A DNA stretch of 63,930 bases, filler included, from Actinomycetota bacterium (GTDB lineage Bacteria > Actinomycetota > CADDZG01 > JAHWKV01 > JAOPZY01), in the NCBI GenBank assembly GCA_025963875.1. It is 7 parts of 7 records of this genome, joined end to end, with 100 filler letters (N's around TTAATTAATTAA, not from the genome) between each part and the next. Parts side by side here need not be neighbours in the genome. Positions count along the whole stretch, not along the records: positions 13,425 to 26,483 come from JAOPZY010000095.1; 6 more parts are not named here. One strand, 5' to 3'. The notes beneath the pieces are model-generated. The model did not search any database. It had not been told where the DNA came from and was given only the letters and a program-made list of their open reading frames with translations. The position numbers and the translations under genes were made by a program. Of this stretch, positions 1-63,930 are shown one piece after another; within the stretch, counting starts at the first letter, position 1; every line of letters starts with the position of its first letter.

Positions 1-93
1 GCCGGCTTCCAAGCCAGGCTCGATAACGCTTCTGACTTCGGGTCGTCTGAGGCGCGTGAGGACGCTGGTGTCCACCAGGTGCGTCAGCGCCAC
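1..93 (-). CDS. vapC: VapC PIN-domain toxin, N-terminal part (runs off window)
   Basis: Manual translation MALTHLVDTSVLTRLRRPEVRSVIEPGLEAG has the PIN N-terminal DTS motif; GTG start overlaps the antitoxin 3' end. Confidence 0.8.
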   Translation of the reverse strand, partial: MALTHLVDTSVLTRLRRPEVRSVIEPGLEAG

Positions 94-278
94 GCTTGGT
101 CGCGTTCGACCAGATCTGCGTGGGCCAGAACGTCAAGCGATCTCTTCACTGCCGCCCTTCGATTCTCTGCTGCCCGGCGGAGCGCCTCATTGACCGTGTC
201 CTTGATGGTGTGGGTACCCAGCCCAGCCCGAGCTGCATCCAAGGCCTGTTCGTCGATGTCTACCAGACGCTTCGTCAC
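84..278 (-). CDS. vapB: VapB-type antitoxin (DUF2191/RHH-like)
   Basis: 64 aa MTKRLVDIDEQALDAARAGLGTHTIKDTVNEALRR resembles actinobacterial VapB; directly upstream of PIN toxin; TATACT 6 nt before the start. Confidence 0.85.
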   Translation of the reverse strand: MTKRLVDIDEQALDAARAGLGTHTIKDTVNEALRRAAENRRAAVKRSLDVLAHADLVERDQAWR

Positions 279-323
279 GTTGTGAGTATATATCAGGACT
301 CAGGCGATATATCCATCGGAAGG

Positions 324-466
324 GTAGCTCACCGTTCTCCGCCGCACATCGTCGGCCCTGGCGACGAGCACGCCTTGGCCGCTGAGGGGGAGAGGAACAT
401 CGCCGCTTGGCCCGCGGAGTTGCCCGGGCCGGCGACCACAATCCGGGCGCCAGTGCACTGGCGAGC
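324..466 (-). pseudogene. Decayed fragment of thioredoxin reductase-like FAD oxidoreductase
   Basis: Manual translation ARQCTGARIVVAGPGNSAGQAAMFLS, then frameshift to VLVARADDVRRRTVSY; resembles the VVGGGNSAGQAA NADPH-binding segment; no start, no full ORF. Confidence 0.6.
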
Positions 467-616
467 GCTCCGCCTGGGCAAACGCCTCCTTCAGCTGACC
501 GCCGGAGGGAAGGCCCCGGAGTTCGGCAAAATCCCGCGCATAGAAGGCCGTCGCAGAATGGCGACCCGAGGTAGCGCTTGTCGGGAACTCCGCGCCACCC
601 AGGGCCGGAGGAGGAG

Positions 617-664
617 GAGTTGGGAGCCCCTAGCGCGCGCATACGCGCGATTCGCTCCCAACTT
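617..664. repeat. 48-bp palindromic element
   Basis: AGTTGGGAGC ... GCTCCCAACT outer arms with inner CGCGCG-cata-CGCGCG. Confidence 0.7.
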
Positions 665-1582
665 GGCACCAGGGCTGGTCGGAAAGGGAGCAATTCGGGC
701 GGAAAACGGGCCGCATACAACCTCGGAGGCCCCCTCTCAGTGGAATTTCGCGACGGCCTGATAAGCAGGAAAACTTCCAGACCTGTGCGTCCAGCAGTTC
801 GGCCGCCGCCAGCTGAAGGGGGGTGACGCGTAGCGGCGCAACCGAGCGACAAGCTCACGGCGGCCAGCCGGTGTGAGTCCGGTCCGGGGAGACGCCAAGG
901 TCCCCAGCAGCGAAGCCCCCGGCGTCGGTCGAGATGCCGATCAGAGCCCGGCTGCCGACAAAGGTGCCGTCGTTCCCGCGAACCACCAGCCCGGCAATCC
1001 CCGTTTTGGTCGTCTTCGGGACGGAGAAAGCGGACAAAACAGAGTCGTAATCAACTCGCAATCCTCCCGAAACGTCTGGCAGATATCTTGAGGCCCAAAA
1101 CTTGCCCGAAGTCGAGAGTTGAGGAGATTCTCGACCTGGGGCCGAGGGCCTAGGCGTCTTGCCAAGGAGGCGACGGCCGGGAGGGGGTGAGGCCTGAACG
1201 AGCTTCCTTGGTGCGGCGGGGGATGCCTTTCGGAGAGGGTTCGCCGGTCCTGCGGTCAGCACGATGACCGCTTGAGGATCTTTCTGCGGGGCCAATCGTA
1301 GCCTCCGGGCGAGGCTTGCCGGCGCTGGCAGCACCAACATGCAAACCGTCGAGAGGCGGTTGCGCATCCGGGCGGGGATCACCAGGCTGACCCTGCATCA
1401 CCCTTCCTGGCCACTGGTGCGATGGCGCGCGGCCAAGTGTTGAGTCCGGACCAGACCAACGGATCATTTCCGGTCCCCGAGCGCGGGCAGATTCGTCGCG
1501 GCTCTCGGGAGGGAGACCAACAAGTTCCGCCTCCAATGGAGGTTGGTCGGCACATCGTGAAGAGGAAGAGGAGGAGTCACCA

Positions 1583-2467
1583 ATGGCCAAGTTCCGTAGT
1601 AGCAAACGTCCGCTGCCCGGCCGAGATGGGGATAGCGAATACCGCAAGGGGTTCGTCCGTGGGGCCTGGCTTGGCGGTGCCGGCGTGCTTCTCGGGTTGG
1701 GAGGAATGCTGAGCGTCGCGATGGCCTATGGGCTCGGGGGTGCTCCCAGACAGGCGCCCCGCACGTCCAAGGTTCCAGCGATAGCGCAGGCTCCCATCGC
1801 GGGAGCCATGCCCGCAGCACAGGCTCCGGCGGCGGTACCGGCAGCCGTGCAACCGGCAGCGGTCCCGGTGGCGATGCCCGCCCCGGACGTCGTACGGCCG
1901 GCCGTCACTGCGCCCAAGTCCGCGAGCGGGCAGGCAACGGTCGCCGCGGCTCCGGCGGCTACCACAAGCGCCACCTGCCCGGACAGCGTCGTTACGGCGG
2001 CGCTGACCGCCTTCGTCGCCCACCTCGACGTCGCCCACTTCCAGCGGTCCCCACTGCAGCAGTTGGGCGACATCCTCAACACCGACCAGTACGTCAAGAC
2101 GCACACGGTCCTCGCGCAGAACATGCTCCAGGGCCTCTTCGACGCCATCTCGGGTGCCTGCTCGGCCCCGGGTGCGCCCGCCACCACGCCGAGCACGCCG
2201 GCGCCCACGGGCACGCCGGTGCCGGTGAAGATCGCCCAGCTCGCCTTCAGCCCGGCCAGCGTCACCGTGCCCGTCGGAGGCACCGTCATCTGGACCAACA
2301 GCGACCAGGTGGAGCACACCGTCACCTCGATGGGGCGAGGCCCGCTCGGCTCGGCCACGATCGGCACCGGCGGTACCTACAGCTATACGTTCACGACGCC
2401 GGGCACCTACATGTACTACTGCGCAGTCCATCCCGACATGATGGGAACGGTGGTGGTCAGCGGCTGA
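1583..2467 (+). CDS. Membrane-anchored/secreted cupredoxin (plastocyanin/amicyanin-like) domain protein
   Basis: SD GAGGAG; TM segment, Ala/Pro linker, C-terminal FSPASVTVPVGGTVIWTN..HTVT..YYCAVHPDM with type-1 copper ligands H, C, H, M. Confidence 0.9.
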   Translation: MAKFRSSKRPLPGRDGDSEYRKGFVRGAWLGGAGVLLGLGGMLSVAMAYGLGGAPRQAPRTSKVPAIAQAPIAGAMPAAQAPAAVPAAVQPAAVPVAMPAPDVVRPAVTAPKSASGQATVAAAPAATTSATCPDSVVTAALTAFVAHLDVAHFQRSPLQQLGDILNTDQYVKTHTVLAQNMLQGLFDAISGACSAPGAPATTPSTPAPTGTPVPVKIAQLAFSPASVTVPVGGTVIWTNSDQVEHTVTSMGRGPLGSATIGTGGTYSYTFTTPGTYMYYCAVHPDMMGTVVVSG

Positions 2468-2489
2468 CCGCCCAGCGCGGGATGGACGA

Positions 2490-3101
2490 GTGGACCCTCC
2501 CCGCTTGAGCGTGGCGCCTGGTCACCATACCGCCGCGGAGCATGCACCCCGGTCACCGTGGCGGGTGACCGGGGTCCTTGCCCTCGTCGGGGCAGGAATG
2601 ATCCATGCGGCAGCGATGCCGCCACACCTGCGCGAATGGTGGCTCGCCGGGCTCTTCTTCGCCGGCATCAGCGCAGCGGAGTTCTGCCTCGGCTTTCTGG
2701 CGCTGATCGTGGCGTCGCGCTGGCTGTGGCTGCTTGCCACGGGCATCAGCATCGCCACCATGGCCGTCTGGGCCTTCTCCCGGATCTGGGGCATGCCCGT
2801 GGGACCCAGGGCCTGGCAGCGGGAGGCGGTGGGATGGCCCGACTACTTCTCGACCGTTCTCGAAGCCATGACCGCCGGCGCGTTCCTGGCCCTCGCCTAT
2901 CCCGCCCCGGCCGCCGGGCGCCGCCGCTCCCTGGCCGCTGCAGTGGGCGGGATGGTGATCGTGGCCGTCCTGACCGGCATCGCACTCTGGTCGCTCCACG
3001 GCCCGCAGCGCCGCGCTTTCGGGATCGGCGGTGATACGAGCGGCATCGCCGGATCCACCTCGCCACACACCCGTGACGGACTGACTCCAGGAAGGACGTG
3101 A
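2490..3101 (+). CDS. Integral membrane protein with His-containing helices
   Basis: 203 aa, about 5 hydrophobic segments, AGMIHAAAMPPHLREWW motif; tightly packed between cupredoxin and YceI genes; start uncertain. Confidence 0.75.
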   Translation: MDPPRLSVAPGHHTAAEHAPRSPWRVTGVLALVGAGMIHAAAMPPHLREWWLAGLFFAGISAAEFCLGFLALIVASRWLWLLATGISIATMAVWAFSRIWGMPVGPRAWQREAVGWPDYFSTVLEAMTAGAFLALAYPAPAAGRRRSLAAAVGGMVIVAVLTGIALWSLHGPQRRAFGIGGDTSGIAGSTSPHTRDGLTPGRT

Positions 3102-3108
3102 GGTAACG

Positions 3109-3918
3109 ATGAAGAGAGCTTTCAAAGTCAGCCCGAGGCTCCTGGGTGGGATCGGGGTGGCCCTGGTCGTCCTGGTGGCGGGTGGCTTCTTGGCTATCAA
3201 GACCATCGAGGGCAGCTCCCCCCCGCCGCTCACGGCCCCGGTGGCAACGACGAGCCCCACGGTCTCACCGGCTGCTGCCCGTACGTCTTCGCCCACCCCC
3301 ACGGTCTTGCCGGCTGCTGCCGCCAGTTCTCCGCTCAGCCCCAGGGTCTTGCCGGCTGCTGCGGCCGTTTCTTCGCCCAGCCCGACACCCCCACCCAGCT
3401 ACGACGGCACCTGGCACGTCGGGACCGGCTCCGTGGCCGGGTACCGGGTGAGGGAGACGCTGTTCGGCGCCAGCAACATCGCCGTCGGCCGCACGAGCAC
3501 CATCACCGGATCGCTGACCGTGGCCGCCGGGAAGCTCACGGCCGGCAGCTTCAGCGTCGACGTCGCATCGGTCAAGAGCGACCGCAGCGCCCGGGACGAC
3601 TCCTTCAAGGTTCGCATCATGGAGGTGGGGACGTATCCGGCTGCCACGTTCAACCTCACCCAGCCGGTCGACGTCGGCCGCCTCGTTTCGGGCTCCGGCC
3701 ACCAGGTTGTCAATGTGACGGGGAACCTCGAGCTTCACGGGGCAACGAAGCCCGTGACGTTCCCAGTGAGCGTCACGCGGGTTGGTACAACCGTCAACGT
3801 GACCGGGTCCATCCCGGTCACGTTCGCCGATTACGGGATCGCCAACCCGAGCAACCCCATCGCCCAGACAGAGAGCAGCGGAACATTGGAGTTCTCCCTC
3901 AACTTCGTGCGGAGGTAG
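3109..3918 (+). CDS. YceI family (polyisoprenoid-binding) protein
   Basis: N-terminal TM, then GTWHV..SVAGYRVRE..AVGRT..SD..RD..GNLELHGATKPV, characteristic of YceI. Confidence 0.9.
   Translation: MKRAFKVSPRLLGGIGVALVVLVAGGFLAIKTIEGSSPPPLTAPVATTSPTVSPAAARTSSPTPTVLPAAAASSPLSPRVLPAAAAVSSPSPTPPPSYDGTWHVGTGSVAGYRVRETLFGASNIAVGRTSTITGSLTVAAGKLTAGSFSVDVASVKSDRSARDDSFKVRIMEVGTYPAATFNLTQPVDVGRLVSGSGHQVVNVTGNLELHGATKPVTFPVSVTRVGTTVNVTGSIPVTFADYGIANPSNPIAQTESSGTLEFSLNFVRR
3256..3381 (+). repeat. 3 x 42-nt in-frame tandem repeat in YceI linker
   Basis: PTVSPAAARTSSPT / PTVLPAAAASSPLS / PRVLPAAAAVSSPS. Confidence 0.75.
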
Positions 3919-4048
3919 GTTCAGAAAGCAAGCAAGGACCCCCGAAGGCCGGAGCGACGCCCCGCCGAGCGGCACGAGGGATGCTGAGGGAGGCGTCATG
4001 GAATCCTCCCGACCTGGCTGATCGCCTACCGGAGCGGGCCGGGAGGTT

Positions 4049-4107
4049 CAAGAATTCTTTGCTTCCCTCACCGCGCTATACGCGGTAGGACAAGCAAAGA
4101 ATTCTTG
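4049..4107. repeat. 59-bp palindromic element (second copy at ~33335)
   Basis: Perfect 16-bp arms CAAGAATTCTTTGCTT/AAGCAAAGAATTCTTG with inner ACCGCG-ctata-CGCGGT. Confidence 0.85.
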
Positions 4108-4227
4108 GGCAGACCCGCCTCGGTTCCGGGGGCAGCAGCTAAGACAGACAGGGAGACGATACCCCGAGCACCCGGCCGGATTCGTCTCCCGAGAAGGACC
4201 TACTCCCAGTACCAGGGGTTCGGGCGT

Positions 4228-4269
4228 CGCTGCGAAGATGGTGGGGACGAGATCACCATCTTCGCAGCG
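4228..4269. terminator. 16-bp perfect stem-loop, probable terminator or palindromic element
   Basis: CGCTGCGAAGATGGTG-N10-CACCATCTTCGCAGCG, just downstream of a minus-strand stop at 4297. Confidence 0.5.
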
Positions 4270-4296
4270 CTCGGCCACGGCCGCCGAGCAAGACGC

Positions 4297-4371
4297 TCAG
4301 TCAACGAAGTACCAGCTCCCGTCCGGCTCGCGTCGCATCATTGACGTGCCTGCGCCGCTGCGCTCTCTCAC
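4297..4371 (-). CDS. C-terminal fragment of unknown protein (contig-truncated)
   Basis: Manual translation VRERSGAGTSMMRREPDGSWYFVD* resembles NTF2-like C-termini; too short to assign. Confidence 0.35.
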   Translation of the reverse strand: MRERSGAGTSMMRREPDGSWYFVD

Positions 4372-4372
4372 G

Positions 4373-4472
4373 NNNNNNNNNNNNNNNNNNNNNNNNNNNN
4401 NNNNNNNNNNNNNNNNTTAATTAATTAANNNNNNNNNNNNNNNNNNNNNNNNNNNNNNNNNNNNNNNNNNNN
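4373..4472. other. Artificial contig linker
   Basis: N44-TTAATTAATTAA-N44, stops in all six frames. Confidence 0.99.
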
Positions 4473-4535
4473 ACCTGTCGCGAGGCGGGGACGCAAAGTC
4501 ACGGGACTCCCAGGAGTCAGCCGGACTGCACAGAG
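4473..4535 (+). ncRNA. Cyclic di-GMP-I (GEMM) riboswitch aptamer, 5'-truncated by contig edge
   Basis: ACCTGTC-GCGA-GGCGGG-GACGCAAAGTCACGG..AGCCGGACTGC matches the GEMM consensus (P2 GNRA loop, GACGCAAAG junction, P3, GCCG..YTRC); 3' end abuts the SD of the next gene. Confidence 0.85.
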
Positions 4536-4546
4536 AGGAAGCATGC

Positions 4547-4936
4547 ATGCGCATCACCACCCCCATCCGGGCGCTCATCGCGGCCGGTTCCATCGCTGCC
4601 GTCATGGCTGTCGGCTCGGCGTTCACTGCCAGCAACTCGGTTCCCGCCACTGCCACCGTCGGCTACGGGGAGACCACGATCAGCGGCGTCACCGCCAGCT
4701 CGATCGTCTACAACACGAACGCCGCGGGGAACCTCCTCACCTCGGTGACGGTGACCCTCGCCGGGGACACCACCACGAAGGACATCAAGGTCAACTTCAA
4801 CACCGATGCCGCGACCCTCGTCACCGGCACGTTCCTGTCGCCGAGCACGACCTACACGTTCACCCCAGGCACGCCGCCGACCGCCAACAGCGTCACGAGC
4901 TTCGCCGTCGCCGCCAGCGACCACGTGGGCGGCTAG
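4547..4936 (+). CDS. Small secreted Thr/Ser-rich protein, putative substrate of the adjacent SipW-type peptidase
   Basis: 129 aa; signal peptide ending GSA-FTASNSVP; beta-strand-like mature region; SD GAGAGGA. Confidence 0.85.
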   Translation: MRITTPIRALIAAGSIAAVMAVGSAFTASNSVPATATVGYGETTISGVTASSIVYNTNAAGNLLTSVTVTLAGDTTTKDIKVNFNTDAATLVTGTFLSPSTTYTFTPGTPPTANSVTSFAVAASDHVGG

Positions 4937-5025
4937 ATCCCAACGCAGCCTGTGATGGCCGGGGGCCCGGAGCAAACCGGGCCCCCAGCCCCCCTTCAAA
5001 AGCACGCGGCACCCCGAGGGACCCC

Positions 5026-6717
5026 ATGACACGACGAAGCCGCACCCTCTTCCTGACGGCCATCGCTTTCCTCCTTCTCTTCGGCAGCGTCTGGATACTC
5101 TTCGCGCCCAGGGCGGTCGGCGGCCATGCCAGCTACGTGGGCACACACGGGATCAGCATGGAGCCCGTCTTCCACACGGGCGACCTCGTCGTGGTGCGCC
5201 AGCAGAGCCAGTACCGCAGTGGGGAGGTGGTGGCCTACCAGAGCCATCTCCTGAACGTCACGGTCCTGCACCGCATCATCGGCCGCGACGGCAACCGCTT
5301 CGTCACCAAGGGCGACAACAACTCCTTCGTCGATGCCGACCACCCACTCCCCTCGGATATTTTCGGTGCGGAGTGGATGCTGATCGCCCGGGGCGGCACC
5401 GCCGTCGGCTGGCTGCGTCAGCCGGCGCATGCTGTGCCCGTCGCCGTCGGCCTGGCACTCGTTGTCGGCGGAGGGTTCGGCGCCAACAGCTCGCGGCGGC
5501 GGCGTGGCCGCAACGGCACCCGCCACCCGCGTCCCCCGAAGGGCTCCGCGATCGCCTTCGGCGCCTGGCAGGTCTCCATCGCCGCACTCACTGCGACGCT
5601 GCTCTGCCTCGCCCTCACCTGGATTGCGTTTCACCGACCCAGTACCACAGCGAAGACGGTGACGTATGTCCAGGAGGGGCAGTTCACCTACGGCGCGCCG
5701 GTTGCCGTCGGGCCGGTCTACCAGCGACCCACCCTCGCCACCGGCGACCCGATCTTCCTGCGCCTGGTCCCCAGGCTGGACGTCACGTTCGACTACACCT
5801 TCCAGGCCCCCGGAGCGCACGAGGTCGGGGGGACGGTGGCGATCGGCGTCGAACTGGCTGGCGCGAATGGCTGGACGCGGAGCTTGCCCGAGGGACCGGC
5901 AACGACCTTCCTGGGGGACCAGGCCACGGCCGGCACCAGTTTGGATTTCGTGCAACTGCGCTCCATGATCACCGAGGCCGAGAAGGCCACCGGTATCGTC
6001 GGGGGCAGCTACACCGTGAGGATCAGGCCGGACCTCCGGGTTGCCGGCTCCCTCTCGGGAAAGGCGTTGGCAGATGCGTTCTCCTCCCCGCTGAGCTTCA
6101 ACCTGACGGCAGACCAGCTGCTCCTTGCCCAGGGATCGACCCTGCGGGCCAGCAAGTCGGCCACCGTCACGGTGCCAGGCGCGACACCCCACCACCTTGT
6201 CTTCGAGGGCCGCAACATCGACGTCGCCCTCCTCCGCTGGGCATCGACCATCGGGGCGGGGTTCTTCCTCCTCACCGCGCTCTTTGCCGCACTGGCCGCC
6301 ACCCGCAAAAGGCCGGACCGCCGGGAGCGTGGGCGCATCTACGCCCGGTACCACCGGTCGTTGGTCCCGGTGACCTCCCTGGACGGGGTGGTCCCGATCC
6401 ACGTGATCGAGGTGCCCAACTTCGAAGCCCTCATGCGAATCGCCACGCACTACGAGCGCCTGGTGCTGGTACGGCGCGACGACGAACGAGCCGACACGTA
6501 TGCCGTAGAGGACGGCGGTGTCCAGTTCCGCTACCGATCGGGACGCCGGCGCCCCCAGCCCGAAGCCGCGGCTGGCACGCCGGCCGGTGCCGCTGGGAAG
6601 CGTTGGTTCCCGAAGGACTTCGGAACACGAGTGCCCCCCAAGGGCGTCGACTATCTCCCCCGGCACGCCTTGGAACCTTGCGAGGCGGAGGAAGGACCCC
6701 TGCTTCCTCTGCCATAG
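5026..6717 (+). CDS. SipW/ER-type signal peptidase I with long C-terminal extension (DUF5305-like)
   Basis: GISMEP..GDLVVV..HRII..FVTKGDNN Ser-His S26B motifs; extra TM helices and a large C-terminal domain; true start ATG 5026 lies inside track ORF 4543..6717. Confidence 0.9.
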   Translation: MTRRSRTLFLTAIAFLLLFGSVWILFAPRAVGGHASYVGTHGISMEPVFHTGDLVVVRQQSQYRSGEVVAYQSHLLNVTVLHRIIGRDGNRFVTKGDNNSFVDADHPLPSDIFGAEWMLIARGGTAVGWLRQPAHAVPVAVGLALVVGGGFGANSSRRRRGRNGTRHPRPPKGSAIAFGAWQVSIAALTATLLCLALTWIAFHRPSTTAKTVTYVQEGQFTYGAPVAVGPVYQRPTLATGDPIFLRLVPRLDVTFDYTFQAPGAHEVGGTVAIGVELAGANGWTRSLPEGPATTFLGDQATAGTSLDFVQLRSMITEAEKATGIVGGSYTVRIRPDLRVAGSLSGKALADAFSSPLSFNLTADQLLLAQGSTLRASKSATVTVPGATPHHLVFEGRNIDVALLRWASTIGAGFFLLTALFAALAATRKRPDRRERGRIYARYHRSLVPVTSLDGVVPIHVIEVPNFEALMRIATHYERLVLVRRDDERADTYAVEDGGVQFRYRSGRRRPQPEAAAGTPAGAAGKRWFPKDFGTRVPPKGVDYLPRHALEPCEAEEGPLLPLP

Positions 6718-6748
6718 CTTCCGGGTAGCAAAAGGCCGGCACTAGAAT

Positions 6749-6985
6749 GTGGCTGTGGTCCTTGCGGTGGGAGCCGTGGCCGCAGCTTTCGTCGCTGCCG
6801 TCGCGGTGTGCGTCTTTCTCGTCCTCCGGACCGTCGGCAGCCTCAAGGCGTTGAAGGCCAGCCTCAACGAGTTCCGTACCGAAGTGGAGCCGCTGGCCCG
6901 TGAGGTGATCGCCTTGGCGGAGGAGGCCGCGTCGCGGGCCGAGGGCCTCGCGGCGGCAGCGGGAGCAAGGGGCGGCAAACCGTGA
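6749..6985 (+). CDS. Small membrane-anchored coiled-coil protein upstream of tat genes
   Basis: N-terminal TM plus amphipathic helix; GTGA overlap with next gene. Confidence 0.7.
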   Translation: MAVVLAVGAVAAAFVAAVAVCVFLVLRTVGSLKALKASLNEFRTEVEPLAREVIALAEEAASRAEGLAAAAGARGGKP

Positions 6986-7263
6986 TGAACTTCGGGCCGA
7001 TCAAGCTGCTGTTCACCGCGGTGGCCGCCCTGCTGATCCTCGGCCCGAAGCGCCTCCCGGCCGCCCTACGGTCCTTCGCCAGGGCTATCGGCGAGCTGAA
7101 GAAGGCGAGCGCCGAGGTGACCGAGGAGCTGAAATCGGGGCTCGAGGCCGAACCGGAGAGCTCCTGGCTCGCTCCCACCCCCACATCGCGCCTGCCCCAG
7201 GTCCCGAGGGCCACTGCCACCGAGCCCCCGCCCGAGGAGGAGCTCCGCCCTGGCCCTCGCTGA
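6982..7263 (+). CDS. Twin-arginine translocase TatA/TatB family subunit
   Basis: ALLILGPKRLPAALRSFARAIGELKK motif; directly upstream of tatC. Confidence 0.9.
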   Translation: MMNFGPIKLLFTAVAALLILGPKRLPAALRSFARAIGELKKASAEVTEELKSGLEAEPESSWLAPTPTSRLPQVPRATATEPPPEEELRPGPR

Positions 7264-7288
7264 GCCGGAACCTCCGCCCCTGAAAGCC

Positions 7289-8029
7289 GTGCCGCCCTCC
7301 GAGCAGGGTGGCATGACCATCATCGAGCACCTCGAGGAGCTGCGGTCCCGCATCATCCGGATGTTGATCGCCTTCTGCGTGGCGGCGGTCGTGGCGTGGT
7401 TCCTCTACAACCCCATCCTGAGCTTCCTCATCATGCCGCTGCGCCACCTCCCGCAGGCCGCGAAGATCATCAAGGGCAGCGGGGCGCTCATCGTGACCTC
7501 GCCCACCGAACCGCTGTTCATCCGCCTCAAGGTCGTCAGCTTCTCGGCCCTCGCCCTGGCGTTGCCGGTGGTCCTGTGGGAGGTCTGGCGCTTCATCGCC
7601 CCCGGGCTCTACGCCAACGAGAAGCGCTACGCCATCCCCTTCGTCGGCTCGGCGCTGGCGCTGTTCGTCGGCGGGGTGGGCCTTGCGTTCTGGACGCTGC
7701 CCGCGGCCCTGCACTTCCTCACGGCGTTCTCGGGGAGCAGCATCCAGCTCCTGCCGCGGGCCTCCGAGTACCTGTCATTCGTCATGTTGCTGATCCTCGC
7801 CTTCGGGGTGGCGTTCGAGTTCCCGCTCGGGCTGCTGGCGCTCAGCCTGATGGGCGTGATCCCCAGCCGGAAGCTCCGCGCGTGGCGCCGCCCGGCGTGG
7901 GTGGTCATCCTCGTGCTCGCGGGTTTCCTCACGCCGGCCCAGGACCCGATCACCCAGGTCCTGCTCGCAGCCCCGATGGCTATCCTGTACGAGGCGACCA
8001 TCATCATCGCCCGCGTCCTCAAACGCTGA
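7289..8029 (+). CDS. tatC: Twin-arginine translocase subunit TatC
   Basis: MTIIEHLEELRSR, FIAPGLYANEKRY, FEFP, TPAQDP motifs. Confidence 0.97.
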   Translation: MPPSEQGGMTIIEHLEELRSRIIRMLIAFCVAAVVAWFLYNPILSFLIMPLRHLPQAAKIIKGSGALIVTSPTEPLFIRLKVVSFSALALALPVVLWEVWRFIAPGLYANEKRYAIPFVGSALALFVGGVGLAFWTLPAALHFLTAFSGSSIQLLPRASEYLSFVMLLILAFGVAFEFPLGLLALSLMGVIPSRKLRAWRRPAWVVILVLAGFLTPAQDPITQVLLAAPMAILYEATIIIARVLKR

Positions 8030-8093
8030 CGCAGGCGCCAACGCAGACACCGCCGCAGGCGCCGACGACTGGAAAGGTAGACTCGCCCCGCCC

Positions 8094-8819
8094 ATGTCCC
8101 CCAAGAGCAGAGCCACCCCCACCAGGCCGCCGGTCCGGTCGAAGACCGCACTTCCCGCCCCGAGGGTCGCCCCCAGGCGGATCCAGATCCCCTGGCACCG
8201 GCGCCGTCCGGTCCAGGCGGTCCTCGCCGTCGTCGTCGTGGGGCTGCTCGTCCTCGGGGTCACCCAGGGCCTCAGCACCTGGCATCACCACCAGGCCACG
8301 ATGAAGGCGAAGACGGGCGTCAAGGCATTCGACGCCGCCTACCAGACCGGCCTCACCCCGCTCTCGAACTTCTTCACCCAGGTGAACAACTCGCCGCAGC
8401 AGTTCGTGGGCGGGGTCATGACCCAGGCGACCTACGCCACCCAGACCGCCCAGTGGCTGGCCACCTTCCAGGCGCTGCGCAAGCAACTCTCCGACGCCAG
8501 CCCTCCCAAGGCCATCCAGGGGCCACGGGGGCTGTTGGTGCAGGCGACGGACATCTTCATCGACGGAGTCAGGGAGATGCAGCTCGCGGGGACGGTCAGC
8601 GACACGAGCCTGCGCAAAACGCTGACCGATCAGGGACGCAATATCATTTTCCATGGGACCTCGGTCTTCAAGAACGCGCAGATCGAGGAAGCCAAGGTTG
8701 TCAAATCGTTCCATTTGACTATCGGCGCCCCCGCCTCGGCCCTCCTGCAGCTCCCGGATGCACCGGCGGAGAATGCGCCGCCGGCACCAGCGCCCACTCC
8801 GGTTCCGTCGTCCAGCTAG
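8094..8819 (+). CDS. Hypothetical membrane-anchored helical protein
   Basis: Basic N-terminus, single TM, helical extracytoplasmic region; good codon bias. Confidence 0.75.
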   Translation: MSPKSRATPTRPPVRSKTALPAPRVAPRRIQIPWHRRRPVQAVLAVVVVGLLVLGVTQGLSTWHHHQATMKAKTGVKAFDAAYQTGLTPLSNFFTQVNNSPQQFVGGVMTQATYATQTAQWLATFQALRKQLSDASPPKAIQGPRGLLVQATDIFIDGVREMQLAGTVSDTSLRKTLTDQGRNIIFHGTSVFKNAQIEEAKVVKSFHLTIGAPASALLQLPDAPAENAPPAPAPTPVPSSS

Positions 8820-8921
8820 GGGGTCCAGGCCGGCGGCGGATCGGATGGGAATCCGGCACGTGCCGGGAGATTCGCGGGAGACTGGGGAGGTAACTCGGGT
8901 GGCGCCCGCGAGGTTCATGAC

Positions 8922-11615
8922 ATGACAAGCGAGGTCGTAGCGTCCTTCGCGGCGCAGTACCCCTTCGAGTTCGACCCGTTCCAGGTCGAGGCTCTGGAGG
9001 CGCTCGGCCGGATGGAGTCCGTGCTCGTCGCTGCCCCGACCGGGTCGGGCAAGACGGTCGTCGCCGAGTTCGCGGTCTGGCTGGCCCTGCGGGAGGGCCG
9101 GAAGGTCTTCTACACCACGCCACTCAAGGCACTCTCCAACCAGAAGTTCAACGACCTGGTGACCCTCCACGGGGCTGCGAACGTCGGGCTGCTGACGGGG
9201 GACAACTCGATCAACCCCACGGCACCCGTCGTGGTGATGACAACCGAGGTCCTCCGCAACATGATCTACGAGCGCTCCGACCTCCTCGGGGACCTGCGCT
9301 ACGTCGTCCTCGACGAGGTGCACTACCTCCAGGACCCGTACCGGGGGGCGGTGTGGGAGGAGGTCATCATCCACCTGCCCCTCGACGTCGTGATCGTGTC
9401 GCTGTCGGCCACGGTGTCGAACGCCGAGGAGTTCGCCGACTGGATCCAGACCCTGCGGGGGCCCACCGCCGCCATCATCGAGGAGCGCCGGCCGGTGGTG
9501 CTGGAGCAGCACTACCTGATCGACGACCACCTCCTGCCGATGTTCGTCTCCGACGCCGGCGCCGGGGGGGAGATCGTCCCCAACCCGGAGATCCGCCGGC
9601 TCGAGGCCCGGCGTGAGAACCCCAAGATCCGCCGTTCCCCGGCGCGCAACGGCCACCGTCCCAGCCAGCGCCCCCACCGGCCCCGGCCGAACCGCTCCGA
9701 CGTCGTCGAGCTGCTCAGCGGCCAGAACCTGCTGCCGGCCATCTACTTCATCTTCTCCCGGAAGGGCTGCGACGCCGCCGTGGCCCAGTGCATGCGGGAG
9801 GGCCTCGTGCTGACCGATGCCTCGGAACGGGCGCGCATCCGGGAGTTCGCCGAGATGCGCTGCTCCCGGCTCGAGGACGAGGACCTCGCCGTGCTCGGCT
9901 ACCACGAGTGGCTGGAGGCCCTCGTCGCGGGGTTCGCACCCCATCACGCGGGCCATGTCCCGGTGTTCAAGGAGACGGTGGAGGAGCTGTTCCAGGCGGG
10001 GCTGGTCAAGGTGGTCTTCGCCACCGAGACCCTGTCGCTCGGGATCAACATGCCCGCCCGCACCGTCGTCATCGAGAGCCTCACCAAGTTCACCGGCGAG
10101 CGCCACGAGGTCATGACCCCGGGGGAGTTCACCCAGCTCACCGGCCGGGCGGGACGGCGCGGGATCGACGCCCTCGGCCACGCCGTCGTGCTGCGCCAGC
10201 CGGAGCTGCCGTTCGCCCAGATCGCGGGGCTGGCCTCGACCCGGACCTACCCCCTGGTCTCGTCGTTCCAGCCCTCCTACAACATGGCGACCAACCTGGT
10301 CCGCAACTACTCCCAGGAGGAGGCCGAGCACCTCCTCAACTCCTCCTTCGCCCAGTACCACGCCGACAAGGACGTGGTCGTGCTGGAGCGCCTCATCGAG
10401 CGCAACGACGTGTACCTCGCCTCGTACCGGGAGAAGATGGCCTGCGACCGGGGCGACTTCGAGGAGTACTGGCGCCTCCGGGACCGCTCCGCCCGGCTGG
10501 AGCGCTCCCTGTCCCGCTGGCAGCAGACCGAGGGCCGCGAGCAGACCCGATCGGTCCTCTCCGCCGCCCGGCCCGGCCAGGTGTACGTCGTGCCGGCGGG
10601 CAAGATGCGCGGGCCGATCGTCGTGGTCGGCGCGCAGCGGTCGAAGCGGGGAGAGCCGCGGCTGCTCGCCGTCACCCGCGAGCGCAAGCTCGTGCGGCTC
10701 ACCACCCGGGACTTCGCCCGGCCTCCGCGCCCCGTGGGCAACCTCCCGCTCGCCCCTCCCGGGGACCTGCGCCAGAAGACGCCGCCGTCGGTCGACCCCG
10801 AGATGCGCAAGCGGCTGGCCTCGGCCCTCGCGGCCCTCGATCTGCCGGACGAGGCGTGGGAGCCGGAGCCGCTGCCCGAGGAGCGCGAGGGCGGCGACCT
10901 CTCCCGCCTGCGTGTCAAGGTGCTGTCGCACCCCTGCCACCGGTGCCCCGACCTCGAGCTGCACTCGCAGTGGGCCGCCCGGGCGGCACGGCTGGCGAGC
11001 GAGAACGACCAGCTCCGCAAGCGGGTCCGTGGCCGCACCGAGACGCTCTCGCGCAAGTTCCACAGGGTGCTCGAGGTGCTGGAGGAGTTCGGGTACGTGT
11101 CGGGCTTCGAGCTGGCCCCGAAGGGATGGATGCTGGCGCGGCTGTACAACGAGTCGGACCTGCTGATCGCGGAGACGCTCGCGAACGGCTGGCTCGACGA
11201 CCTGCAGCCGGCCGAGCTGGCGGCCGTCGTGTCCACCTTCGTCTTCGAGAGCCGGGGGCCCTTCGAGGTGGTGGGGTCCCTCCCCACGACCAACAGCCGC
11301 AAGGCCTACGCCAGCATCACCCGCCAGCACGAGCGCATCCGGCGCCGGGAGCGCCGGTCGATGCTGGAGCTGACCCGGGCCACCGAGACGGGCTTCGCCG
11401 AGATCGCCTACCGGTGGTGCCGGGGGGCGGCCCTCGACGAGATCCTCGCCGAAGAGGACCTGACGGCGGGCGACTTCATCCGCAACTGCAAGCAGACGAT
11501 CGACCTGCTCCGCCAGCTCCGCGAGGCGGCGGAGGATCCGGACCTGCGGAAGGCCCTGGGCAAGGCGGTCGACGGCCTGAACCGCGGCGTCGTGGCCTAC
11601 GCCGGAGCCATTTGA
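8922..11615 (+). CDS. helY: Ski2-like DEAD/DEAH-box RNA helicase HelY
   Basis: APTGSGKT, KALSNQK, DEVH, SAT, QLTGRAGRRG, DSHCT-like GDFIR C-terminus; downstream of tatC as usual in Actinobacteria. Confidence 0.95.
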   Translation: MTSEVVASFAAQYPFEFDPFQVEALEALGRMESVLVAAPTGSGKTVVAEFAVWLALREGRKVFYTTPLKALSNQKFNDLVTLHGAANVGLLTGDNSINPTAPVVVMTTEVLRNMIYERSDLLGDLRYVVLDEVHYLQDPYRGAVWEEVIIHLPLDVVIVSLSATVSNAEEFADWIQTLRGPTAAIIEERRPVVLEQHYLIDDHLLPMFVSDAGAGGEIVPNPEIRRLEARRENPKIRRSPARNGHRPSQRPHRPRPNRSDVVELLSGQNLLPAIYFIFSRKGCDAAVAQCMREGLVLTDASERARIREFAEMRCSRLEDEDLAVLGYHEWLEALVAGFAPHHAGHVPVFKETVEELFQAGLVKVVFATETLSLGINMPARTVVIESLTKFTGERHEVMTPGEFTQLTGRAGRRGIDALGHAVVLRQPELPFAQIAGLASTRTYPLVSSFQPSYNMATNLVRNYSQEEAEHLLNSSFAQYHADKDVVVLERLIERNDVYLASYREKMACDRGDFEEYWRLRDRSARLERSLSRWQQTEGREQTRSVLSAARPGQVYVVPAGKMRGPIVVVGAQRSKRGEPRLLAVTRERKLVRLTTRDFARPPRPVGNLPLAPPGDLRQKTPPSVDPEMRKRLASALAALDLPDEAWEPEPLPEEREGGDLSRLRVKVLSHPCHRCPDLELHSQWAARAARLASENDQLRKRVRGRTETLSRKFHRVLEVLEEFGYVSGFELAPKGWMLARLYNESDLLIAETLANGWLDDLQPAELAAVVSTFVFESRGPFEVVGSLPTTNSRKAYASITRQHERIRRRERRSMLELTRATETGFAEIAYRWCRGAALDEILAEEDLTAGDFIRNCKQTIDLLRQLREAAEDPDLRKALGKAVDGLNRGVVAYAGAI

Positions 11616-11700
11616 CCCGGATCACCTGAAGCGCTTTCCTCCAAAACGTACGGAGTTCGCGGGTTTTCCAGGAGGCTTCGATAGCCGCCGCGGCTGAAGC

Positions 11701-11730
11701 TTTATCCGGCGCCTTGAGGGGCGCCTCGGG
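11701..11730 (-). repeat. 30-nt dispersed REP-like element, copy 1
   Basis: Reverse complement of CCCGAGGCGCCCCTCAAGGCGCCGGATAAA. Confidence 0.9.
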
Positions 11731-11748
11731 CGTAGTATCTGCCAACCT

Positions 11749-12663
11749 GTGGACGCCCCCTTCGGCAAGGCCTTCGTCATTCTCAACAAGCGCGCGGGCA
11801 AGGGGGCGCGCCGTCCCGAGGAGTTCGAGAAGGTCCTGGCCGGCGCCCAGCTGGACTTCGACCTGCACGTCACCGAGCGCCGGCATCACGCCGTCGAGCT
11901 CGCCCGCCAGGCAATCGACGACGGATGGACGTATCTGGTGGCGGTCGGCGGCGACGGCACGATCCACGAGGTCGTCAACGGGATGATGGGCGTCGACGGG
12001 CCCCGCAACCCGGAGGCGGTGCTCGGTGTCGTCTCGGCAGGGTCGGGGGCGGACTTCGCCCGGACCTTCGGGCTCCCCGACGACGTCGACCACGGCGTCC
12101 AGCACCTGACCGGCGACGGCTTGGTCGAGATCGACCTGGGAAGGGTGACCTTCACCACCGACGGGGGAGAGGCGGCAGAGTGGTTCCCCAACATCGCCGA
12201 GGCGGGCCTCGGCGCCGACGTCGCCAAGGTGGCCGAGCGCATGCCGAGGGGCATGGGGCGGAGCCGCTACCTCGCCGGCTTCTGGATCACGCTGGCACGC
12301 TTCAAGGGGACCGAGGGCACGGTGGTGTGCGACACCCGGACCTACGAGGGCCGGATCACGAACCTGGTCGTCGCCAACTGCCAGTTCTTCGGCGGGGGCA
12401 TGCACGTGGCCCCGAAGGCGACGCCGACCGACGGAAGGCTGGACGTGCTCATCCAGATCGGGACCAAGGCCGACTACGTGGCCGCCATCACCAAGGTGTT
12501 CAAGGGCAGGCACATCCCCTCGCCCGCCATCAAGGAGTACAAGGCGCGCCGCGTCGAGGTCACGACGAAGACCCCGCTGCGGGTGGAGGCCGACGGGGAG
12601 CTGCTGGGCATGACGCCGGCCACCTTCCAGCTCTACGAGAACGCCCTGCGGCTCAAGGTGTGA
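11749..12663 (+). CDS. Diacylglycerol kinase family (YegS/BmrU-like) lipid kinase
   Basis: NKRAG, AVGGDGTIHEVVNG, GSGADF, EADGE motifs. Confidence 0.95.
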   Translation: MDAPFGKAFVILNKRAGKGARRPEEFEKVLAGAQLDFDLHVTERRHHAVELARQAIDDGWTYLVAVGGDGTIHEVVNGMMGVDGPRNPEAVLGVVSAGSGADFARTFGLPDDVDHGVQHLTGDGLVEIDLGRVTFTTDGGEAAEWFPNIAEAGLGADVAKVAERMPRGMGRSRYLAGFWITLARFKGTEGTVVCDTRTYEGRITNLVVANCQFFGGGMHVAPKATPTDGRLDVLIQIGTKADYVAAITKVFKGRHIPSPAIKEYKARRVEVTTKTPLRVEADGELLGMTPATFQLYENALRLKV

Positions 12664-12752
12664 CGCCCCGGGCGGCTGCCCCGAGACCTTAGGAGCCCAG
12701 CGCGCGCCCGTGCGCGATAGACGACCAACTTCCACCCGGGCCTGGACCCCCC

Positions 12753-13055
12753 TCAGAACAGGGAGTGGACGAGGCCGCGGGCGATGGTGAAGGCCCCCAC
12801 GGCGACGAAGAGCACGACCAGCAGGATGATGGGGCCGACCCACCAGTCCATCTGGCGCTCGAGGGCGGTTGCCTCGCCCTCCTCCGCCCGGTAGAGCGCA
12901 ACGCTGCGCCCGCTGTCGGGATCACGGACCACGGCGTGGTCGGCGGCGCCGTCGTCGATGGAGGAGGCCCCCACCAGCAGATCGGCGACCTCCTGGGGGT
13001 TGAGCCGCAGGGTGACCTCCTCCAGCGGGCGGCCACGGTCGTCGGTGATGTCCAC
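12753..13055 (-). CDS. Hypothetical small protein with C-terminal TM helix
   Basis: 100 aa, good codon bias, hydrophobic C-terminus. Confidence 0.7.
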   Translation of the reverse strand: MDITDDRGRPLEEVTLRLNPQEVADLLVGASSIDDGAADHAVVRDPDSGRSVALYRAEEGEATALERQMDWWVGPIILLVVLFVAVGAFTIARGLVHSLF

Positions 13056-13091
13056 GGCTCGATTGTACGGGCGGTAGCATTGCTGCTCGTC

Positions 13092-13324
13092 ATGCGGGAC
13101 ACGGTCAGGCTGCGCCCCGTTGCGCCCGGCGACGAGCCGTTCCTGCGTGCGTTGTACGGCTCGACCCGGGAGCGGGAACTGGCGCCGCTCGGCTGGACCC
13201 AGCTCCAGGTGGACGCGTTCCTCGACATGCAGTTCCGGGCACGGCAGCTGCAGTACCGGTCGCAGTTCCCCGGCGCCGCCGACTGCCTCGTCCTCGTCGG
13301 AGGCGCTCCGGCGGGACGCCTCTA
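13092..13324 (+). CDS. GNAT acetyltransferase, N-terminal part (contig-truncated)
   Basis: LRPVAPGDEPFLRALYGSTR..FLDMQFRARQ..Y..GRL pattern. Confidence 0.85.
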
Positions 13325-13424
13325 NNNNNNNNNNNNNNNNNNNNNNNNNNNNNNNNNNNNNNNNNNNNTTAATTAATTAANNNNNNNNNNNNNNNNNNNN
13401 NNNNNNNNNNNNNNNNNNNNNNNN
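13325..13424. other. Artificial contig linker
   Basis: N-TTAATTAATTAA-N. Confidence 0.99.
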
Positions 13425-14087
13425 TGGCTGCACGTCGACGCCGCCTACGGCGGGGCGGCCGCCGCCGTGCCGGAGCTGCGGTGGATCCTGCGGGGGGCAG
13501 AACGAGCCGACTCCCTGGTGGTGAACCCCCACAAGTGGCTCTTCGTCCCGATCGATTGCAGCGTGCTCTACCTGCGGGATCCTGAGGCAACCCGCGAGGC
13601 ATTCTCCGTCGTTCCCGACTACCTCCGGAGCACGGAAGGCGTGCCGAACCTCATGGACTACGGCATCGCACTCGGCCGACGGTTCCGGGCGCTCAAGCTC
13701 TGGATGGTGCTGCGGTCGATGGGCACCGAGGGCATCGTCGCGGCGCTGCGGGAGCACCTGCGGCTGGCGAGGCTCCTGGCCTCCTGGGTCGCCGCCGAGC
13801 CGGACTTCGAGTTGGCCGCCCCGGTACCGCTGTCGGTGGTGAACTTCCGCTTCACCCCGCCAGGCGTCGGGGGCGAGGACCTCGACAAGCTGAACGAGTC
13901 GCTGGCGGAGGCCGTCAACGCCACCGGCGAGGCGTTGCTCAGCTCGACCAGGATCGGGGGCCGGACGGCCCTGCATGCCGCCATCGGCAACCTGGGCACG
14001 AACGAGGCCGACGTCGCAGCCCTCTGGGACCTGGTGAAGCGCCTGGGCCGGGGAAACGAGGGAGACAATTCCATGGGTTCGAGCTGA
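13425..14087 (+). CDS. PLP-dependent aromatic amino acid decarboxylase family, C-terminal part
   Basis: WLHVDAAYGG, NPHKW (PLP lysine), GRRFRALKLW. Confidence 0.95.
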   Translation, partial: WLHVDAAYGGAAAAVPELRWILRGAERADSLVVNPHKWLFVPIDCSVLYLRDPEATREAFSVVPDYLRSTEGVPNLMDYGIALGRRFRALKLWMVLRSMGTEGIVAALREHLRLARLLASWVAAEPDFELAAPVPLSVVNFRFTPPGVGGEDLDKLNESLAEAVNATGEALLSSTRIGGRTALHAAIGNLGTNEADVAALWDLVKRLGRGNEGDNSMGSS

Positions 14088-14101
14088 GAGGTTGTGCCGG
14101 T

Positions 14102-14146
14102 AGTTTCCGTCAAAAAGTGTGCTCACCGCCCTTTTTGACGGAAACT
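14102..14146. terminator. Perfect 16-bp inverted repeat between convergent genes
   Basis: AGTTTCCGTCAAAAAG-N13-CTTTTTGACGGAAACT between stops at 14087 and 14162. Confidence 0.65.
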
Positions 14147-14161
14147 GGGACCGGCAGCCGG

Positions 14162-15055
14162 CTAACCCGACGGGGGCTGGACCTGGAACCACTTCTGGAA
14201 CAGCAGGGCGTAGGTGCCGTCCCTCCGCATGTCGCCCAGCACCCGGTTGATCACCTCCCGGAGCTTGGGGTTCGACTTGGCGACCGCGATGGCGTAGGCG
14301 TCCCCCGTCTTGTAGATCTGCACCATCTGCAGGCCCGGGACCGCCTGGACGAGACGGTCCGAGGTCTGGACGTCCGCCATCACGGCCCCCAGGCGCCCCA
14401 CGGAGAGATCGGTGAAGGCCGGCGAGATGTCGGAAAAGGTCCGGATGGAGAACAGGTTGGGCTGCGTCCGCAGCGTGGCCCGAGCACACGACTCGGCGAA
14501 CGAGCCCGCCGGCACACCGACCACCTTGCCGGACAGGGCTTGCAGCCCGCTGAAGCCCCTCGCCTCCCCGACGCCGACGGTCAATGCCAGGTTCGCCCCG
14601 TAGTAGGGGTCGGTGAAGTCCACGACGGACCGGCGGTCGGAACGAATGCTGAGGGCGGAGATAGCGATGTCCGCCCTGCCCTGCGCCACGTCGTTGAGGA
14701 TGGAGGACGGGGTGGCCGTCTGGATCTCTGGCCGCAGCCCGAGACGGCGGGACACCTCGGCGATGAGGTCGATGTCGAAGCCGACGGGATGGCCGCCCTG
14801 CAGGCTCTCGAACGGCGGCCTGGAGGTCACCGACGCCGCAACGAGGATCCCGGGCTGGGCGATGGTGTAGTCGCCGGGAGATGCAAGATGGGGGCCCGAC
14901 CCCTGGTCGACGACACAGCCGGCCAGCACCGCCGTCGGCGCCGTGGTGGGGTTCGGGGGTCCCTGGACGGTGGGAGCGGGCTCGCTGTGGCAGGCAGCGG
15001 CACCGAGCGCCAGGGCGACGGCAAGGCCCAAGCGAACCACCCTGCGTCCTGCCAT
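14162..15055 (-). CDS. Polar amino acid ABC transporter substrate-binding lipoprotein (family 3)
   Basis: Lipobox LGAAAC; PPFE, GFDIDL, VDFTDPYY, DGTYALLFQKWF. Confidence 0.92.
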   Translation of the reverse strand: MAGRRVVRLGLAVALALGAAACHSEPAPTVQGPPNPTTAPTAVLAGCVVDQGSGPHLASPGDYTIAQPGILVAASVTSRPPFESLQGGHPVGFDIDLIAEVSRRLGLRPEIQTATPSSILNDVAQGRADIAISALSIRSDRRSVVDFTDPYYGANLALTVGVGEARGFSGLQALSGKVVGVPAGSFAESCARATLRTQPNLFSIRTFSDISPAFTDLSVGRLGAVMADVQTSDRLVQAVPGLQMVQIYKTGDAYAIAVAKSNPKLREVINRVLGDMRRDGTYALLFQKWFQVQPPSG

Positions 15056-15094
15056 CGGGGCATGGTACCTGCCTGGTAGGCTGCCAAACCGGCC

Positions 15095-16375
15095 ATGCGC
15101 ATCTACAACACCCTGACGCACGACACCGATCCCCTGCCGCCTGCCCCGGGGCCGATCCGCATGTACTTCTGTGGCCCGACTGTCTACCGGCGGGTGCACA
15201 TCGGCAACGCCCGCCCCTTCGTGATCTCGGCCTGGCTCCGGCGCTGGCTCAGGGAAACCGGCTACGACGTGACGCTCGTCGAGAACATCACCGACGTGAA
15301 CGACAAGATCTACGAGGCGGCACCCGGACACAGCGCCGAGCTGGCCGCCCGGGCAGCTGCCTGGTACATCGAGGACACCGACCGCCTCGGCCTCGGCAGG
15401 CCGGACTTCGAGCCGAGAGCCACCGAGACCGTCGGCCAGCAGATCGCACTCATCGAGGAGCTCTTCGGTAGGGGGCTTGCCTACGAGGCGGAAGGGGATG
15501 TCTACTTCCGGGTCGGCAAGTTCCCCGAGTACGGGCGGCTCTCGGGGCAGCGCCCCGACCAGGTCCAGGAGCAGGAGCCCAACGCCCGAAAGGAGGACCC
15601 CCGGGACTTTGCGCTCTGGAAGGGCCACAAGCCCGGCGAGGACACCTGGTGGGACTCGCCCTGGGGGCGGGGGCGCCCCGGTTGGCACATCGAGTGCTCC
15701 GCGATGGCCGAGATGTTCCTCGGTCCGGTGTTCGAGATCCACGGCGGGGGCCTCGACCTGATATTCCCGCATCACGAGAACGAGCTTGCGCAGTCCCGGG
15801 GGGCCGGGCGTGAGTTCGCCAAGATCTGGATGCACAACGGCATGCTCGAGATGGGCGGCGCCGACATGCACAAGTCGCTGGGCAACGACGTGTCGCTGCA
15901 CGCCGCCCTCAACGCCTGGGGTCCGGAGACACTCCTCCTATTCTTCATGGGCGCCCACTGGCACAGTTCGATCGACTTCTCCGACAGCGCGCTCGAGTCG
16001 GCGCGTGCGCAGGCCGGCCGGTTCCGGGAGGCATTCGGAGGGCCAGGGGTCGCCGCCCCCGAAGGGGAGTGGGAGCAGCTTGTGGCGGTCCTCGACGACG
16101 ACTTCAACACCGCCGAGGCCCTCGCCCTGCTGCACAAGTGGCGCTCTGCGGGCTACCTCGACCTGCTCCGCCGGGCGCTGGCCGTCTTCGGGCTGGAGTC
16201 GCTGACCCTGCAGCGCGAGGCCCCGCCCGACGTGGTGGCGCTGGCGGAACGGCGCCAGGCCGCCCGCGTGGCCAAGGACTTCGCGCAGTCGGACCGCCTG
16301 CGGGCCGAGATCGATGAGGCCGGCTGGGAGGTCCGGGACACGGCGGGGGCCTTCAGGCTGGTGCCCCGGGAGTAG
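15095..16375 (+). CDS. cysS: Cysteine--tRNA ligase
   Basis: CGPTVY, HIGN, DFALWK, GRPGWHIECSAM, IHGGGLDLIFPHHENE, DDFNT; KMSKS reads DMHKS. Confidence 0.97.
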   Translation: MRIYNTLTHDTDPLPPAPGPIRMYFCGPTVYRRVHIGNARPFVISAWLRRWLRETGYDVTLVENITDVNDKIYEAAPGHSAELAARAAAWYIEDTDRLGLGRPDFEPRATETVGQQIALIEELFGRGLAYEAEGDVYFRVGKFPEYGRLSGQRPDQVQEQEPNARKEDPRDFALWKGHKPGEDTWWDSPWGRGRPGWHIECSAMAEMFLGPVFEIHGGGLDLIFPHHENELAQSRGAGREFAKIWMHNGMLEMGGADMHKSLGNDVSLHAALNAWGPETLLLFFMGAHWHSSIDFSDSALESARAQAGRFREAFGGPGVAAPEGEWEQLVAVLDDDFNTAEALALLHKWRSAGYLDLLRRALAVFGLESLTLQREAPPDVVALAERRQAARVAKDFAQSDRLRAEIDEAGWEVRDTAGAFRLVPRE

Positions 16376-16384
16376 TCAGCTCCC

Positions 16385-17644
16385 TCAGGGGAGGACGCGG
16401 AGGATCAGCACCGCCGTGTCGTCGTCGCCGCCTTCGGGCGTCTGCGGAAGCGCCTCCTCGATCTGACAGAGCGTCTCGACCGCCGATGCCTCATCGCTGC
16501 ACGCCAGGGCCGATCGCAGCGCCCGCTCACCCAGCCGGGGGTCGACGCCTCGGCGCTCGACCAGACCGTCGGTGTACATGAGCAGCAGGTCGCCCGGGTC
16601 GAGTTCGATCACGGACTGCGCGCAGTCGACGCCCGGGAACACGCCGAGCAACAGACCCGCCTGCCCCACCGCCTCCACCTTGCCGCCGGCCCGGCGCACA
16701 AGGGGAAGGGGATGGCCGCCGGAGCTCATGGTGATCTCGACGCCGTCGGGAGACGGACGCACCTCCAGGTAGCACAGCGTCAGGAAGTTGTCGCCCAGGC
16801 CCTCCCGCACCAGCGAGTGGTTGAGCTCCGCGAGCACCTCGCCCGGGCGCATGCCTGCCTCGGCCAGGGCGCGCAGCCGGTTGCGAACCGAGCTCATGAG
16901 CACGGCAGCCTCGGCGCCGCGCCCGCACACGTCACCGATCGCCATGAGCCAGGTGTCCGGCCGGATCTCGAACACGTCGTAGAAGTCGCCGCCGATCTCG
17001 AGGACATCGCCCGCGGGGCGGTACAGCGCCGCAAGGTCCAGCCCGGCGATGTCCGGGAGCGGAGGGGGGAGGACGCTGAGCTGCAACGCGGCGCCCAGGC
17101 GCTCGACCTGAGCCTTCGCCTCGGCAACCTTCCGGGCCGACAGGCGAAGCTCCAGCTCGTCGACGACGATCGCCGCGAGGTCCTGCAGGGTGGCCACCTC
17201 GTCGTCGGTGATGTCACGTGCGTCGGTGTCGATGACGTTCAGCGTTCCGAGGCGGTAGCCGTCGCTGGTGATGAGCGGGGCGGCCGCATAGAAGCGCAGG
17301 CCCAGGTCGCCGGCGACGAGTGGGTTGGAGATCGTGCGGGGGTCGATCGCCGCGTCCGTGATGATCGTGGGGTCGTCCCTCAGGATTGCCGAGGCGCAGA
17401 GGCCGGGCACCCGGTCGATCTGATCCGCGTCCAGCCCGTGGCGGGCCTTGAACCAGATGCGGTCCTCGTCGACGATCGTGACCGTGGCGATGGGGGTGCG
17501 GAGGATCCGGGCCGCCAGGGTGGCGATGCGGTCGAAGGCACCGTCCGGCGGCGTGTCGAGCACGGCGTAGCGCCGGACCGCGTCGAGACGTCGCTCCTCA
17601 TCCGGGGGGATGAGCTCTGGATGCTCGGACGCCGTGACGACCAT
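16385..17644 (-). CDS. GAF + PP2C/SpoIIE phosphatase
   Basis: GAF (VLDTPPDGAFDRI..RFYAAAPL) then GGDFYD, GDVCGRG, YTDGLVE, DDTA; alternative start 17659. Confidence 0.95.
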   Translation of the reverse strand: MVVTASEHPELIPPDEERRLDAVRRYAVLDTPPDGAFDRIATLAARILRTPIATVTIVDEDRIWFKARHGLDADQIDRVPGLCASAILRDDPTIITDAAIDPRTISNPLVAGDLGLRFYAAAPLITSDGYRLGTLNVIDTDARDITDDEVATLQDLAAIVVDELELRLSARKVAEAKAQVERLGAALQLSVLPPPLPDIAGLDLAALYRPAGDVLEIGGDFYDVFEIRPDTWLMAIGDVCGRGAEAAVLMSSVRNRLRALAEAGMRPGEVLAELNHSLVREGLGDNFLTLCYLEVRPSPDGVEITMSSGGHPLPLVRRAGGKVEAVGQAGLLLGVFPGVDCAQSVIELDPGDLLLMYTDGLVERRGVDPRLGERALRSALACSDEASAVETLCQIEEALPQTPEGGDDDTAVLILRVLP

Positions 17645-17646
17645 GC

Positions 17647-18237
17647 TCAGGTGAGCCACCGCCCGTTCCAGACGTCCCCGTCGAGCAGACGCTCGGACAC
17701 CTTCCGCATGGGCATACCCCGTTCCATCGAGATGCGCTGGATCAGCCGGAAGGAGTCCTCCTCGGACAGCCCGTGACGGTCCCGCAGCACGCCCTTGGCC
17801 CGCTCCACCAGCTTGCGGGTCTCGAGGCGCTCGGTGAGGTTCTTGGATTCGTTGGCCAGCACCCGAGCCTCGTTCCAGCGCTGGACCGCCACCTCGATGG
17901 CGGGCACGAGGTCGGCCTTGTCGAACGGCTTCACGAGGTAGGCCATCACCCCGGCCCGGGTTGCCCTGGCGACCTTGTCCCGGTGGCTGAAGGCGGTCAG
18001 GATCAGGACGGCGGCAAGCTCCTGCTCGACGATGTGCTCGGCGGCGGTCAGACCGTCGGTCTCGGGCATGACGATGTCGAGGATCACGAGGTCCGGCCGG
18101 AGCTGCTCGGCGAGGCGCATTGCCTCGTCGCCGTCGGCGGCCTCGCCGACGACCTCGTAGCCCTCCTCCTCCAGCATCTCCCGGAGGTCCATGCGGATGA
18201 TGGCCTCATCCTCGGCGATGACGATGCGAGCGGTCAT
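17647..18237 (-). CDS. REC-ANTAR response regulator (PdtaR-like)
   Basis: AEDEAIIRMDLREMLEEEGY receiver; LETRKLVERAKG ANTAR domain. Confidence 0.93.
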   Translation of the reverse strand: MTARIVIAEDEAIIRMDLREMLEEEGYEVVGEAADGDEAMRLAEQLRPDLVILDIVMPETDGLTAAEHIVEQELAAVLILTAFSHRDKVARATRAGVMAYLVKPFDKADLVPAIEVAVQRWNEARVLANESKNLTERLETRKLVERAKGVLRDRHGLSEEDSFRLIQRISMERGMPMRKVSERLLDGDVWNGRWLT

Positions 18238-18593
18238 GAACGTCGGCTCCCCTTCGCCGGGCGGGCCTCGGCGCTGTCGATGTCTTCGAAGAGACGCTCG
18301 AGGAGGCGGTCCCGCTCCTCGCTGAGCTCGGCAATCGTGCCTCCGGTCTTCTCCTCGTGGCGCTTGAGGCGCTCCAGGTCGTCCCGGGCCTCCCGGAACT
18401 CGCGGTCGGCGAGCGGGGTTCCCGATACGACCATCCGCACCTGGGCGTCGTCGGCGACCCCCGACTGAAAGGCGACCTGCTCCCGGGCGACAGCCAGTTC
18501 CTGCTGGGCCCGGGCAAGCTTGGCGGCAAGTTCGTCGAGCTGTTCGCGGATGCGCACCGACGGATCTCCCCCGCTCGTTTGGGCCCCCACCAT
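18234..18593 (-). CDS. Hypothetical coiled-coil protein
   Basis: 119 aa helical, ADDAQVRMVVSGTPLADRE; ATGA overlap with the regulator. Confidence 0.8.
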   Translation of the reverse strand: MVGAQTSGGDPSVRIREQLDELAAKLARAQQELAVAREQVAFQSGVADDAQVRMVVSGTPLADREFREARDDLERLKRHEEKTGGTIAELSEERDRLLERLFEDIDSAEARPAKGSRRS

Positions 18594-18610
18594 CGGGTGG
18601 GGAACGGAGA

Positions 18611-19234
18611 TTATCGCGCTGCGCCGAGGGCTCGCAGAATCTCCGTGAACGACACGGCCCCTTCCCGCAGGAGGACCGGGGTGCGGTCGGTCAGACGGAC
18701 GACCGTCGAGGGCGGCCCCGCGTTGGCGGGACCGCCGTCGAGGTAGAGGGCGACGGCATCGGCGAACAGGGCGTGGATCTCGTCGATGGTGCCCGGCGTC
18801 GGCCGGCCCGAGAGGTTGGCGGAGCTCGTGGCCAGCGGGCCGGTCTCGGCGAGGAGGAGGGCAAGGGCGGGATGGTCCGGCACCCGGATGCCGACCGACG
18901 TCCCGTCCCCGCCGATCGCGGCGGTGAGAGACCGATCACGGGCAAGGACCATCGTCAGTGCCCCAGGCCAGAATGCGGCGGCGAGTGCTTCGGCCCGTTC
19001 GTCGAGAGGGGCGAGCGTCCGGGCCTGGTCGACGTCGGCCACCAGGACCGGCAGCGCCAGGCCAGAGGGCCGGGCCTTGGCTTCGAAGAGTGCCGCGAGG
19101 GCGGCCGGTCGGTCGAGGCGGGCGGCAATGCCGTAGACCGTATCCGTCGGGATCACGACGAGCCGCCCCTGCTCCGCCGCCGCTGCCGCCGCCTGTCGCG
19201 CCGCCGGGTCGGCGGCGTCGAGCACGGGGGTCAC
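18611..19234 (-). CDS. tsaC: L-threonylcarbamoyladenylate synthase (Sua5/YrdC/TsaC)
   Basis: PTDTVYGI, KAR, FWPGALT, SSANLSG, PSTVV. Confidence 0.92.
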   Translation of the reverse strand: MTPVLDAADPAARQAAAAAAEQGRLVVIPTDTVYGIAARLDRPAALAALFEAKARPSGLALPVLVADVDQARTLAPLDERAEALAAAFWPGALTMVLARDRSLTAAIGGDGTSVGIRVPDHPALALLLAETGPLATSSANLSGRPTPGTIDEIHALFADAVALYLDGGPANAGPPSTVVRLTDRTPVLLREGAVSFTEILRALGAAR

Positions 19235-19251
19235 CGGCTCACCTGGTAACA

Positions 19252-20544
19252 ATGGGGTCGGACATGGACGGACGGAAGCCGAAGGTCGTGATCCTGGGCG
19301 GAGGCTTCGGCGGCCTCGCCGCCGCCCGGGAGCTGCGCGACGCCCCGGTGTCGGTCACGCTGGTGGACCGCCGCAATCACCACCTGTTCCAGCCGCTCCT
19401 CTACCAGGTCGCCACGGCGTCGCTCAACGCCAGCGACGTCGCTGAGCCCATCCGGAAGGTGCTCGCCGACCAGCCCAACACCGAGGTCCTGCTCGCCGAG
19501 GTGGACCGCATCGACGTCGATGCCAAGACGCTGACGTTCACCGACGGCGACGGGCTGGGCTACGACTACCTTATCGTCGCGGCCGGGGCCACCCACTCCT
19601 ACTTCGGCCATGACGAATGGGAGGAGAACGCCCCCAGCATGAAGAACATCGAGGATGCCCTCGATGTGCGGCGCCGCCTGCTGCTCGCCTTCGAGGCCGC
19701 CGAGCGTGCGAAGGACCCGGAGTCCCGGGAGGCGTGGCTCACCTTCGTCATCGTCGGCGGCGGGCCGACCGGCGTGGAACTCGCCGGCTCCCTCGCAGAG
19801 ATGGCCCGGCATGCCCTCAAAGGCGAGTTCCGCCACTTCGAACCGGCGACGGCACGGGTCGTCCTCATCGAGGGCCTCGAGCGTGTCCTCCCGGGGTTCC
19901 CCCCCAAGCTCTCGGCGTGGGCGCGCAAGGACCTCGAGAGCATGGGTGTCGAGGTGCAGACGGGGACCATGGTGAAGTCGATCGACGAGTATGGCGTCGA
20001 CCTGGACGGGCACCGGATCAAATCCCGGACCGTGCTCTGGGCGGCCGGCGTGCGGGCGTCGCCCATCGGGGAGTCCCTGGGGGCCGAGTTGGATCGGTCG
20101 GGCCGCGTGACCGTGGAGCCCGACCTGTCGCTGCCCGGGCATCGGGAGGTCTTCGTGGTCGGCGATCTCGCCCTCGTGGTGCAAGACGGCAAGCCCGTCC
20201 CGGGGGTCGCCCAGGCGGCCCTCCAGGGTGGACGGCACGCGGCGTCGTGCATCGTGGCGTCGCTGTCCGGCAAGCCCTCGACGCCCTTCCGCTACAAGGA
20301 CAAGGGCATGCTGGCCGCCATCGGCCGGGCTGCCGCCGTCGCCGACCTTCCCAACGTCGAGTTGACGGGCTCTGTCGCCTGGGTGATCTGGGCTCTGGTC
20401 CACATCTACTTCCTGATCGGGTTCCGCAACCGTCTGTTCGTCATGGCCAGCTGGTCGTATGCCTTCCTGACACACGACCGGGGGGCCCGCCTCATCACGG
20501 GATCGCCACAGGTCCGGAGCCGCTGGGAAAAACCGCGCTACTGA
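19252..20544 (+). CDS. ndh: Type II NADH:quinone oxidoreductase
   Basis: GGGFGG, HLFQPLLYQVAT, GGGPTGVELAG, WAAGV, YKDKG, IGFRNR. Confidence 0.93.
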   Translation: MGSDMDGRKPKVVILGGGFGGLAAARELRDAPVSVTLVDRRNHHLFQPLLYQVATASLNASDVAEPIRKVLADQPNTEVLLAEVDRIDVDAKTLTFTDGDGLGYDYLIVAAGATHSYFGHDEWEENAPSMKNIEDALDVRRRLLLAFEAAERAKDPESREAWLTFVIVGGGPTGVELAGSLAEMARHALKGEFRHFEPATARVVLIEGLERVLPGFPPKLSAWARKDLESMGVEVQTGTMVKSIDEYGVDLDGHRIKSRTVLWAAGVRASPIGESLGAELDRSGRVTVEPDLSLPGHREVFVVGDLALVVQDGKPVPGVAQAALQGGRHAASCIVASLSGKPSTPFRYKDKGMLAAIGRAAAVADLPNVELTGSVAWVIWALVHIYFLIGFRNRLFVMASWSYAFLTHDRGARLITGSPQVRSRWEKPRY

Positions 20545-20567
20545 CATCCCAGTGGCATCATGGCCGT

Positions 20568-21824
20568 ATGGGCCGCGTGCGGCTTGGGGTGAAGATGGCC
20601 TTGGTGGCTGTCAGCGTCCTCGTCCCGGTGGCCCTGGTGGAGGCGGGGAGTGCGAATGCTGCCGGCAGACCGCCGGTGCTCAGACTCTCCCTGACCGGCG
20701 TCGTCGACCCGTTCATGGCGTCGTACATCCAGCGTGGGATCCATGCGGCGGCGAGCGGGCACGATAGCGCAGTCGCCATCACGATCGACACGCCGGGCGG
20801 TCTCGACTCGTCCATGCGGGAGATCGTCCGATCGATCCTTTCCTCGCCCGTCCCGGTGATCTGCTACGTCCCACCCGGGGGCCGGGCGGCGTCGGCGGGG
20901 ACGTTCGTCATGCTGGCCTGCGCCGAAAACGGCATGGCGCCGGGCTCGGCCATCGGGGCCGCCCATCCCGTGGGGGTGTCCGGCGCCATCGAGCAGGCGA
21001 AGGTCACCAACGACGCCGCGGCGTTCATCCGGAGCCTCGCCCAGCGCCAGGGCCGCAATGCCGACTGGGCCGAGAAGGCCGTGCGGGACTCGATCAGCGC
21101 CGACGCGGCGTCGGCCCTCAACCTGCACGTCGTCGATCGCGTGGCCCCCAGCCTGCAGGACATGCTGCCCAACGGGGATCAGCTCGTCTCGTTCCACCGG
21201 TCGCTCGCCGAGAGCTTCTTCCATGGATTCGCCGATCCCGATGTGGCGTTCATCCTGCTGGACATCGGCTTCCTGGCCCTGATCGTGTGGGCGTTCCACC
21301 CCGGATTCCACGTCCCGCTGGCGGTCGGGGTGGTCTCGTCCGCGCTGGGGCTGGCCATCCTCGAGACTCTGCCGGTGCGCCTGGCGGGCTTCGGTCTGCT
21401 GTTCGTCGCCGCCGTCCTCTTCGTCCTCGACCTCAAGGCGAAGGCGCACGGCGTCCTGACCGCCGGCGGCATTGTCGTGTTCATCCTCGGCGGCCTCCTG
21501 CTGTTCAACCCGTCCGTTCCGAATGCCCGGGTCTCGCCGGCGTTGCTCTTCACGCTGCCGGTGGTCGTGGGCGTCGTCAGCGCCTTCCTCATCCGAGCGC
21601 TGCTGGCCGCCAAGCGGACGCCGCTGCGGGCCGGCCCCCAGGTGCTGATGGGGGCGCACGGCGTCGCGGAGACGGCGCTGGACCCGCTCGGCCGGGTCCG
21701 CGTCCGGGGTGAGTCCTGGTCGGCGGAATCGGTGGGCGACCCCGTCCCGGCCGGCACGCCGGTCCTCGTCATCGCCGTCCGGGGCTTGACCCTCGACGTT
21801 TTTCCGGAAGGAGGCAGTGTATGA
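20568..21824 (+). CDS. nfeD: NfeD membrane-bound serine protease
   Basis: DTPGG, AASAG, IGAAHP, TM bundle, C-terminal OB fold GRVRVRGESWSA; ATGA overlap with SPFH gene. Confidence 0.93.
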   Translation: MGRVRLGVKMALVAVSVLVPVALVEAGSANAAGRPPVLRLSLTGVVDPFMASYIQRGIHAAASGHDSAVAITIDTPGGLDSSMREIVRSILSSPVPVICYVPPGGRAASAGTFVMLACAENGMAPGSAIGAAHPVGVSGAIEQAKVTNDAAAFIRSLAQRQGRNADWAEKAVRDSISADAASALNLHVVDRVAPSLQDMLPNGDQLVSFHRSLAESFFHGFADPDVAFILLDIGFLALIVWAFHPGFHVPLAVGVVSSALGLAILETLPVRLAGFGLLFVAAVLFVLDLKAKAHGVLTAGGIVVFILGGLLLFNPSVPNARVSPALLFTLPVVVGVVSAFLIRALLAAKRTPLRAGPQVLMGAHGVAETALDPLGRVRVRGESWSAESVGDPVPAGTPVLVIAVRGLTLDVFPEGGSV

Positions 21825-22762
21825 ACGGCTTGATCATTGCAGGCATCATCGCCGTGGTGGTGATCGTGATCCTTGCCAAGGCGATCAAGGTGGTGCGCGA
21901 GTACCAGCGCATCGTGCTGTTCCGGCTGGGCCGTGCCATCGGCCTGCGGGGGCCGGGGCTGGTGTTGATCTTCCCCGTCTTCGACCGGGCGTCCTGGGTC
22001 GACCTCAGGGAGCAGTACCTGGAGATCCCGAAGCAGACGGCCATCACGAAGGACAACGCCGCCATCAACATCGATTTCATCATTTTCTACAAGGTCATCG
22101 ACGCCACGATGTCGGTACTGGAAGTGCAGAACTTCGCCGGCGCCGCCCAGAACATCGCCGCGACGACGCTGCGCAGCGTCGTGGGTGACATGTCGCTGGA
22201 CGAGATCCTGTCCAAGCGGGACCAGATGAACCAGGTCCTCCAGGTGAAGCTCGACGAGGTGACGGAGCGCTGGGGCGTGAAGGTGGGCAACGTCGAGGTG
22301 CGGGAGATCGTCCCTCCCGCGCCGGTCCTCGACGCTATGACCCGCCAGATGTCGGCGGAGCGGACCCGCCGGGCGGTCGTCACCGAGGCCGAGGGCTCGA
22401 AGCAATCGGCCATCACGGTGGCCGAGGGCCAGAAGCAGGCGGCGATCCTCTCCGCCGAAGGCGACCGCCAGGCCGCCATCCTGCGGGCCGAGGGCTTCTC
22501 GCTGGCCCTGGACAAGATCTTTCACGTGGCCCGGACGCTCGATGCCAACACCATGAGCCTGCAGTACCTCGACGCCCTGAAGCAGATTGGGGCGTCCCCA
22601 TCGACGAAGTTCGTCGTCCCGATGGAACTGTCGGGCCTGCTCAGCTCGGTGACGGGCCTCACGGGCAAGGCGTTCAGCGGGAACGGGCGCGAGTCGGGGG
22701 CCGAAGCTCGGGGGCCGGAGGATGCCCCGACCAGACCAGCCGGTCTGCCGGAGAGAGGCTGA
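21821..22762 (+). CDS. SPFH/stomatin (band 7) protein
   Basis: EYQRIVLFRLGR, ITKDN, TTLRSVVG, WGVKV, QMSAER. Confidence 0.95.
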   Translation: MNGLIIAGIIAVVVIVILAKAIKVVREYQRIVLFRLGRAIGLRGPGLVLIFPVFDRASWVDLREQYLEIPKQTAITKDNAAINIDFIIFYKVIDATMSVLEVQNFAGAAQNIAATTLRSVVGDMSLDEILSKRDQMNQVLQVKLDEVTERWGVKVGNVEVREIVPPAPVLDAMTRQMSAERTRRAVVTEAEGSKQSAITVAEGQKQAAILSAEGDRQAAILRAEGFSLALDKIFHVARTLDANTMSLQYLDALKQIGASPSTKFVVPMELSGLLSSVTGLTGKAFSGNGRESGAEARGPEDAPTRPAGLPERG

Positions 22763-22775
22763 GAGAGCACCTGTG

Positions 22776-22831
22776 GGAATTCTGTGAGCACAAAACGGCG
22801 TCCCAACGTCATCCTGTGCTCAAAGAGTTCC
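22776..22831. repeat. Palindromic element (related copy at ~30514)
   Basis: GGAATTCTGTGAGCACA ... TGTGCTCAAAGAGTTCC, 15/17 complementary. Confidence 0.7.
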
Positions 22832-22874
22832 GATCCCCTGTGCCCAGCCGTAGCAGAGATGCCACAGTTTCTCC

Positions 22875-23129
22875 ATGGTCGATATCCCCGCTCGTGACCT
22901 ACGCAACGACGTCAGTGCGGTACTCCGCCGCGTCGAGGCCGGTGAGCATTTACGCGTGACGGTGAGCGGCCGCCCAGTCGCCGAGATCGTGCCCTTGCCG
23001 AAACGGCCACGGTCGATCCCCTGGGACGCCTTCATCCAGGGAAGTGAACGCTGGCGAGCGGATCCTGGGTTACTCGACGAGCTCGAGGATCTCTTGCCGG
23101 GCACGACCGACGATCTCCCAATGGCATGA
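22875..23129 (+). CDS. vapB: Phd/YefM-family antitoxin
   Basis: IPARDLRN..VLRRVEAGE...VTVSGRPVAEIVP; ATGA overlap with PIN toxin. Confidence 0.92.
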   Translation: MVDIPARDLRNDVSAVLRRVEAGEHLRVTVSGRPVAEIVPLPKRPRSIPWDAFIQGSERWRADPGLLDELEDLLPGTTDDLPMA

Positions 23130-23536
23130 CTGCCCGCACAGGCGGGACGGGCGCCGAAGAGGCACTTGCCGACACATCGGTCTTCGTTGCGGTCGAGCAG
23201 GACCGGCCACTTTCTGGCCCCCCACCCGAGCGCGTCGCCGTATCAGTGATCACAGTCGGTGAGCTCCGCCTCGGGGTCCTGGGGGCGGACAGCGGGTCAG
23301 TACGGGCGCGGCGCTTGGAGACCCTGTCGGCGGCAGAGGCGCTTGACCCCCTGCCTATCGAAGCGCGGGTTGCCCACGCCTGGGCCGCCCTGCGCCTCGC
23401 ACTGCGCGATGCGGGGAAGCGAATGCCCATCAACGACTCCTGGATCGCGGCCACCGCGATCGCCAATGGCATGCCCGTCGCCTCCCAGGACGAGGACTAC
23501 GACGACGTGCCCGGGCTCGAGGTCATCCGAGTCTGA
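23126..23536 (+). CDS. vapC: VapC PIN-domain toxin
   Basis: DTSV, ITVGEL, INDSWIAATA, QDEDY acidic residues. Confidence 0.93.
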   Translation: MTARTGGTGAEEALADTSVFVAVEQDRPLSGPPPERVAVSVITVGELRLGVLGADSGSVRARRLETLSAAEALDPLPIEARVAHAWAALRLALRDAGKRMPINDSWIAATAIANGMPVASQDEDYDDVPGLEVIRV

Positions 23537-23564
23537 GCCCGGGTCCGTCCATCGGCGAGATAGC

Positions 23565-23703
23565 GGAATGGTCAGGATGTTGTCGCAGTTCACCACACTG
23601 GCTTGGGGGGAGGCCCTGAGACTGACCGACATCGACCTCGGATCGGATGCCTTGGATCGTGCGGGTGACAGGGGTGCAAGTCACCGATCGGAGCACTGCG
23701 ATC
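23565..23703 (-). pseudogene. PemK/MazF toxin remnant (5'-truncated, frameshifted)
   Basis: Manual translation IAVLRSVTCTPVTRTIQGIRSEVDVGQSQGLP, shift in a C6 run, QASVVNCDNILTIP. Confidence 0.8.
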
Positions 23704-23706
23704 CTG

Positions 23707-23792
23707 TGCCGGGAAGGGGACTTGAACCCCTACGGGCCGAAGCCCAATGCGGTTTGAGCGCATCGCGTCTGCCGATATTCCGCCATCCCGGC
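23707..23792 (-). tRNA. tRNA-Leu(CAA)
   Basis: GCCGGGA acceptor, anticodon arm ATGCG-CTCAAAC-CGCAT, variable arm GGGC-TTCG-GCCC, GGTTCAAGTCC T arm; CCA not encoded. Confidence 0.95.
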
Positions 23793-23855
23793 CAAATAAC
23801 TCAACTGGTATATTATGCCGCACCAACTCGCTGAGCAGTCGAAGTCTAGTCGGCA

Positions 23856-24596
23856 TCAGACCTTTGGCCCGATCACGGAGTCCAGTTTGGCGACGTCGCC
23901 TGATCGCGAGACGGAGATGGTCACGGAGTTCGATTGCGTCCACCGGACACCGAAGTCATCGCACGCCCTACAGAAGATAGCCCTGATGTCGGGGGAAAAG
24001 TTGGTGAACTGGTACCGAGGGTACTCATAGGGCACCCCTCTGGTCCTCACCCTGTTGATCCCACGGCAGCCGTCGGAGTGGATGAGACCGCGCAATAAGC
24101 GGGCCGGATGATTTCCAACTATGTCGACTTGCCACTCAGCCAGCTCGATCTTGCGGCGGTGTTTCATTCCCGGGCCGTGTTGCGGGAAAAGGCAAGGCCA
24201 ATGCTTCCAGCACGAGTAGACCTCCACGCAGCGATCCTGACGCTGCCGGGCGCCAATGCGACCCTCGACTCGCACGGCCGCCATCGCGTCCCGTGCCTCA
24301 CCGAGAATGCCTGGATAGCCGGCATCGAGGTAGACGCTGAGTCTGAACACTCGACGCGGGCATTCGACGATGTGCCCGTCCCCCAGGTAGAGCCCCAACA
24401 GGTATGCGTAGGCTTCAGGACCGAGGTTGGCGGCATTGCCACACAGTGGGCAGAGATGCGGCTGCTGTGCAGGGGGCTGAGTCCGCCAGTTGCGGACCGT
24501 CGTCAGCGGCACGCCGGTCTGCCGGACGATCTCACAGTTGTTGGCGCCGGATGCTATCAGCGCCCGCACAGCCTCTCGGTCTTCGAGCGATCGCAT
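23856..24596 (-). CDS. HTH + double LAGLIDADG-like homing-endonuclease-fold protein
   Basis: N-terminal HTH (CEIVRQTGVPLTTVRNW), CPLC, motifs AYLLGLYLGDG and LLRGLIHSDG, YPRYQFTN. Confidence 0.88.
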   Translation of the reverse strand: MRSLEDREAVRALIASGANNCEIVRQTGVPLTTVRNWRTQPPAQQPHLCPLCGNAANLGPEAYAYLLGLYLGDGHIVECPRRVFRLSVYLDAGYPGILGEARDAMAAVRVEGRIGARQRQDRCVEVYSCWKHWPCLFPQHGPGMKHRRKIELAEWQVDIVGNHPARLLRGLIHSDGCRGINRVRTRGVPYEYPRYQFTNFSPDIRAIFCRACDDFGVRWTQSNSVTISVSRSGDVAKLDSVIGPKV

Positions 24597-24620
24597 GAGC
24601 AGCCCCGTCCTGGCCGGTAA

Positions 24621-24636
24621 TCGAACGTCTGTTCGA
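24621..24636. promoter_or_regulatory. LexA (SOS) box
   Basis: TCGAACGTCTGTTCGA is a perfect match to actinobacterial TCGAAC-N4-GTTCGA, 24 nt upstream of the LAGLIDADG-like ATG. Confidence 0.88.
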
Positions 24637-24701
24637 TCTTACCCTCGAATAGGATCTCCCCCCGGATGTACAATCGTCCTATTAGGAGGGCGAGCGGCCA
24701 G

Positions 24702-26414
24702 ATGGCTGATCGGGACTTCGACGTCGTCGTGGTGGGCAGCGGGTTCGGCGGCAGCACCGCCGCGCTGCGGCTCACCGAGAAGGGGTACCGGGTCGCGGTC
24801 CTCGAGGCCGGCCGGCGCTTCGACGAGACCACCTATCCCAAGACGTCGTGGCGGACCCGCTCCTTTTTCTGGGCCCCCAGATTGGGCTGCACGGGCCTCC
24901 AGCGCATCACCCTCCTGCGGGACGTCATGGTGCTCTCGGGGGCCGGCGTCGGCGGCGGGTCGCTCGTCTACGCCAACACCCTCTACGAACCCCTGCCTGC
25001 CTTCTACGCCGACCCGCAGTGGGCGCACATCACCGACTGGGCTGCCGAGCTTGCCCCCTACTACGACCAGGCCCGGCGGATGCTCGGCGTCGTCCCCAAC
25101 CCGACCATGACCCCGGCCGACGAGGTGATGCGGGACGTCGCCGAGGAGATGGGCGTCGGGGACACCTTCCACACCGCCCCGGTCGGCGTGTACTTCGGAC
25201 CGCCCGGAACGGCGCCGGGGACCGAGACCGACGATCCCTTCTTCGGGGGCGCCGGGCCCGCACGGCGCACCTGCATCGAGTGCGGCGAGTGCATGACGGG
25301 CTGCCGGCACGGCGCCAAGAACACCCTGCTCAAGAACTACCTGTACCTGGCGGAGCAGGCGGGGGCGACCGTCGTCCCGCTCACCACCGTGACTGCGATC
25401 CGGCCGGACGAGAGTGGCTACCTCATCGAAACGCAGGCAACGGGAACCTGGAGCCGAACCAAAAAACAGACCTACCGGGCCCCCCAGGTCGTTCTGGCCG
25501 CGGGCGCCCTCGGCACCCAGCGGCTCCTGCACCGCATGCGGGACGACGGCGTCCTGCCCGACCTGTCGGCCCGCCTCGGGGAGCTGACCAGGACGAACTC
25601 AGAGGCCATCCTCGGCGCCCGGACCTTCCATAGCGACGAGGACTTCACCCGTGGCGTCGCCATCACGTCGTCGTTCCACCCCGACGAGCACACCCACGTC
25701 GAGCCGGTCCGCTACGGGAAGGGCAGCAACGCCATGGGCCTGCTGGGCACGGCGCTGGCCGACGGCGACAAGGGACCACGCCCGCTCGCCTGGCTGCGGG
25801 AGGTCGCCCGACACCCGGCGATGGTCGCCCGCGATCTCAGCCTGCGGCGCTGGTCGGAGCAGACGATCATCGCCCTCGTCATGCAGACCCGCGACAACTC
25901 CATCACGTGCCATCTCAAGCGGGGGCTCCTCGGCCGCCGCCTGACGAGCAAGCCCGGCCACGGCGAGCCCAACCCCACCTGGATCCCCGTCGCCCACGAC
26001 GTCGTGCGCCGGATCGCCCAGCGCATCGGCGGCCTCGCCGGAGGCGGCATCAACGACGTCGCCAACATCCCCATGACCGCCCACATCATCGGCGGGGCCG
26101 TGATCGGCGACTCGCCAGCCACGGGCGTCGTCGACCCGTGGCAGCGGGCGTACGGGCACGAGGGCATCCACGTCGTCGACGGCTCTGCCGTCTCGGCCAA
26201 CCTCGGCGTGAATCCTGCCCTCACCATCTGCGCCCAGGCCGAGCGGGCGATGGCGTTCTGGCCGAACAACGGCGACGCCGACCCCGGCCTCCCCTCGGCT
26301 CGGCCTACGAGCGTGTCGAACCGGTCCCGCCCATCGAGCCGACGGTGCCCCCGACAGCGCCGGGGGCGCTCCACCTGCCCATCAGGCCCCAAGGAGGAAG
26401 CCCATGACCACTGA
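24702..26414 (+). CDS. choD: Cholesterol oxidase (GMC oxidoreductase), apparent frameshift near C-terminus
   Basis: GSGFGGS, GAGVGGGSLVYANTLY, CIECGECMTGCRHGAKN, TAHIIGG, NLGVNP; the expected tail RPPLGSAYERV continues in another frame to 26407. Confidence 0.9.
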   Translation: MADRDFDVVVVGSGFGGSTAALRLTEKGYRVAVLEAGRRFDETTYPKTSWRTRSFFWAPRLGCTGLQRITLLRDVMVLSGAGVGGGSLVYANTLYEPLPAFYADPQWAHITDWAAELAPYYDQARRMLGVVPNPTMTPADEVMRDVAEEMGVGDTFHTAPVGVYFGPPGTAPGTETDDPFFGGAGPARRTCIECGECMTGCRHGAKNTLLKNYLYLAEQAGATVVPLTTVTAIRPDESGYLIETQATGTWSRTKKQTYRAPQVVLAAGALGTQRLLHRMRDDGVLPDLSARLGELTRTNSEAILGARTFHSDEDFTRGVAITSSFHPDEHTHVEPVRYGKGSNAMGLLGTALADGDKGPRPLAWLREVARHPAMVARDLSLRRWSEQTIIALVMQTRDNSITCHLKRGLLGRRLTSKPGHGEPNPTWIPVAHDVVRRIAQRIGGLAGGGINDVANIPMTAHIIGGAVIGDSPATGVVDPWQRAYGHEGIHVVDGSAVSANLGVNPALTICAQAERAMAFWPNNGDADPGLPSARPTSVSNRSRPSSRRCPRQRRGRSTCPSGPKEEAHDH

Positions 26415-26483
26415 GATCGCCAAGACCGTCGCCATGCTGCGCGACACGTTCGACTCGGGACAGACGCGCTCCGCCGCCTGGCG
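26404..26483 (+). CDS. Aldehyde dehydrogenase N-terminus (contig-truncated)
   Basis: SD AGGAGG; MTTEIAKTVAMLRDTFDSGQTRSAAW resembles the class-3 ALDH start. Confidence 0.7.
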
Positions 26484-26583
26484 NNNNNNNNNNNNNNNNN
26501 NNNNNNNNNNNNNNNNNNNNNNNNNNNTTAATTAATTAANNNNNNNNNNNNNNNNNNNNNNNNNNNNNNNNNNNNNNNNNNNN
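26484..26583. other. Artificial contig linker
   Basis: N-TTAATTAATTAA-N. Confidence 0.99.
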
Positions 26584-26963
26584 TGATCCTCACGGACTCT
26601 GCAGCGGACAGCCCCCAGCGGGTGCCGCTGAGCGGGATGGGGACGACGACACCGCCGGCGCCGGGCCCGACCCCGAGCCCGATTGTGGGACCAACGCCCG
26701 GTGGGACCACCGGCTACTGGCTGGTGGCCTCGGACGGCGGGATCTTCAACTACGGCGACGCCGCGTTCCTCGGCTCCACCGGGGCCATCCACCTCAACAA
26801 GCCCATCGTGGCCATGGCCCCCGCTCCGTCCGGCAGGGGCTACTGGCTGGTGGCCTCGGACGGCGGTATCTTCAACTACGGCGACGGGCCCTTCCTCGGC
26901 TCCACGGGCTCTATCCACCTGAACAATCCCATCGTGGGGATGGGGGCCTCCCCGACCGGCTGA
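26584..26963 (+). CDS. C-terminus of surface protein with two [12 protein letters not shown] repeats (5'-truncated)
   Basis: Pro/Thr linker then 2 x ~42-aa repeat, same family as in 60825..63455. Confidence 0.88.
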
Positions 26964-27157
26964 GGTTCACACGCTGGGAGCGCTGAACCGTTGCCGAGAG
27001 GCCGTGACTGGCGTACGATCAACCCAGACCCCTCAAAGGGTCACCTCTGCTCCGGACCGCGGCAGGCGTAGTCAGGCGCACTCCGGTCCTCGGTGACGTC
27101 CATCCCCAATTGGCTGGGCACAGACCGTCCTCATTTGAGTAGAGAAACGGAGACGAC

Positions 27158-27259
27158 ATGGGCTTCCTCCCCTGGATCGCGCTCGGCATGATCGTCAAGA
27201 TCCTTGCCAAGGTCATCGCCGAGAAGCTGGTAGCTGTTGTCGTGGGCATTGTCCATTAG
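27158..27259 (+). pseudogene. 33-aa hydrophobic ORF, possible GlsB/YeaQ/YmgE remnant
   Basis: SD GGAG; MGFLPWIALGMIVKILAKVIAEKLVAVVVGIVH resembles the family N-terminus but is short. Confidence 0.4.
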
Positions 27260-27369
27260 GGCCCTCCGGTTGTGGTCAGGGATCGAGATTCTGCCCGTGG
27301 CCCGCTCTCCGCCAAGGGTCGGCGCAGAATCCGTACAGCTTGCACGTCATCACTCACAGGAGGACTGCC

Positions 27370-27546
27370 TTGACACAGTACGGCGAAGAGATTCGGTTGG
27401 AAGAGCTCGAGCAAGAGCAGGCATCGGAGCTTCCGGGTCGTGATCTGTTGGTGGGCATCTCCCTACTGGGGATCCCGCTCCTCGGACTCGACGGCCTCAC
27501 CTTCGCCGTCAACACAAGCGGCCCCAACTGGCTGCTCTCGGCCTAG
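27370..27546 (+). CDS. Putative precursor peptide A1 (58 aa; acidic leader + hydrophobic core)
   Basis: SD AGGAGGA + TTG; MTQYGEEIRLEELEQEQASELPGRDLL-VGISLLGIPLLGLDGLTFAVNTSGPNWLLSA. Confidence 0.85.
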   Translation: MTQYGEEIRLEELEQEQASELPGRDLLVGISLLGIPLLGLDGLTFAVNTSGPNWLLSA

Positions 27547-27569
27547 CCAATACTCATAGGAGGACTGCC

Positions 27570-27740
27570 TTGACACAGTACGGCGAAGAGATTCCGTTCG
27601 AAGAGCTCGAGCAAGAGGAGGCATCGGAGCTTCCGGGTCGTGATCTGCTGATGAGCATCTCGGTGCCAGGAATCCCGATGCTCGGATTCAACGGCCTGAC
27701 CTGCACGATCAATGCGAGCGGGCTCCTAGGGTCGCTTTAG
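27570..27740 (+). CDS. Putative precursor peptide A2 (56 aa; not in ORF track)
   Basis: Same SD and TTG exactly 200 nt downstream; MTQYGEEIPFEELEQEEASELPGRDLL-MSISVPGIPMLGFNGLTCTINASGLLGSL; stop 3 nt before the protease ATG. Confidence 0.85.
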   Translation: MTQYGEEIPFEELEQEEASELPGRDLLMSISVPGIPMLGFNGLTCTINASGLLGSL

Positions 27741-27743
27741 GCG

Positions 27744-29033
27744 ATGACTGCCACCTGGGCGCCGGTCGTGGGGTCCCCGCCGGACTCCGCTTCCGGCGCT
27801 CAGGGGTGGGCACCGAAACTCGCTGAGGGCGTCCAGCTGCTCGGCGAGTACCAAGGCTCCGGGACTATCCAGGCGCAGCACCTGGTTCGCCGGCGTGACG
27901 GTGGGATGGTGGCCGTCTCCCGCCTGCTGTACCTGGTGGTGAGCGAGATCGACGGGCAGCGAAGCATCGGTGAGATCGCGGCCCGGGTGACGCCGCATAT
28001 GGGCCGCACGGTCAGTGCCGGCAACGTCGCCTACCTGCTCGACCAGAAGCTCCGGCCCCTGGGCGTCATGGAGGGTGAGACCCGCTCGCCTCGAGCAGGG
28101 ACCCGTCCGGTCCTCGCCTTGAGCAGCCGCCGCGCGGTGGTTCCCGACCGCCTTGTCCGATCGATCTCCGGCAGGCTCTGCTTCTTGTTCATCCCGGCTG
28201 TGGTGGCGGTTGTCCTCGCCGCCTTTTCGGCAATGGACGCGCTGTTGCTGATCGGTCCGGGCTCCGCCTTCGGCATCAAGGACGTGTTCCGCCAGCCGTC
28301 GCTGCTGGTGCTGATCTGCCTGCTCACCGTTCTTGCGGCAGGTTTTCACGAGTTGGGCCACGCCACGGCAGGACGCTACGGGGGCGCAGAACCGGGCGTG
28401 ATCGGCGTCGGGATCTACCTCATCTGGCCAGCCTTCTTCAGCGACCTCACCGATTCTTACCGGTTGGGCAGGAGGGGGCGCCTACGGGCAGATCTGGGTG
28501 GCGTGTATTTCAACGTTGTCTTCATGCTGCTTGCGGGGGGTTTTTACGCCGTGACGGGCCTCCACTGGCTCGTCCTCCTTATCGTCTTGCAGCACGTTGC
28601 GGTCGCGCAGCAGTTCCTGCCCTTCCTCCGGCTCGACGGCTACTACCTGGTGAGCGACCTGGCGGGGGTCCCGGACCTCTTCGGCCGCATCGGACCGATC
28701 CTGTCCAGCCTGCTCCCAGGACATGAGCCACGCCGAACGGTCCTCGACCTCAAGCCCAAGGTGCGCGTTCTGGTGACAGCCTGGGTCTTGACCACGGTCA
28801 CCCTGCTGACCGCGAGCCTCGGCCTGCTCCTTGTCTACCTGCCCCGGATGCTGGCGATCACCGCGGCATTCGCCCAGACCCAGGCCGGCCTGCTGTCGAG
28901 CCTCACTCGCGGCAAGGCCGTCGGAGCTGGGTTGCTCGGCGGCGTGCGGCTCGCAGCGTTAGGAATCCCGCTCACCGGTCTCACGACGATGGTCACGCGG
29001 ATGATCCGTCACCGTCGTGTCGGTAGGTCTTGA
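27744..29033 (+). CDS. M50-family (site-2-protease-like) zinc metalloprotease with N-terminal PqqD/RRE-like domain
   Basis: HELGH in a TM helix, FLPFLRLDGYY third-ligand motif; N-terminal LVRRRDG..LLYLVVSEIDGQRSIGEIA winged-helix pattern. Confidence 0.9.
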   Translation: MTATWAPVVGSPPDSASGAQGWAPKLAEGVQLLGEYQGSGTIQAQHLVRRRDGGMVAVSRLLYLVVSEIDGQRSIGEIAARVTPHMGRTVSAGNVAYLLDQKLRPLGVMEGETRSPRAGTRPVLALSSRRAVVPDRLVRSISGRLCFLFIPAVVAVVLAAFSAMDALLLIGPGSAFGIKDVFRQPSLLVLICLLTVLAAGFHELGHATAGRYGGAEPGVIGVGIYLIWPAFFSDLTDSYRLGRRGRLRADLGGVYFNVVFMLLAGGFYAVTGLHWLVLLIVLQHVAVAQQFLPFLRLDGYYLVSDLAGVPDLFGRIGPILSSLLPGHEPRRTVLDLKPKVRVLVTAWVLTTVTLLTASLGLLLVYLPRMLAITAAFAQTQAGLLSSLTRGKAVGAGLLGGVRLAALGIPLTGLTTMVTRMIRHRRVGRS

Positions 29034-29059
29034 CATGTGACTATCTAGTCACCTATAGT
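29030..29059 (+). promoter_or_regulatory. Sigma-70-type promoter with palindromic operator in the spacer
   Basis: TTGACA-N18-TATAGT enclosing GTGACTA-tc-TAGTCAC (29037-29052). Confidence 0.75.
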
Positions 29060-29105
29060 CTGGGTTCCAATCCGGCTTGACCGGGCTCCATAACGGGAGG
29101 GACCC

Positions 29106-29579
29106 ATGGACAAGATATTCGAGATCTACATCAAGACCAGCCCTGAGCGCCTTTGGGAGGCGATCACCGACGGTGACATCAGGAGCAAGTACACCTTCGG
29201 CAATCAGGTCATCTCTGACTGGACCCCCGGATCGCGTTTGGAGATGCGCTCCTCCGACGGCAATTTTGCCCTCGGCGAGGGCGAGAACCTCGAGGTAGAC
29301 CCGCCCCGGCGGCTGGTCCAGAGCATGGTGGCCCTTTGGAGCGAGGACGTGAAGAGGGAGGGAAGCTCGAGGATCACCTGGGAGATCGAACCGGTCGGGG
29401 ACTCGTGCCGTCTGACGGTCACGCACGACGAGCTTCGCGAGGGAGCGAACGACCAGCTGTACGGCGGCTGGCCGATGATCCTCTCGGGCCTGAAGACATA
29501 TCTGGAGACAGGCGAGTTGTTGACCACCCCGGGATCGCTGATGTACGCAAACCCGGGCACGTCGAATGGGAAGCGGTGA
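29106..29579 (+). CDS. SRPBCC/AHSA1-like domain protein
   Basis: IYIKTSPERLWEAITD, LEVDPPRRLV, CRLTVTH, GGWPMILSGLKTYLETG; SD GGGAGG. Confidence 0.93.
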   Translation: MDKIFEIYIKTSPERLWEAITDGDIRSKYTFGNQVISDWTPGSRLEMRSSDGNFALGEGENLEVDPPRRLVQSMVALWSEDVKREGSSRITWEIEPVGDSCRLTVTHDELREGANDQLYGGWPMILSGLKTYLETGELLTTPGSLMYANPGTSNGKR

Positions 29580-29709
29580 GGCTGGTCGCCGCCTTGGGTA
29601 GAACCTGACGAGTGCCGAACGGTCATGCATCTTGACAAAGTTCGCAACCTCAACCCATAGTCAGCAACAACGCGCCAGTTCCCGAAACGACCGGAGAGAG
29701 GAGTCGACT

Positions 29710-30429
29710 GTGGCAGCCAACGAGCAGGCAGCCAAGGACCAGCCCGTCGCCGAGGCAGGGAAAGACCAGGCCGCTCGGGCTGCCAGGGACCAGGCAGCAA
29801 AGGACCAGGCAGCTAGCGCAGCTAAGGATCAGGCAGCTCGGGCCGCCAAGGAGCAGGCAGCCAAGGAGCAGGCAGCCAAGGAGGCCGCCGCTCGGGCCGC
29901 TAAGGAGCAAGCTGCCAAAGAGCAGGCCGCCAAGGAACGAGCTGCCAAGGAGGCAGCCGCCCAGGCCGCCAAGGAACGAGCTGCCAAGGAACAGGCCGCC
30001 CAGGCCGCCAAGGAACGAGCCGCCAAGGAACAGGCCGCCAAGGAGGCAGCCGCCCAGGCCGCCAAGGAACGAGCCGCCAAGGAGGCAGCCGCCCAGGCCG
30101 CCAAGGAACGAGCCGCCAAGGAGGCAGCCGCCCAGGCCGCCAAGGAGCAGACCCCCCGCGAGCAGGTCCTGCAGGATCAGATTCTCAGCGCAGTCAAGAC
30201 CGGCCAGGAGGCCACCCTGCACTTGGCAAAGACCTGGGTCGACACGTTCGCGTCGGTGACTCCGAAGCTCTTCGACACGGTCACGATGCCGAACCTGGAC
30301 GACTACTACGGCTTTGCCGAGAGGATGTGGAGCAGGAACTGCGACTTCGTAGTCAGCCTGCTAAAGATTGCCACGGATTTCGGTAGGAACATGCCCGGGC
30401 CAGGCAAAGCAACCACCCCCCGCCGTTGA
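29710..30429 (+). CDS. Ala/Lys/Glu-rich repeat protein with helical C-terminal domain
   Basis: SD GAGGAG + GTG; ~140 aa of [18 protein letters not shown] repeats then [26 protein letters not shown]. Confidence 0.85.
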
Positions 30430-30513
30430 GGCGAATGCCTGCGACAGTGCGGCAGCGGGCACCCGACGTTCCCACTCACGCTGCCAATCCCGACGGGACC
30501 GAATCGTTGTTGG

Positions 30514-30564
30514 AACTCTCTGAGCATAAAGTGGTGCTGTACACCGTTTTATACTCAAAGAGTT
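30514..30564. repeat. Palindromic element (related to 22776..22831)
   Basis: AACTCTCTGAGCATAAA ... TTTATACTCAAAGAGTT, 15/17 complementary; shares the CTCAAAGAGTT arm. Confidence 0.7.
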
Positions 30565-30678
30565 GCCGCGTGCCGCAACTCTAACGTTCCTAGCCGAACG
30601 AACGTTGCAAATCGTCCCCGTTATGCTGTAGCGGGCCCCTCGGCCTCGCTTCCGTGCGCCCGGCTCCGTGAAGCCGGG

Positions 30679-31644
30679 TCATGACCCCCGGATGGCGGGC
30701 AGCAGTTCCCTTGCCGCCCAGGTGATGAAGGACTCCTGGGTGTCGCCGCCGACCTGCACCAACGCGACGTGTGTGAACCCGGCCGCCTCGAACTGGCGGA
30801 TCCCGGCGACGTGCCGCTCGAGATCCGGACCGCAAGGAATTTGTGCCGACACATCCTCCGGGCGCACCATCTTGGACGCCGCGTCGAACGACGCCGGAAC
30901 CGGCAGTTCGGCGTTGACTCTCCAGCCGCCCGTGAACCAGCGGAACTGATCCATCGCCCGCTTCACAGCGACGCTCTGGTCGGGATCGTAGGACAACGCG
31001 ATCTGGCCGATGCGCGGCTTGCCTGAGCCTCCGGCTTTGTCGAACATCTCGCCCAGCTCGGCACGGGGCTCGACTGCGATCATGGCCTCGGCGTGCTGTC
31101 CCGCCAGGCGGCAGCTTGCCGGGCCCGACACGGCAATGCCAATCGGCGGGGCGGTCTCCGGCAGGTCCCAGACCTTGGCGGACTCGACGTCGAAGTGCTT
31201 GCCCCGGTACGTCACCGTGTCGCCCGCCCACAGGGCCCGGATGATCTCGACGGCCTCCTCGAGCATCTCGTGGCGCAATCCGGCAAGGGGCCACCTTCCC
31301 CCGACGATGTGCTCGTTGAGGTTCTCGCCCGCGCCGAGCCCCAGGGTGAACCGCCCGTCCGACAGCAGCTGCATGGTCGCCGCCTTCTGCGCGACGACGG
31401 CGGGGTGGTAGCGGCGGATCGGGCAGGTGACGTACGTCATCAGCGGAATCTGTTCGGTCGCCTCGGCAGCCGCGCCGAGCACGCTCCACGCATACGGAGA
31501 ATGGCCTTGGGCGTCCAGCCACGGGAAGTAGTGGTCGCTGATGACCGCGAAGTCGAAGCCGGCCTCCTCGGCGAGGGCGACGTCTCGCACCAGCTGCTTG
31601 GGACCTGCTTGCTCGCACATCATGGTGTAGCCGATCAGGGTCAT
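30679..31644 (-). CDS. F420-dependent LLM oxidoreductase (G6PDH-like, TIGR03557 type)
   Basis: ISDHYFPW, GHSPYAWSVLG, GLGAGENLNEH. Confidence 0.93.
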   Translation of the reverse strand: MTLIGYTMMCEQAGPKQLVRDVALAEEAGFDFAVISDHYFPWLDAQGHSPYAWSVLGAAAEATEQIPLMTYVTCPIRRYHPAVVAQKAATMQLLSDGRFTLGLGAGENLNEHIVGGRWPLAGLRHEMLEEAVEIIRALWAGDTVTYRGKHFDVESAKVWDLPETAPPIGIAVSGPASCRLAGQHAEAMIAVEPRAELGEMFDKAGGSGKPRIGQIALSYDPDQSVAVKRAMDQFRWFTGGWRVNAELPVPASFDAASKMVRPEDVSAQIPCGPDLERHVAGIRQFEAAGFTHVALVQVGGDTQESFITWAARELLPAIRGS

Positions 31645-32525
31645 GGCGTTGCCTCCTCCTGCTCCAGGGCTCGGGTCACGACGGTGAGGTCCTGGTCACC
31701 GAGCCCGCGATCGACCACCTGCTGCCATTCGTCAGCCAGGCAGGCGAGGACGGCCAGCCGGTTGTCGGCTGCCTGGAGGGCGAGGTGGACGTCCTTGAGG
31801 GCGAGCGAGAGCGCGAATTGGGCCGAGAAGTCACCTTTGGCGATCCGTTGCAACTTGGCTGACTGCCAGGGCGACATCAGCGGGCCGCCGCCGAGGGCGT
31901 CCACCACCGTCTCGGCCTCGAGCCCCAGGCGGCGAGCAAGCGCCACCGACGCGGCAACCCCCTCCGCGGCGAACGCGAGCCAGGTGTTGTTCACGATCTT
32001 CACCCGTGATCCAGCCCCGACGGGGCCGACCCAGATCGTGCGCTGGCCGAGCGCGTCGAACAGAGGGGCGACACGCGAGCGAACTTCATCCGGCCCCGAC
32101 GCAAAGATCGTCAGCTGGCCCTTTTCCGCTGGCTCCTTGCTACCGGAGACGGGCGCGTCCACGAGCGTCACGTCAGGACGCTGGTCATCCACCATGGCCG
32201 CTACTCGCTCGATCCCTGCCACGCCGATCGTACTCATCTGCACCCAGATGCCGCCCGGTGAGACAGCCGCGAGCATGCCCTGGTCGCTGGCGATCGAAAC
32301 GACGGCATCGGTGTCGGTCACCATCGTGACGACGATCGCGGCTCGTCGGGCGGCGTCGGCGGCGCTCTCGGCGACCTCGGCCCCAAGCCGGGCGAGATCC
32401 CGTGTCGCGTCTGGCTCGCGGTTCCAGACGATGGTCGGGATGCCGGCTCGCAAGGCGCTGATGGCCATCCCGTGGCCCATCGTGCCGATGCCGAGCACCG
32501 CCACCGGCTCGTGCTTGGATGCCAT
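31641..32525 (-). CDS. NAD(P)-dependent beta-hydroxyacid dehydrogenase family
   Basis: GIGTMG, WNR, DAPVSGS, KIVNN, LKDV. Confidence 0.93.
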   Translation of the reverse strand: MASKHEPVAVLGIGTMGHGMAISALRAGIPTIVWNREPDATRDLARLGAEVAESAADAARRAAIVVTMVTDTDAVVSIASDQGMLAAVSPGGIWVQMSTIGVAGIERVAAMVDDQRPDVTLVDAPVSGSKEPAEKGQLTIFASGPDEVRSRVAPLFDALGQRTIWVGPVGAGSRVKIVNNTWLAFAAEGVAASVALARRLGLEAETVVDALGGGPLMSPWQSAKLQRIAKGDFSAQFALSLALKDVHLALQAADNRLAVLACLADEWQQVVDRGLGDQDLTVVTRALEQEEATP

Positions 32526-32656
32526 GGTTCTCCCCTTTGGCCCGTCGTTCCTCCGCGGCGGGCCGCTACCGGCATCGTATAGTTCGCCGCGTTGTTTGCG
32601 CGCGCCCGTGTCGGGTGATGGCGTGCCGGGTACGACCTGGTCTAGACGGAGGGGGT

Positions 32657-32839
32657 ATGGCCGACAGCGTTGCCGCCACGAGCCGGATCAGCCTGGCCGT
32701 CAACGGGCATCCGCACGAACTCGAGCTCGACAACCGGACCACCCTGCTCGACGCCCTTCGGGAGCATCTCGACCTGACCGGGTCGAAGAAGGGTTGCGAC
32801 CACGGGCAGTGCGGGGCATGTACGGTGCTGCTCGATGGG
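32657..32839 (+). CDS. 2Fe-2S subunit of xanthine dehydrogenase family (YagT/PaoA-like), truncated
   Basis: TLLDALREHLDLTGSKKGCDHGQCGACTVL. Confidence 0.93.
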
Positions 32840-32939
32840 NNNNNNNNNNNNNNNNNNNNNNNNNNNNNNNNNNNNNNNNNNNNTTAATTAATTAANNNNN
32901 NNNNNNNNNNNNNNNNNNNNNNNNNNNNNNNNNNNNNNN
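32840..32939. other. Artificial contig linker
   Basis: N-TTAATTAATTAA-N. Confidence 0.99.
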
Positions 32940-33096
32940 GCGTGGCCACGACATCGTCGATCGAGGCGGGGATGACGACGCCGATGGGGGGCTGGCGGAA
33001 GTTCGAGGCGTCGGTGGCGTAGGCGGCCCGGGTGGCGGCATCGAAGCGCACCTCGCCGGCGACCGCATCCCTCAGGTCGGCTTCGAGATCGCGCAC
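32940..33096 (-). CDS. FAD-binding oxidoreductase N-terminus (truncated)
   Basis: GEVRFD..RAAYATDASNFRQPPIGVVIP. Confidence 0.88.
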
Positions 33097-33114
33097 CAGG
33101 CGACCCTACCGCCG

Positions 33115-33204
33115 CTAGCCCGGCGCTTCCCTCTCCGCCTCGTACTCCTCGGCGGCGCGGTCGCTGCTGTCGACAGCCTGGGTTCCGACGGTCTCGTCAC
33201 TCAC
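33115..33204 (-). CDS. Acidic micro-ORF (29 aa)
   Basis: MSDETVGTQAVDSSDRAAEEYEAEREAPG; C-terminus paralogous to 33592..33756. Confidence 0.5.
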   Translation of the reverse strand: MSDETVGTQAVDSSDRAAEEYEAEREAPG

Positions 33205-33241
33205 TGTTGCAACCGTCGGCAGCAATCGTGCTAGGCCAGAT

Positions 33242-33290
33242 CTTCTTTGTATGATTAACCATCATTAGCATGTATATTCATACAAAGAAG
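33242..33290. repeat. 49-bp AT-rich palindromic element
   Basis: CTTCTTTGTATGA ... TCATACAAAGAAG perfect 13-bp arms. Confidence 0.8.
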
Positions 33291-33334
33291 GGCTCCTCGC
33301 TGTTTTCTGTCCCGTTTCCCGCCTGCCAGGAAAT

Positions 33335-33384
33335 ATTCTTTGATCGTCTGACCGCGCTCGACGCGGTAGGGCAAGCAAAGAATT
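33335..33384. repeat. Palindromic element, diverged copy of 4049..4107
   Basis: ATTCTTTGatcgtctgACCGCGctcgaCGCGGTAGGgCAAGCAAAGAATT. Confidence 0.8.
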
Positions 33385-33591
33385 TCGGGCTGCTGTTCCC
33401 TGGTCCCTGGATCGCCACCCAACGTGGTGGCTGTGCTGCGAATGGAAGCGCCACGCCTCGGAACGGGCTTCGCTCGGTCCATGAAGCGACCCAGCGGCAC
33501 CAACACGAAATAGCGAGGAGCCCAAAGAAGGTTGCCGTGATGCCGATCACTCGCCAATGCTGACCGGGGACTCGCACACACCGGACGTTCC

Positions 33592-33756
33592 CTAACCCGG
33601 TGCGTCCTTCTCCGCCTCGTACTCCTCGTGGACGCGGTCGGTGCGGCGCTCAGCTTCTTCCTCACGCTCTTCCTCGACGTCCGCCTCCTCGGCCTCGGCC
33701 TCGAAGAGGCCGCGGTGGTCGTCTGGCTGATCGGGTTCGGCGTCAGGCATGGTCAT
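33592..33756 (-). CDS. Highly acidic small protein (54 aa)
   Basis: MTMPDAEPDQPDDHRGLFEAEAEEADVEEEREEEAERRTDRVHEEYEAEKDAPG, 32 nt after the flavodoxin stop. Confidence 0.65.
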   Translation of the reverse strand: MTMPDAEPDQPDDHRGLFEAEAEEADVEEEREEEAERRTDRVHEEYEAEKDAPG

Positions 33757-33788
33757 GGCCTACCCGGAGGCTGTCCGGACGAAACGCG

Positions 33789-34442
33789 TCAGCCTCCGTG
33801 CGGCTGGTGCTCCTCCTCCTCGGCGAAGGTGTTGCCCTCCGCCGGGATCGGGTTCGCCTTCAGCATGCGGGCCATGTGCACGACGTTGTGCGCCATCCAG
33901 CGCGTCGTCCGTTTCGTGTAGAGGCTGTCCTGGCCGACGTCGAGGTAGCTCGGCCCGGGCCCCGCGTCACCGACCCAGTAGGTGTCGGCGTTGGGCGGCA
34001 CCGTGCAGCCGAGGTGGGTCATGTTGAACAGCGTCGTTTCGGCGGCCGAGTGGGCGCCGTCCTCGTTGCCGGTCACGACCACGCCCGCCACCTTGTTGTA
34101 GAGCGGGTACTGGCCGGCGGCGTTGCGCTCCTGGTACGTGCCGTCCAGACGCTCGATCACCAGCTGGCACACGCTGGAGCGCACGCCGAACCAGATCGGC
34201 GTGCACATGACGATGATGTCCGCGGCCTTGATCTTGTCGAGGATGACCGGCCACTCGTCGCCCTCGCCCTCGTACGACGACGTGCCGGTGGGGACGCGGT
34301 AGTCGACGACGCGCACCATCTCACTCTCGACGTCCATCGTGTCGAACCACTCGATCACTTTCCGAGCCAACCCTTCGGTGTGGGAGATGGCGGGCGATGG
34401 CTTCAACGTGCAGTTCAGGAACAGCGCCTTCAGGGTACTCAC
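33789..34442 (-). CDS. Flavodoxin-fold (NADPH-dependent FMN reductase-like) protein
   Basis: LNCTLKPSPAISHT, TPIWFG, VTGNEDGAH, YWVGDAGPGPSY; SD GGAGG, GTGA overlap. Confidence 0.92.
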   Translation of the reverse strand: MSTLKALFLNCTLKPSPAISHTEGLARKVIEWFDTMDVESEMVRVVDYRVPTGTSSYEGEGDEWPVILDKIKAADIIVMCTPIWFGVRSSVCQLVIERLDGTYQERNAAGQYPLYNKVAGVVVTGNEDGAHSAAETTLFNMTHLGCTVPPNADTYWVGDAGPGPSYLDVGQDSLYTKRTTRWMAHNVVHMARMLKANPIPAEGNTFAEEEEHQPHGG

Positions 34443-35968
34443 AGGACCTCCTTGTTGAGACGGCGGGCCACCCACCACTGTGTGGGGTGGCCGACCAACG
34501 GCGTGTCGAGCGTGGGGGCGGCCGGGGGGCCGAGCCCGGCCGGTGGGGGGACCGGGCGGTACCACCGCTCCAGGTCGGTCGGAAAGCCCGCATAGTCCTG
34601 GTCGTTGTCGAACGCCAGGACCGAGAACCGTTCGGCTTGCACCGCCGCCGCAATGCTGGCCTGGACCGCAGCCCGCGGCGCTGCGTCGTGGCTTCGCACC
34701 ACGTCCGCGATCGCCCCGGCGTGGGCGTGATCGCCCTTGCCGGCCAGGGTGGCCTCCCACGGGTGCGACACCACGAGCACCTCGCCGGGCAGCCCCCGGA
34801 TCACCGCCTGCAGGCGCCGTGCCGTGGCGGTCTGGGATGGGGGCGGAAGCTGCCGGCCGGGGGGGTAGGCGAGGTACCAGAACTGGGCGAGGCAGAGGGC
34901 CCCGACGATGGCCTGCTGCCACGCGGGGCGCTCCGGGAGCCGGGTGAGCACCAGCCCGGTGATCAGGGCGACGGCGGCCAGCACGGGGATCAGCACGTTC
35001 TCCGAGCTGGCGCTGTGCAGGCGGGACACGTAGGAGGCCCCCACCATGCCCACGGCTGCGGCCAGCTCCACATGCCAACGCCCCTCGGGCCGCCACCAGA
35101 GCGCCAGGGCCACGAGGACGGCCGCCGGCAGAAGGTGGGGGGCGAGGTCGTACGACCAGAAGCCGGTCCACCAGGTCGGATCGATGCCGTGGCCCGCCAC
35201 GACTCCGACGACGGTGCGGCCGTACCAGCCGGACGACGTCACCTGGAGCACGAGGCTCACCACGGCAGGAGGAATCAGCGCTCCCGCAACGAAGGCAAGA
35301 CCGTGGTGGCGATCCCGCAGGAGGAGCACCGCCGCCACCGGCACGCCGGCGATGAGGGCCGACTGCTTGGTCAGCGCGGCGAGGGCGAGCAGCAGGCCCG
35401 CCACGGCGAAGCCCCGCGGTGTGCGGGCGCGGACGGCGGCGTAGAGGCTGGCGAGGAGGAGGGCGACGAGCAGTGCGTCGACCCGGGCCACATCGTAGAA
35501 GCCGCCGGTGACCCGGAACCCGGCTGCGAACAGGCCGGCGGCAACCAGGCCGCACCAGCGGGCATCTCCCTCTCGCCGGACGATGGCGTACAGCAGGCCC
35601 ATGCTGGCAAACGAGGCGACGATCGACACGATGCGCAGCGGCAGGTAGCCGACCCCGGTCACCAGCGCGACCCCCGAGGACAGCAAGAAGTACAGCGGGG
35701 GATAGGGGTAGGCGACGAAGTCGATGCCCGGGGCGGGGTACAGCTGCCGGCCCTGCAGGATCCGCCGGACGTGTTCGACGGCTCCCCCCTCCAGCCACTC
35801 GATCTGGTAGGAGTACACCGCCCGGCGCACCGCCAGGACCGCGAACACCGCCACGGCGCCGGCGGCGAACACCCCGAGGACGAACCCCAGCACCCGCAGC
35901 AGGACCGGCGTTTCGACGGGGCCCCGGATGGCTTGCGGCCGTCGCCGCACGTCGCCGGCGACGCTCAT
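34439..35968 (-). CDS. GT-C fold (ArnT/PMT-like) membrane glycosyltransferase
   Basis: EWLEG, YPYPPLYF, ARVD, LTKQ; many TM helices. Confidence 0.85.
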   Translation of the reverse strand: MSVAGDVRRRPQAIRGPVETPVLLRVLGFVLGVFAAGAVAVFAVLAVRRAVYSYQIEWLEGGAVEHVRRILQGRQLYPAPGIDFVAYPYPPLYFLLSSGVALVTGVGYLPLRIVSIVASFASMGLLYAIVRREGDARWCGLVAAGLFAAGFRVTGGFYDVARVDALLVALLLASLYAAVRARTPRGFAVAGLLLALAALTKQSALIAGVPVAAVLLLRDRHHGLAFVAGALIPPAVVSLVLQVTSSGWYGRTVVGVVAGHGIDPTWWTGFWSYDLAPHLLPAAVLVALALWWRPEGRWHVELAAAVGMVGASYVSRLHSASSENVLIPVLAAVALITGLVLTRLPERPAWQQAIVGALCLAQFWYLAYPPGRQLPPPSQTATARRLQAVIRGLPGEVLVVSHPWEATLAGKGDHAHAGAIADVVRSHDAAPRAAVQASIAAAVQAERFSVLAFDNDQDYAGFPTDLERWYRPVPPPAGLGPPAAPTLDTPLVGHPTQWWVARRLNKEVL

Positions 35969-36372
35969 CTGGGGCGGATCAGCAATGTCGACACCCAGAT
36001 CGCCGCTACGACGACGGCCAGGCCCACGCCGTAGTTGAGCGGCTGGACGGTTGGCTCCAGGGGGGACTTGCCCAACCTCAGCAACGGGATCAGCGCGAAC
36101 AGCACCAGGATGCCGGTGAGCGCCAGGCCCCACTGCACGCGGCCGAGATGTTTCGGCGAAACGACAAGTCGCAGGGCGAAGCTCACCAGGACCACCGCGG
36201 GTGCCAGAAGGAAGTCGTGGACGAGGTTGCCGCCGATGAACCACAGGGCGAAGTTGAATGGGGAGGTGACAGCGGCGTCGCGGAAGATTCCCCAGACGCC
36301 GACGGCCATCAACGGGTAGCCGGTAGCGAGGCCTAGCCAGAACCACCTGCGCCCTGGAGACCGAGCGTTCAC
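35965..36372 (-). CDS. Small 4-TM membrane protein
   Basis: WFIGGNLVHDFLLAP, PTVQPLNY; 4-nt overlaps on both sides. Confidence 0.85.
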   Translation of the reverse strand: MNARSPGRRWFWLGLATGYPLMAVGVWGIFRDAAVTSPFNFALWFIGGNLVHDFLLAPAVVLVSFALRLVVSPKHLGRVQWGLALTGILVLFALIPLLRLGKSPLEPTVQPLNYGVGLAVVVAAIWVSTLLIRPR

Positions 36373-37541
36373 TGGATCACCACCTTGCCCACCCATTTTG
36401 TCTGCTGGACCCCCGGGCGGTTGGGCCCGATCAACCGGACCGGATAGCCGTGCTGGATGTGCAGCGGCGAGCCGTTGACCTCGAGGGCCAGCAGGGTGTC
36501 CGGGTCGGCGGCCTGCGCCGGCGTCAACGACGAGCCGGTGTAGATGCCCGACGTCTCGAGCGATCCGACCTGGACCGCGGTCCCCGGTCTCCCGACGTGG
36601 GCGAGCAGGTCGCGCACCCGCACGCCTCGCCAGACGGCCTGGCCGCTCCAGCCCTCGACGCAGGCGATCGGCAGCACTGCTGTGTGGAGCCCGAGCGCCC
36701 GCAGGTCCCCGACGGACAGCGACAGCGGCCGTCCGGCGCCCCCCTCGACGACGAGGCGGTATGCCGGGTCGGTCGCGGCTGCCATGATCCCGGCCTCCTC
36801 GGCGCTCCGGTTGACCGGCAGCCCCTGGGGGCCGATGTCGGGCCGCCGGGGGGAGAGGAGGTCGAGGTGGCGCAACGGCCCGAAGGTTTCGCCGAGGGTG
36901 ACCAACGTCAGGAGGCCGGCCCCCCCGAAGGCCATCCGGAGGACCGCGCGGCGGGAGAGGCTGCCGTCCGGGCCCGGCTGGGGGTGGGGCCCATCGGGGG
37001 CTGGCCCGGCGATCGCCCGGCGGGCCTGGGTGGCCTTCGCCCCGATGTGGACGATGAGCGCGCCGACGGTGATCCACGCCGCCCACCAGTGGGCGACCGG
37101 GAAGAAGAAGTGCCACGGGTACCAGTGGAAGATGTTCTGCGTCCCGGACACCAGCAGGAAGATGGCGCCGCTGATGAGCGGCAGCAGGCTCACCCGCTCC
37201 AGGGCGTGCACCGCGTCGTCGAACGGTGGCCAGTGGAACAGCTTCGGGTAGACGGTCCAGAGCTTGACGAGGAGCAGCGGGATGGCGGCGATGCCCGTCG
37301 CCACGTGGAGGCCCTGGGTCACCCGGTAGAGCCCGGCGGGCCGCGCCGGCCACGTGAACCAGCCCGGCGGGTGCTGGATCAGGTGCGAGAGCAGGCCCGT
37401 GAGGAAGCAGATCCCGAACGCCACGCCGAGGCAGATGCCGAGCCAGGCGGCGTTGCGCTCGGAGTGGACCCCGGTGAGGTCCGCAACGTTTTCCGTGTCT
37501 GACACGGTTTTCGTTGCGGACCTCCCAGAAGTCCCGGTCAT
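36369..37541 (-). CDS. Membrane-bound molybdopterin oxidoreductase (sulfite oxidase/MsrP-like)
   Basis: His-bearing TM region then LPIACVEGWS, HGYPVRLIGPNRPGVQQTKWV. Confidence 0.92.
   Translation of the reverse strand: MTGTSGRSATKTVSDTENVADLTGVHSERNAAWLGICLGVAFGICFLTGLLSHLIQHPPGWFTWPARPAGLYRVTQGLHVATGIAAIPLLLVKLWTVYPKLFHWPPFDDAVHALERVSLLPLISGAIFLLVSGTQNIFHWYPWHFFFPVAHWWAAWITVGALIVHIGAKATQARRAIAGPAPDGPHPQPGPDGSLSRRAVLRMAFGGAGLLTLVTLGETFGPLRHLDLLSPRRPDIGPQGLPVNRSAEEAGIMAAATDPAYRLVVEGGAGRPLSLSVGDLRALGLHTAVLPIACVEGWSGQAVWRGVRVRDLLAHVGRPGTAVQVGSLETSGIYTGSSLTPAQAADPDTLLALEVNGSPLHIQHGYPVRLIGPNRPGVQQTKWVGKVVIQ
37476..37524. repeat. 49-bp GAGGT...ACCTC palindromic element inside the CDS 5' end
   Basis: GAGGTCCGCAACG-TTTT-CCGTGTC-T-GACACGG-TTTT-CGTTGCGGACCTC. 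Confidence 0.85.
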
Positions 37542-38125
37542 CGAGCCGTCTCCAGCACCCCGAACCAGCGGCTGCGGCGCTGCCAGACGTCGCCGACGAC
37601 CAGCTCGCAGGCGGCCCCCAATTCCTCCAGGTCGTCCACGCCCACCCGAGCCCAGGGGAACCACGACGAGGAACGGACGGCGGTCTCGATCCTCGCCCGG
37701 AGGCGGCCCCCGGCAACCCCCGGGCCTTCGACCTCGACGAGGATCCTGCCTCCCGGCCGCAACAGCGTCCCGAGGCGGACGAGCAGCGCCTCGGGGTCGC
37801 CCCCGATGCCGGCGTTGCCGTCGAGGAGGAGGGCCGTGGCCCACCGGCCCGCACCGGGCACGCGAGCGAACACCGATCGTTCCAAAACGCAGGCGCCGCG
37901 GGCACGGGCCAAGTGGACGGCGCTCGGCGCCACATCGAGACCGAGGGCGGGGATGCCCGCTGCCGCCAGGGCAACGACGTGGCGCCCCGGCCCGCAGCCG
38001 ACGTCGAGGACGGGCGGCACCACCCGCCCGATGAGCTCGCGGTCCACCAGGTCCGGCTCGCCGAGCCAGCGCTCGAGCTCCAGCGGCAGGCGGACGCCGT
38101 CCTCGTAGACCAGGTCCGTGCTCAC
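37538..38125 (-). CDS. Class I SAM-dependent methyltransferase
   Basis: VLDVGCGPGR, LLLDGNAGIGGDP, FPWARVG. Confidence 0.92.
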   Translation of the reverse strand: MSTDLVYEDGVRLPLELERWLGEPDLVDRELIGRVVPPVLDVGCGPGRHVVALAAAGIPALGLDVAPSAVHLARARGACVLERSVFARVPGAGRWATALLLDGNAGIGGDPEALLVRLGTLLRPGGRILVEVEGPGVAGGRLRARIETAVRSSSWFPWARVGVDDLEELGAACELVVGDVWQRRSRWFGVLETAR

Positions 38126-38760
38126 CGCGCCACCCACGAGCCGGCGACCGCCGCGACCGCAACAGCAAAGCGTCCCCCGGCCGCGCCCGACGCCACCGAC
38201 AGGGCGTCCTCCCACACGTCGACGTCGCTGAGTGCCGGCAGCTCGGCCACGTGCAGCCCCAGGCCGGCAAGGCGCCGCCGCTGCACGTCGCAGGTATGGC
38301 CGGTGCTCATCGGTACCCCGAGGAATGCCGAAGCCATCGGCCGTCGCAGGCCCGCCGCCCACCATCCACCGTCGACTGCCGGGCCGAGGACGGCGCCGAT
38401 GCCGGGTGCCAGGAGGGCGTCGACACAGCTGCCCAGCAGTGCGGGCGTCACCTGGGGAGTGTCCATGCCGATCAGCAGGGCGGGGCCGCCGCAGTCGTCG
38501 AAGGCCCCGGCGAGCCGCTGGTCCAGGCTCCCGCCCCGTTGCGGGATCACGTCGATGCCGCGGGGTAGCCACCGCCCGGGCGTCCCGTCGAGCACCAACA
38601 CCGGCCGGACGCCGGCGACGCCCTTCACCGCCAGCAGCGTGTCGGCCAGCGCGGCCTCTGCGACGGCGGCTGCCTGGGCCGGTGTGCAGGGGGGGCACAG
38701 CCGGGTCTTCGACAGCCCCGGGATCGGGGCCTTGGCGATGACGATGAGCCGGGGTCTCAT
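38122..38760 (-). CDS. DUF2064/TIGR04282-type CofC-like transferase
   Basis: AKAPIPGLSKTRL, IGMDTPQ, LGPAVDGGWW, DVD. Confidence 0.92.
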   Translation of the reverse strand: MRPRLIVIAKAPIPGLSKTRLCPPCTPAQAAAVAEAALADTLLAVKGVAGVRPVLVLDGTPGRWLPRGIDVIPQRGGSLDQRLAGAFDDCGGPALLIGMDTPQVTPALLGSCVDALLAPGIGAVLGPAVDGGWWAAGLRRPMASAFLGVPMSTGHTCDVQRRRLAGLGLHVAELPALSDVDVWEDALSVASGAAGGRFAVAVAAVAGSWVAR

Positions 38761-39398
38761 TGCAGCAGCCGCCGCATGTCGCTGGCGGCGCGCCATGTCC
38801 CCAGGACCGTGCCGGTCACCTTCGAGCGGCCGCTGCGGGGGAGGTAGTCCACCGGCACCTCGGCGATCCGCCAGCCGGCCTCGCCGGCCCGCAGCACCAT
38901 CTCCAGCGGCCATCCGAAGCGGCGGTCGGCGATCCCCAGCTCCAGCAGGCCGGCGCGCCGGGCGGCCCGCATCGGCCCGAGGTCCCGGAGCGGAACACCG
39001 CACCGCTGGGAGACGGCCCGGGCCAGGTAGCGGTTGGCCAGTCGCGCGTGGACCGGCCAGGCCCCCCGCCCGGGCCGGCGGCGCCCCATCACGAGGTCGG
39101 CCGTTCCCGCCTCGACGGGGTCCGAGACCGAGGGGAGCGCCCGGGGATCGAGCGACCCGTCGCAGTCCATGAAGCACACGGTCGTGGCGGTTGCCGCGAG
39201 GAGGCCGGCCCAGCAGGCGGCCCCGAACCCGCGCACCGGCTGGGTGACCACCTCGGCCCCCAGGCCCCGCGCGATCGCGGCGGAGCCGTCGGTGGAACCG
39301 TTGTCCACCACGATGGGGCGGAACCCTTGCGGGAGGCGTCCCAGCACCCAGGGGATCGCCTCGGCCTCGTTCAGCACGGGGAGCACCACGTCAACCAT
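38757..39398 (-). CDS. Glycosyltransferase family 2 (Dol-P-Man synthase-like)
   Basis: LPVLNE, VVDNGSTDGS, DCDGS, GRSKVTGT. Confidence 0.93.
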   Translation of the reverse strand: MVDVVLPVLNEAEAIPWVLGRLPQGFRPIVVDNGSTDGSAAIARGLGAEVVTQPVRGFGAACWAGLLAATATTVCFMDCDGSLDPRALPSVSDPVEAGTADLVMGRRRPGRGAWPVHARLANRYLARAVSQRCGVPLRDLGPMRAARRAGLLELGIADRRFGWPLEMVLRAGEAGWRIAEVPVDYLPRSGRSKVTGTVLGTWRAASDMRRLLQ

Positions 39399-39521
39399 GC
39401 AGGCGACGCTACCTGAGATCCCCGCCTCGATGCCTTACAAAAGTATTACGGTTCCCGAAACTCTTGTGGCGTGCGCCTCCTTCAAAGCCCGGGGCCCACA
39501 AAGGGGCCGTAAGCTGGCCGC

Positions 39522-40238
39522 GTGATGAGCGACCCGAACCCGGGGCCCGCGGCAACGACGGTGCTGGTCGTCGAGGACGACCCCAACGTCGCGGAGGTAC
39601 TCACCCGCTATCTCCGCCGGGAGGGCTACGAGGTGACCTGCCTGGACGACGGGCTGGCCGCCCTGGGGCTGGCGCTGGCGGCCCCTCCCGACCTTGCGGT
39701 CCTCGACATCATGCTGCCGGGCATGACGGGTCTGGAGCTCTGCCGGCGGCTGCGCGCCGAGATGGATGTCCCGATCATCATGCTGACCGCCCTCGGCGAA
39801 GAGGCAGACCGGGTGGTGGGCCTGGAGCTGGGCGCCGACGACTACGTCACCAAGCCGTTCTCGCCCCGCGAGCTCACGGCACGGGTCAAGGCGATCCTCC
39901 GACGCTGCTCCACCGGGGCAGCGCCCGTCGCCGAGGACTCGGCGCCCCTCGTCGCTGGGGACATCAGGGTGGATCCCCGGACCCGGGAGGCGGAGGCCCG
40001 CGGTGTCCCGCTCACCCTGACCGCTCTCGAATTCGACCTGCTGGCGTTCCTCGCTCGCCACCCCCGCGAGGTCTTCACCCGCGAGCAGCTCCTCGACCAC
40101 GTCTGGGGGTTCCAGGTGGCCGACAGCTCCACGGTCACCGTGCACGTCCGCCGCCTGCGCCAGAAGCTCGAGGCTGATCCCGCCCACCCCGCCCACCTGA
40201 AAACGGTGTGGGGCGTCGGCTACCGCTTCGAGGCCTGA
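39522..40238 (+). CDS. OmpR-family response regulator
   Basis: VVEDD, LDIMLP, GADDYVTKPFS, TVHVRRLR, TVWGVGY. Confidence 0.96.
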   Translation: MMSDPNPGPAATTVLVVEDDPNVAEVLTRYLRREGYEVTCLDDGLAALGLALAAPPDLAVLDIMLPGMTGLELCRRLRAEMDVPIIMLTALGEEADRVVGLELGADDYVTKPFSPRELTARVKAILRRCSTGAAPVAEDSAPLVAGDIRVDPRTREAEARGVPLTLTALEFDLLAFLARHPREVFTREQLLDHVWGFQVADSSTVTVHVRRLRQKLEADPAHPAHLKTVWGVGYRFEA

Positions 40239-40240
40239 CC

Positions 40241-41476
40241 GTGCGACGCCTCGTCCCTCTCGTTGCGGCGTGCGCCGTCGGCGCCGGCGCGGCAGCGCTT
40301 GCCGGCGCGGCGGTCAACCTCTCGCCGCGTGACGCCCTCCACCTCGCCTGGCTCGCCGGCGGCGCCGGGTTCGTCGTCGGATGCGCCGGGGGCCTCGGGA
40401 TCCACGCCCTGAAGCGGCGGTCGCTGGCCGCCAACCTCGCCTGGATCGCCGTGGTGTCCGTGGGGGCGGCCGCCGTGGGGGCGATCGCTGCCGCCCGGGC
40501 CATGTTCATCTCGGCAGCCGATCTGCGGGCCCTGGTCGTGATCGTCGTGGCCGCCGCCGCGACCGGCATCGTCGTGGCGCTGGCCCTCGGGGCCCGCGTG
40601 GCGGCCGGGTCCCGGGCGCTCGTGGGGGCCGCCCGAACGATCGGCGAGGGCTCGCCGATGCCGGCCCTGCCCGACCTCGCAACCGGCGAGCTGGCCCTGA
40701 TCGGCGACGAGCTCGAAGCCATGAACCGCAACCTCGAGGAGTCCCGCCAGCGGGAGCGGGCGCTCGACGCATCCCGCCGCGAGCTGGTGGCCTGGGTGTC
40801 CCACGACCTGAGGACGCCGCTGTCGGGCATCCGGGCCATGACCGAGGCCCTGGAGGACGGCGTCGTCGACGACCCCGAGGTCGTGCGCCGCTACTACCGC
40901 TCGATCCGGGTCGAGGCCGACCGCCTGTCGGGCCTCGTCGACGACCTCTTCGAGCTCAGCCGCATCAATGCGGGGGCGCTTCGGCTGAACCTCGAGTCGG
41001 TGTGCCTCTCGGAGCTGGTCTCCGACGCCATCGCCTCGGCGGCCCCCATCGCCAGCGCCAAAGGTGTGCGCCTGCTGGGCAGCGTCGCGGGCGAGCTCCC
41101 GGACGTCGAGGTGTCGCCCCCTGAGATGGCCCGGGTGCTCCGGAACCTTCTGGAGAACGCCATCCGGCACACCCCCAGCGACGGGGCGGTCCGGGTGGAG
41201 GCGGCGGCGGACGCCGACGGGGCCTATGTCAATGTCGCCGATGCCTGCGGGGGAATCCCGGAGGACGACGTCGACCGGGTCTTCGAGCTGGCCTTCCGGG
41301 GGGAGGCGGACCGGCGGACCGGCAACGGGGCGGGGGCCGGGCTCGGCCTCACCATCGCCCGGGGCATCGTCCATGCCCACCGGGGCGAGATCTCGGTCCA
41401 CAACGAGGGAGACGGCTGCCGGTTCACCGTCCGGCTGCCCTTCCGTCAGACGACGGGGCTCGAGGCCTCCGGGTAG
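40241..41476 (+). CDS. Sensor histidine kinase
   Basis: VSHDLRTPL, NLLENAIRH, GAGLGL; multi-TM N-terminus. Confidence 0.95.
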   Translation: MRRLVPLVAACAVGAGAAALAGAAVNLSPRDALHLAWLAGGAGFVVGCAGGLGIHALKRRSLAANLAWIAVVSVGAAAVGAIAAARAMFISAADLRALVVIVVAAAATGIVVALALGARVAAGSRALVGAARTIGEGSPMPALPDLATGELALIGDELEAMNRNLEESRQRERALDASRRELVAWVSHDLRTPLSGIRAMTEALEDGVVDDPEVVRRYYRSIRVEADRLSGLVDDLFELSRINAGALRLNLESVCLSELVSDAIASAAPIASAKGVRLLGSVAGELPDVEVSPPEMARVLRNLLENAIRHTPSDGAVRVEAAADADGAYVNVADACGGIPEDDVDRVFELAFRGEADRRTGNGAGAGLGLTIARGIVHAHRGEISVHNEGDGCRFTVRLPFRQTTGLEASG

Positions 41477-42520
41477 GTGCGGGTCCTCGTCACCGGCGGC
41501 GCCGGGTTCATCGGCTCGGCCGTCGTCGACCTCCTCGTGGCCGAGGGCCACGACGCCGTCGTCCTCGACGCCCTCCTCCCTGCCGCCCACCGGGCCACCC
41601 CGGCGTACCTGAATCCGAGGGCCGAATACGTGTGGGGCGACCTGGCGGACGAGGCGGCGGTCGTCTCGTGCCTTCGGGGCGTCGACGCCGTCTCCCACCA
41701 GGCGGCCATGGTGGGGCTGGGCCTCGACCTCGGTGACGCCCCCGACTACGTCCGGCACAACGACCTGGCCACCGCCGTGCTGCTGCGCTGCCTGGCAAGA
41801 GCGGGCTTCGCCGGGCGCCTCGTGCTGGCGGGCAGCATGGTCGTCTACGGGGAGGGCCGGTACCGCTGCGGGGTTCACGGGATCGTCCGGCCAGGCCCCC
41901 GCCCCGCAGAGCGGCTCCGGGAGGGCTGGTTCGAACCGTCCTGTCCCGACTGCGGCCGGGACGTCGTCCCGGAGGCGGTCCCCGAGGCGGCAGCGCCCGA
42001 CCCCCGCAGCGTCTACGCCGCGACCAAGCTCCACCAGGAGCACCTCTGCGCCTGCTTCGCCCGGGAGGCGGGGGTGCCGCTCACCGTGTTGCGCTACCAC
42101 AACGTGTACGGCCCCCGCATGCCGGCCGACACGCCCTACGCGGGAGTGGCGGCGATCTTCCGGAGCGCGGTCGAGGCCGGCCGGCGGCCAAGGGTGTTCG
42201 AGGATGGCGGTCAGCGCCGGGACTTCGTCCACGTGGACGACGTGGCCAGGGCCAACCTGCTCGCACTCACCGAGGACTCGGGACGCAGCCACGTCTGCAA
42301 CATCGCCAGCGGGTCGCCCGCCACCGTGCTCGAGATGGCGACCGCCCTGTCGGCGGCCTCGGGCGGGGCGACGGAGCCGCTGGTCACCGGCGAGTTCCGC
42401 CTCGGCGACGTCCGCCACATCTTCGCGTCCGTTTCCCATGCCGAAGAGGTCCTGGGTTTCCGAGCCGGGGTGCGGATGGCAGACGGCATGCGGCAGTTCG
42501 CAACGGCGGCGCTTCGCTGA
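41477..42520 (+). CDS. NAD-dependent epimerase/dehydratase with Cys-rich insert
   Basis: GGAGFIG, YAATK, LRYHNVYG, RDFVHV; CxxH..CxxC insert. Confidence 0.95.
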   Translation: MRVLVTGGAGFIGSAVVDLLVAEGHDAVVLDALLPAAHRATPAYLNPRAEYVWGDLADEAAVVSCLRGVDAVSHQAAMVGLGLDLGDAPDYVRHNDLATAVLLRCLARAGFAGRLVLAGSMVVYGEGRYRCGVHGIVRPGPRPAERLREGWFEPSCPDCGRDVVPEAVPEAAAPDPRSVYAATKLHQEHLCACFAREAGVPLTVLRYHNVYGPRMPADTPYAGVAAIFRSAVEAGRRPRVFEDGGQRRDFVHVDDVARANLLALTEDSGRSHVCNIASGSPATVLEMATALSAASGGATEPLVTGEFRLGDVRHIFASVSHAEEVLGFRAGVRMADGMRQFATAALR

Positions 42521-43227
42521 GCTCGCTCGCCGCTGCCTCGGCGGCCCCGGCGGCCGGCGGCGTCGCCGTTGTCGCCCGGTCCGTCTCCCATACCTACGAC
42601 GGCCCGTCCGGTCCCGTGCCCGTCCTCGACGACCTCGACCTCGACGTCCCGGCCGGTGGGTACGTGGCCCTCGCCGGTGCGTCAGGGGCCGGCAAGACGA
42701 CGCTCCTCGCCCTGCTGGGGGGACTGGAGCGCGTCCAGTCGGGGTCGCTCAGTGTCGGAGAGTACGACGTTGCGGCCCTCACCGGCGACGACCTGGCGGC
42801 CTACCGCCGCCTGACGGTGGGCTTCGTCTTCCAGCACTTCGGCCTCCTCGACGCCCTGACCGCCGTCGAGAATGTCGAGCTGGCGGCCGTCCTCGCAGGG
42901 GAGCGTCCCTCGCAGCGGCGGGAGCGGGCCCGGGCGCTGCTCGACGCCGTCGGCATGACGCCCCGGGCGTCGCACCGGCCGGGCGCGCTGTCGGGCGGTG
43001 AGCGCCAGCGCGTCGCCATCGCACGGGCGCTCGTCAACCGCCCGAGGCTGGTCCTCGCCGACGAGCCGACGGGCAACCTCGACGAGGACACCTCGGTGGA
43101 GGTCCTGCGGCTCCTGGAGTCCCTGCAGACCGAACGCGGGTGCACGCTGCTCGTGGTCACCCACGACCGGGCGCTCGCCCGGCGGGCCGAGCACGTCGTG
43201 ACCCTCGACCACGGGCGGACCCGGTGA
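42517..43227 (+). CDS. ABC transporter ATP-binding protein (LolD/MacB-like); probable CTG start
   Basis: GASGAGKT, LSGGERQR, ADEPTGNLD, VTHD; frame is open upstream of track start 42616 and encodes the first beta strands. Confidence 0.9.
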   Translation: MSSLAAASAAPAAGGVAVVARSVSHTYDGPSGPVPVLDDLDLDVPAGGYVALAGASGAGKTTLLALLGGLERVQSGSLSVGEYDVAALTGDDLAAYRRLTVGFVFQHFGLLDALTAVENVELAAVLAGERPSQRRERARALLDAVGMTPRASHRPGALSGGERQRVAIARALVNRPRLVLADEPTGNLDEDTSVEVLRLLESLQTERGCTLLVVTHDRALARRAEHVVTLDHGRTR

Positions 43228-44555
43228 GCTGGACCGACGCCGTCCGCCTCGCCGCTCGCAGCGTGCTGCGCAGGCCGGGGCGCGCCGCGCTGACCGTGGT
43301 GGCCGTGGCCCTGGCGGCTGCGCTCTTCACGGCGATGCTCACCATGGCGGAGACCGCCCGCTCCCGGGTGCTCGACCAGCTCTCCAAAGGGGGGCCGCTC
43401 GCCGGCATCCAGGTGGCGGCGGCCGCGGCCGATCCGTCGCAGGTCGACAGCGACAACCCCCGCCCCGGTGCCGCCCTTCCCATCGACGAGGCGGCGTTGC
43501 GGCGCATCGAGGTGCTGCCCGGGGTGAGCACGGTGCTGCCGGTCGTGACGGGGGAGTCGATCGTGGTCTGGGACGACCAGGCCGCGACCCCGCCTTCGGG
43601 GACGCCATCTTCGGGGGCCCCACCGGACCGCATCGTCGACACCATGGTCGGTGTCAACCTTGCTCGAGCGTCCCAGCTTCCCATCACCGTGCTTTCGGGG
43701 AGGCTGCCGGCGCCCAGCTCGCTCACCGAGGTGGCGGTGACCCCTGCCTTCCTCGCCCGCTTCGGCATCGGGCGCAAGCAGCTGGCAACCGCCATCGGCA
43801 AGGAGGTGGAGCTCGGCGCGCCGAGGGGCTTCCGCGACCCGGACGGCAGCCAGCGCCTCCGGGGCCGGTGGGTGCGGGCGCAGGTGGTCGGCGTCGTCGC
43901 CCAGCAGGCGGGATCGGGTGGCATCCTGGCCTCCCTGCAGCAGGCGCAGGCGGCCCACACCTGGACCGCGGGCGGCGACCTCTCCGCCGACCCCGACGCC
44001 ACCACCACGCCGTACTCGGGCCTCTTCGTCATCGCGAAGGGACTCGACGGCGTGGCAAAAGTCCGGGCGGAGATCACGGGCGTCGGGTATTCGACCAGCG
44101 CCCCGGAGAACCTGATCGCCACGGTCCAGCGCTACGTGCAGGTGGTCGAGATCGTGCTCGGCGGCATCGGCGTCATCGCCCTGGCCATCGCGGCGCTCGG
44201 CATCGCCAACGCCCTGCTCGCCGCCGTGCGGGAGCGCCGGCGGGAGATCGGCGTCCTGAAGGCGGTCGGCGCCCGGGACCGCGATGTCCTCCGTACCTTC
44301 CTTATCGAGGCCGGCGTCATGGGTGCGCTCGGGGGCCTGATCGGCAGCATCCTCGGGCTGGCGGTGGCCCGGGCAGTGGCGGCCGTTGTGGACGGCTACC
44401 TCACCAGCCAGGGCCTGGCCGGCGTGCAGGTAGGGATGCCGTACCGCCTCGGCCTGGCGGCAGTGGCCGGCTCCGTCCTGCTGGCCCTGCTGGCGGGGGC
44501 CCTGCCGGCCCGGCGTGCCGCCCGCCTCCCGGCCCGGGAGGCGGTGGAGCTGTGA
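43224..44555 (+). CDS. FtsX/MacB-like ABC permease
   Basis: ERRREIGVLKAVGA, PARRAARL; GTGA overlap. Confidence 0.92.
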   Translation: MSWTDAVRLAARSVLRRPGRAALTVVAVALAAALFTAMLTMAETARSRVLDQLSKGGPLAGIQVAAAAADPSQVDSDNPRPGAALPIDEAALRRIEVLPGVSTVLPVVTGESIVVWDDQAATPPSGTPSSGAPPDRIVDTMVGVNLARASQLPITVLSGRLPAPSSLTEVAVTPAFLARFGIGRKQLATAIGKEVELGAPRGFRDPDGSQRLRGRWVRAQVVGVVAQQAGSGGILASLQQAQAAHTWTAGGDLSADPDATTTPYSGLFVIAKGLDGVAKVRAEITGVGYSTSAPENLIATVQRYVQVVEIVLGGIGVIALAIAALGIANALLAAVRERRREIGVLKAVGARDRDVLRTFLIEAGVMGALGGLIGSILGLAVARAVAAVVDGYLTSQGLAGVQVGMPYRLGLAAVAGSVLLALLAGALPARRAARLPAREAVEL

Positions 44556-44938
44556 GACGGCTGTTCTGCGCCCTCCTCCTCGTGTGTGCCGCCGCGGCCT
44601 GCACGACCTCCCGCCCCGCTGCCAGGCCGCCGGCGACGCCATCCGCCGCGCCGCTCGTCTACGTGGCGGTCGGTGCGAGCGAGTCGGTGGGGGTCGGGGC
44701 CTCCGACCCGCTCCGCAACGCCTGGACCCAGGTCTTCTACCGCAGCGCCCTGCCCCGGTCGGCCGTGTTCGTCAACATGGCGGTGTCGGGCTCGACGGTG
44801 GCCGAGGCCCTCGCCGGCCAGGTCCCGAATGCCGTCGCGCAGTCGCCCGACGTCGTCACCGTCTGGCTCAACGTCAACGACCTCATCCGGGGCGTGACGC
44901 CGGCCAGCTACGAGGCCGACCTCACGAAACTCGTGACG
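44552..44938 (+). CDS. SGNH/GDSL hydrolase lipoprotein (truncated)
   Basis: Lipobox AAAC; YVAVGASESVG, SGST, NVND blocks. Confidence 0.88.
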
Positions 44939-45038
44939 NNNNNNNNNNNNNNNNNNNNNNNNNNNNNNNNNNNNNNNNNNNNTTAATTAATTAANNNNNN
45001 NNNNNNNNNNNNNNNNNNNNNNNNNNNNNNNNNNNNNN
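44939..45038. other. Artificial contig linker
   Basis: N-TTAATTAATTAA-N. Confidence 0.99.
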
Positions 45039-45383
45039 CGAAACAGCGAACCACGCGGCCTCCAACGCCGGGAGGCCTCCACCGCAGAGGCAGCCCGCCG
45101 GCAGGAGCGTCGATTCTCGACCCCGCTCATAGACAGTTTCCTGTTCTCTCGCTGGTATAAGAGCACATATTACAGGATGGATGAAACCTGTCAATCGGTT
45201 CGACCGTATCTTCAACGGGCGAGCAAACGACGAGCTCGAAAAGGAAGGCCCGGCGGCGGCGCCTCATGCCGAGGGGACGAGTTGCCACACCCAGACGATC
45301 TTGCGAAAATCATATCAAGGTGATAGAATCCTTGCGTTATCAAACGTCCGAGCCTAACGCTGTCACGCATCCGGGGGGAATCC

Positions 45384-45587
45384 GTGCCGCTCGCCGTCGA
45401 GAACGAACCCTGCGACCTGTGCGGGCGCAACGACCGATGGGTCAAGGTTTACCGAGACCCCTTTGGAGAGGCCAGCGGGCCGGGACGGTGGCCGAATCTC
45501 ATGATGCACTCCGACTGCTTCCTCACCTACATCAAGCAACGCAAGTCCGCGCCACGTCGGCAAGCCAGGCCGAATGTTCACATATGA
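45384..45587 (+). CDS. Possible small Zn-finger protein
   Basis: 67 aa with CDLC...HSDC; G-rich SD. Confidence 0.45.
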   Translation: MPLAVENEPCDLCGRNDRWVKVYRDPFGEASGPGRWPNLMMHSDCFLTYIKQRKSAPRRQARPNVHI

Positions 45588-45674
45588 TCTTTGGGCAAAG
45601 TTAGTCAGGCCCATAGACCCACCTTGGGTATCAAGCGCCTCGGAACAAGGTGCCGGGATGGCAGACGGGCGTCG

Positions 45675-46292
45675 TCACGGCGTCGGCGTGCAGAGGCAGA
45701 TGGGAGCTGTGGAACTCCAGGTCCCGAAGGGAACAGCGAGGGCCAGGGCGACGTCCCGTCGGCGGCAAAGCTCCTCCACCGCCGACGGGTAGGTCACCAA
45801 CTCGGCCCCCCTCCACCGGCCCTCGGCGTCGAAGTCCGGCACCACGCCGAACTCGTCGTCGAAGAGCCAGAAGTCCTCCTTGGGCAGCGGCAGGCTCCTG
45901 CCCTCCGGGACCTCGAGGATGTGGCAGTGCTCCCCCGCCTGTTCGCTCCTCGTGTAGCCGTACTCGAATGAGTACCGCAGGTAGTCGCACAGACTGAGCG
46001 GCTGGCGCAGCATGTGAACGCGGTCCCAGCGCTTCTGCCTCGACGTCGCGCCCCGGACGATGTGGTCGTACCACCAATGTCCGTCGATCGGCGGCGGAGC
46101 GTTGCCGTGGGACCAGCTCCGGTACTCCTCGTCCTCCAGGCCCTCGCTGTAGTCGTCGAGGGTCTCCAGCCGGAAGACGGACTGGCGAAATGAGCGGAAG
46201 AGATCTTCGAGCTCGCCCGGGGCCAAGTGGGCGTCAACCCTCGCCGCATCCCTCACGCCGCCTGAGGCCCTCGCCGCGGCTTCAGCCTTCAT
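45675..46292 (-). CDS. DUF6879-like protein
   Basis: FRQSVFRLETLDDY, DYLRY, EDFWLFDDE; start uncertain (46256 or 46292). Confidence 0.8.
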   Translation of the reverse strand: MKAEAAARASGGVRDAARVDAHLAPGELEDLFRSFRQSVFRLETLDDYSEGLEDEEYRSWSHGNAPPPIDGHWWYDHIVRGATSRQKRWDRVHMLRQPLSLCDYLRYSFEYGYTRSEQAGEHCHILEVPEGRSLPLPKEDFWLFDDEFGVVPDFDAEGRWRGAELVTYPSAVEELCRRRDVALALAVPFGTWSSTAPICLCTPTP

Positions 46293-46517
46293 GGCCGACC
46301 CGGCGGTCGCTGGGGTTCGACCTGGCCGCCTGCCCCAAGGCGACACGAGGTTGGATAACCGGCACAACAATGATCGTGGAAATATCCATGGAAATCCCCC
46401 GTTGTCTGCAGCCACCATAGGCATCTTCTTGCTGCACCTCCCTTAACCGTAGCGGTCGGCTTGCACGAAGACCAGTTAAAGATCTCTTATGACTCGGGCA
46501 CACATCGCAAATCCCCC

Positions 46518-48194
46518 CTACCTCTGGCTCGGCATGTCGCCGGCGGCGACCTCGTGCAGCAGTTCTTCGTCGCCGAGATGCACGGTCACGCTGCGGGAGG
46601 TCAACTCGAAGATCGCAAGCAGGATGTCGCCGTGCTCCCCGCCGCGGCGCCGGAAGTACGGCTGCAGGCCCCACCCGGTGTGTTGGCGGATGCTGAAGGT
46701 GCCGATCTCTGCTCCGTCTTCCGCCTTCAGGGCGAACGTCCCCGCCAGGAGCTCCTTGAGGCCGGCGGGGATGTTCACGACCCCGGACCTGATGGTCGAG
46801 GCCGTCAGCCGGTAGGCCACCCACACGGCATCCTGCGAGATCCGACCGTGGTCCTGGAGGGCGCGCATGCGTGGGCTGCGCGGCATGACGCTCTCGGCCA
46901 GCCCGGGAGGGATCTCGGCGCCGCGCAGTCCGTAGACCCCCGGCGCGTACCGGTGAATGATAGGCGAGTAGCCCAGGTAGAAGGACATGCTCGACCGGTT
47001 CATGCCCGCCGCCTCGCAGTACGCCTCGAACTCACCGAGCCCGAGCAGCGGCCCGTGGGCGAGCAGGACCTCCGTCATCGTGGCCTCGTTGTCGGGGAGC
47101 ACCTCGCGCCAGTCGAGCGGCCGGTCGGCCACAACGTCGTCCCCCTCGGTGTGGTACCCGTCGACGCGCCGGCACAGCTCGAGGAGAACCCGCCTCGGCG
47201 GCGCGAAGCCCTTCAGCCGGTGATGACGCACCAGCCCTCCACGCAACTCGCTGACATGGATCCTCGGAGCGACCGCCATGATCTTCTCGATCTGGTTGAG
47301 GAGCCGGTTCCGTGGGACGGACCGCAGCCAGAACCAGCCGGTCTCCTCGTCGAGCCACTCGAAGTCGACCAGCAGCGTCAGCAGGTCCAGCACGATCGCC
47401 GCCTCGATGCCCTCTGCCCCCATCTTGCTCACCTTCGCCGCCACGTCGAAGCACGTGGCCGCCCCCCACTGCTCGACCGACCGCCTGGCCACACGCCGGA
47501 CGGCCGTACTCATCTGCTGCGAGGACTCGGGCAGGACCAGGCCACTGTGGCCGGGCCGGGGGAGGAGGAAGGCGACGTCGCGCCGGAGCACCTGCGCCGC
47601 CGTCTCCAGCCCCCAGAGATCGAACTGGTGAGCCAGGATCCCCTCGTCCACGAGAGCATGCGAGAGCTCCGCCGGTGCTCCCGGCAGCGCCCCCTCCACG
47701 AACTCGAGCGCCGCGTCGAGGGCAGGGGCGAAGGGCGGGGCAGCCGTGCGCGTGAGGGGAGCCAGCAACCTCTTCTCCATCTTCCTCACCCCCTCCCGGG
47801 TGATCCCGGCCCCCGCCCCCGCGACCTCCAACGTGCAACCACCGGCCCCGTCCCATCCCAGCCTCCGTGCCACGATCTGTCGCTGGCGGTCGTCACCGGC
47901 GATGCGGAGGAAGTCGGACAGCTCGTCCTCCAGGCACATGTGGGCCTTGTCACGGATGGCCTCGCGGAGCGCCACCAGCGCATCACGGACCTTGCGGGGG
48001 TCCTTCGTCAGGCCGGGCTCGGTCACGATGAGCTCGGCCAGTTCCTTGGCACTCCAGCCCTGGGAGCTGGGGGGCGCCGGTGCAACATCGAGAAGAGCCA
48101 GCACTCTGCGGACCTCCAGTCCCAGGCGCGGGTCGCAGTCCATGACCGCGCGGGCATGCTTCATCCTGATCAGGCGTCTGGCTTCGGGGATCAT
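46518..48194 (-). CDS. Hypothetical protein with sigma-70 region 4-like HTH
   Basis: RQRQIVARRLGWDG..TLEVAG...ITREGVRKMEK; remainder unassigned. Confidence 0.75.
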   Translation of the reverse strand: MIPEARRLIRMKHARAVMDCDPRLGLEVRRVLALLDVAPAPPSSQGWSAKELAELIVTEPGLTKDPRKVRDALVALREAIRDKAHMCLEDELSDFLRIAGDDRQRQIVARRLGWDGAGGCTLEVAGAGAGITREGVRKMEKRLLAPLTRTAAPPFAPALDAALEFVEGALPGAPAELSHALVDEGILAHQFDLWGLETAAQVLRRDVAFLLPRPGHSGLVLPESSQQMSTAVRRVARRSVEQWGAATCFDVAAKVSKMGAEGIEAAIVLDLLTLLVDFEWLDEETGWFWLRSVPRNRLLNQIEKIMAVAPRIHVSELRGGLVRHHRLKGFAPPRRVLLELCRRVDGYHTEGDDVVADRPLDWREVLPDNEATMTEVLLAHGPLLGLGEFEAYCEAAGMNRSSMSFYLGYSPIIHRYAPGVYGLRGAEIPPGLAESVMPRSPRMRALQDHGRISQDAVWVAYRLTASTIRSGVVNIPAGLKELLAGTFALKAEDGAEIGTFSIRQHTGWGLQPYFRRRGGEHGDILLAIFELTSRSVTVHLGDEELLHEVAAGDMPSQR

Positions 48195-48233
48195 GAGGCG
48201 GGGTCTGCGATCAGCCCAAGCGCGGGCTCGCTC

Positions 48234-48881
48234 CTAGGGAGCGCTCACCGCCGAGGCGAGGACCTCGCTTCGACGCCGTCGCCGGTGGGCGGTCGCGGCG
48301 GCCACTCCGTGGACGAGCCCGTAGGCGATCAGCCCCGCCCCGGCACCGAACACCGTGTTGAAGGCCACGAGGCGGACCCAGGCCGAGGGAGCCACGTCGG
48401 TGATGGAGAGCCACACCGTGTGCGGATCCGCCCCGCCCGCGAAGAAGCTCTTGCCGAGCGGTGTGATCCAGCCCACCGAGAGAAGGACCGCCGCCCCGAG
48501 GGCAGCCATCCTCACGGCGCCGGCAGCAAGGGCGGGCTTGGCCCAGAGGAAGGCGTCGACGCCGAACCCGGCCGCGACGTACTGCAGGACCCCCCAGAAG
48601 CTGCCGTCCGGAGACCTGCCGATGGCCATCGTGCCCACCGCCGCCGCGAGGCCCACCCCGGTGGCCCACCCAGGACCGCCGGCTATGCGCATGATGAACA
48701 GCAGGGCCAGCCAGGTCAGCGCCCGGTGACCCGGCAGGCCGAGCGCAAGGTGCGGCTGGGTCATGATGGCCCCTGTGCTCAGCGCCGCCAGCAACCCAAC
48801 CTTCGGAAGACGTCTGCCTGCTACTTCGGAGGCCCACAGGGCACCCTTCCACCTCGTGGCGACCGCTTGCGAGTTCTTCAC
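48234..48881 (-). CDS. Integral membrane protein, possibly ECF S-component-like
   Basis: About 6 TM helices, LGLPGHRALTWL motif; SD GAGGAGG. Confidence 0.75.
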   Translation of the reverse strand: MKNSQAVATRWKGALWASEVAGRRLPKVGLLAALSTGAIMTQPHLALGLPGHRALTWLALLFIMRIAGGPGWATGVGLAAAVGTMAIGRSPDGSFWGVLQYVAAGFGVDAFLWAKPALAAGAVRMAALGAAVLLSVGWITPLGKSFFAGGADPHTVWLSITDVAPSAWVRLVAFNTVFGAGAGLIAYGLVHGVAAATAHRRRRRSEVLASAVSAP

Positions 48882-48929
48882 ATCCGTCCCTCCTCTCGCT
48901 CTCGTTGGGATTCTGCTCCCTCCAGCTAC

Positions 48930-49739
48930 CTAGTGCGACTTCACCACCTCTCGCGCGGCGAGCGTCCACACCGCCGGTGCCGCATCGGCGGCCGCCCCGT
49001 CGCTCCGGGCGTCCACCAGCAGGACCGCCCTGCCCTTGCGCAGGATCGGCCGCACCCACTCCCCCAGCTGGATGAGATCACCGGGGGCCGGCTCGGCGCC
49101 GTCGGGGTCGCATGCTTCGTCGATCGCAGCCAGGGACCGTAGCTGCCGGTAGGTCGCGGCTCCCCGGAGCTCCCGGATACCGGGCATCCAGATGAACATC
49201 CCGTCGGTCCCGGACAGGTGCAGCCCAACGGCGGCCAGGGCTCCGATGATCCCCCCGGAGTCCCCACCGTGACCCGACAGGTGGACGCCGAGTGCGAGGG
49301 CACAGTCCTGGGCCAGCCCCTGGTCGAGCACCTCCTCCTTGGCCCGGCGCCCGAAGGCGACGAGGGCCCACCGGACCTCGTTCGGCGACCACGCAGCCGA
49401 GGTCACGGCCGCAAGCCCGGGGTCGGAGCCCGCAGCGCTCTCCGTTTCGAGGAAGCCGGCGCAGTAGGCAACGATACGGTCGACGGCGCCGAGGTCGGCG
49501 TGCATGGCGATGCAGGCGCTGGAGTTGTGGGAGGTGTAGGGGATCCGTGGATCGACGAGCAACTGGTGGCGGGTTGCCCCGAGGACCGTGCCGACCCCCA
49601 GGACCTGCAGCCGGGCCACGAGGCGCTGGACGAGCTGTCCAGTGCCGGAGGAGACCAGGTTGTCGGTATCGTCGATACCGACGAGGAGGTTGGTGGCCTC
49701 CAGGGTGGAGACTGCTTCCTGCTTCCGAGCCTGGGTCAT
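48930..49739 (-). CDS. Stand-alone protein resembling the N-terminal region of TiaS (tRNA agmatidine synthetase)
   Basis: VGIDDTD, GTG, RHQLLVDPRIPYTSHNSSAC, SDPGL, GIIGALAAVG; no OB-fold or Zn-ribbon C-terminus. Confidence 0.8.
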   Translation of the reverse strand: MTQARKQEAVSTLEATNLLVGIDDTDNLVSSGTGQLVQRLVARLQVLGVGTVLGATRHQLLVDPRIPYTSHNSSACIAMHADLGAVDRIVAYCAGFLETESAAGSDPGLAAVTSAAWSPNEVRWALVAFGRRAKEEVLDQGLAQDCALALGVHLSGHGGDSGGIIGALAAVGLHLSGTDGMFIWMPGIRELRGAATYRQLRSLAAIDEACDPDGAEPAPGDLIQLGEWVRPILRKGRAVLLVDARSDGAAADAAPAVWTLAAREVVKSH

Positions 49740-49746
49740 GGCGCAT

Positions 49747-49776
49747 ATGCTGACAGATGTGTTAGTTATCTGTCAA
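49747..49776 (-). promoter_or_regulatory. Operator palindrome overlapping a probable leaderless promoter
   Basis: TGACAGAT-N9-ATCTGTCA (49751-49775); on the minus strand TTGACA-N18-CAGCAT-N7-ATG. Confidence 0.65.
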
Positions 49777-49880
49777 CCACCAATTCTGAGGAAACGGCCG
49801 CTCGGCGGGATCCTTCAGCGCCCCGTGCCGGCGAGGGCCCGGGCCTCTCGCGGTCCGGGCCGCGCGCCCGGCCCGCCGGC

Positions 49881-50918
49881 TCAGTGTGCGAGCGCGGGGG
49901 CTTCCTGGCCGGTGAGGTCGTAGCCGCCGAGGGCCTCGAGGCGGCGATGGAACGTGGGCGACGCGATCAGGTCGAGGAGTGCCCTGGCGCCGGGATGGTC
50001 TTCCCACTCCTCGGCGATGCGTAGCTCCACCCGGTGCTCCTCCAGGGCTGAGAATTCGAGGCCGTAGGCCAGGGCGGCGGTCTCGATGGTCGCCGCCACA
50101 TCCGCCGAGCCGTAGGCGACGAGGCGGGCGGCGTCGAGATGGCCGGTGGCGACGGGGCCGCTGATCTTGCCGGCTCCCCCGTAGGGGACGAGCGCTCGCT
50201 CGAGGGCACGCTGCACCTCGGCCCCGGCGTCGCGGCGGACGGCGGTGATCTTTCCCCGGGCGACCTGGTCCAGCTTTGGGTGGACGCCTGCCCGGGACGC
50301 GAGGCCGACCCGCCACCGCGCGACGACGAAGCGGACCACGGGAAGCGAGCTGCGCCGGAGGTGTCCGGGCAGGCCGTGGACGACCGCCGCGTGGACCCGG
50401 CGGGCGTCGAGGGCCTCGATCGCCTCGGAGGTTGAGGCGGGCATCACCACGAGGCGCTGGGGGCCGCTTGCCGGCAGTAGGGACGCCGCCAGACCCAGGG
50501 CGGGTTCGCAGCCGACGACGGCAAACCCCGAGGGGTCCGCGTCGTCGAAGAGCTCCACCCGGCCGTCCCGGAACATGCCGTCGGCGCGCTCCCAGGACGA
50601 CCCGCTCGCTCCGTGGTTGGGAAGGGGGTGGTAGGTGAGCAGGTCGCCCACGCGCACCGCCAGGACCGCCACCGTTCCCGAGGGCTCCGTGCCCAGGGCC
50701 GGGACGTGGCGCTGCCGGGCCGCCGTGGCGCCCTGGCCGAAGAGCTCCTCGACGGTGGTGCCGAGAGCTTCGGCGATGGCGAGCGCCGCATTGACGTTCG
50801 GGGAGTGGCGCCCGGTCTCCACGGCGCTGATCTGGGCACGCGTCAACCGGCTCGCAAGCGCGAGCTCGGTCTGGGTGAGGCCCAGGGTCTTCCGGCGATC
50901 AGCGACACTGTGACCCAT
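49881..50918 (-). CDS. XRE-HTH + PBP-like substrate-binding domain regulator
   Basis: LTQTELA..QISAVETGRHSP HTH; GCEPALG, RRDAGA, GHLDAA, ADVA, LEALGGYD as in molybdate-type PBP domains. Confidence 0.88.
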   Translation of the reverse strand: MGHSVADRRKTLGLTQTELALASRLTRAQISAVETGRHSPNVNAALAIAEALGTTVEELFGQGATAARQRHVPALGTEPSGTVAVLAVRVGDLLTYHPLPNHGASGSSWERADGMFRDGRVELFDDADPSGFAVVGCEPALGLAASLLPASGPQRLVVMPASTSEAIEALDARRVHAAVVHGLPGHLRRSSLPVVRFVVARWRVGLASRAGVHPKLDQVARGKITAVRRDAGAEVQRALERALVPYGGAGKISGPVATGHLDAARLVAYGSADVAATIETAALAYGLEFSALEEHRVELRIAEEWEDHPGARALLDLIASPTFHRRLEALGGYDLTGQEAPALAH

Positions 50919-50967
50919 GTAGTCGGATTCTAGCAGCCTGCTAGCATTGCGACAGTTTTCAATCAAG

Positions 50968-51067
50968 NNNNNNNNNNNNNNNNNNNNNNNNNNNNNNNNN
51001 NNNNNNNNNNNTTAATTAATTAANNNNNNNNNNNNNNNNNNNNNNNNNNNNNNNNNNNNNNNNNNNN
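50968..51067. other. Artificial contig linker
   Basis: N-TTAATTAATTAA-N. Confidence 0.99.
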
Positions 51068-51216
51068 AACCGGAGGGCGAAGGGCGTAACGCTAACGTAC
51101 CCGGACGCGTCGGTGTGGTTTCCGGTCTCAACCACATCATCCATTTCGACTCTGAGCGCGGGCTGAACGTTGCTGCGCTTGTGGAAAATCGCGCGTACCT
51201 GTCTACTAGGGCGGCC

Positions 51217-51951
51217 ATGAACCCCGAGACCGAGGAGGCGCTGGACCGGCTCTACGCCGCCCCTCCGGACCGGTTCACCGCCGAGCGGGATGCGCTTGCC
51301 AAGACCCTCAGGACCTCCGACAAGGCGGCGGCCGCGGCCGTCAAAGCCCTCCGGCGGCCGCCCGTCACCGCCTGGGCGCTGAACCAGGTGGCCCGCAACC
51401 ACGCCGACGACCTGTCGGCGTTGGTCGAGGCCGACGCCGAGCTGAACCGGTCGCAGCGGGAGGGGACCGGCCGGGAGGCCCTGGCGGAGGCGGGCAGGGC
51501 ACGCCGGGAGATCATCGGCCGGCTGGTGGCGGCCGCCACCCGCACCCTGGCGGAGGCGGGGCATCCGGACTCCCCCGCCAACCGGGACCGGATCGCCCGG
51601 ACCCTCGCTGCGGTCGCGATGGACGCCGAGGGCCGCGACGCCCTGGCCCGGGGCCGCCTCACCGGCGACCTGACACCGGGCTCGTCGTGGGAAACGGGAT
51701 TCGCGGCGGAGCCGGAACTCGGCGGTGAGGCGGGCGAAGCGGCCGCGGCGGAGCGCCGCCATGACCTGCGGCGCAAGGCCGACGACCTGGCGGCCGAGGC
51801 CAAGCGTCTCGGGTCCGAGGCGTCCCGCCTGGAGGCCGATGCCGCCAAGGCGGAGGCGACGGCCCGGATCGCCCGGTCGGTGGCGAACGAGGCCCGCCGG
51901 AAGGCCGATGACGCTGCGGCGAGGGCCGAGGCTGCCGCTGAAGATCGTTGA
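51217..51951 (+). CDS. Conserved actinobacterial hypothetical coiled-coil protein
   Basis: LYAAPPDRFTAERD..LRRPPVTAWALN..GRL pattern. Confidence 0.85.
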   Translation: MNPETEEALDRLYAAPPDRFTAERDALAKTLRTSDKAAAAAVKALRRPPVTAWALNQVARNHADDLSALVEADAELNRSQREGTGREALAEAGRARREIIGRLVAAATRTLAEAGHPDSPANRDRIARTLAAVAMDAEGRDALARGRLTGDLTPGSSWETGFAAEPELGGEAGEAAAAERRHDLRRKADDLAAEAKRLGSEASRLEADAAKAEATARIARSVANEARRKADDAAARAEAAAEDR

Positions 51952-51956
51952 AGGGC

Positions 51957-52005
51957 GAGGTTAGGTAAAAAAGTGCTGTTATAGCTGACAAAGTTACCTA
52001 ACCTC
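51957..52005. repeat. 49-bp GAGGT...ACCTC palindromic element
   Basis: GAGGTTAGGTAA ... TTACCTAACCTC perfect 12-bp arms. Confidence 0.8.
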
Positions 52006-52034
52006 GTTCCTGGACGTCGTCCGAACGCCGTGTT

Positions 52035-52052
52035 ACCATCCAGATGGATGGT
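52035..52052. promoter_or_regulatory. Operator palindrome upstream of CopG-family regulator
   Basis: ACCATCCA-GA-TGGATGGT. Confidence 0.7.
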
Positions 52053-52086
52053 GGACAGATGGTTTTCTGCAGCCGGCGAGGGAGCT

Positions 52087-52488
52087 ATGACAGCGAACGA
52101 ATCGGAGAAGACCGAGAAGATCACCATCAACCTTGGGTTCGTGGATCTCGGTCAGATCGACCTCCTGGTCCAGGAGGGCTTCTACACCAACCGCACGGAC
52201 TTCATCCGCGCTGCCATCCGCGCCCAACTCGGCGCCCGGACGGCAGCGGTCGACCAGACCGTGGCGCGGAGGACGCTCGTACTCGGCACCCAGCACTACA
52301 CCTGCCGCCAATTGGAGGAGATCCGTGATGCCGGTCAGATGGTGCAGATCCGCGTGCTCGGCCTGGCCAGTATCGCGGAGGACGTCTCCCCGGAACTTGC
52401 GCTGGCGACCATCGCCTCGGTCGAGGTGCTGGGCGCCTTTCGAGCCAGCTCGGCGGTGAGGGCCGCCCTGGGGCCCCGCATCGCCTGA
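52087..52488 (+). CDS. CopG/RHH-family transcriptional regulator
   Basis: EKITINLGFVDLGQIDLLVQEGFYTNRTDFIR. Confidence 0.92.
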   Translation: MTANESEKTEKITINLGFVDLGQIDLLVQEGFYTNRTDFIRAAIRAQLGARTAAVDQTVARRTLVLGTQHYTCRQLEEIRDAGQMVQIRVLGLASIAEDVSPELALATIASVEVLGAFRASSAVRAALGPRIA

Positions 52489-52525
52489 TTGTTCGAGTCG
52501 AACTGGACAGCCCAACACCGGATCA

Positions 52526-52555
52526 CCCGAGGCGCCCCTCAAGGCGCCGGATCAA
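52526..52555 (+). repeat. 30-nt dispersed REP-like element, copy 2
   Basis: CCCGAGGCGCCCCTCAAGGCGCCGGATCAA. Confidence 0.9.
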
Positions 52556-52570
52556 AGGAGGGAAGCGTCG

Positions 52571-53647
52571 ATGGACGAAGATCGGATGAGCACCATGACC
52601 GAGGCCACACGCCTGACGCGCGAAGGACGGATTTCCGAGGCCATGACACTCATTCAGGGAACCCTGTCCGGGCCGGGCTCGCAGACGCCAGGCCCGGGGA
52701 ACGGCCTGCCGGTGCTGGCGATGCAGGGGCCGGAGAAGGTTCGTTCCATGCCTGGCCGCCGGGGCCCCGACGTGCTTCCCGCAGGAGCGCAGTTCATCAA
52801 CTTCCAGCACACCGGGCCGGCGGGATCCCGGACGTACAAGCTCTACGTCCCGAGCGGATACGGCGGCGGCGAGAGCGTGCCCCTCGTCGTCATGCTGCAC
52901 GGAGGCACCCAGGACGCCTGGGACTTCGCTGCCGGGACACACATGAACGACCTGGCCGAGCGCGACGGGTTCCTTGTCGCCTACCCCGAGCAGCCGTCAT
53001 CGGCGAACGGCATGAAGTACTGGAACTGGTTCGAGCCGGGTCACCAGGTCTCCGGAGCCGGGGAGCCATCCCTGATCGCCGGCATCACCCGGCAGATCAT
53101 GCGTGGCTACGCCGTCGACGCCAGCCGCGTCTACGTCGCCGGCTTCTCAGCTGGAGGGGCGATGGCGGCGGTGATGGCGGCCACCTACCCCGACCTGTAC
53201 GCCGCCGCTGGCGTCCATTCCGGCCTCGCCTACGGCGCCGCCCACGATGTTGCCTCCGCCTTCGCGGCGATGAGCAACGGGCCGGCGGCGCCCACCACGG
53301 ACCCGGGCCGGGGCATTCCGCTGATCGTCTTCCACGGCGACCAGGACCCCATCGTGGGGCACGTGAACGCCGACCGCCTGGTAGCCGATGGCCTGAGAAC
53401 CGTGGGTCCGGGAGCTGTGAGATCGGTGGAGCACGGACAAGCGCCGAATGGCCACGCCTATACCCGGACCATCTACAAGAACGCCAACGGCGACACGCTC
53501 ATCGAGCAGTGGAGCATCCATCAAGGGGGCCACGCCTGGTCGGGGGGAAGCACGCGGGGCTCGTATGCCGATTCGCAGGGGCCCGACGCCTCAGGCGAAC
53601 TGATCCGCTTCTTCAGAGAGCACCCTCACCCGGTCCCAGCGTCGTGA
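52571..53647 (+). CDS. PHB depolymerase-family esterase (LpqC-like)
   Basis: LVVMLHGGTQ, AGFSAGG lipase box, FHGDQD, GHAWSGG. Confidence 0.93.
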   Translation: MDEDRMSTMTEATRLTREGRISEAMTLIQGTLSGPGSQTPGPGNGLPVLAMQGPEKVRSMPGRRGPDVLPAGAQFINFQHTGPAGSRTYKLYVPSGYGGGESVPLVVMLHGGTQDAWDFAAGTHMNDLAERDGFLVAYPEQPSSANGMKYWNWFEPGHQVSGAGEPSLIAGITRQIMRGYAVDASRVYVAGFSAGGAMAAVMAATYPDLYAAAGVHSGLAYGAAHDVASAFAAMSNGPAAPTTDPGRGIPLIVFHGDQDPIVGHVNADRLVADGLRTVGPGAVRSVEHGQAPNGHAYTRTIYKNANGDTLIEQWSIHQGGHAWSGGSTRGSYADSQGPDASGELIRFFREHPHPVPAS

Positions 53648-53656
53648 CCGCAGGCT

Positions 53657-55105
53657 TCAGCAGGCCGAGAACCACGGCTGCGCGGCCGGCTCGACCACGG
53701 CTGGGCCTGCCGGCAGCAGCGGGTTCGTCGAGCCGGGTGACTTCGGCGCCACCGCGTTCGGCGAATAGTCCTTCCCCAGCACGACCACGGCGTCGCCGGC
53801 GGTGACGTTGAGTGCGGCGGGAACCGGCTGGACCTGGGCACCGCCGAAGAGCTGCGTGGCCAGGAACTGCGCCTTCTGCTGGTTGCCGGCGGTGTAGTAC
53901 ACGACCGTCGCCGCGTAGTCCGAGCGGTCGGCGTTGCCCGTCTTCACCACGGTGTAGCCCTTGGCCTCGAGGCTGGTCCTCGCCTGGGCGGCCACACCGG
54001 CGAGCTTCGTGCCGTTGAGGATCGTCGCCGCCACATTCGAGGCGTCGACGGCGCTCACGCCCTGCTTGCCGTAATCCGGGAGCGGGTGGCCGGTGCGCAT
54101 CGCGGTGAACAGGGCGGTGGACTGGGCGGTGTTGGCAACGACGTAGCCGTCGGGCTGCGGCAGGGACGGCACCACCCGGAAGTCGAGGTCGGTGCTCGAG
54201 AAGTGGCGGAAGCGCAGCGCCATGGAGCTCATCGTCGAGAGACCCAGCCCGCTGTCGTGGCCGACGTTGCCGGCCCCGAGGTTGATGAGGCTCACGACCT
54301 TCTGCGGGTTGAGCAGCGTTCCGGCAGACAGGACCTTCTCCATCATCAGCTTGACGAACAGCTGCTGTCGGGCGATGCGCCCGTAGTCGCTGTCGATGTG
54401 GCGGACACGCACGAACGCAAGGGCCTGGTCGCCCGTCAGCAGGTTGCAGCCCGCCGGCTGGTTGAGGCCAGAGTCCGTGTCCAGCACCTTCCGGGTGAAC
54501 CTGACGTTCACGCCCCCGAGGGCGTTGGTGATGGTCCGGAAGCTGTTGAAGTTGACCTCGACGTAGTGGTTGACGGGCAGGCCCGTGAAGTCGTGGACCG
54601 CCTTCACCATGGCCGAGATTCCCTGGTTGTAGAAGCCGTTGATCTTCTGGTAACCCCCCCGGGGGGCGGGTACCCTCAGGTCCCGCGGGAGGGCGAGGGC
54701 CACCGCCTTGGCGGCCGTCGGGTCGATGTGGAGCAGCACGACGCTGTCGGCCCGCTGGCCGCTGTTGCGGTCGGTTGCGTTGGGGTCGTAGTGCTGCAGG
54801 TCCTGAGGATCGAGCACGGCCCGGGAGTCCGACCCGAGGACCAGGACGTTCATCGGCCCCTGGGCTTGAAACGGGTCGCACGCGGGGCACGCCGCCCCGT
54901 TGCGGTCGACCAGCGCCCGGGTGTGGAAGAAGAGCGCCACGCCGGCCACGATCATGACGAGGGCGACCAGGGCCAGGGTCCCCAGCACGCGCCGGATGAC
55001 CCTGCCCCGGCGGGTGGTCCTCAGGCCGTGACGCCCGGGTCCGCGCCCCGGCGCGCCCGGCTTGCTGGCGGGCCGGGCCGGACGGATCGGCGTCTCCTGG
55101 CTCAG
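53657..55105 (-). CDS. LCP (LytR-CpsA-Psr) family protein with LytR_C domain; probable CTG start (track start 54988)
   Basis: LGSDSR, RADS, PRD, KIN, ALAFVRVR, DYGRIARQQ, ILNGT. Confidence 0.92.
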   Translation of the reverse strand: MSQETPIRPARPASKPGAPGRGPGRHGLRTTRRGRVIRRVLGTLALVALVMIVAGVALFFHTRALVDRNGAACPACDPFQAQGPMNVLVLGSDSRAVLDPQDLQHYDPNATDRNSGQRADSVVLLHIDPTAAKAVALALPRDLRVPAPRGGYQKINGFYNQGISAMVKAVHDFTGLPVNHYVEVNFNSFRTITNALGGVNVRFTRKVLDTDSGLNQPAGCNLLTGDQALAFVRVRHIDSDYGRIARQQLFVKLMMEKVLSAGTLLNPQKVVSLINLGAGNVGHDSGLGLSTMSSMALRFRHFSSTDLDFRVVPSLPQPDGYVVANTAQSTALFTAMRTGHPLPDYGKQGVSAVDASNVAATILNGTKLAGVAAQARTSLEAKGYTVVKTGNADRSDYAATVVYYTAGNQQKAQFLATQLFGGAQVQPVPAALNVTAGDAVVVLGKDYSPNAVAPKSPGSTNPLLPAGPAVVEPAAQPWFSAC

Positions 55106-55143
55106 GGCAGGCTCCCTCCGGAGGGGATCCGGTTCGGGCCGGG

Positions 55144-55173
55144 CCCGAGGCGCCCCTCAAGGCGCCGGATCAA
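55144..55173 (+). repeat. 30-nt dispersed REP-like element, copy 3
   Basis: CCCGAGGCGCCCCTCAAGGCGCCGGATCAA between the two LCP genes. Confidence 0.9.
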
Positions 55174-55187
55174 GGGACGGGTCGCCT

Positions 55188-56618
55188 TCAGCACGCGGCG
55201 ACCTCCAGGGCGCTCGTCGGCAGCGGCGTCGCAGGACCGGCCGGCAACAGCGGCGATGGTGCGGATGTGGGCACAGCGGTCACCTTTCCCTGTGCGTAGT
55301 CCTGGCCGAGGACCACGACGACGTCGCTGCCGGCATGGATCTGCGGCGGGAGCGGCTGGACCTGCGCCTCCCCGTAGACCTGGGCCACCAGGCTCGCCTT
55401 GTCCACGTTGCCCGGCGTGTAGTAGACGACCGTGGCGGCATAGTTGGTTGCATCCGCGCTGCCGGTGCCAGCGACAACATACCCGGCAGCCTGGAGCTCC
55501 GTCTGCGCCTGGGACGTGATGCTGGGCGTCGTCGTGCCGTTGAGGATGGTCGCCGTCACGCTGGAGGGGGTGATCGCGGAACCCTGCTTGCCGTAGTCCG
55601 GCAGCGTGGTCCCGCTCTTGATGGCGTCGAACAGCGCTGCGGACTGCCCGGCAAACGGGATCACGTACGCCACCCCGCCGAGGTACTGGGGTTGGGAGGG
55701 CACAACCCGGAAGTCCACGGTCTGCGGCGTGAAGTTGCGGAGCTGCAGGGCCAGCTTCTCGATGGTCCCCGCCCCGAGACCGACGTCGGTGGTGACGTTG
55801 CCGGCCCCCACGTTGACGAGGCTGACGACCTTCAGGGGGTTGAGGAGCGTGCCGGCGGAGAGGACCTGCTTCATCACCAGCTGGACGAAGAACTGCTGGC
55901 GGGCGATGCGGCCGTAGTCGCTGTCGACGTGGCGGGTCCTGACAAACGCCAGCGCCTGGTCGCCGCGGAGCGTGACACACCCGGCGGGCACGTTCAGACC
56001 CGAGTCCGGATCGTTGACCGCCTGCGAGAACCGCATCCGCACGCCGCCCAGGGTGTCGACGATGTTGCGGAAGCCCGTGAAGTTCACTTCCACGTAGTGG
56101 TCGATCGGCAGGCCGGTGAACGAGTTGACCGCCTGCACCATGGCCGCCGGGCCCTGGTTGTAGAAGCTGTTGATCTTGACGAACTGGCCGTCGGGCGCCT
56201 TGACCCTCAGGTCACGCGGGAGGTTGACGAGGATGGCCTTCGAGGACTTGAAATCGACGTGGAGCAGGGCGATGGTGTCGGCCCGCTGGCTCTGGGCGCT
56301 GTCGCCGGGCCGGCGGTCCGAGCCGAGGACAAGGACGTTCATCGGGCCCGTCGCGCCGTCGGTCGACCGGCAGGCCGCGCAGGCTACGACGTGGTGCCGT
56401 CCGAGCCGGAATCGGGCATAACCGACAAGGCCACCGACACTCAGGACGACAACGAGCATAAGGATGCCCGCGTACTTCAGGGCCCTCCGCAGCCTCCGCC
56501 TTTGCTGAGGGCCGGGAGCAGAAGGTGCCTCGGGTACGTCGTGCGCTATGTCGGGGGCGGGCGCGAGCAGCTCCTCGCCCCCAGGGACCTCGGTCCCTGT
56601 CGGGGCATTCCCGCTCAT
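55188..56618 (-). CDS. LCP family protein with LytR_C domain (tandem paralogue)
   Basis: Same motifs as the neighbouring LCP; SD GGAG..ATG absent but clear TM and domain order. Confidence 0.93.
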   Translation of the reverse strand: MSGNAPTGTEVPGGEELLAPAPDIAHDVPEAPSAPGPQQRRRLRRALKYAGILMLVVVLSVGGLVGYARFRLGRHHVVACAACRSTDGATGPMNVLVLGSDRRPGDSAQSQRADTIALLHVDFKSSKAILVNLPRDLRVKAPDGQFVKINSFYNQGPAAMVQAVNSFTGLPIDHYVEVNFTGFRNIVDTLGGVRMRFSQAVNDPDSGLNVPAGCVTLRGDQALAFVRTRHVDSDYGRIARQQFFVQLVMKQVLSAGTLLNPLKVVSLVNVGAGNVTTDVGLGAGTIEKLALQLRNFTPQTVDFRVVPSQPQYLGGVAYVIPFAGQSAALFDAIKSGTTLPDYGKQGSAITPSSVTATILNGTTTPSITSQAQTELQAAGYVVAGTGSADATNYAATVVYYTPGNVDKASLVAQVYGEAQVQPLPPQIHAGSDVVVVLGQDYAQGKVTAVPTSAPSPLLPAGPATPLPTSALEVAAC

Positions 56619-56731
56619 GGAGGGAAAGTATCTCGCATCGTGCGTGCCGCGTGCGTAATTTCACAGCTGGCGTTATTCGGGCATTCTCCGCCCGGAGCCT
56701 ATCGGGAGCCTATCGGGGGGCTATTCAGGGC

Positions 56732-57871
56732 CTATTCGGGGGCTTCTTCGGAAGCCCTTTCGTAGGCGCCGAGGGTGAGCCGGGCGGTCTCGGCCCAGTC
56801 GTAGCCAGCCGCGCGGGCATGGCCCGCCGCCACCGCCCGGGCGCGCAGGCCGTCGTCGGTGACCGCGGCCCGGATGGCCGCGGCGATCGACTCGACATCG
56901 AGGGGGTCGCACCAGACGGGGGCGTCGCCGAGCACCTCGGGCAGGGCTCCCGCCCGGGCGGCGACCACCGGCACCCCTGCGGCCATGGCCTCGAGCGGCG
57001 GCAGCCCGAACCCCTCGTAGAGGGAGGGAAAGACGAAGACCCGGGCCCCCGCGAGCAGGGCTGCCAGGTCCTCGTCACCGAGGTAGCCGGGGAACTCGAC
57101 CCGCCCGGCGATGCCGAGCTCGACGGTTCGGGCCCGGAGATCCCCGCTTCCCCAGCCGGCGGGGCCGGCGACGACGAGGTCGAGGTCGAGGTCGCCGACC
57201 TGGGCGAACGCCCGGAGCAGGCGGTCGAGGTTCTTGCGGGGCTCCCGGGTCCCGGTGAAGAGGAGGTAGCCCCGCCGGTCCGGCCCTGTCGCCGGGGCGC
57301 CGCTGCGCAGGGCACTTGGCCGGACGCCCTCGGGCGTGACCACGATGCGGTCACGGGGGAACGCCAGCTCGGAGCTCACCTGCTCCGCCACGGTCTCGGA
57401 GGGGGTCAGCACGACGGCGCAGCGCTTCAGCACCTGCGGCAGGATCCAGCGGTACCGCCGCACCTGCGGAGTGCAGAACTCCGGGTAGAGGAGGTAGGTG
57501 AGGTCGTGAACGGTCACGACGCCGTTGCGGCGGCGGAGCGGGGGGATCCAGAAGTTCGTGCCGTGCACGGCGCCGGCCCGGCCGAACAGCACGTCGCCCC
57601 TCGGGTACCGGGCGAGCTCCCAGGCCCCCACGACCAGGCGGGCCGGGATCGGCACCCTCCGCAGGGTCGCCCGTCCGTTCCCGCCCGAGGCGCCCCTCAA
57701 GGCGCCGGATAAACCCAGAATCGTGGCCGGTGCCGGCTGGCGCCCGACGGCGAACATGGCGACCTCGAGCTCGGGGTCCGCGGCCAGCATGGCGTCGAGC
57801 AGGGCGGCTGCGTAGTGGCCGACGCCCGTGCGGGGGTTCAGCAGGGGTGCGGCGTCGTAGGCGATCCTCAC
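56732..57871 (-). CDS. Glycosyltransferase family 4
   Basis: TGVGHY, TVHDL, EPRKN, EGFGLPPLEAMA. Confidence 0.94.
   Translation of the reverse strand: MRIAYDAAPLLNPRTGVGHYAAALLDAMLAADPELEVAMFAVGRQPAPATILGLSGALRGASGGNGRATLRRVPIPARLVVGAWELARYPRGDVLFGRAGAVHGTNFWIPPLRRRNGVVTVHDLTYLLYPEFCTPQVRRYRWILPQVLKRCAVVLTPSETVAEQVSSELAFPRDRIVVTPEGVRPSALRSGAPATGPDRRGYLLFTGTREPRKNLDRLLRAFAQVGDLDLDLVVAGPAGWGSGDLRARTVELGIAGRVEFPGYLGDEDLAALLAGARVFVFPSLYEGFGLPPLEAMAAGVPVVAARAGALPEVLGDAPVWCDPLDVESIAAAIRAAVTDDGLRARAVAAGHARAAGYDWAETARLTLGAYERASEEAPE
57684..57713 (+). repeat. 30-nt dispersed REP-like element, copy 4, in-frame within the GT4 CDS
   Basis: CCCGAGGCGCCCCTCAAGGCGCCGGATAAA; minus strand reads LSGALRGASG. 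Confidence 0.9.
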
Positions 57872-57893
57872 CGGAGAAGTATCCTCATTCGCC

Positions 57894-58997
57894 ATGCGCA
57901 TCGGGGTGAACCTGCTCTTCCTCGAACCCGGTGAGGTCGGGGGCTCGGAGGCACTGCTCACCAACCTCGTCCGCGCCATGGGGGCGTGCGGCCACGACCT
58001 CGTGGTGGTGGCGATGCAGGGCTTCCGGGCGGCACACCCCGACATCGAGACCATCGCCGAGGTCGTCGAGGCCCCCTGGAGCTCCAACCTGCGTCCCTTG
58101 AGGATCGCAGCCGAACACACCTGGCTGGCGCTGATGGCCCGCCGGCGTCACCTCGACGTGGTCCACCACGGCGTCGGCACCGCACCCTTCGTGAAGGTGC
58201 TCCCCACGGTGGTGACCATCCACGACATCCAGTACCGCCACTATCCCGAGTACTTCCATCCCCTGAAGCTGGCGTGGCTGCGGACCAACGTGCCGTACGT
58301 CGTCCACCACTCCGAGGTCATCACGGTCCCCTCGCACTACGTCCGGGAGGACGTGATGGCGGCCTTCGACGCCGACCCCGACAAGGTGGTGGTCGTCCCG
58401 TTCGGCAGCGAGGGCCTGCTGGCGCCGTCGGCCGGGGCGGATGCGGTGCGGGAGCGATACGGCCTGGAACGGCCGTTCTTCCTCTTCCCGGGGCGCAGCT
58501 ACCCGCACAAGAACCACCGGTTCCTGGTCGAGGCCTGGGCGCCGGTGGCGGCGCGGGCCGACCTCGTGTTCACCGGGCCCGACGGGCCTCGCGACACCGA
58601 CATCGGCGAGACCGCCGCCCGCCTCGGTGTGGCGAAGGGGCTGCGGCGACTGGGCCTGGTCTCCCGGGCAGACCTCGCCGGGCTCTACGAGTCGGCCGAG
58701 GCCCTGGCCTGGCCGTCGCGCTTCGAGGGCTTCGGTGCCCCGGTGCTGGAGGCCATGGGTGCCGGGTGCCCGGTCGTGGCCTCGGCGGCCACCGCCATCC
58801 CGGAGGTCGTCGGCGACGCCGGCCTCCTCCTCTCCCCCGACGACGCCGCGGGGTGGACGGCGGCCCTCGACCGCATCCTCACCGATCCCGCCCTGCGGGA
58901 GGACCTGGTGCGACGGGGGCGGGCACGGGCTGGCGAGTTCTCGTGGAAGCGCTCGGGATCGCTCCAGGTGGCCGCCTACGAGCAGGCGGTCGCCTGA
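57894..58997 (+). CDS. Glycosyltransferase family 4
   Basis: GGSE, TIHD, YPHKNH, EGFGAPVLEAM. Confidence 0.94.
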   Translation: MRIGVNLLFLEPGEVGGSEALLTNLVRAMGACGHDLVVVAMQGFRAAHPDIETIAEVVEAPWSSNLRPLRIAAEHTWLALMARRRHLDVVHHGVGTAPFVKVLPTVVTIHDIQYRHYPEYFHPLKLAWLRTNVPYVVHHSEVITVPSHYVREDVMAAFDADPDKVVVVPFGSEGLLAPSAGADAVRERYGLERPFFLFPGRSYPHKNHRFLVEAWAPVAARADLVFTGPDGPRDTDIGETAARLGVAKGLRRLGLVSRADLAGLYESAEALAWPSRFEGFGAPVLEAMGAGCPVVASAATAIPEVVGDAGLLLSPDDAAGWTAALDRILTDPALREDLVRRGRARAGEFSWKRSGSLQVAAYEQAVA

Positions 58998-59806
58998 TGC
59001 ACAACGCGGTCGCCATCGTGTTCGTCGCCACCGACGAGGCCCACGTCCTCATCCCGGCCCTCGAGTCGCTGGAGGCGAGCCCGCCCGAGCACCCCCTGCA
59101 GATCGTCGTCGTCGACAACGCCTCGACCGACGGCATGGCCGAGCGGGTCCGGGGCCGCTGGCCCCACATCCCGGTGCTCCCCCAGCCCTCCCGCCGGGGC
59201 CTGCCGGCCAATCTGAACAGCGGGATCCGGGCGACCTCCGCGCCCTTCGTCATGCTGTGCAACCCCGACCTGGAATTCCCGGCGGGGGCGGTGGACACGC
59301 TGGCCTCCTTCCTGGAGGGCCACCCCCGTGCCGGGATGGCGGCGCCGAAGCTGGTGTCCCCCGAGGGTGACCGCAGGCCGTCGGCGCGCCGCTGGTACAC
59401 GCTGGAGTCGCTGGTCGCGCTGAAGCTGGCGTGGCGGGAAGGTGCCCCACCCCCTTCGGTGGCACGCAGCGTCTACGAGGACTGGGACTACGTCGATCCC
59501 CGCCCGGTCGACTGGGTCCCCTGCCCGGCGACGATGGTGCGCCGCACCGCCCTGGGCGAGGTGGGGCTCATGGACGAGCGGTTCCGCCTCTACTTCGACG
59601 ACGTCGACCTCTCGCTCAGGATGCACCTCGGGGGCTGGGAGGTGTGGTGCGTGCCGGGGGCCGAGATCGTGCACTGCGAGCAGCGGGCCAGCCGCTCGGT
59701 CCTGTCCCCCGCGTGGCGCTGGCACCTGTTCTCGATGTGCAAGTTCGCCTGGAAGCACAGGGGATTCGGCCCGCCCGGGGGAACGCCGCAGGTACGCCGG
59801 GGCTGA
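58997..59806 (+). CDS. Glycosyltransferase family 2 (WbbL/rhamnosyltransferase-like)
   Basis: VVDNASTDG, NPD, DERFRLYFDDVD; TGATG coupling. Confidence 0.92.
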   Translation: MHNAVAIVFVATDEAHVLIPALESLEASPPEHPLQIVVVDNASTDGMAERVRGRWPHIPVLPQPSRRGLPANLNSGIRATSAPFVMLCNPDLEFPAGAVDTLASFLEGHPRAGMAAPKLVSPEGDRRPSARRWYTLESLVALKLAWREGAPPPSVARSVYEDWDYVDPRPVDWVPCPATMVRRTALGEVGLMDERFRLYFDDVDLSLRMHLGGWEVWCVPGAEIVHCEQRASRSVLSPAWRWHLFSMCKFAWKHRGFGPPGGTPQVRRG

Positions 59807-59810
59807 CCTT

Positions 59811-59939
59811 TTGCGCTCGTTGCGGACCATCGCCGTCGACTGGTCGGGCCGAAAGCAGGGTGCCGCCCGGCACATCTGGGCGACGGAGGTGGCGGCCGGG
59901 GAGCTGATCTCTCTGCTGGCCCCGAGCCGAGCGAGGTAG
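59811..59939 (+). pseudogene. Truncated N-terminus of an IAVDWSG-motif (RNase H-like/DUF429-type) protein
   Basis: LRTIAVDWSGRKQGAARHIWATEV.., ends at a TAG supplied by the palindromic element. Confidence 0.5.
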
Positions 59940-59980
59940 GGAGAAAATCCCGCGCCCACGCGGGATTTCTTACCAACCTC
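59933..59980. repeat. 48-bp GAGGT...ACCTC palindromic element
   Basis: GAGGT..AAATCCCGCG-CCCA-CGCGGGATTT..ACCTC. Confidence 0.8.
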
Positions 59981-60076
59981 CCGCTAGCGCCACCGGGTTG
60001 CCTCCCGACGGGTGGCTGCAAATGAGCATGCCCGGCAGAAGACCGGTCACTTTCCACCGATGTATACTGCTGATGT

Positions 60077-60334
60077 ATGCGGCGGACCCAGATCTACCTT
60101 ACCGAGGAACAGGATCGGCTCCTGTCGGAGCGGGCGCGTGACCAGGGCCTCTCGAAGGCGGAGGTAATCCGCCGGCTCTTGGACGAGCGCCTCGGCAATG
60201 GACCGAACCACGAGAGGGCGGAGGCCATCCGTAACACCGCCGGCCTGCTCGCTGACTATCCGGACTGGCCCGAATGGCTTGCCTCGGTGCGGGGCGTACC
60301 GGCTGAGGAGCGACTCCGCAGCCTTGGCCTTTAA
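60077..60334 (+). CDS. vapB: RHH/CopG antitoxin
   Basis: MRRTQIYLTEEQ..SKAEVIRR; TATACT 8 nt upstream, GATGTAT direct repeats. Confidence 0.9.
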   Translation: MRRTQIYLTEEQDRLLSERARDQGLSKAEVIRRLLDERLGNGPNHERAEAIRNTAGLLADYPDWPEWLASVRGVPAEERLRSLGL

Positions 60335-60356
60335 CGGAGGCCTTTAACAGAGGCCT

Positions 60357-60722
60357 TTGAACCACCTCTTCGACTCGACCATCCTCATTGCCCACCTCCG
60401 CGGCGATGAGCGGGCCACAGCCCTCCTCGAAGACGGGGAGCCGTTCGCCAGCGTGGTGTCGAGGGCGGAGATCGAAGGAGGCATGCGGACCGGAGAGCGG
60501 AGGGCCGTCGCCCGGCTGTTCGACGCCCTGGTACTCCTCCCGGTGACAGACTCGGTTGCCAGAAGCGCGGGGGCCATGCTTCGCACCTTCCGCCGGTCGC
60601 ATCCAGGCATCGACATCGCCGACTACCTGATCGCCGCCACGGCCGACGTGGGCGGGCTGGGCCTGGTCACCCTGAACATCAAACACTTCCCCATGATGAG
60701 CGGCGTGCGACCACCGTTCTAA
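60357..60722 (+). CDS. vapC: VapC PIN-domain toxin
   Basis: DSTILI, AEI, DYLIAATA, TLNIKHFP. Confidence 0.93.
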   Translation: MNHLFDSTILIAHLRGDERATALLEDGEPFASVVSRAEIEGGMRTGERRAVARLFDALVLLPVTDSVARSAGAMLRTFRRSHPGIDIADYLIAATADVGGLGLVTLNIKHFPMMSGVRPPF

Positions 60723-60824
60723 TCCCGTTCTGGTTCCCCGGCCGCCGGGTCCTCAAGCCAATTCGCCGGGTTGCCGATGTTGAAGAAGCTTGTAGGAAAA
60801 AAAACAACCCGGGGGGGAAAACGA

Positions 60825-63455
60825 GTGGCGCGCGCAAAGAGCGGTGCCGGGCCGCGGGCCCGGATGCTCGTGGTACTCGCAATGGTGTCTGGTTCGTTGA
60901 TTATGCGAGGAATAGTCCCGCAACCGGCGGGGGCTCTGGCGGGTCCGGGGGCCGCCATCACCGAGTTCCCGGTCAACATCTTCGGGAGCGATCCGCTCGG
61001 CATCGCCGCAGGCCCCGACGGCAACCTGTGGATCGCCGACTCCAACGACAACCCGCAGTTTGTGAATCCGCCCTCCCCAGATGTCAACGACCACCGCAAG
61101 GTCGAGAAGATGAGCACGAGCGGCGTTGTGGTCGCCGGCTACTCGGTGATCGCGGGAGGTTGCTGCGCCGATCCGTCCAGCATGGCGGTCGGGCCCGACG
61201 GCGCCATGTGGTTCACCGAGAGTACGAGCGGAGCAAATTCCATCGGCAGGGTGACCACCGGTGGCATCGTCTCCGAGTTCAGTGGGCTGAGCGCTGCCAG
61301 CCAGCCGACTGCGATCACCAGCGCCGGCGGGGCTCTCTGGTTCACCGAGTCCCACGCCGGGGGCAAAATCGGCAGGATCACCACCGGCGGGTCGGTGAGC
61401 GAGTACCCGGTGACCTTGACCGGCGTCACGAGCACCGCCTTCGTCCCCTACGGCATCACGACGGGTCCGGACGGCAACCTCTGGTTCACGCTCCAGAGTT
61501 CCGACACGACACCCACCTACGTCGGGGTCATGGGCACCAACGGGGCGATGCTGGCCCAGATCAGGGTTTCCAACACCGGCGTAGGCCTGGCGGGCATCAC
61601 GCCGGACGCCGCCAACAATGCGGTCTGGTTCACCGAGCAGTCAGGCCATGCGATCGGGAAGATCGACGTCACCACGAAGGCGATCACCACCGTGGTGGGC
61701 GACGGCCTCGGAGGACCCACCTCGATCGCGAAGGGGCCCGACGGGTTCCTGTACTTCGTCGAGACCCTGAACAGCAGCATCGGCCGCTTCGACCCGGCGA
61801 GCCCGCCCGCCTCCGTTTCGACGCACTTTCTCACCCCGACAAGTGGGGCCTTCTCGTCCGGTGCCCCGCCGACGGGCATCACGGTCGGCCCGGACGGCAA
61901 CATCTGGTTCACGGAGAATTCCCCCAAGGTGGAGGGGCAGTCGCCCTCCAGAATCCACGCCGTCGGACGGCTCGTCCTGCCCGCCACCGTGGCCTTCGGG
62001 GGCCTGAACGACTTCGGCACGGCCGCGGTGAATACAAACGGATCGGCACAGCACCTGGCGGCCACATCGATGGGGGCAGCCGACCTCGTCTTCAGCGGCG
62101 CCGGCGGGGGGTTCACACTGACGGGACCGAACGCCGGAGACTTCTCGATCTCGGCCAACGGCTGTGCCTCGGCCAGGCTGCAGAACGCCGATCCCGCGAG
62201 CCCCACGTGCTCGCTCGACGTCACGTTCCGGCCGAGCGCCGCCGGCGCCCGGACGGCCACGCTTCACGTGACGTCCAACGCCGCCGCCGGGGCCGTCGAC
62301 ATCCCGCTGGCCGGTACCGGGTTCGGTTCGTCCGGCGCGGCCAGCCTGAACACCGCCAGCATCGCCTTCGGCCCCCAGACACCCAACACAACGAGCGGCC
62401 CCCAAACCGTCACCCTCACCAACCCCGCCGGGACGCCATTGAGCGTGTCCGCTGTCTCCGTTGGCGGCGCCAACCCCGGTGACTTCACCAAGATCGCCGA
62501 CACGTGCAGCGGAGCGACGGTCGCCGCGGGGGGCGGCACCTGCAGCGTGTGGTTGACGTTCACCCCCACCAGCCCGGGTGCGCGGTCGGCCACGCTGACC
62601 TTCAACGACTCGGCCCCCGAGGGCCACCAGGACGTGGCGCTGACCGGCACGGGCCAGCCCGCTCCGGCGACGCCGCCTCCTCCTGCACCACCCGCGGGCG
62701 GCTACTGGTTGTCGGCCACCGACGGGGGCATCTTCAACTTCGGGAATGCCGGGTTCTTCGGTTCCACGGGGGCCATCAAGCTGAACAAGCCCATCGTGGG
62801 CATGGCGGCGACGCCGAGCGGGCGGGGGTACTGGCTCGTGGCCTCGGACGGGGGGATCTTCACGTTCGGAGACGCTACCTTCTTCGGCTCCACCGGGGCC
62901 ATCAGGCTCAACAGCCCCATCGTCGGCATGGCGGCGACGCCGAGCGGGCAGGGGTACTGGCTGGTTGCGACCGACGGTGGGATCTTCAACTTCGGCGATG
63001 CTCCGTTCGCAGGGTCCACCGGGGCCATCAAGCTGAACAAGCCCATCGTGGCGATGGCGTCCACGAAGTCCGGCGCGGGGTACTGGCTCAGCGCCTCCGA
63101 CGGCGGGATCTTCAACTTCGGCGATGCTCCGTTCGCAGGGTCCACCGGGTCCATCAACCTCAACAAGCCCATCGTGGCAATGGCCGCGGCCCCCGGCGGC
63201 GGCTACTGGCTCGTGGCGACCGACGGTGGGATCTTCAACTTCGGGACCGCCGGCTTCTTGGGCTCGACAGGGGCCATCCACCTCAACAGCCCCATTGTCG
63301 GTATGGCGGCCACGGGGGACGGCGCTGGCTACTGGCTCGTCGCAGCCGACGGTGGGATCTTCAACTTCGGGACCGCCGGCTTCTTCGGCTCGACGGGGGC
63401 CATCCACCTCAATAAACCGATCGTCGTCATGGCCAGTACGCCTTCGCAGCCCTAG
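60825..63455 (+). CDS. Secreted multidomain surface protein: Vgb-like beta-propeller, 2 Ig-like (ASH-type) domains, 6 [12 protein letters not shown] repeats
   Basis: Signal-like N-terminus; repeated GPDGNLWFT; CS..VTF.P...GAR.ATL x2; six ~42-aa C-terminal repeats. Confidence 0.9.
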   Translation: MARAKSGAGPRARMLVVLAMVSGSLIMRGIVPQPAGALAGPGAAITEFPVNIFGSDPLGIAAGPDGNLWIADSNDNPQFVNPPSPDVNDHRKVEKMSTSGVVVAGYSVIAGGCCADPSSMAVGPDGAMWFTESTSGANSIGRVTTGGIVSEFSGLSAASQPTAITSAGGALWFTESHAGGKIGRITTGGSVSEYPVTLTGVTSTAFVPYGITTGPDGNLWFTLQSSDTTPTYVGVMGTNGAMLAQIRVSNTGVGLAGITPDAANNAVWFTEQSGHAIGKIDVTTKAITTVVGDGLGGPTSIAKGPDGFLYFVETLNSSIGRFDPASPPASVSTHFLTPTSGAFSSGAPPTGITVGPDGNIWFTENSPKVEGQSPSRIHAVGRLVLPATVAFGGLNDFGTAAVNTNGSAQHLAATSMGAADLVFSGAGGGFTLTGPNAGDFSISANGCASARLQNADPASPTCSLDVTFRPSAAGARTATLHVTSNAAAGAVDIPLAGTGFGSSGAASLNTASIAFGPQTPNTTSGPQTVTLTNPAGTPLSVSAVSVGGANPGDFTKIADTCSGATVAAGGGTCSVWLTFTPTSPGARSATLTFNDSAPEGHQDVALTGTGQPAPATPPPPAPPAGGYWLSATDGGIFNFGNAGFFGSTGAIKLNKPIVGMAATPSGRGYWLVASDGGIFTFGDATFFGSTGAIRLNSPIVGMAATPSGQGYWLVATDGGIFNFGDAPFAGSTGAIKLNKPIVAMASTKSGAGYWLSASDGGIFNFGDAPFAGSTGSINLNKPIVAMAAAPGGGYWLVATDGGIFNFGTAGFLGSTGAIHLNSPIVGMAATGDGAGYWLVAADGGIFNFGTAGFFGSTGAIHLNKPIVVMASTPSQP

Positions 63456-63526
63456 TAGGGAACGACTCCCCCTGGTAGAAGAGGTCCGCGACTCCTACAA
63501 TCCGGGGAGGACTGGGAGGGCAACCG

Positions 63527-63930
63527 ATGACCAGGCTGCGAAGGCTCACCAGGCCCCAGTGGGCCGTCCTGCTGGCGGTGATCGTTCTCGCCGCCGGTGG
63601 CATCACGGCGGCGGCCCTTGCTCTGGGCAGCCCGTCGAGACCGTCGGTCAGACTCCGGGTTACCAACCCCTCGCCGACGACACCTGCGCCCACAATGCCC
63701 GCCGCAGCAACGCCGTCCGCGACCCAGCCCGTGACTCCCGCCCCGTCCCCGCCGGCCACGGTCGTCACACCCCAGCCGCGCGTGTCCGGCGTCTTGCCCC
63801 GGGCCCCACTGCCGCCGGTCCATGTCGCCAGCCCCACCCCGTCGGTGCCGGGAGCCGTCGAACCGGCGAACTGCCCCATGAACATGAAATGCACGCTGCC
63901 CTGCCCCGACCCCGGGAGCTGCACGCCGGC
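63527..63930 (+). CDS. Membrane-anchored Pro/Thr-rich, Cys-containing protein (runs off window)
   Basis: SD GGGAGG; MTRLRRLTRPQWAVLLAVIVLAAGG..., open to the window end. Confidence 0.7.
   Translation, partial: MTRLRRLTRPQWAVLLAVIVLAAGGITAAALALGSPSRPSVRLRVTNPSPTTPAPTMPAAATPSATQPVTPAPSPPATVVTPQPRVSGVLPRAPLPPVHVASPTPSVPGAVEPANCPMNMKCTLPCPDPGSCTP

Follow-up and report, generated by a model that had tools for sequence, protein, structure and literature searches.

A predicted damage-inducible LAGLIDADG homing endonuclease family linked to tRNA-Leu genes in Actinomycetota

The window locus and its protein

The window, i.e., the whole 63,930-nt stretch of DNA analyzed here from an Actinomycetota bacterium (assembly GCA_025963875.1), carries an intact gene for a protein of 246 amino acids at positions 23856..24596 on the minus strand. 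Its stop codon lies 63 nt from the 5' end of a co-oriented tRNA-Leu(CAA) gene (23706..23792, minus strand), as the sequence-only reading had described. The spacer between them (23793..23855, minus strand) is replaced in a close relative. The tRNA has an enlarged D loop and is the sole Leu(CAA) gene found in the assembly. On the 5' side of the protein gene, a motif scan recovered an exact TCGAAC-N4-GTTCGA, which we take to be the actinobacterial LexA consensus, at 24621..24636 (no strand assigned), 24 nt from the ATG. This box is the single exact match in the window and one of four in the whole 3.84-Mb genome. Two neighbors serve as context only: a divergent cholesterol-oxidase-like (GMC) gene at 24702..26414 and, on the 3' side of the tRNA, a Phd/PIN (vapBC-type) pair at 22875..23536, both on the plus strand. 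The toxin-antitoxin genes on this side of tRNA-Leu(CAA) differ between genomes, being of the Phd-PIN kind in the window (22875-23536), PIN in G001 (L094:998-1411), and PemK-type in G004 (L095:1655-2614). No att-like repeat or integrase signature was found at the window locus. Scans of it for sigma-70 promoters and terminators gave no match, which has no bearing on read-through into the tRNA.

The reading frame lies outside any intron or intein and is free-standing; the protein has no Pfam intein domain and the locus matches no intron family, in agreement with the initial description. An N-terminal helix-turn-helix (HTH; residues 9-38, 24483..24572) forms three helices in the AlphaFold model (pLDDT 94). 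It is followed by a linker with a CxxC motif (C49 and C52, 24441..24452) and by two LAGLIDADG motifs (24375..24410 and 24069..24107), all on the minus strand. The Pfam matches to HTH_23 and LAGLIDADG_3 are both below cut-off. The model nevertheless has the two-helix LAGLIDADG fold (alpha-beta-beta-alpha-beta-beta-alpha). Matching by Foldseek and VIA aligned it with double-motif LAGLIDADG structures over 157-173 residues at Z 15.9-15.1 and rmsd 2.5-3.3 Å, namely the TliVMA intein nuclease (Z 15.9), I-Tsp061I (15.2), WhiA (15.2), and I-DmoI (15.1). An acidic residue follows each helix at the catalytic position, D73 (24378-24380) in motif 1 and D175 (24072-24074) in motif 2, both in register with the corresponding motifs of I-DmoI. 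The HTH and the two motifs with retained acidic residues, first read from the nucleotide sequence, are thus borne out by the model. D73, G74, D175, and G176 are invariant in all 178 full-length members, 164 bacterial and 14 viral. LAGLIDADG_3 was found in 14/14 viral members, and their profile aligns with I-DmoI across both motifs (E 5e-7). The CxxC motif is present in the window protein and in most bacterial members (C49 in 155/164, C52 in 118/164, in a gappy region), but it is lost in most phage members and is therefore not core to the family. On the strength of the model, the gene likely encodes a monomeric double-motif LAGLIDADG homing endonuclease.

Homologues made up 7,735 of the 7,992 scored candidates, with 1,080 clusters at 50% identity (E below 1e-30). 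Databases name members "transcriptional regulator" or "HTH protein". PHROG gave no informative family match, and no description of the family was found in the literature searched, a scope outside which lay the SOS/PafBC regulon supplements and most subscription papers. I-DmoI, I-Tsp061I, and TliVMA/PI-SceI share the fold (Z 14-16) and the two acidic motifs in register. Unlike these intron- or intein-encoded enzymes, to which its identity is 10-20%, the window protein is free-standing, has an extra N-terminal HTH, and carries the conserved linker motif FPQHGxGxKHxR.

WhiA/DUF199 likewise joins an actinobacterial LAGLIDADG fold to an HTH (Z 15.2). In WhiA, however, the HTH is C-terminal, catalytic residues are absent, and the gene is a stable host gene. 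The window protein has its HTH at the N-terminus, matches no WhiA Pfam family, and lacks the WhiA_N/LAGLIDADG_WhiA/HTH_WhiA architecture. With its family's invariant acidic positions and a patchy rather than stable vertical distribution, identity with WhiA was ruled out. A search for HTH_WhiA in the organism's own assembly (G000, 94.6% complete) gave no match, which decides nothing.

Linkage to tRNA-Leu, distribution and promoter motifs

The sequence-only reading had proposed tabulating tRNA adjacency among homologues, and the association turned out to be almost restricted to one isotype. Within 250 nt of the gene, the nearest tRNA is Leu at 161 of 172 distinct genome loci (CAA at 106, TAG at 40, CAG at 15) and Trp(CCA) at five; 60 of the 172 loci come from two genera. 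Relaxed scoring mislabelled two further loci, L058, which is really Leu, and L342, which is really Trp. The four loci with no nearby tRNA comprise a partial Leu at an N run, a second tandem copy, a contig end, and one true miss. In 80 metagenome loci that form an independent sample, the neighbor is Leu at 77 and Trp at two, and one locus has no tRNA. Among 16 distinct viral loci (26-40% identity), 15 adjoin a Leu tRNA chosen from mixed tRNA clusters. Leu(GAG) was never the neighbor in the genome or metagenome loci. In the protein tree (FastTree, without formal test), members from different host classes cluster largely according to the isoacceptor. A single genome was seen to carry the gene twice, at Leu(CAA) and at Leu(CAG). 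At the genome loci, the tRNA lies upstream on the same strand (88), upstream on the opposite strand (49), downstream on the same strand (20), or downstream on the opposite strand (9).

Several arrangements depart from a single gene at a single tRNA-Leu. Tandem full-length nuclease genes stand behind a single tRNA-Leu(CAA) in L346 (G214) and L347 (G229). The phage contigs L099, L101, L108, and L113 contain four or five different tRNA-Leu isoacceptors in runs around the gene. The loci by tRNA-Trp(CCA) are of a Thermoleophilia type (L015, L037, L040, L057, L064, L071, L335, L342), and the D arms of these tRNAs are also very diverse. A target switch from Leu to Trp is possible in these.

The gene is patchily distributed. 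It is present in 39/301 genomes of the phylum and in 11/41 relatives (a tally that includes the unpublished G009), and in 0/5 genomes of its own family. The 111 Mycobacterium genomes contain 27 intact, 15 broken (one of which may be an assembly break), and one weak copy, with none found in 68. In the 81 Streptomyces genomes there are 46 intact, nine broken, and three weak copies, with none found in 23. Purifying selection acts on the intact copies (median dN/dS 0.17 and 0.37). Empty sites are also seen: the flank gene lies a median of 69 nt from the tRNA in 34/40 non-carriers and 822 nt in 28/29 carriers, and the promoter hexamer is kept in 10/40 non-carriers. Filled and empty alleles thus coexist, with the invasion, decay, and loss that characterize a free-standing homing endonuclease. 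No match was found in 72,556 plasmid records of PLSDB or 50,697 cultured-phage records of INPHARED, nor in a viral scan that used the single window protein as query. Six weak viral matches (L450-L455) and L114, all distant LAGLIDADG relatives with no Leu linkage, were left out.

The genome of the window has exact or relaxed LexA boxes before recA, lexA, a UvrD helicase gene, a DUF222-HNH gene, a radical-SAM gene, dnaB, and a TnpB-like gene. Since such boxes stand ahead of recA, lexA, the UvrD helicase gene, and others, the box is a real SOS-type operator in this genome, and the window gene has it in its promoter, as expected of a LexA regulon member. With boxes also before the DUF222-HNH and TnpB-like genes, this genome has several SOS-boxed mobile nucleases. 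As a separate observation, recA contains a LAGLIDADG intein-like insert, the radical-SAM gene an intein match, and dnaB an apparent insert (L305, L308, L310, L307, L312).

Across the family, the 200 nt upstream of 86 loci contained a LexA box at 26, a PafBC/RecA-NDp-type motif (in the consensus that we assumed for the upstream scans) at 24, and either at 49; the background of 1,707 windows gave five and 13, respectively. One or the other motif was present at 38/73 metagenome loci. The PafBC-type motif occurs at 26/27 Mycobacterium loci, and neither motif at any of 30 Streptomyces copies. The expectation that homologues carry LexA boxes therefore stands as an enrichment (26/86 vs. 5/1,707) but not as a universal rule, PafBC-type motifs being found in many lineages and neither kind in Streptomyces. 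The PafBC regulator and its promoter are documented, by name only, in the available text of PMC6789036 and PMC8223512. It had also been considered that the box might regulate only the divergent cholesterol-oxidase-like choD; homologues that carry the box without choD argue against this, although the two genes could share the operator. At eight loci (L010, L021, L024, L033, L042, L046, L047, L055), the LexA box is separated from the gene by 141-153 nt; it precedes tRNA-Leu(CAG) and in most of them stands between this tRNA and a divergent tRNA-Glu. Judging from this layout, the tRNA-Leu(CAG) gene at such loci may be under SOS control.

Variation and breakage of the linked tRNA

The window tRNA and the allele of G001, a non-carrier of the same genus, differ in the D arm only. 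In soil-run comparisons, which rest on single contigs, one at depth 4, a contig from another run is a close carrier with a ~95% identical gene, whose tRNA differences all fall at 23764-23782 and give it the D arm of G001, and a second run shows two D-arm changes with the 5' end and spacer replaced. Because the close carrier shares its D arm with the non-carrier G001, there is no simple split between filled and empty alleles. Even close carriers thus show rapid turnover of the D arm. The window's class was surveyed in 26 genomes found with the window tRNA, one relic being left out; linked D arms are 6.0 edits from the common Leu D arm in seven carriers vs. 2.6 in 18 non-carriers (p 0.0007, uncorrected for kinship), and 5.8 vs. 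2.7 (p 0.003) when the unpublished G538, G030, and two near-duplicates are removed. The window allele is the least deviant of the seven. No such difference separates the carriers from the non-carriers of Mycobacterium (3.9 vs. 3.6 edits, p 0.33); repeated sweeps through the genus would predict this, but so would the rival explanations. Linked and empty alleles differ in the window's class and in phages L098 and L105, and share a D arm in one carrier/non-carrier pair. Thus, of the proposed comparison of filled and empty alleles, the existence of empty sites was upheld, but a simple allele split was not, and the Mycobacterium test showed no difference (p 0.33).

In two genera, the tRNA at the gene's address is hypervariable. 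The linked Leu(TAG) of Mycobacterium was found in 86/111 genomes at 74-100% identity to one query, with only four at ≥95%; Leu(CAG) is 98-100% identical in 107/111, and Leu(CAA) at least 95% identical in 98/109. Among 30 Streptomyces carriers, the linked Leu(CAA) has 28 distinct sequences and 23 D arms, and both 74-76-nt and 84-87-nt forms occur at one locus, i.e., the tRNA switches between short and long arms. Leu(CAG), at 97-100% identity in 66/81 Streptomyces genomes, served as the control instead of Leu(TAG), which is HNH-flanked and also variable (9/81 matched one allele). Variation is highest in the D arm and anticodon stem, and pairing is kept. Concerning the flanks of Leu(TAG), the Streptomyces bcp-rdgB interval (L295:2-1464; L297, L298, L301) has one or two HNH-endonuclease genes directly 5' of the tRNA, and relics and empty sites exist. 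These are candidates for a second, unrelated tRNA-Leu homing family. In the available text of PMC6582537, mycobacterial tRNA clusters hold HNH genes and LAGLIDADG is not mentioned.

The tRNA changes together with the gene. In Mantel tests on 25 loci per genus, from which loci lacking usable flanks were dropped, tRNA distance tracks gene distance after control for the flanks in Mycobacterium (r 0.23, p 0.013; flank term nil) and in Streptomyces (r 0.27, p 0.002), where the flank term has the value 0.27 as well. In the latter genus, the tree of the flanks is rejected by the alignment of the gene (delta logL 1240). The two flanks reject each other's trees too (delta logL 122), which implies high background recombination. 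Sister loci with flanks 86-92% identical have genes of different clades and different tRNA types, and long-arm tRNAs accompany 9/14 genes of one clade and 0/11 of the remainder. The rejected flank tree and these joint gene-tRNA swaps between sisters speak against the strictly vertical phylogeny that would have counted against a homing element, and they are consistent with biased inheritance of the locus. The phage loci L102 and L103 are 94.6% identical and have unlike Leu(TAA) alleles. When the Streptomyces gene is divided in two, divergence follows that of the tRNA for the N-terminal half (r 0.31, 0.25) but not for the C-terminal one; the half-gene signal is weak in Mycobacterium. The Streptomyces loci L235-L264 are far more divergent in the N-terminal half than in the C-terminal half. 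Domain swapping, giving chimeric nucleases, is hinted at in Streptomyces and is offered as a lead.

Broken tRNAs give a further clue. Stumps of the 5' part of tRNA-Leu occur at 6/16 distinct viral loci (L096, L097 twice, L098, L099, L105, L107), two of them read by eye, and stop at or just past a ...GGTAGAC-type motif, at the 3' strand of the D stem. The 3' stumps at two bacterial loci, L084 and L091, the only bacterial loci with stumps, start just beyond the viral end point; none was found among 80 metagenome loci. The stump breaks correspond to about 23763-23767 of the window tRNA. Together, the 5' and 3' stumps would confine the break to a few bases, which is what cleavage by a LAGLIDADG enzyme would leave, and a site of 20-odd bases centered on it would span the D loop to the anticodon. 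In phage L098, the ORF splits a tRNA gene, with the acceptor and D arm upstream and the T arm and acceptor right after the stop codon. An intact short-arm tRNA-Leu(CAA) (L098:3127-3200) also lies in frame within the HTH-nuclease linker; its acceptor stem is that of the split tRNA, and its D arm is different. In L105, a 5' stump is accompanied by a Leu(TAA) gene (L105:3121-3195) that is likewise embedded in frame, in the linker between the HTH and nuclease domain. A tRNA gene inside a nuclease reading frame, as in these two phage copies, is an unusual gene overlap.

Predicted homing, rival explanations and significance

From these comparisons, we predict with a probability of roughly 0.7 that the gene encodes a homing endonuclease, free-standing and inducible by damage, which cleaves the tRNA-Leu alleles of rivals close to the D stem. 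Repression of the gene would be lifted by DNA damage or by incoming DNA, at a time when RecA is available. The protein would then make a double-strand break in a tRNA-Leu site that extends from D loop to anticodon (the predicted recognition region, 23754..23783 on the minus strand of the window, is placed by the stumps elsewhere), breaking rival alleles near the 3' strand of the D stem. A site of this extent would explain the isoacceptor-specific lineages. The gene's own linked allele would be a poor substrate, and repair off the donor DNA would copy this tRNA allele and the adjacent gene by gene conversion. In a converted population, the gene would decay and be lost, leaving the altered tRNAs; re-invasion by new variants would recode the essential single-copy tRNA repeatedly. 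The fold, acidic motifs, linkage, patchiness, empty sites, hypervariability of the linked tRNA, swaps, stumps, and promoter motifs support this prediction. Against it, other Leu isoacceptor genes have similar D arms and would have to escape cutting, the fold is matched just as well by WhiA (Z 15.2), and stumps are rare outside phages. Streptomyces copies have neither promoter motif, Mycobacterium carriers do not stand out in D-arm deviation, one D arm is shared by a carrier and the non-carrier G001, the Streptomyces flanks point to high background recombination, and no plasmid or cultured-phage record matched. The damage-induced element homing on tRNA loci that the sequence-only reading had proposed is thus supported by neighborhoods, decay, allele swaps, and stumps, its nuclease activity being predicted, and the stumps and linkage sharpen the proposal to tRNA-Leu and the D-stem region.

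The same features could belong to a defense nuclease kept by the host. Such an enzyme would be induced by damage or infection and cut incoming phage, plasmid, and integrative DNA with ordinary tRNA-Leu; the linked tRNA would be immune, and homing a side effect. The two kinds of host stress promoter, the purifying selection, the intact copies in 46/81 Streptomyces genomes, and the several Leu tRNAs carried by the phages here fit this explanation. Yet decay and loss are frequent, phages themselves show the same layout with split tRNAs, defense does not need tRNA adjacency, and PADLOC gave no match for the three members tested; we regard this explanation as unlikely. Alternatively, another force (tRNA-cutting toxins, anticodon nucleases, or phage pressure) may diversify the tRNA, the gene being cargo at a recombination-prone spot. 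Confinement to ≤250 nt of Leu/Trp tRNAs would not be expected of cargo. Many copies lie 5' of the tRNA, the window locus shows no att-like repeat, stump ends fall in the D stem, and the variable isoacceptor shifts with the location of the gene, being TAG in Mycobacterium and CAA in Streptomyces. Although toxin-antitoxin genes lie next to tRNA-Leu(CAA) in the window and in both G001 and G004, and although non-carriers too have variable alleles, this possibility is quite improbable.

It is also conceivable that the protein is a domesticated factor, resembling WhiA or a maturase, which binds to the tRNA-Leu gene or its transcript and tunes expression or processing in the SOS response, since WhiA structures score as high as nucleases and databases name the family a transcriptional regulator. 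At several Solirubrobacterales loci, the gene and tRNA could share a transcript with a LexA box before the tRNA. However, all four orientations occur, and the tRNA is downstream on the same strand at only 20/172 loci, which disfavors the co-transcribed factor that had been raised as the second possibility for the window gene. Moreover, both acidic residues are invariant, the gene is patchy, decaying, and swapped between sisters, and the tRNA hypervariability and stumps would be left unaccounted for. We consider this explanation highly improbable.

A broader form of the homing prediction is that an arms race of chromosomal homing endonucleases keeps rewriting an essential single-copy tRNA-Leu in Actinomycetota. 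The elements would cut the tRNA-Leu of rivals, including rival carriers, bring in a recoded tRNA, and swap their N-terminal half. They would switch the tRNA between long-arm and short-arm architectures and would have joined both damage regulons of actinobacteria; at Streptomyces tRNA-Leu(TAG), an HNH family unrelated to them would act likewise. That all of these parts hold together is put forward tentatively, at slightly less than even odds.

In the intronless homing of T-even phages, the genes for SegF, SegG, and MobE lie near, not in, their targets, and the linked allele is thought to resist cutting. Unlike the window family, these nucleases have protein-coding phage targets and other folds. 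A closer parallel in layout is SegB of phages T4/T6, a free-standing GIY-YIG homing endonuclease in tRNA clusters. According to the available text of PMC2330249, which also names SegF, SegG, and MobE, SegB cleaves within tRNA genes and promotes its own homing along with that of adjacent tRNA genes. It shows no isotype preference, according to the available text of PMC13096335. Like SegB, the window family is a free-standing nuclease gene beside tRNA genes. SegB, however, is a GIY-YIG enzyme known from phages that reads a universal T-loop motif and cuts many tRNA genes. The window family has a LAGLIDADG fold, is Leu/Trp(CCA)-specific and mostly chromosomal, and is associated both with promoters of the damage response and with a recoded linked tRNA, with predicted cleavage indicated at the D stem. 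Membership of the SegB family was ruled out by the LAGLIDADG fold and the absence of a GIY-YIG Pfam match; in place of an any-isotype association, the neighbors are almost only Leu or Trp(CCA).

tRNA genes are among the most conserved sequences in bacteria, yet in Mycobacterium and Streptomyces a single leucine tRNA of each lineage is close to strain-specific. The nuclease family offers a direct, testable cause for this, and could account for the coexistence of long- and short-arm tRNA-Leu(CAA) in Streptomyces. Genes annotated as transcriptional regulators would, in their thousands, be re-annotated as likely selfish nucleases. Intronless homing, as in T-even phages, would be extended to bacterial chromosomes, with SOS/PafBC control, and thousands of natural pairs of enzyme and immune allele on one small scaffold would form a data set for LAGLIDADG specificity.
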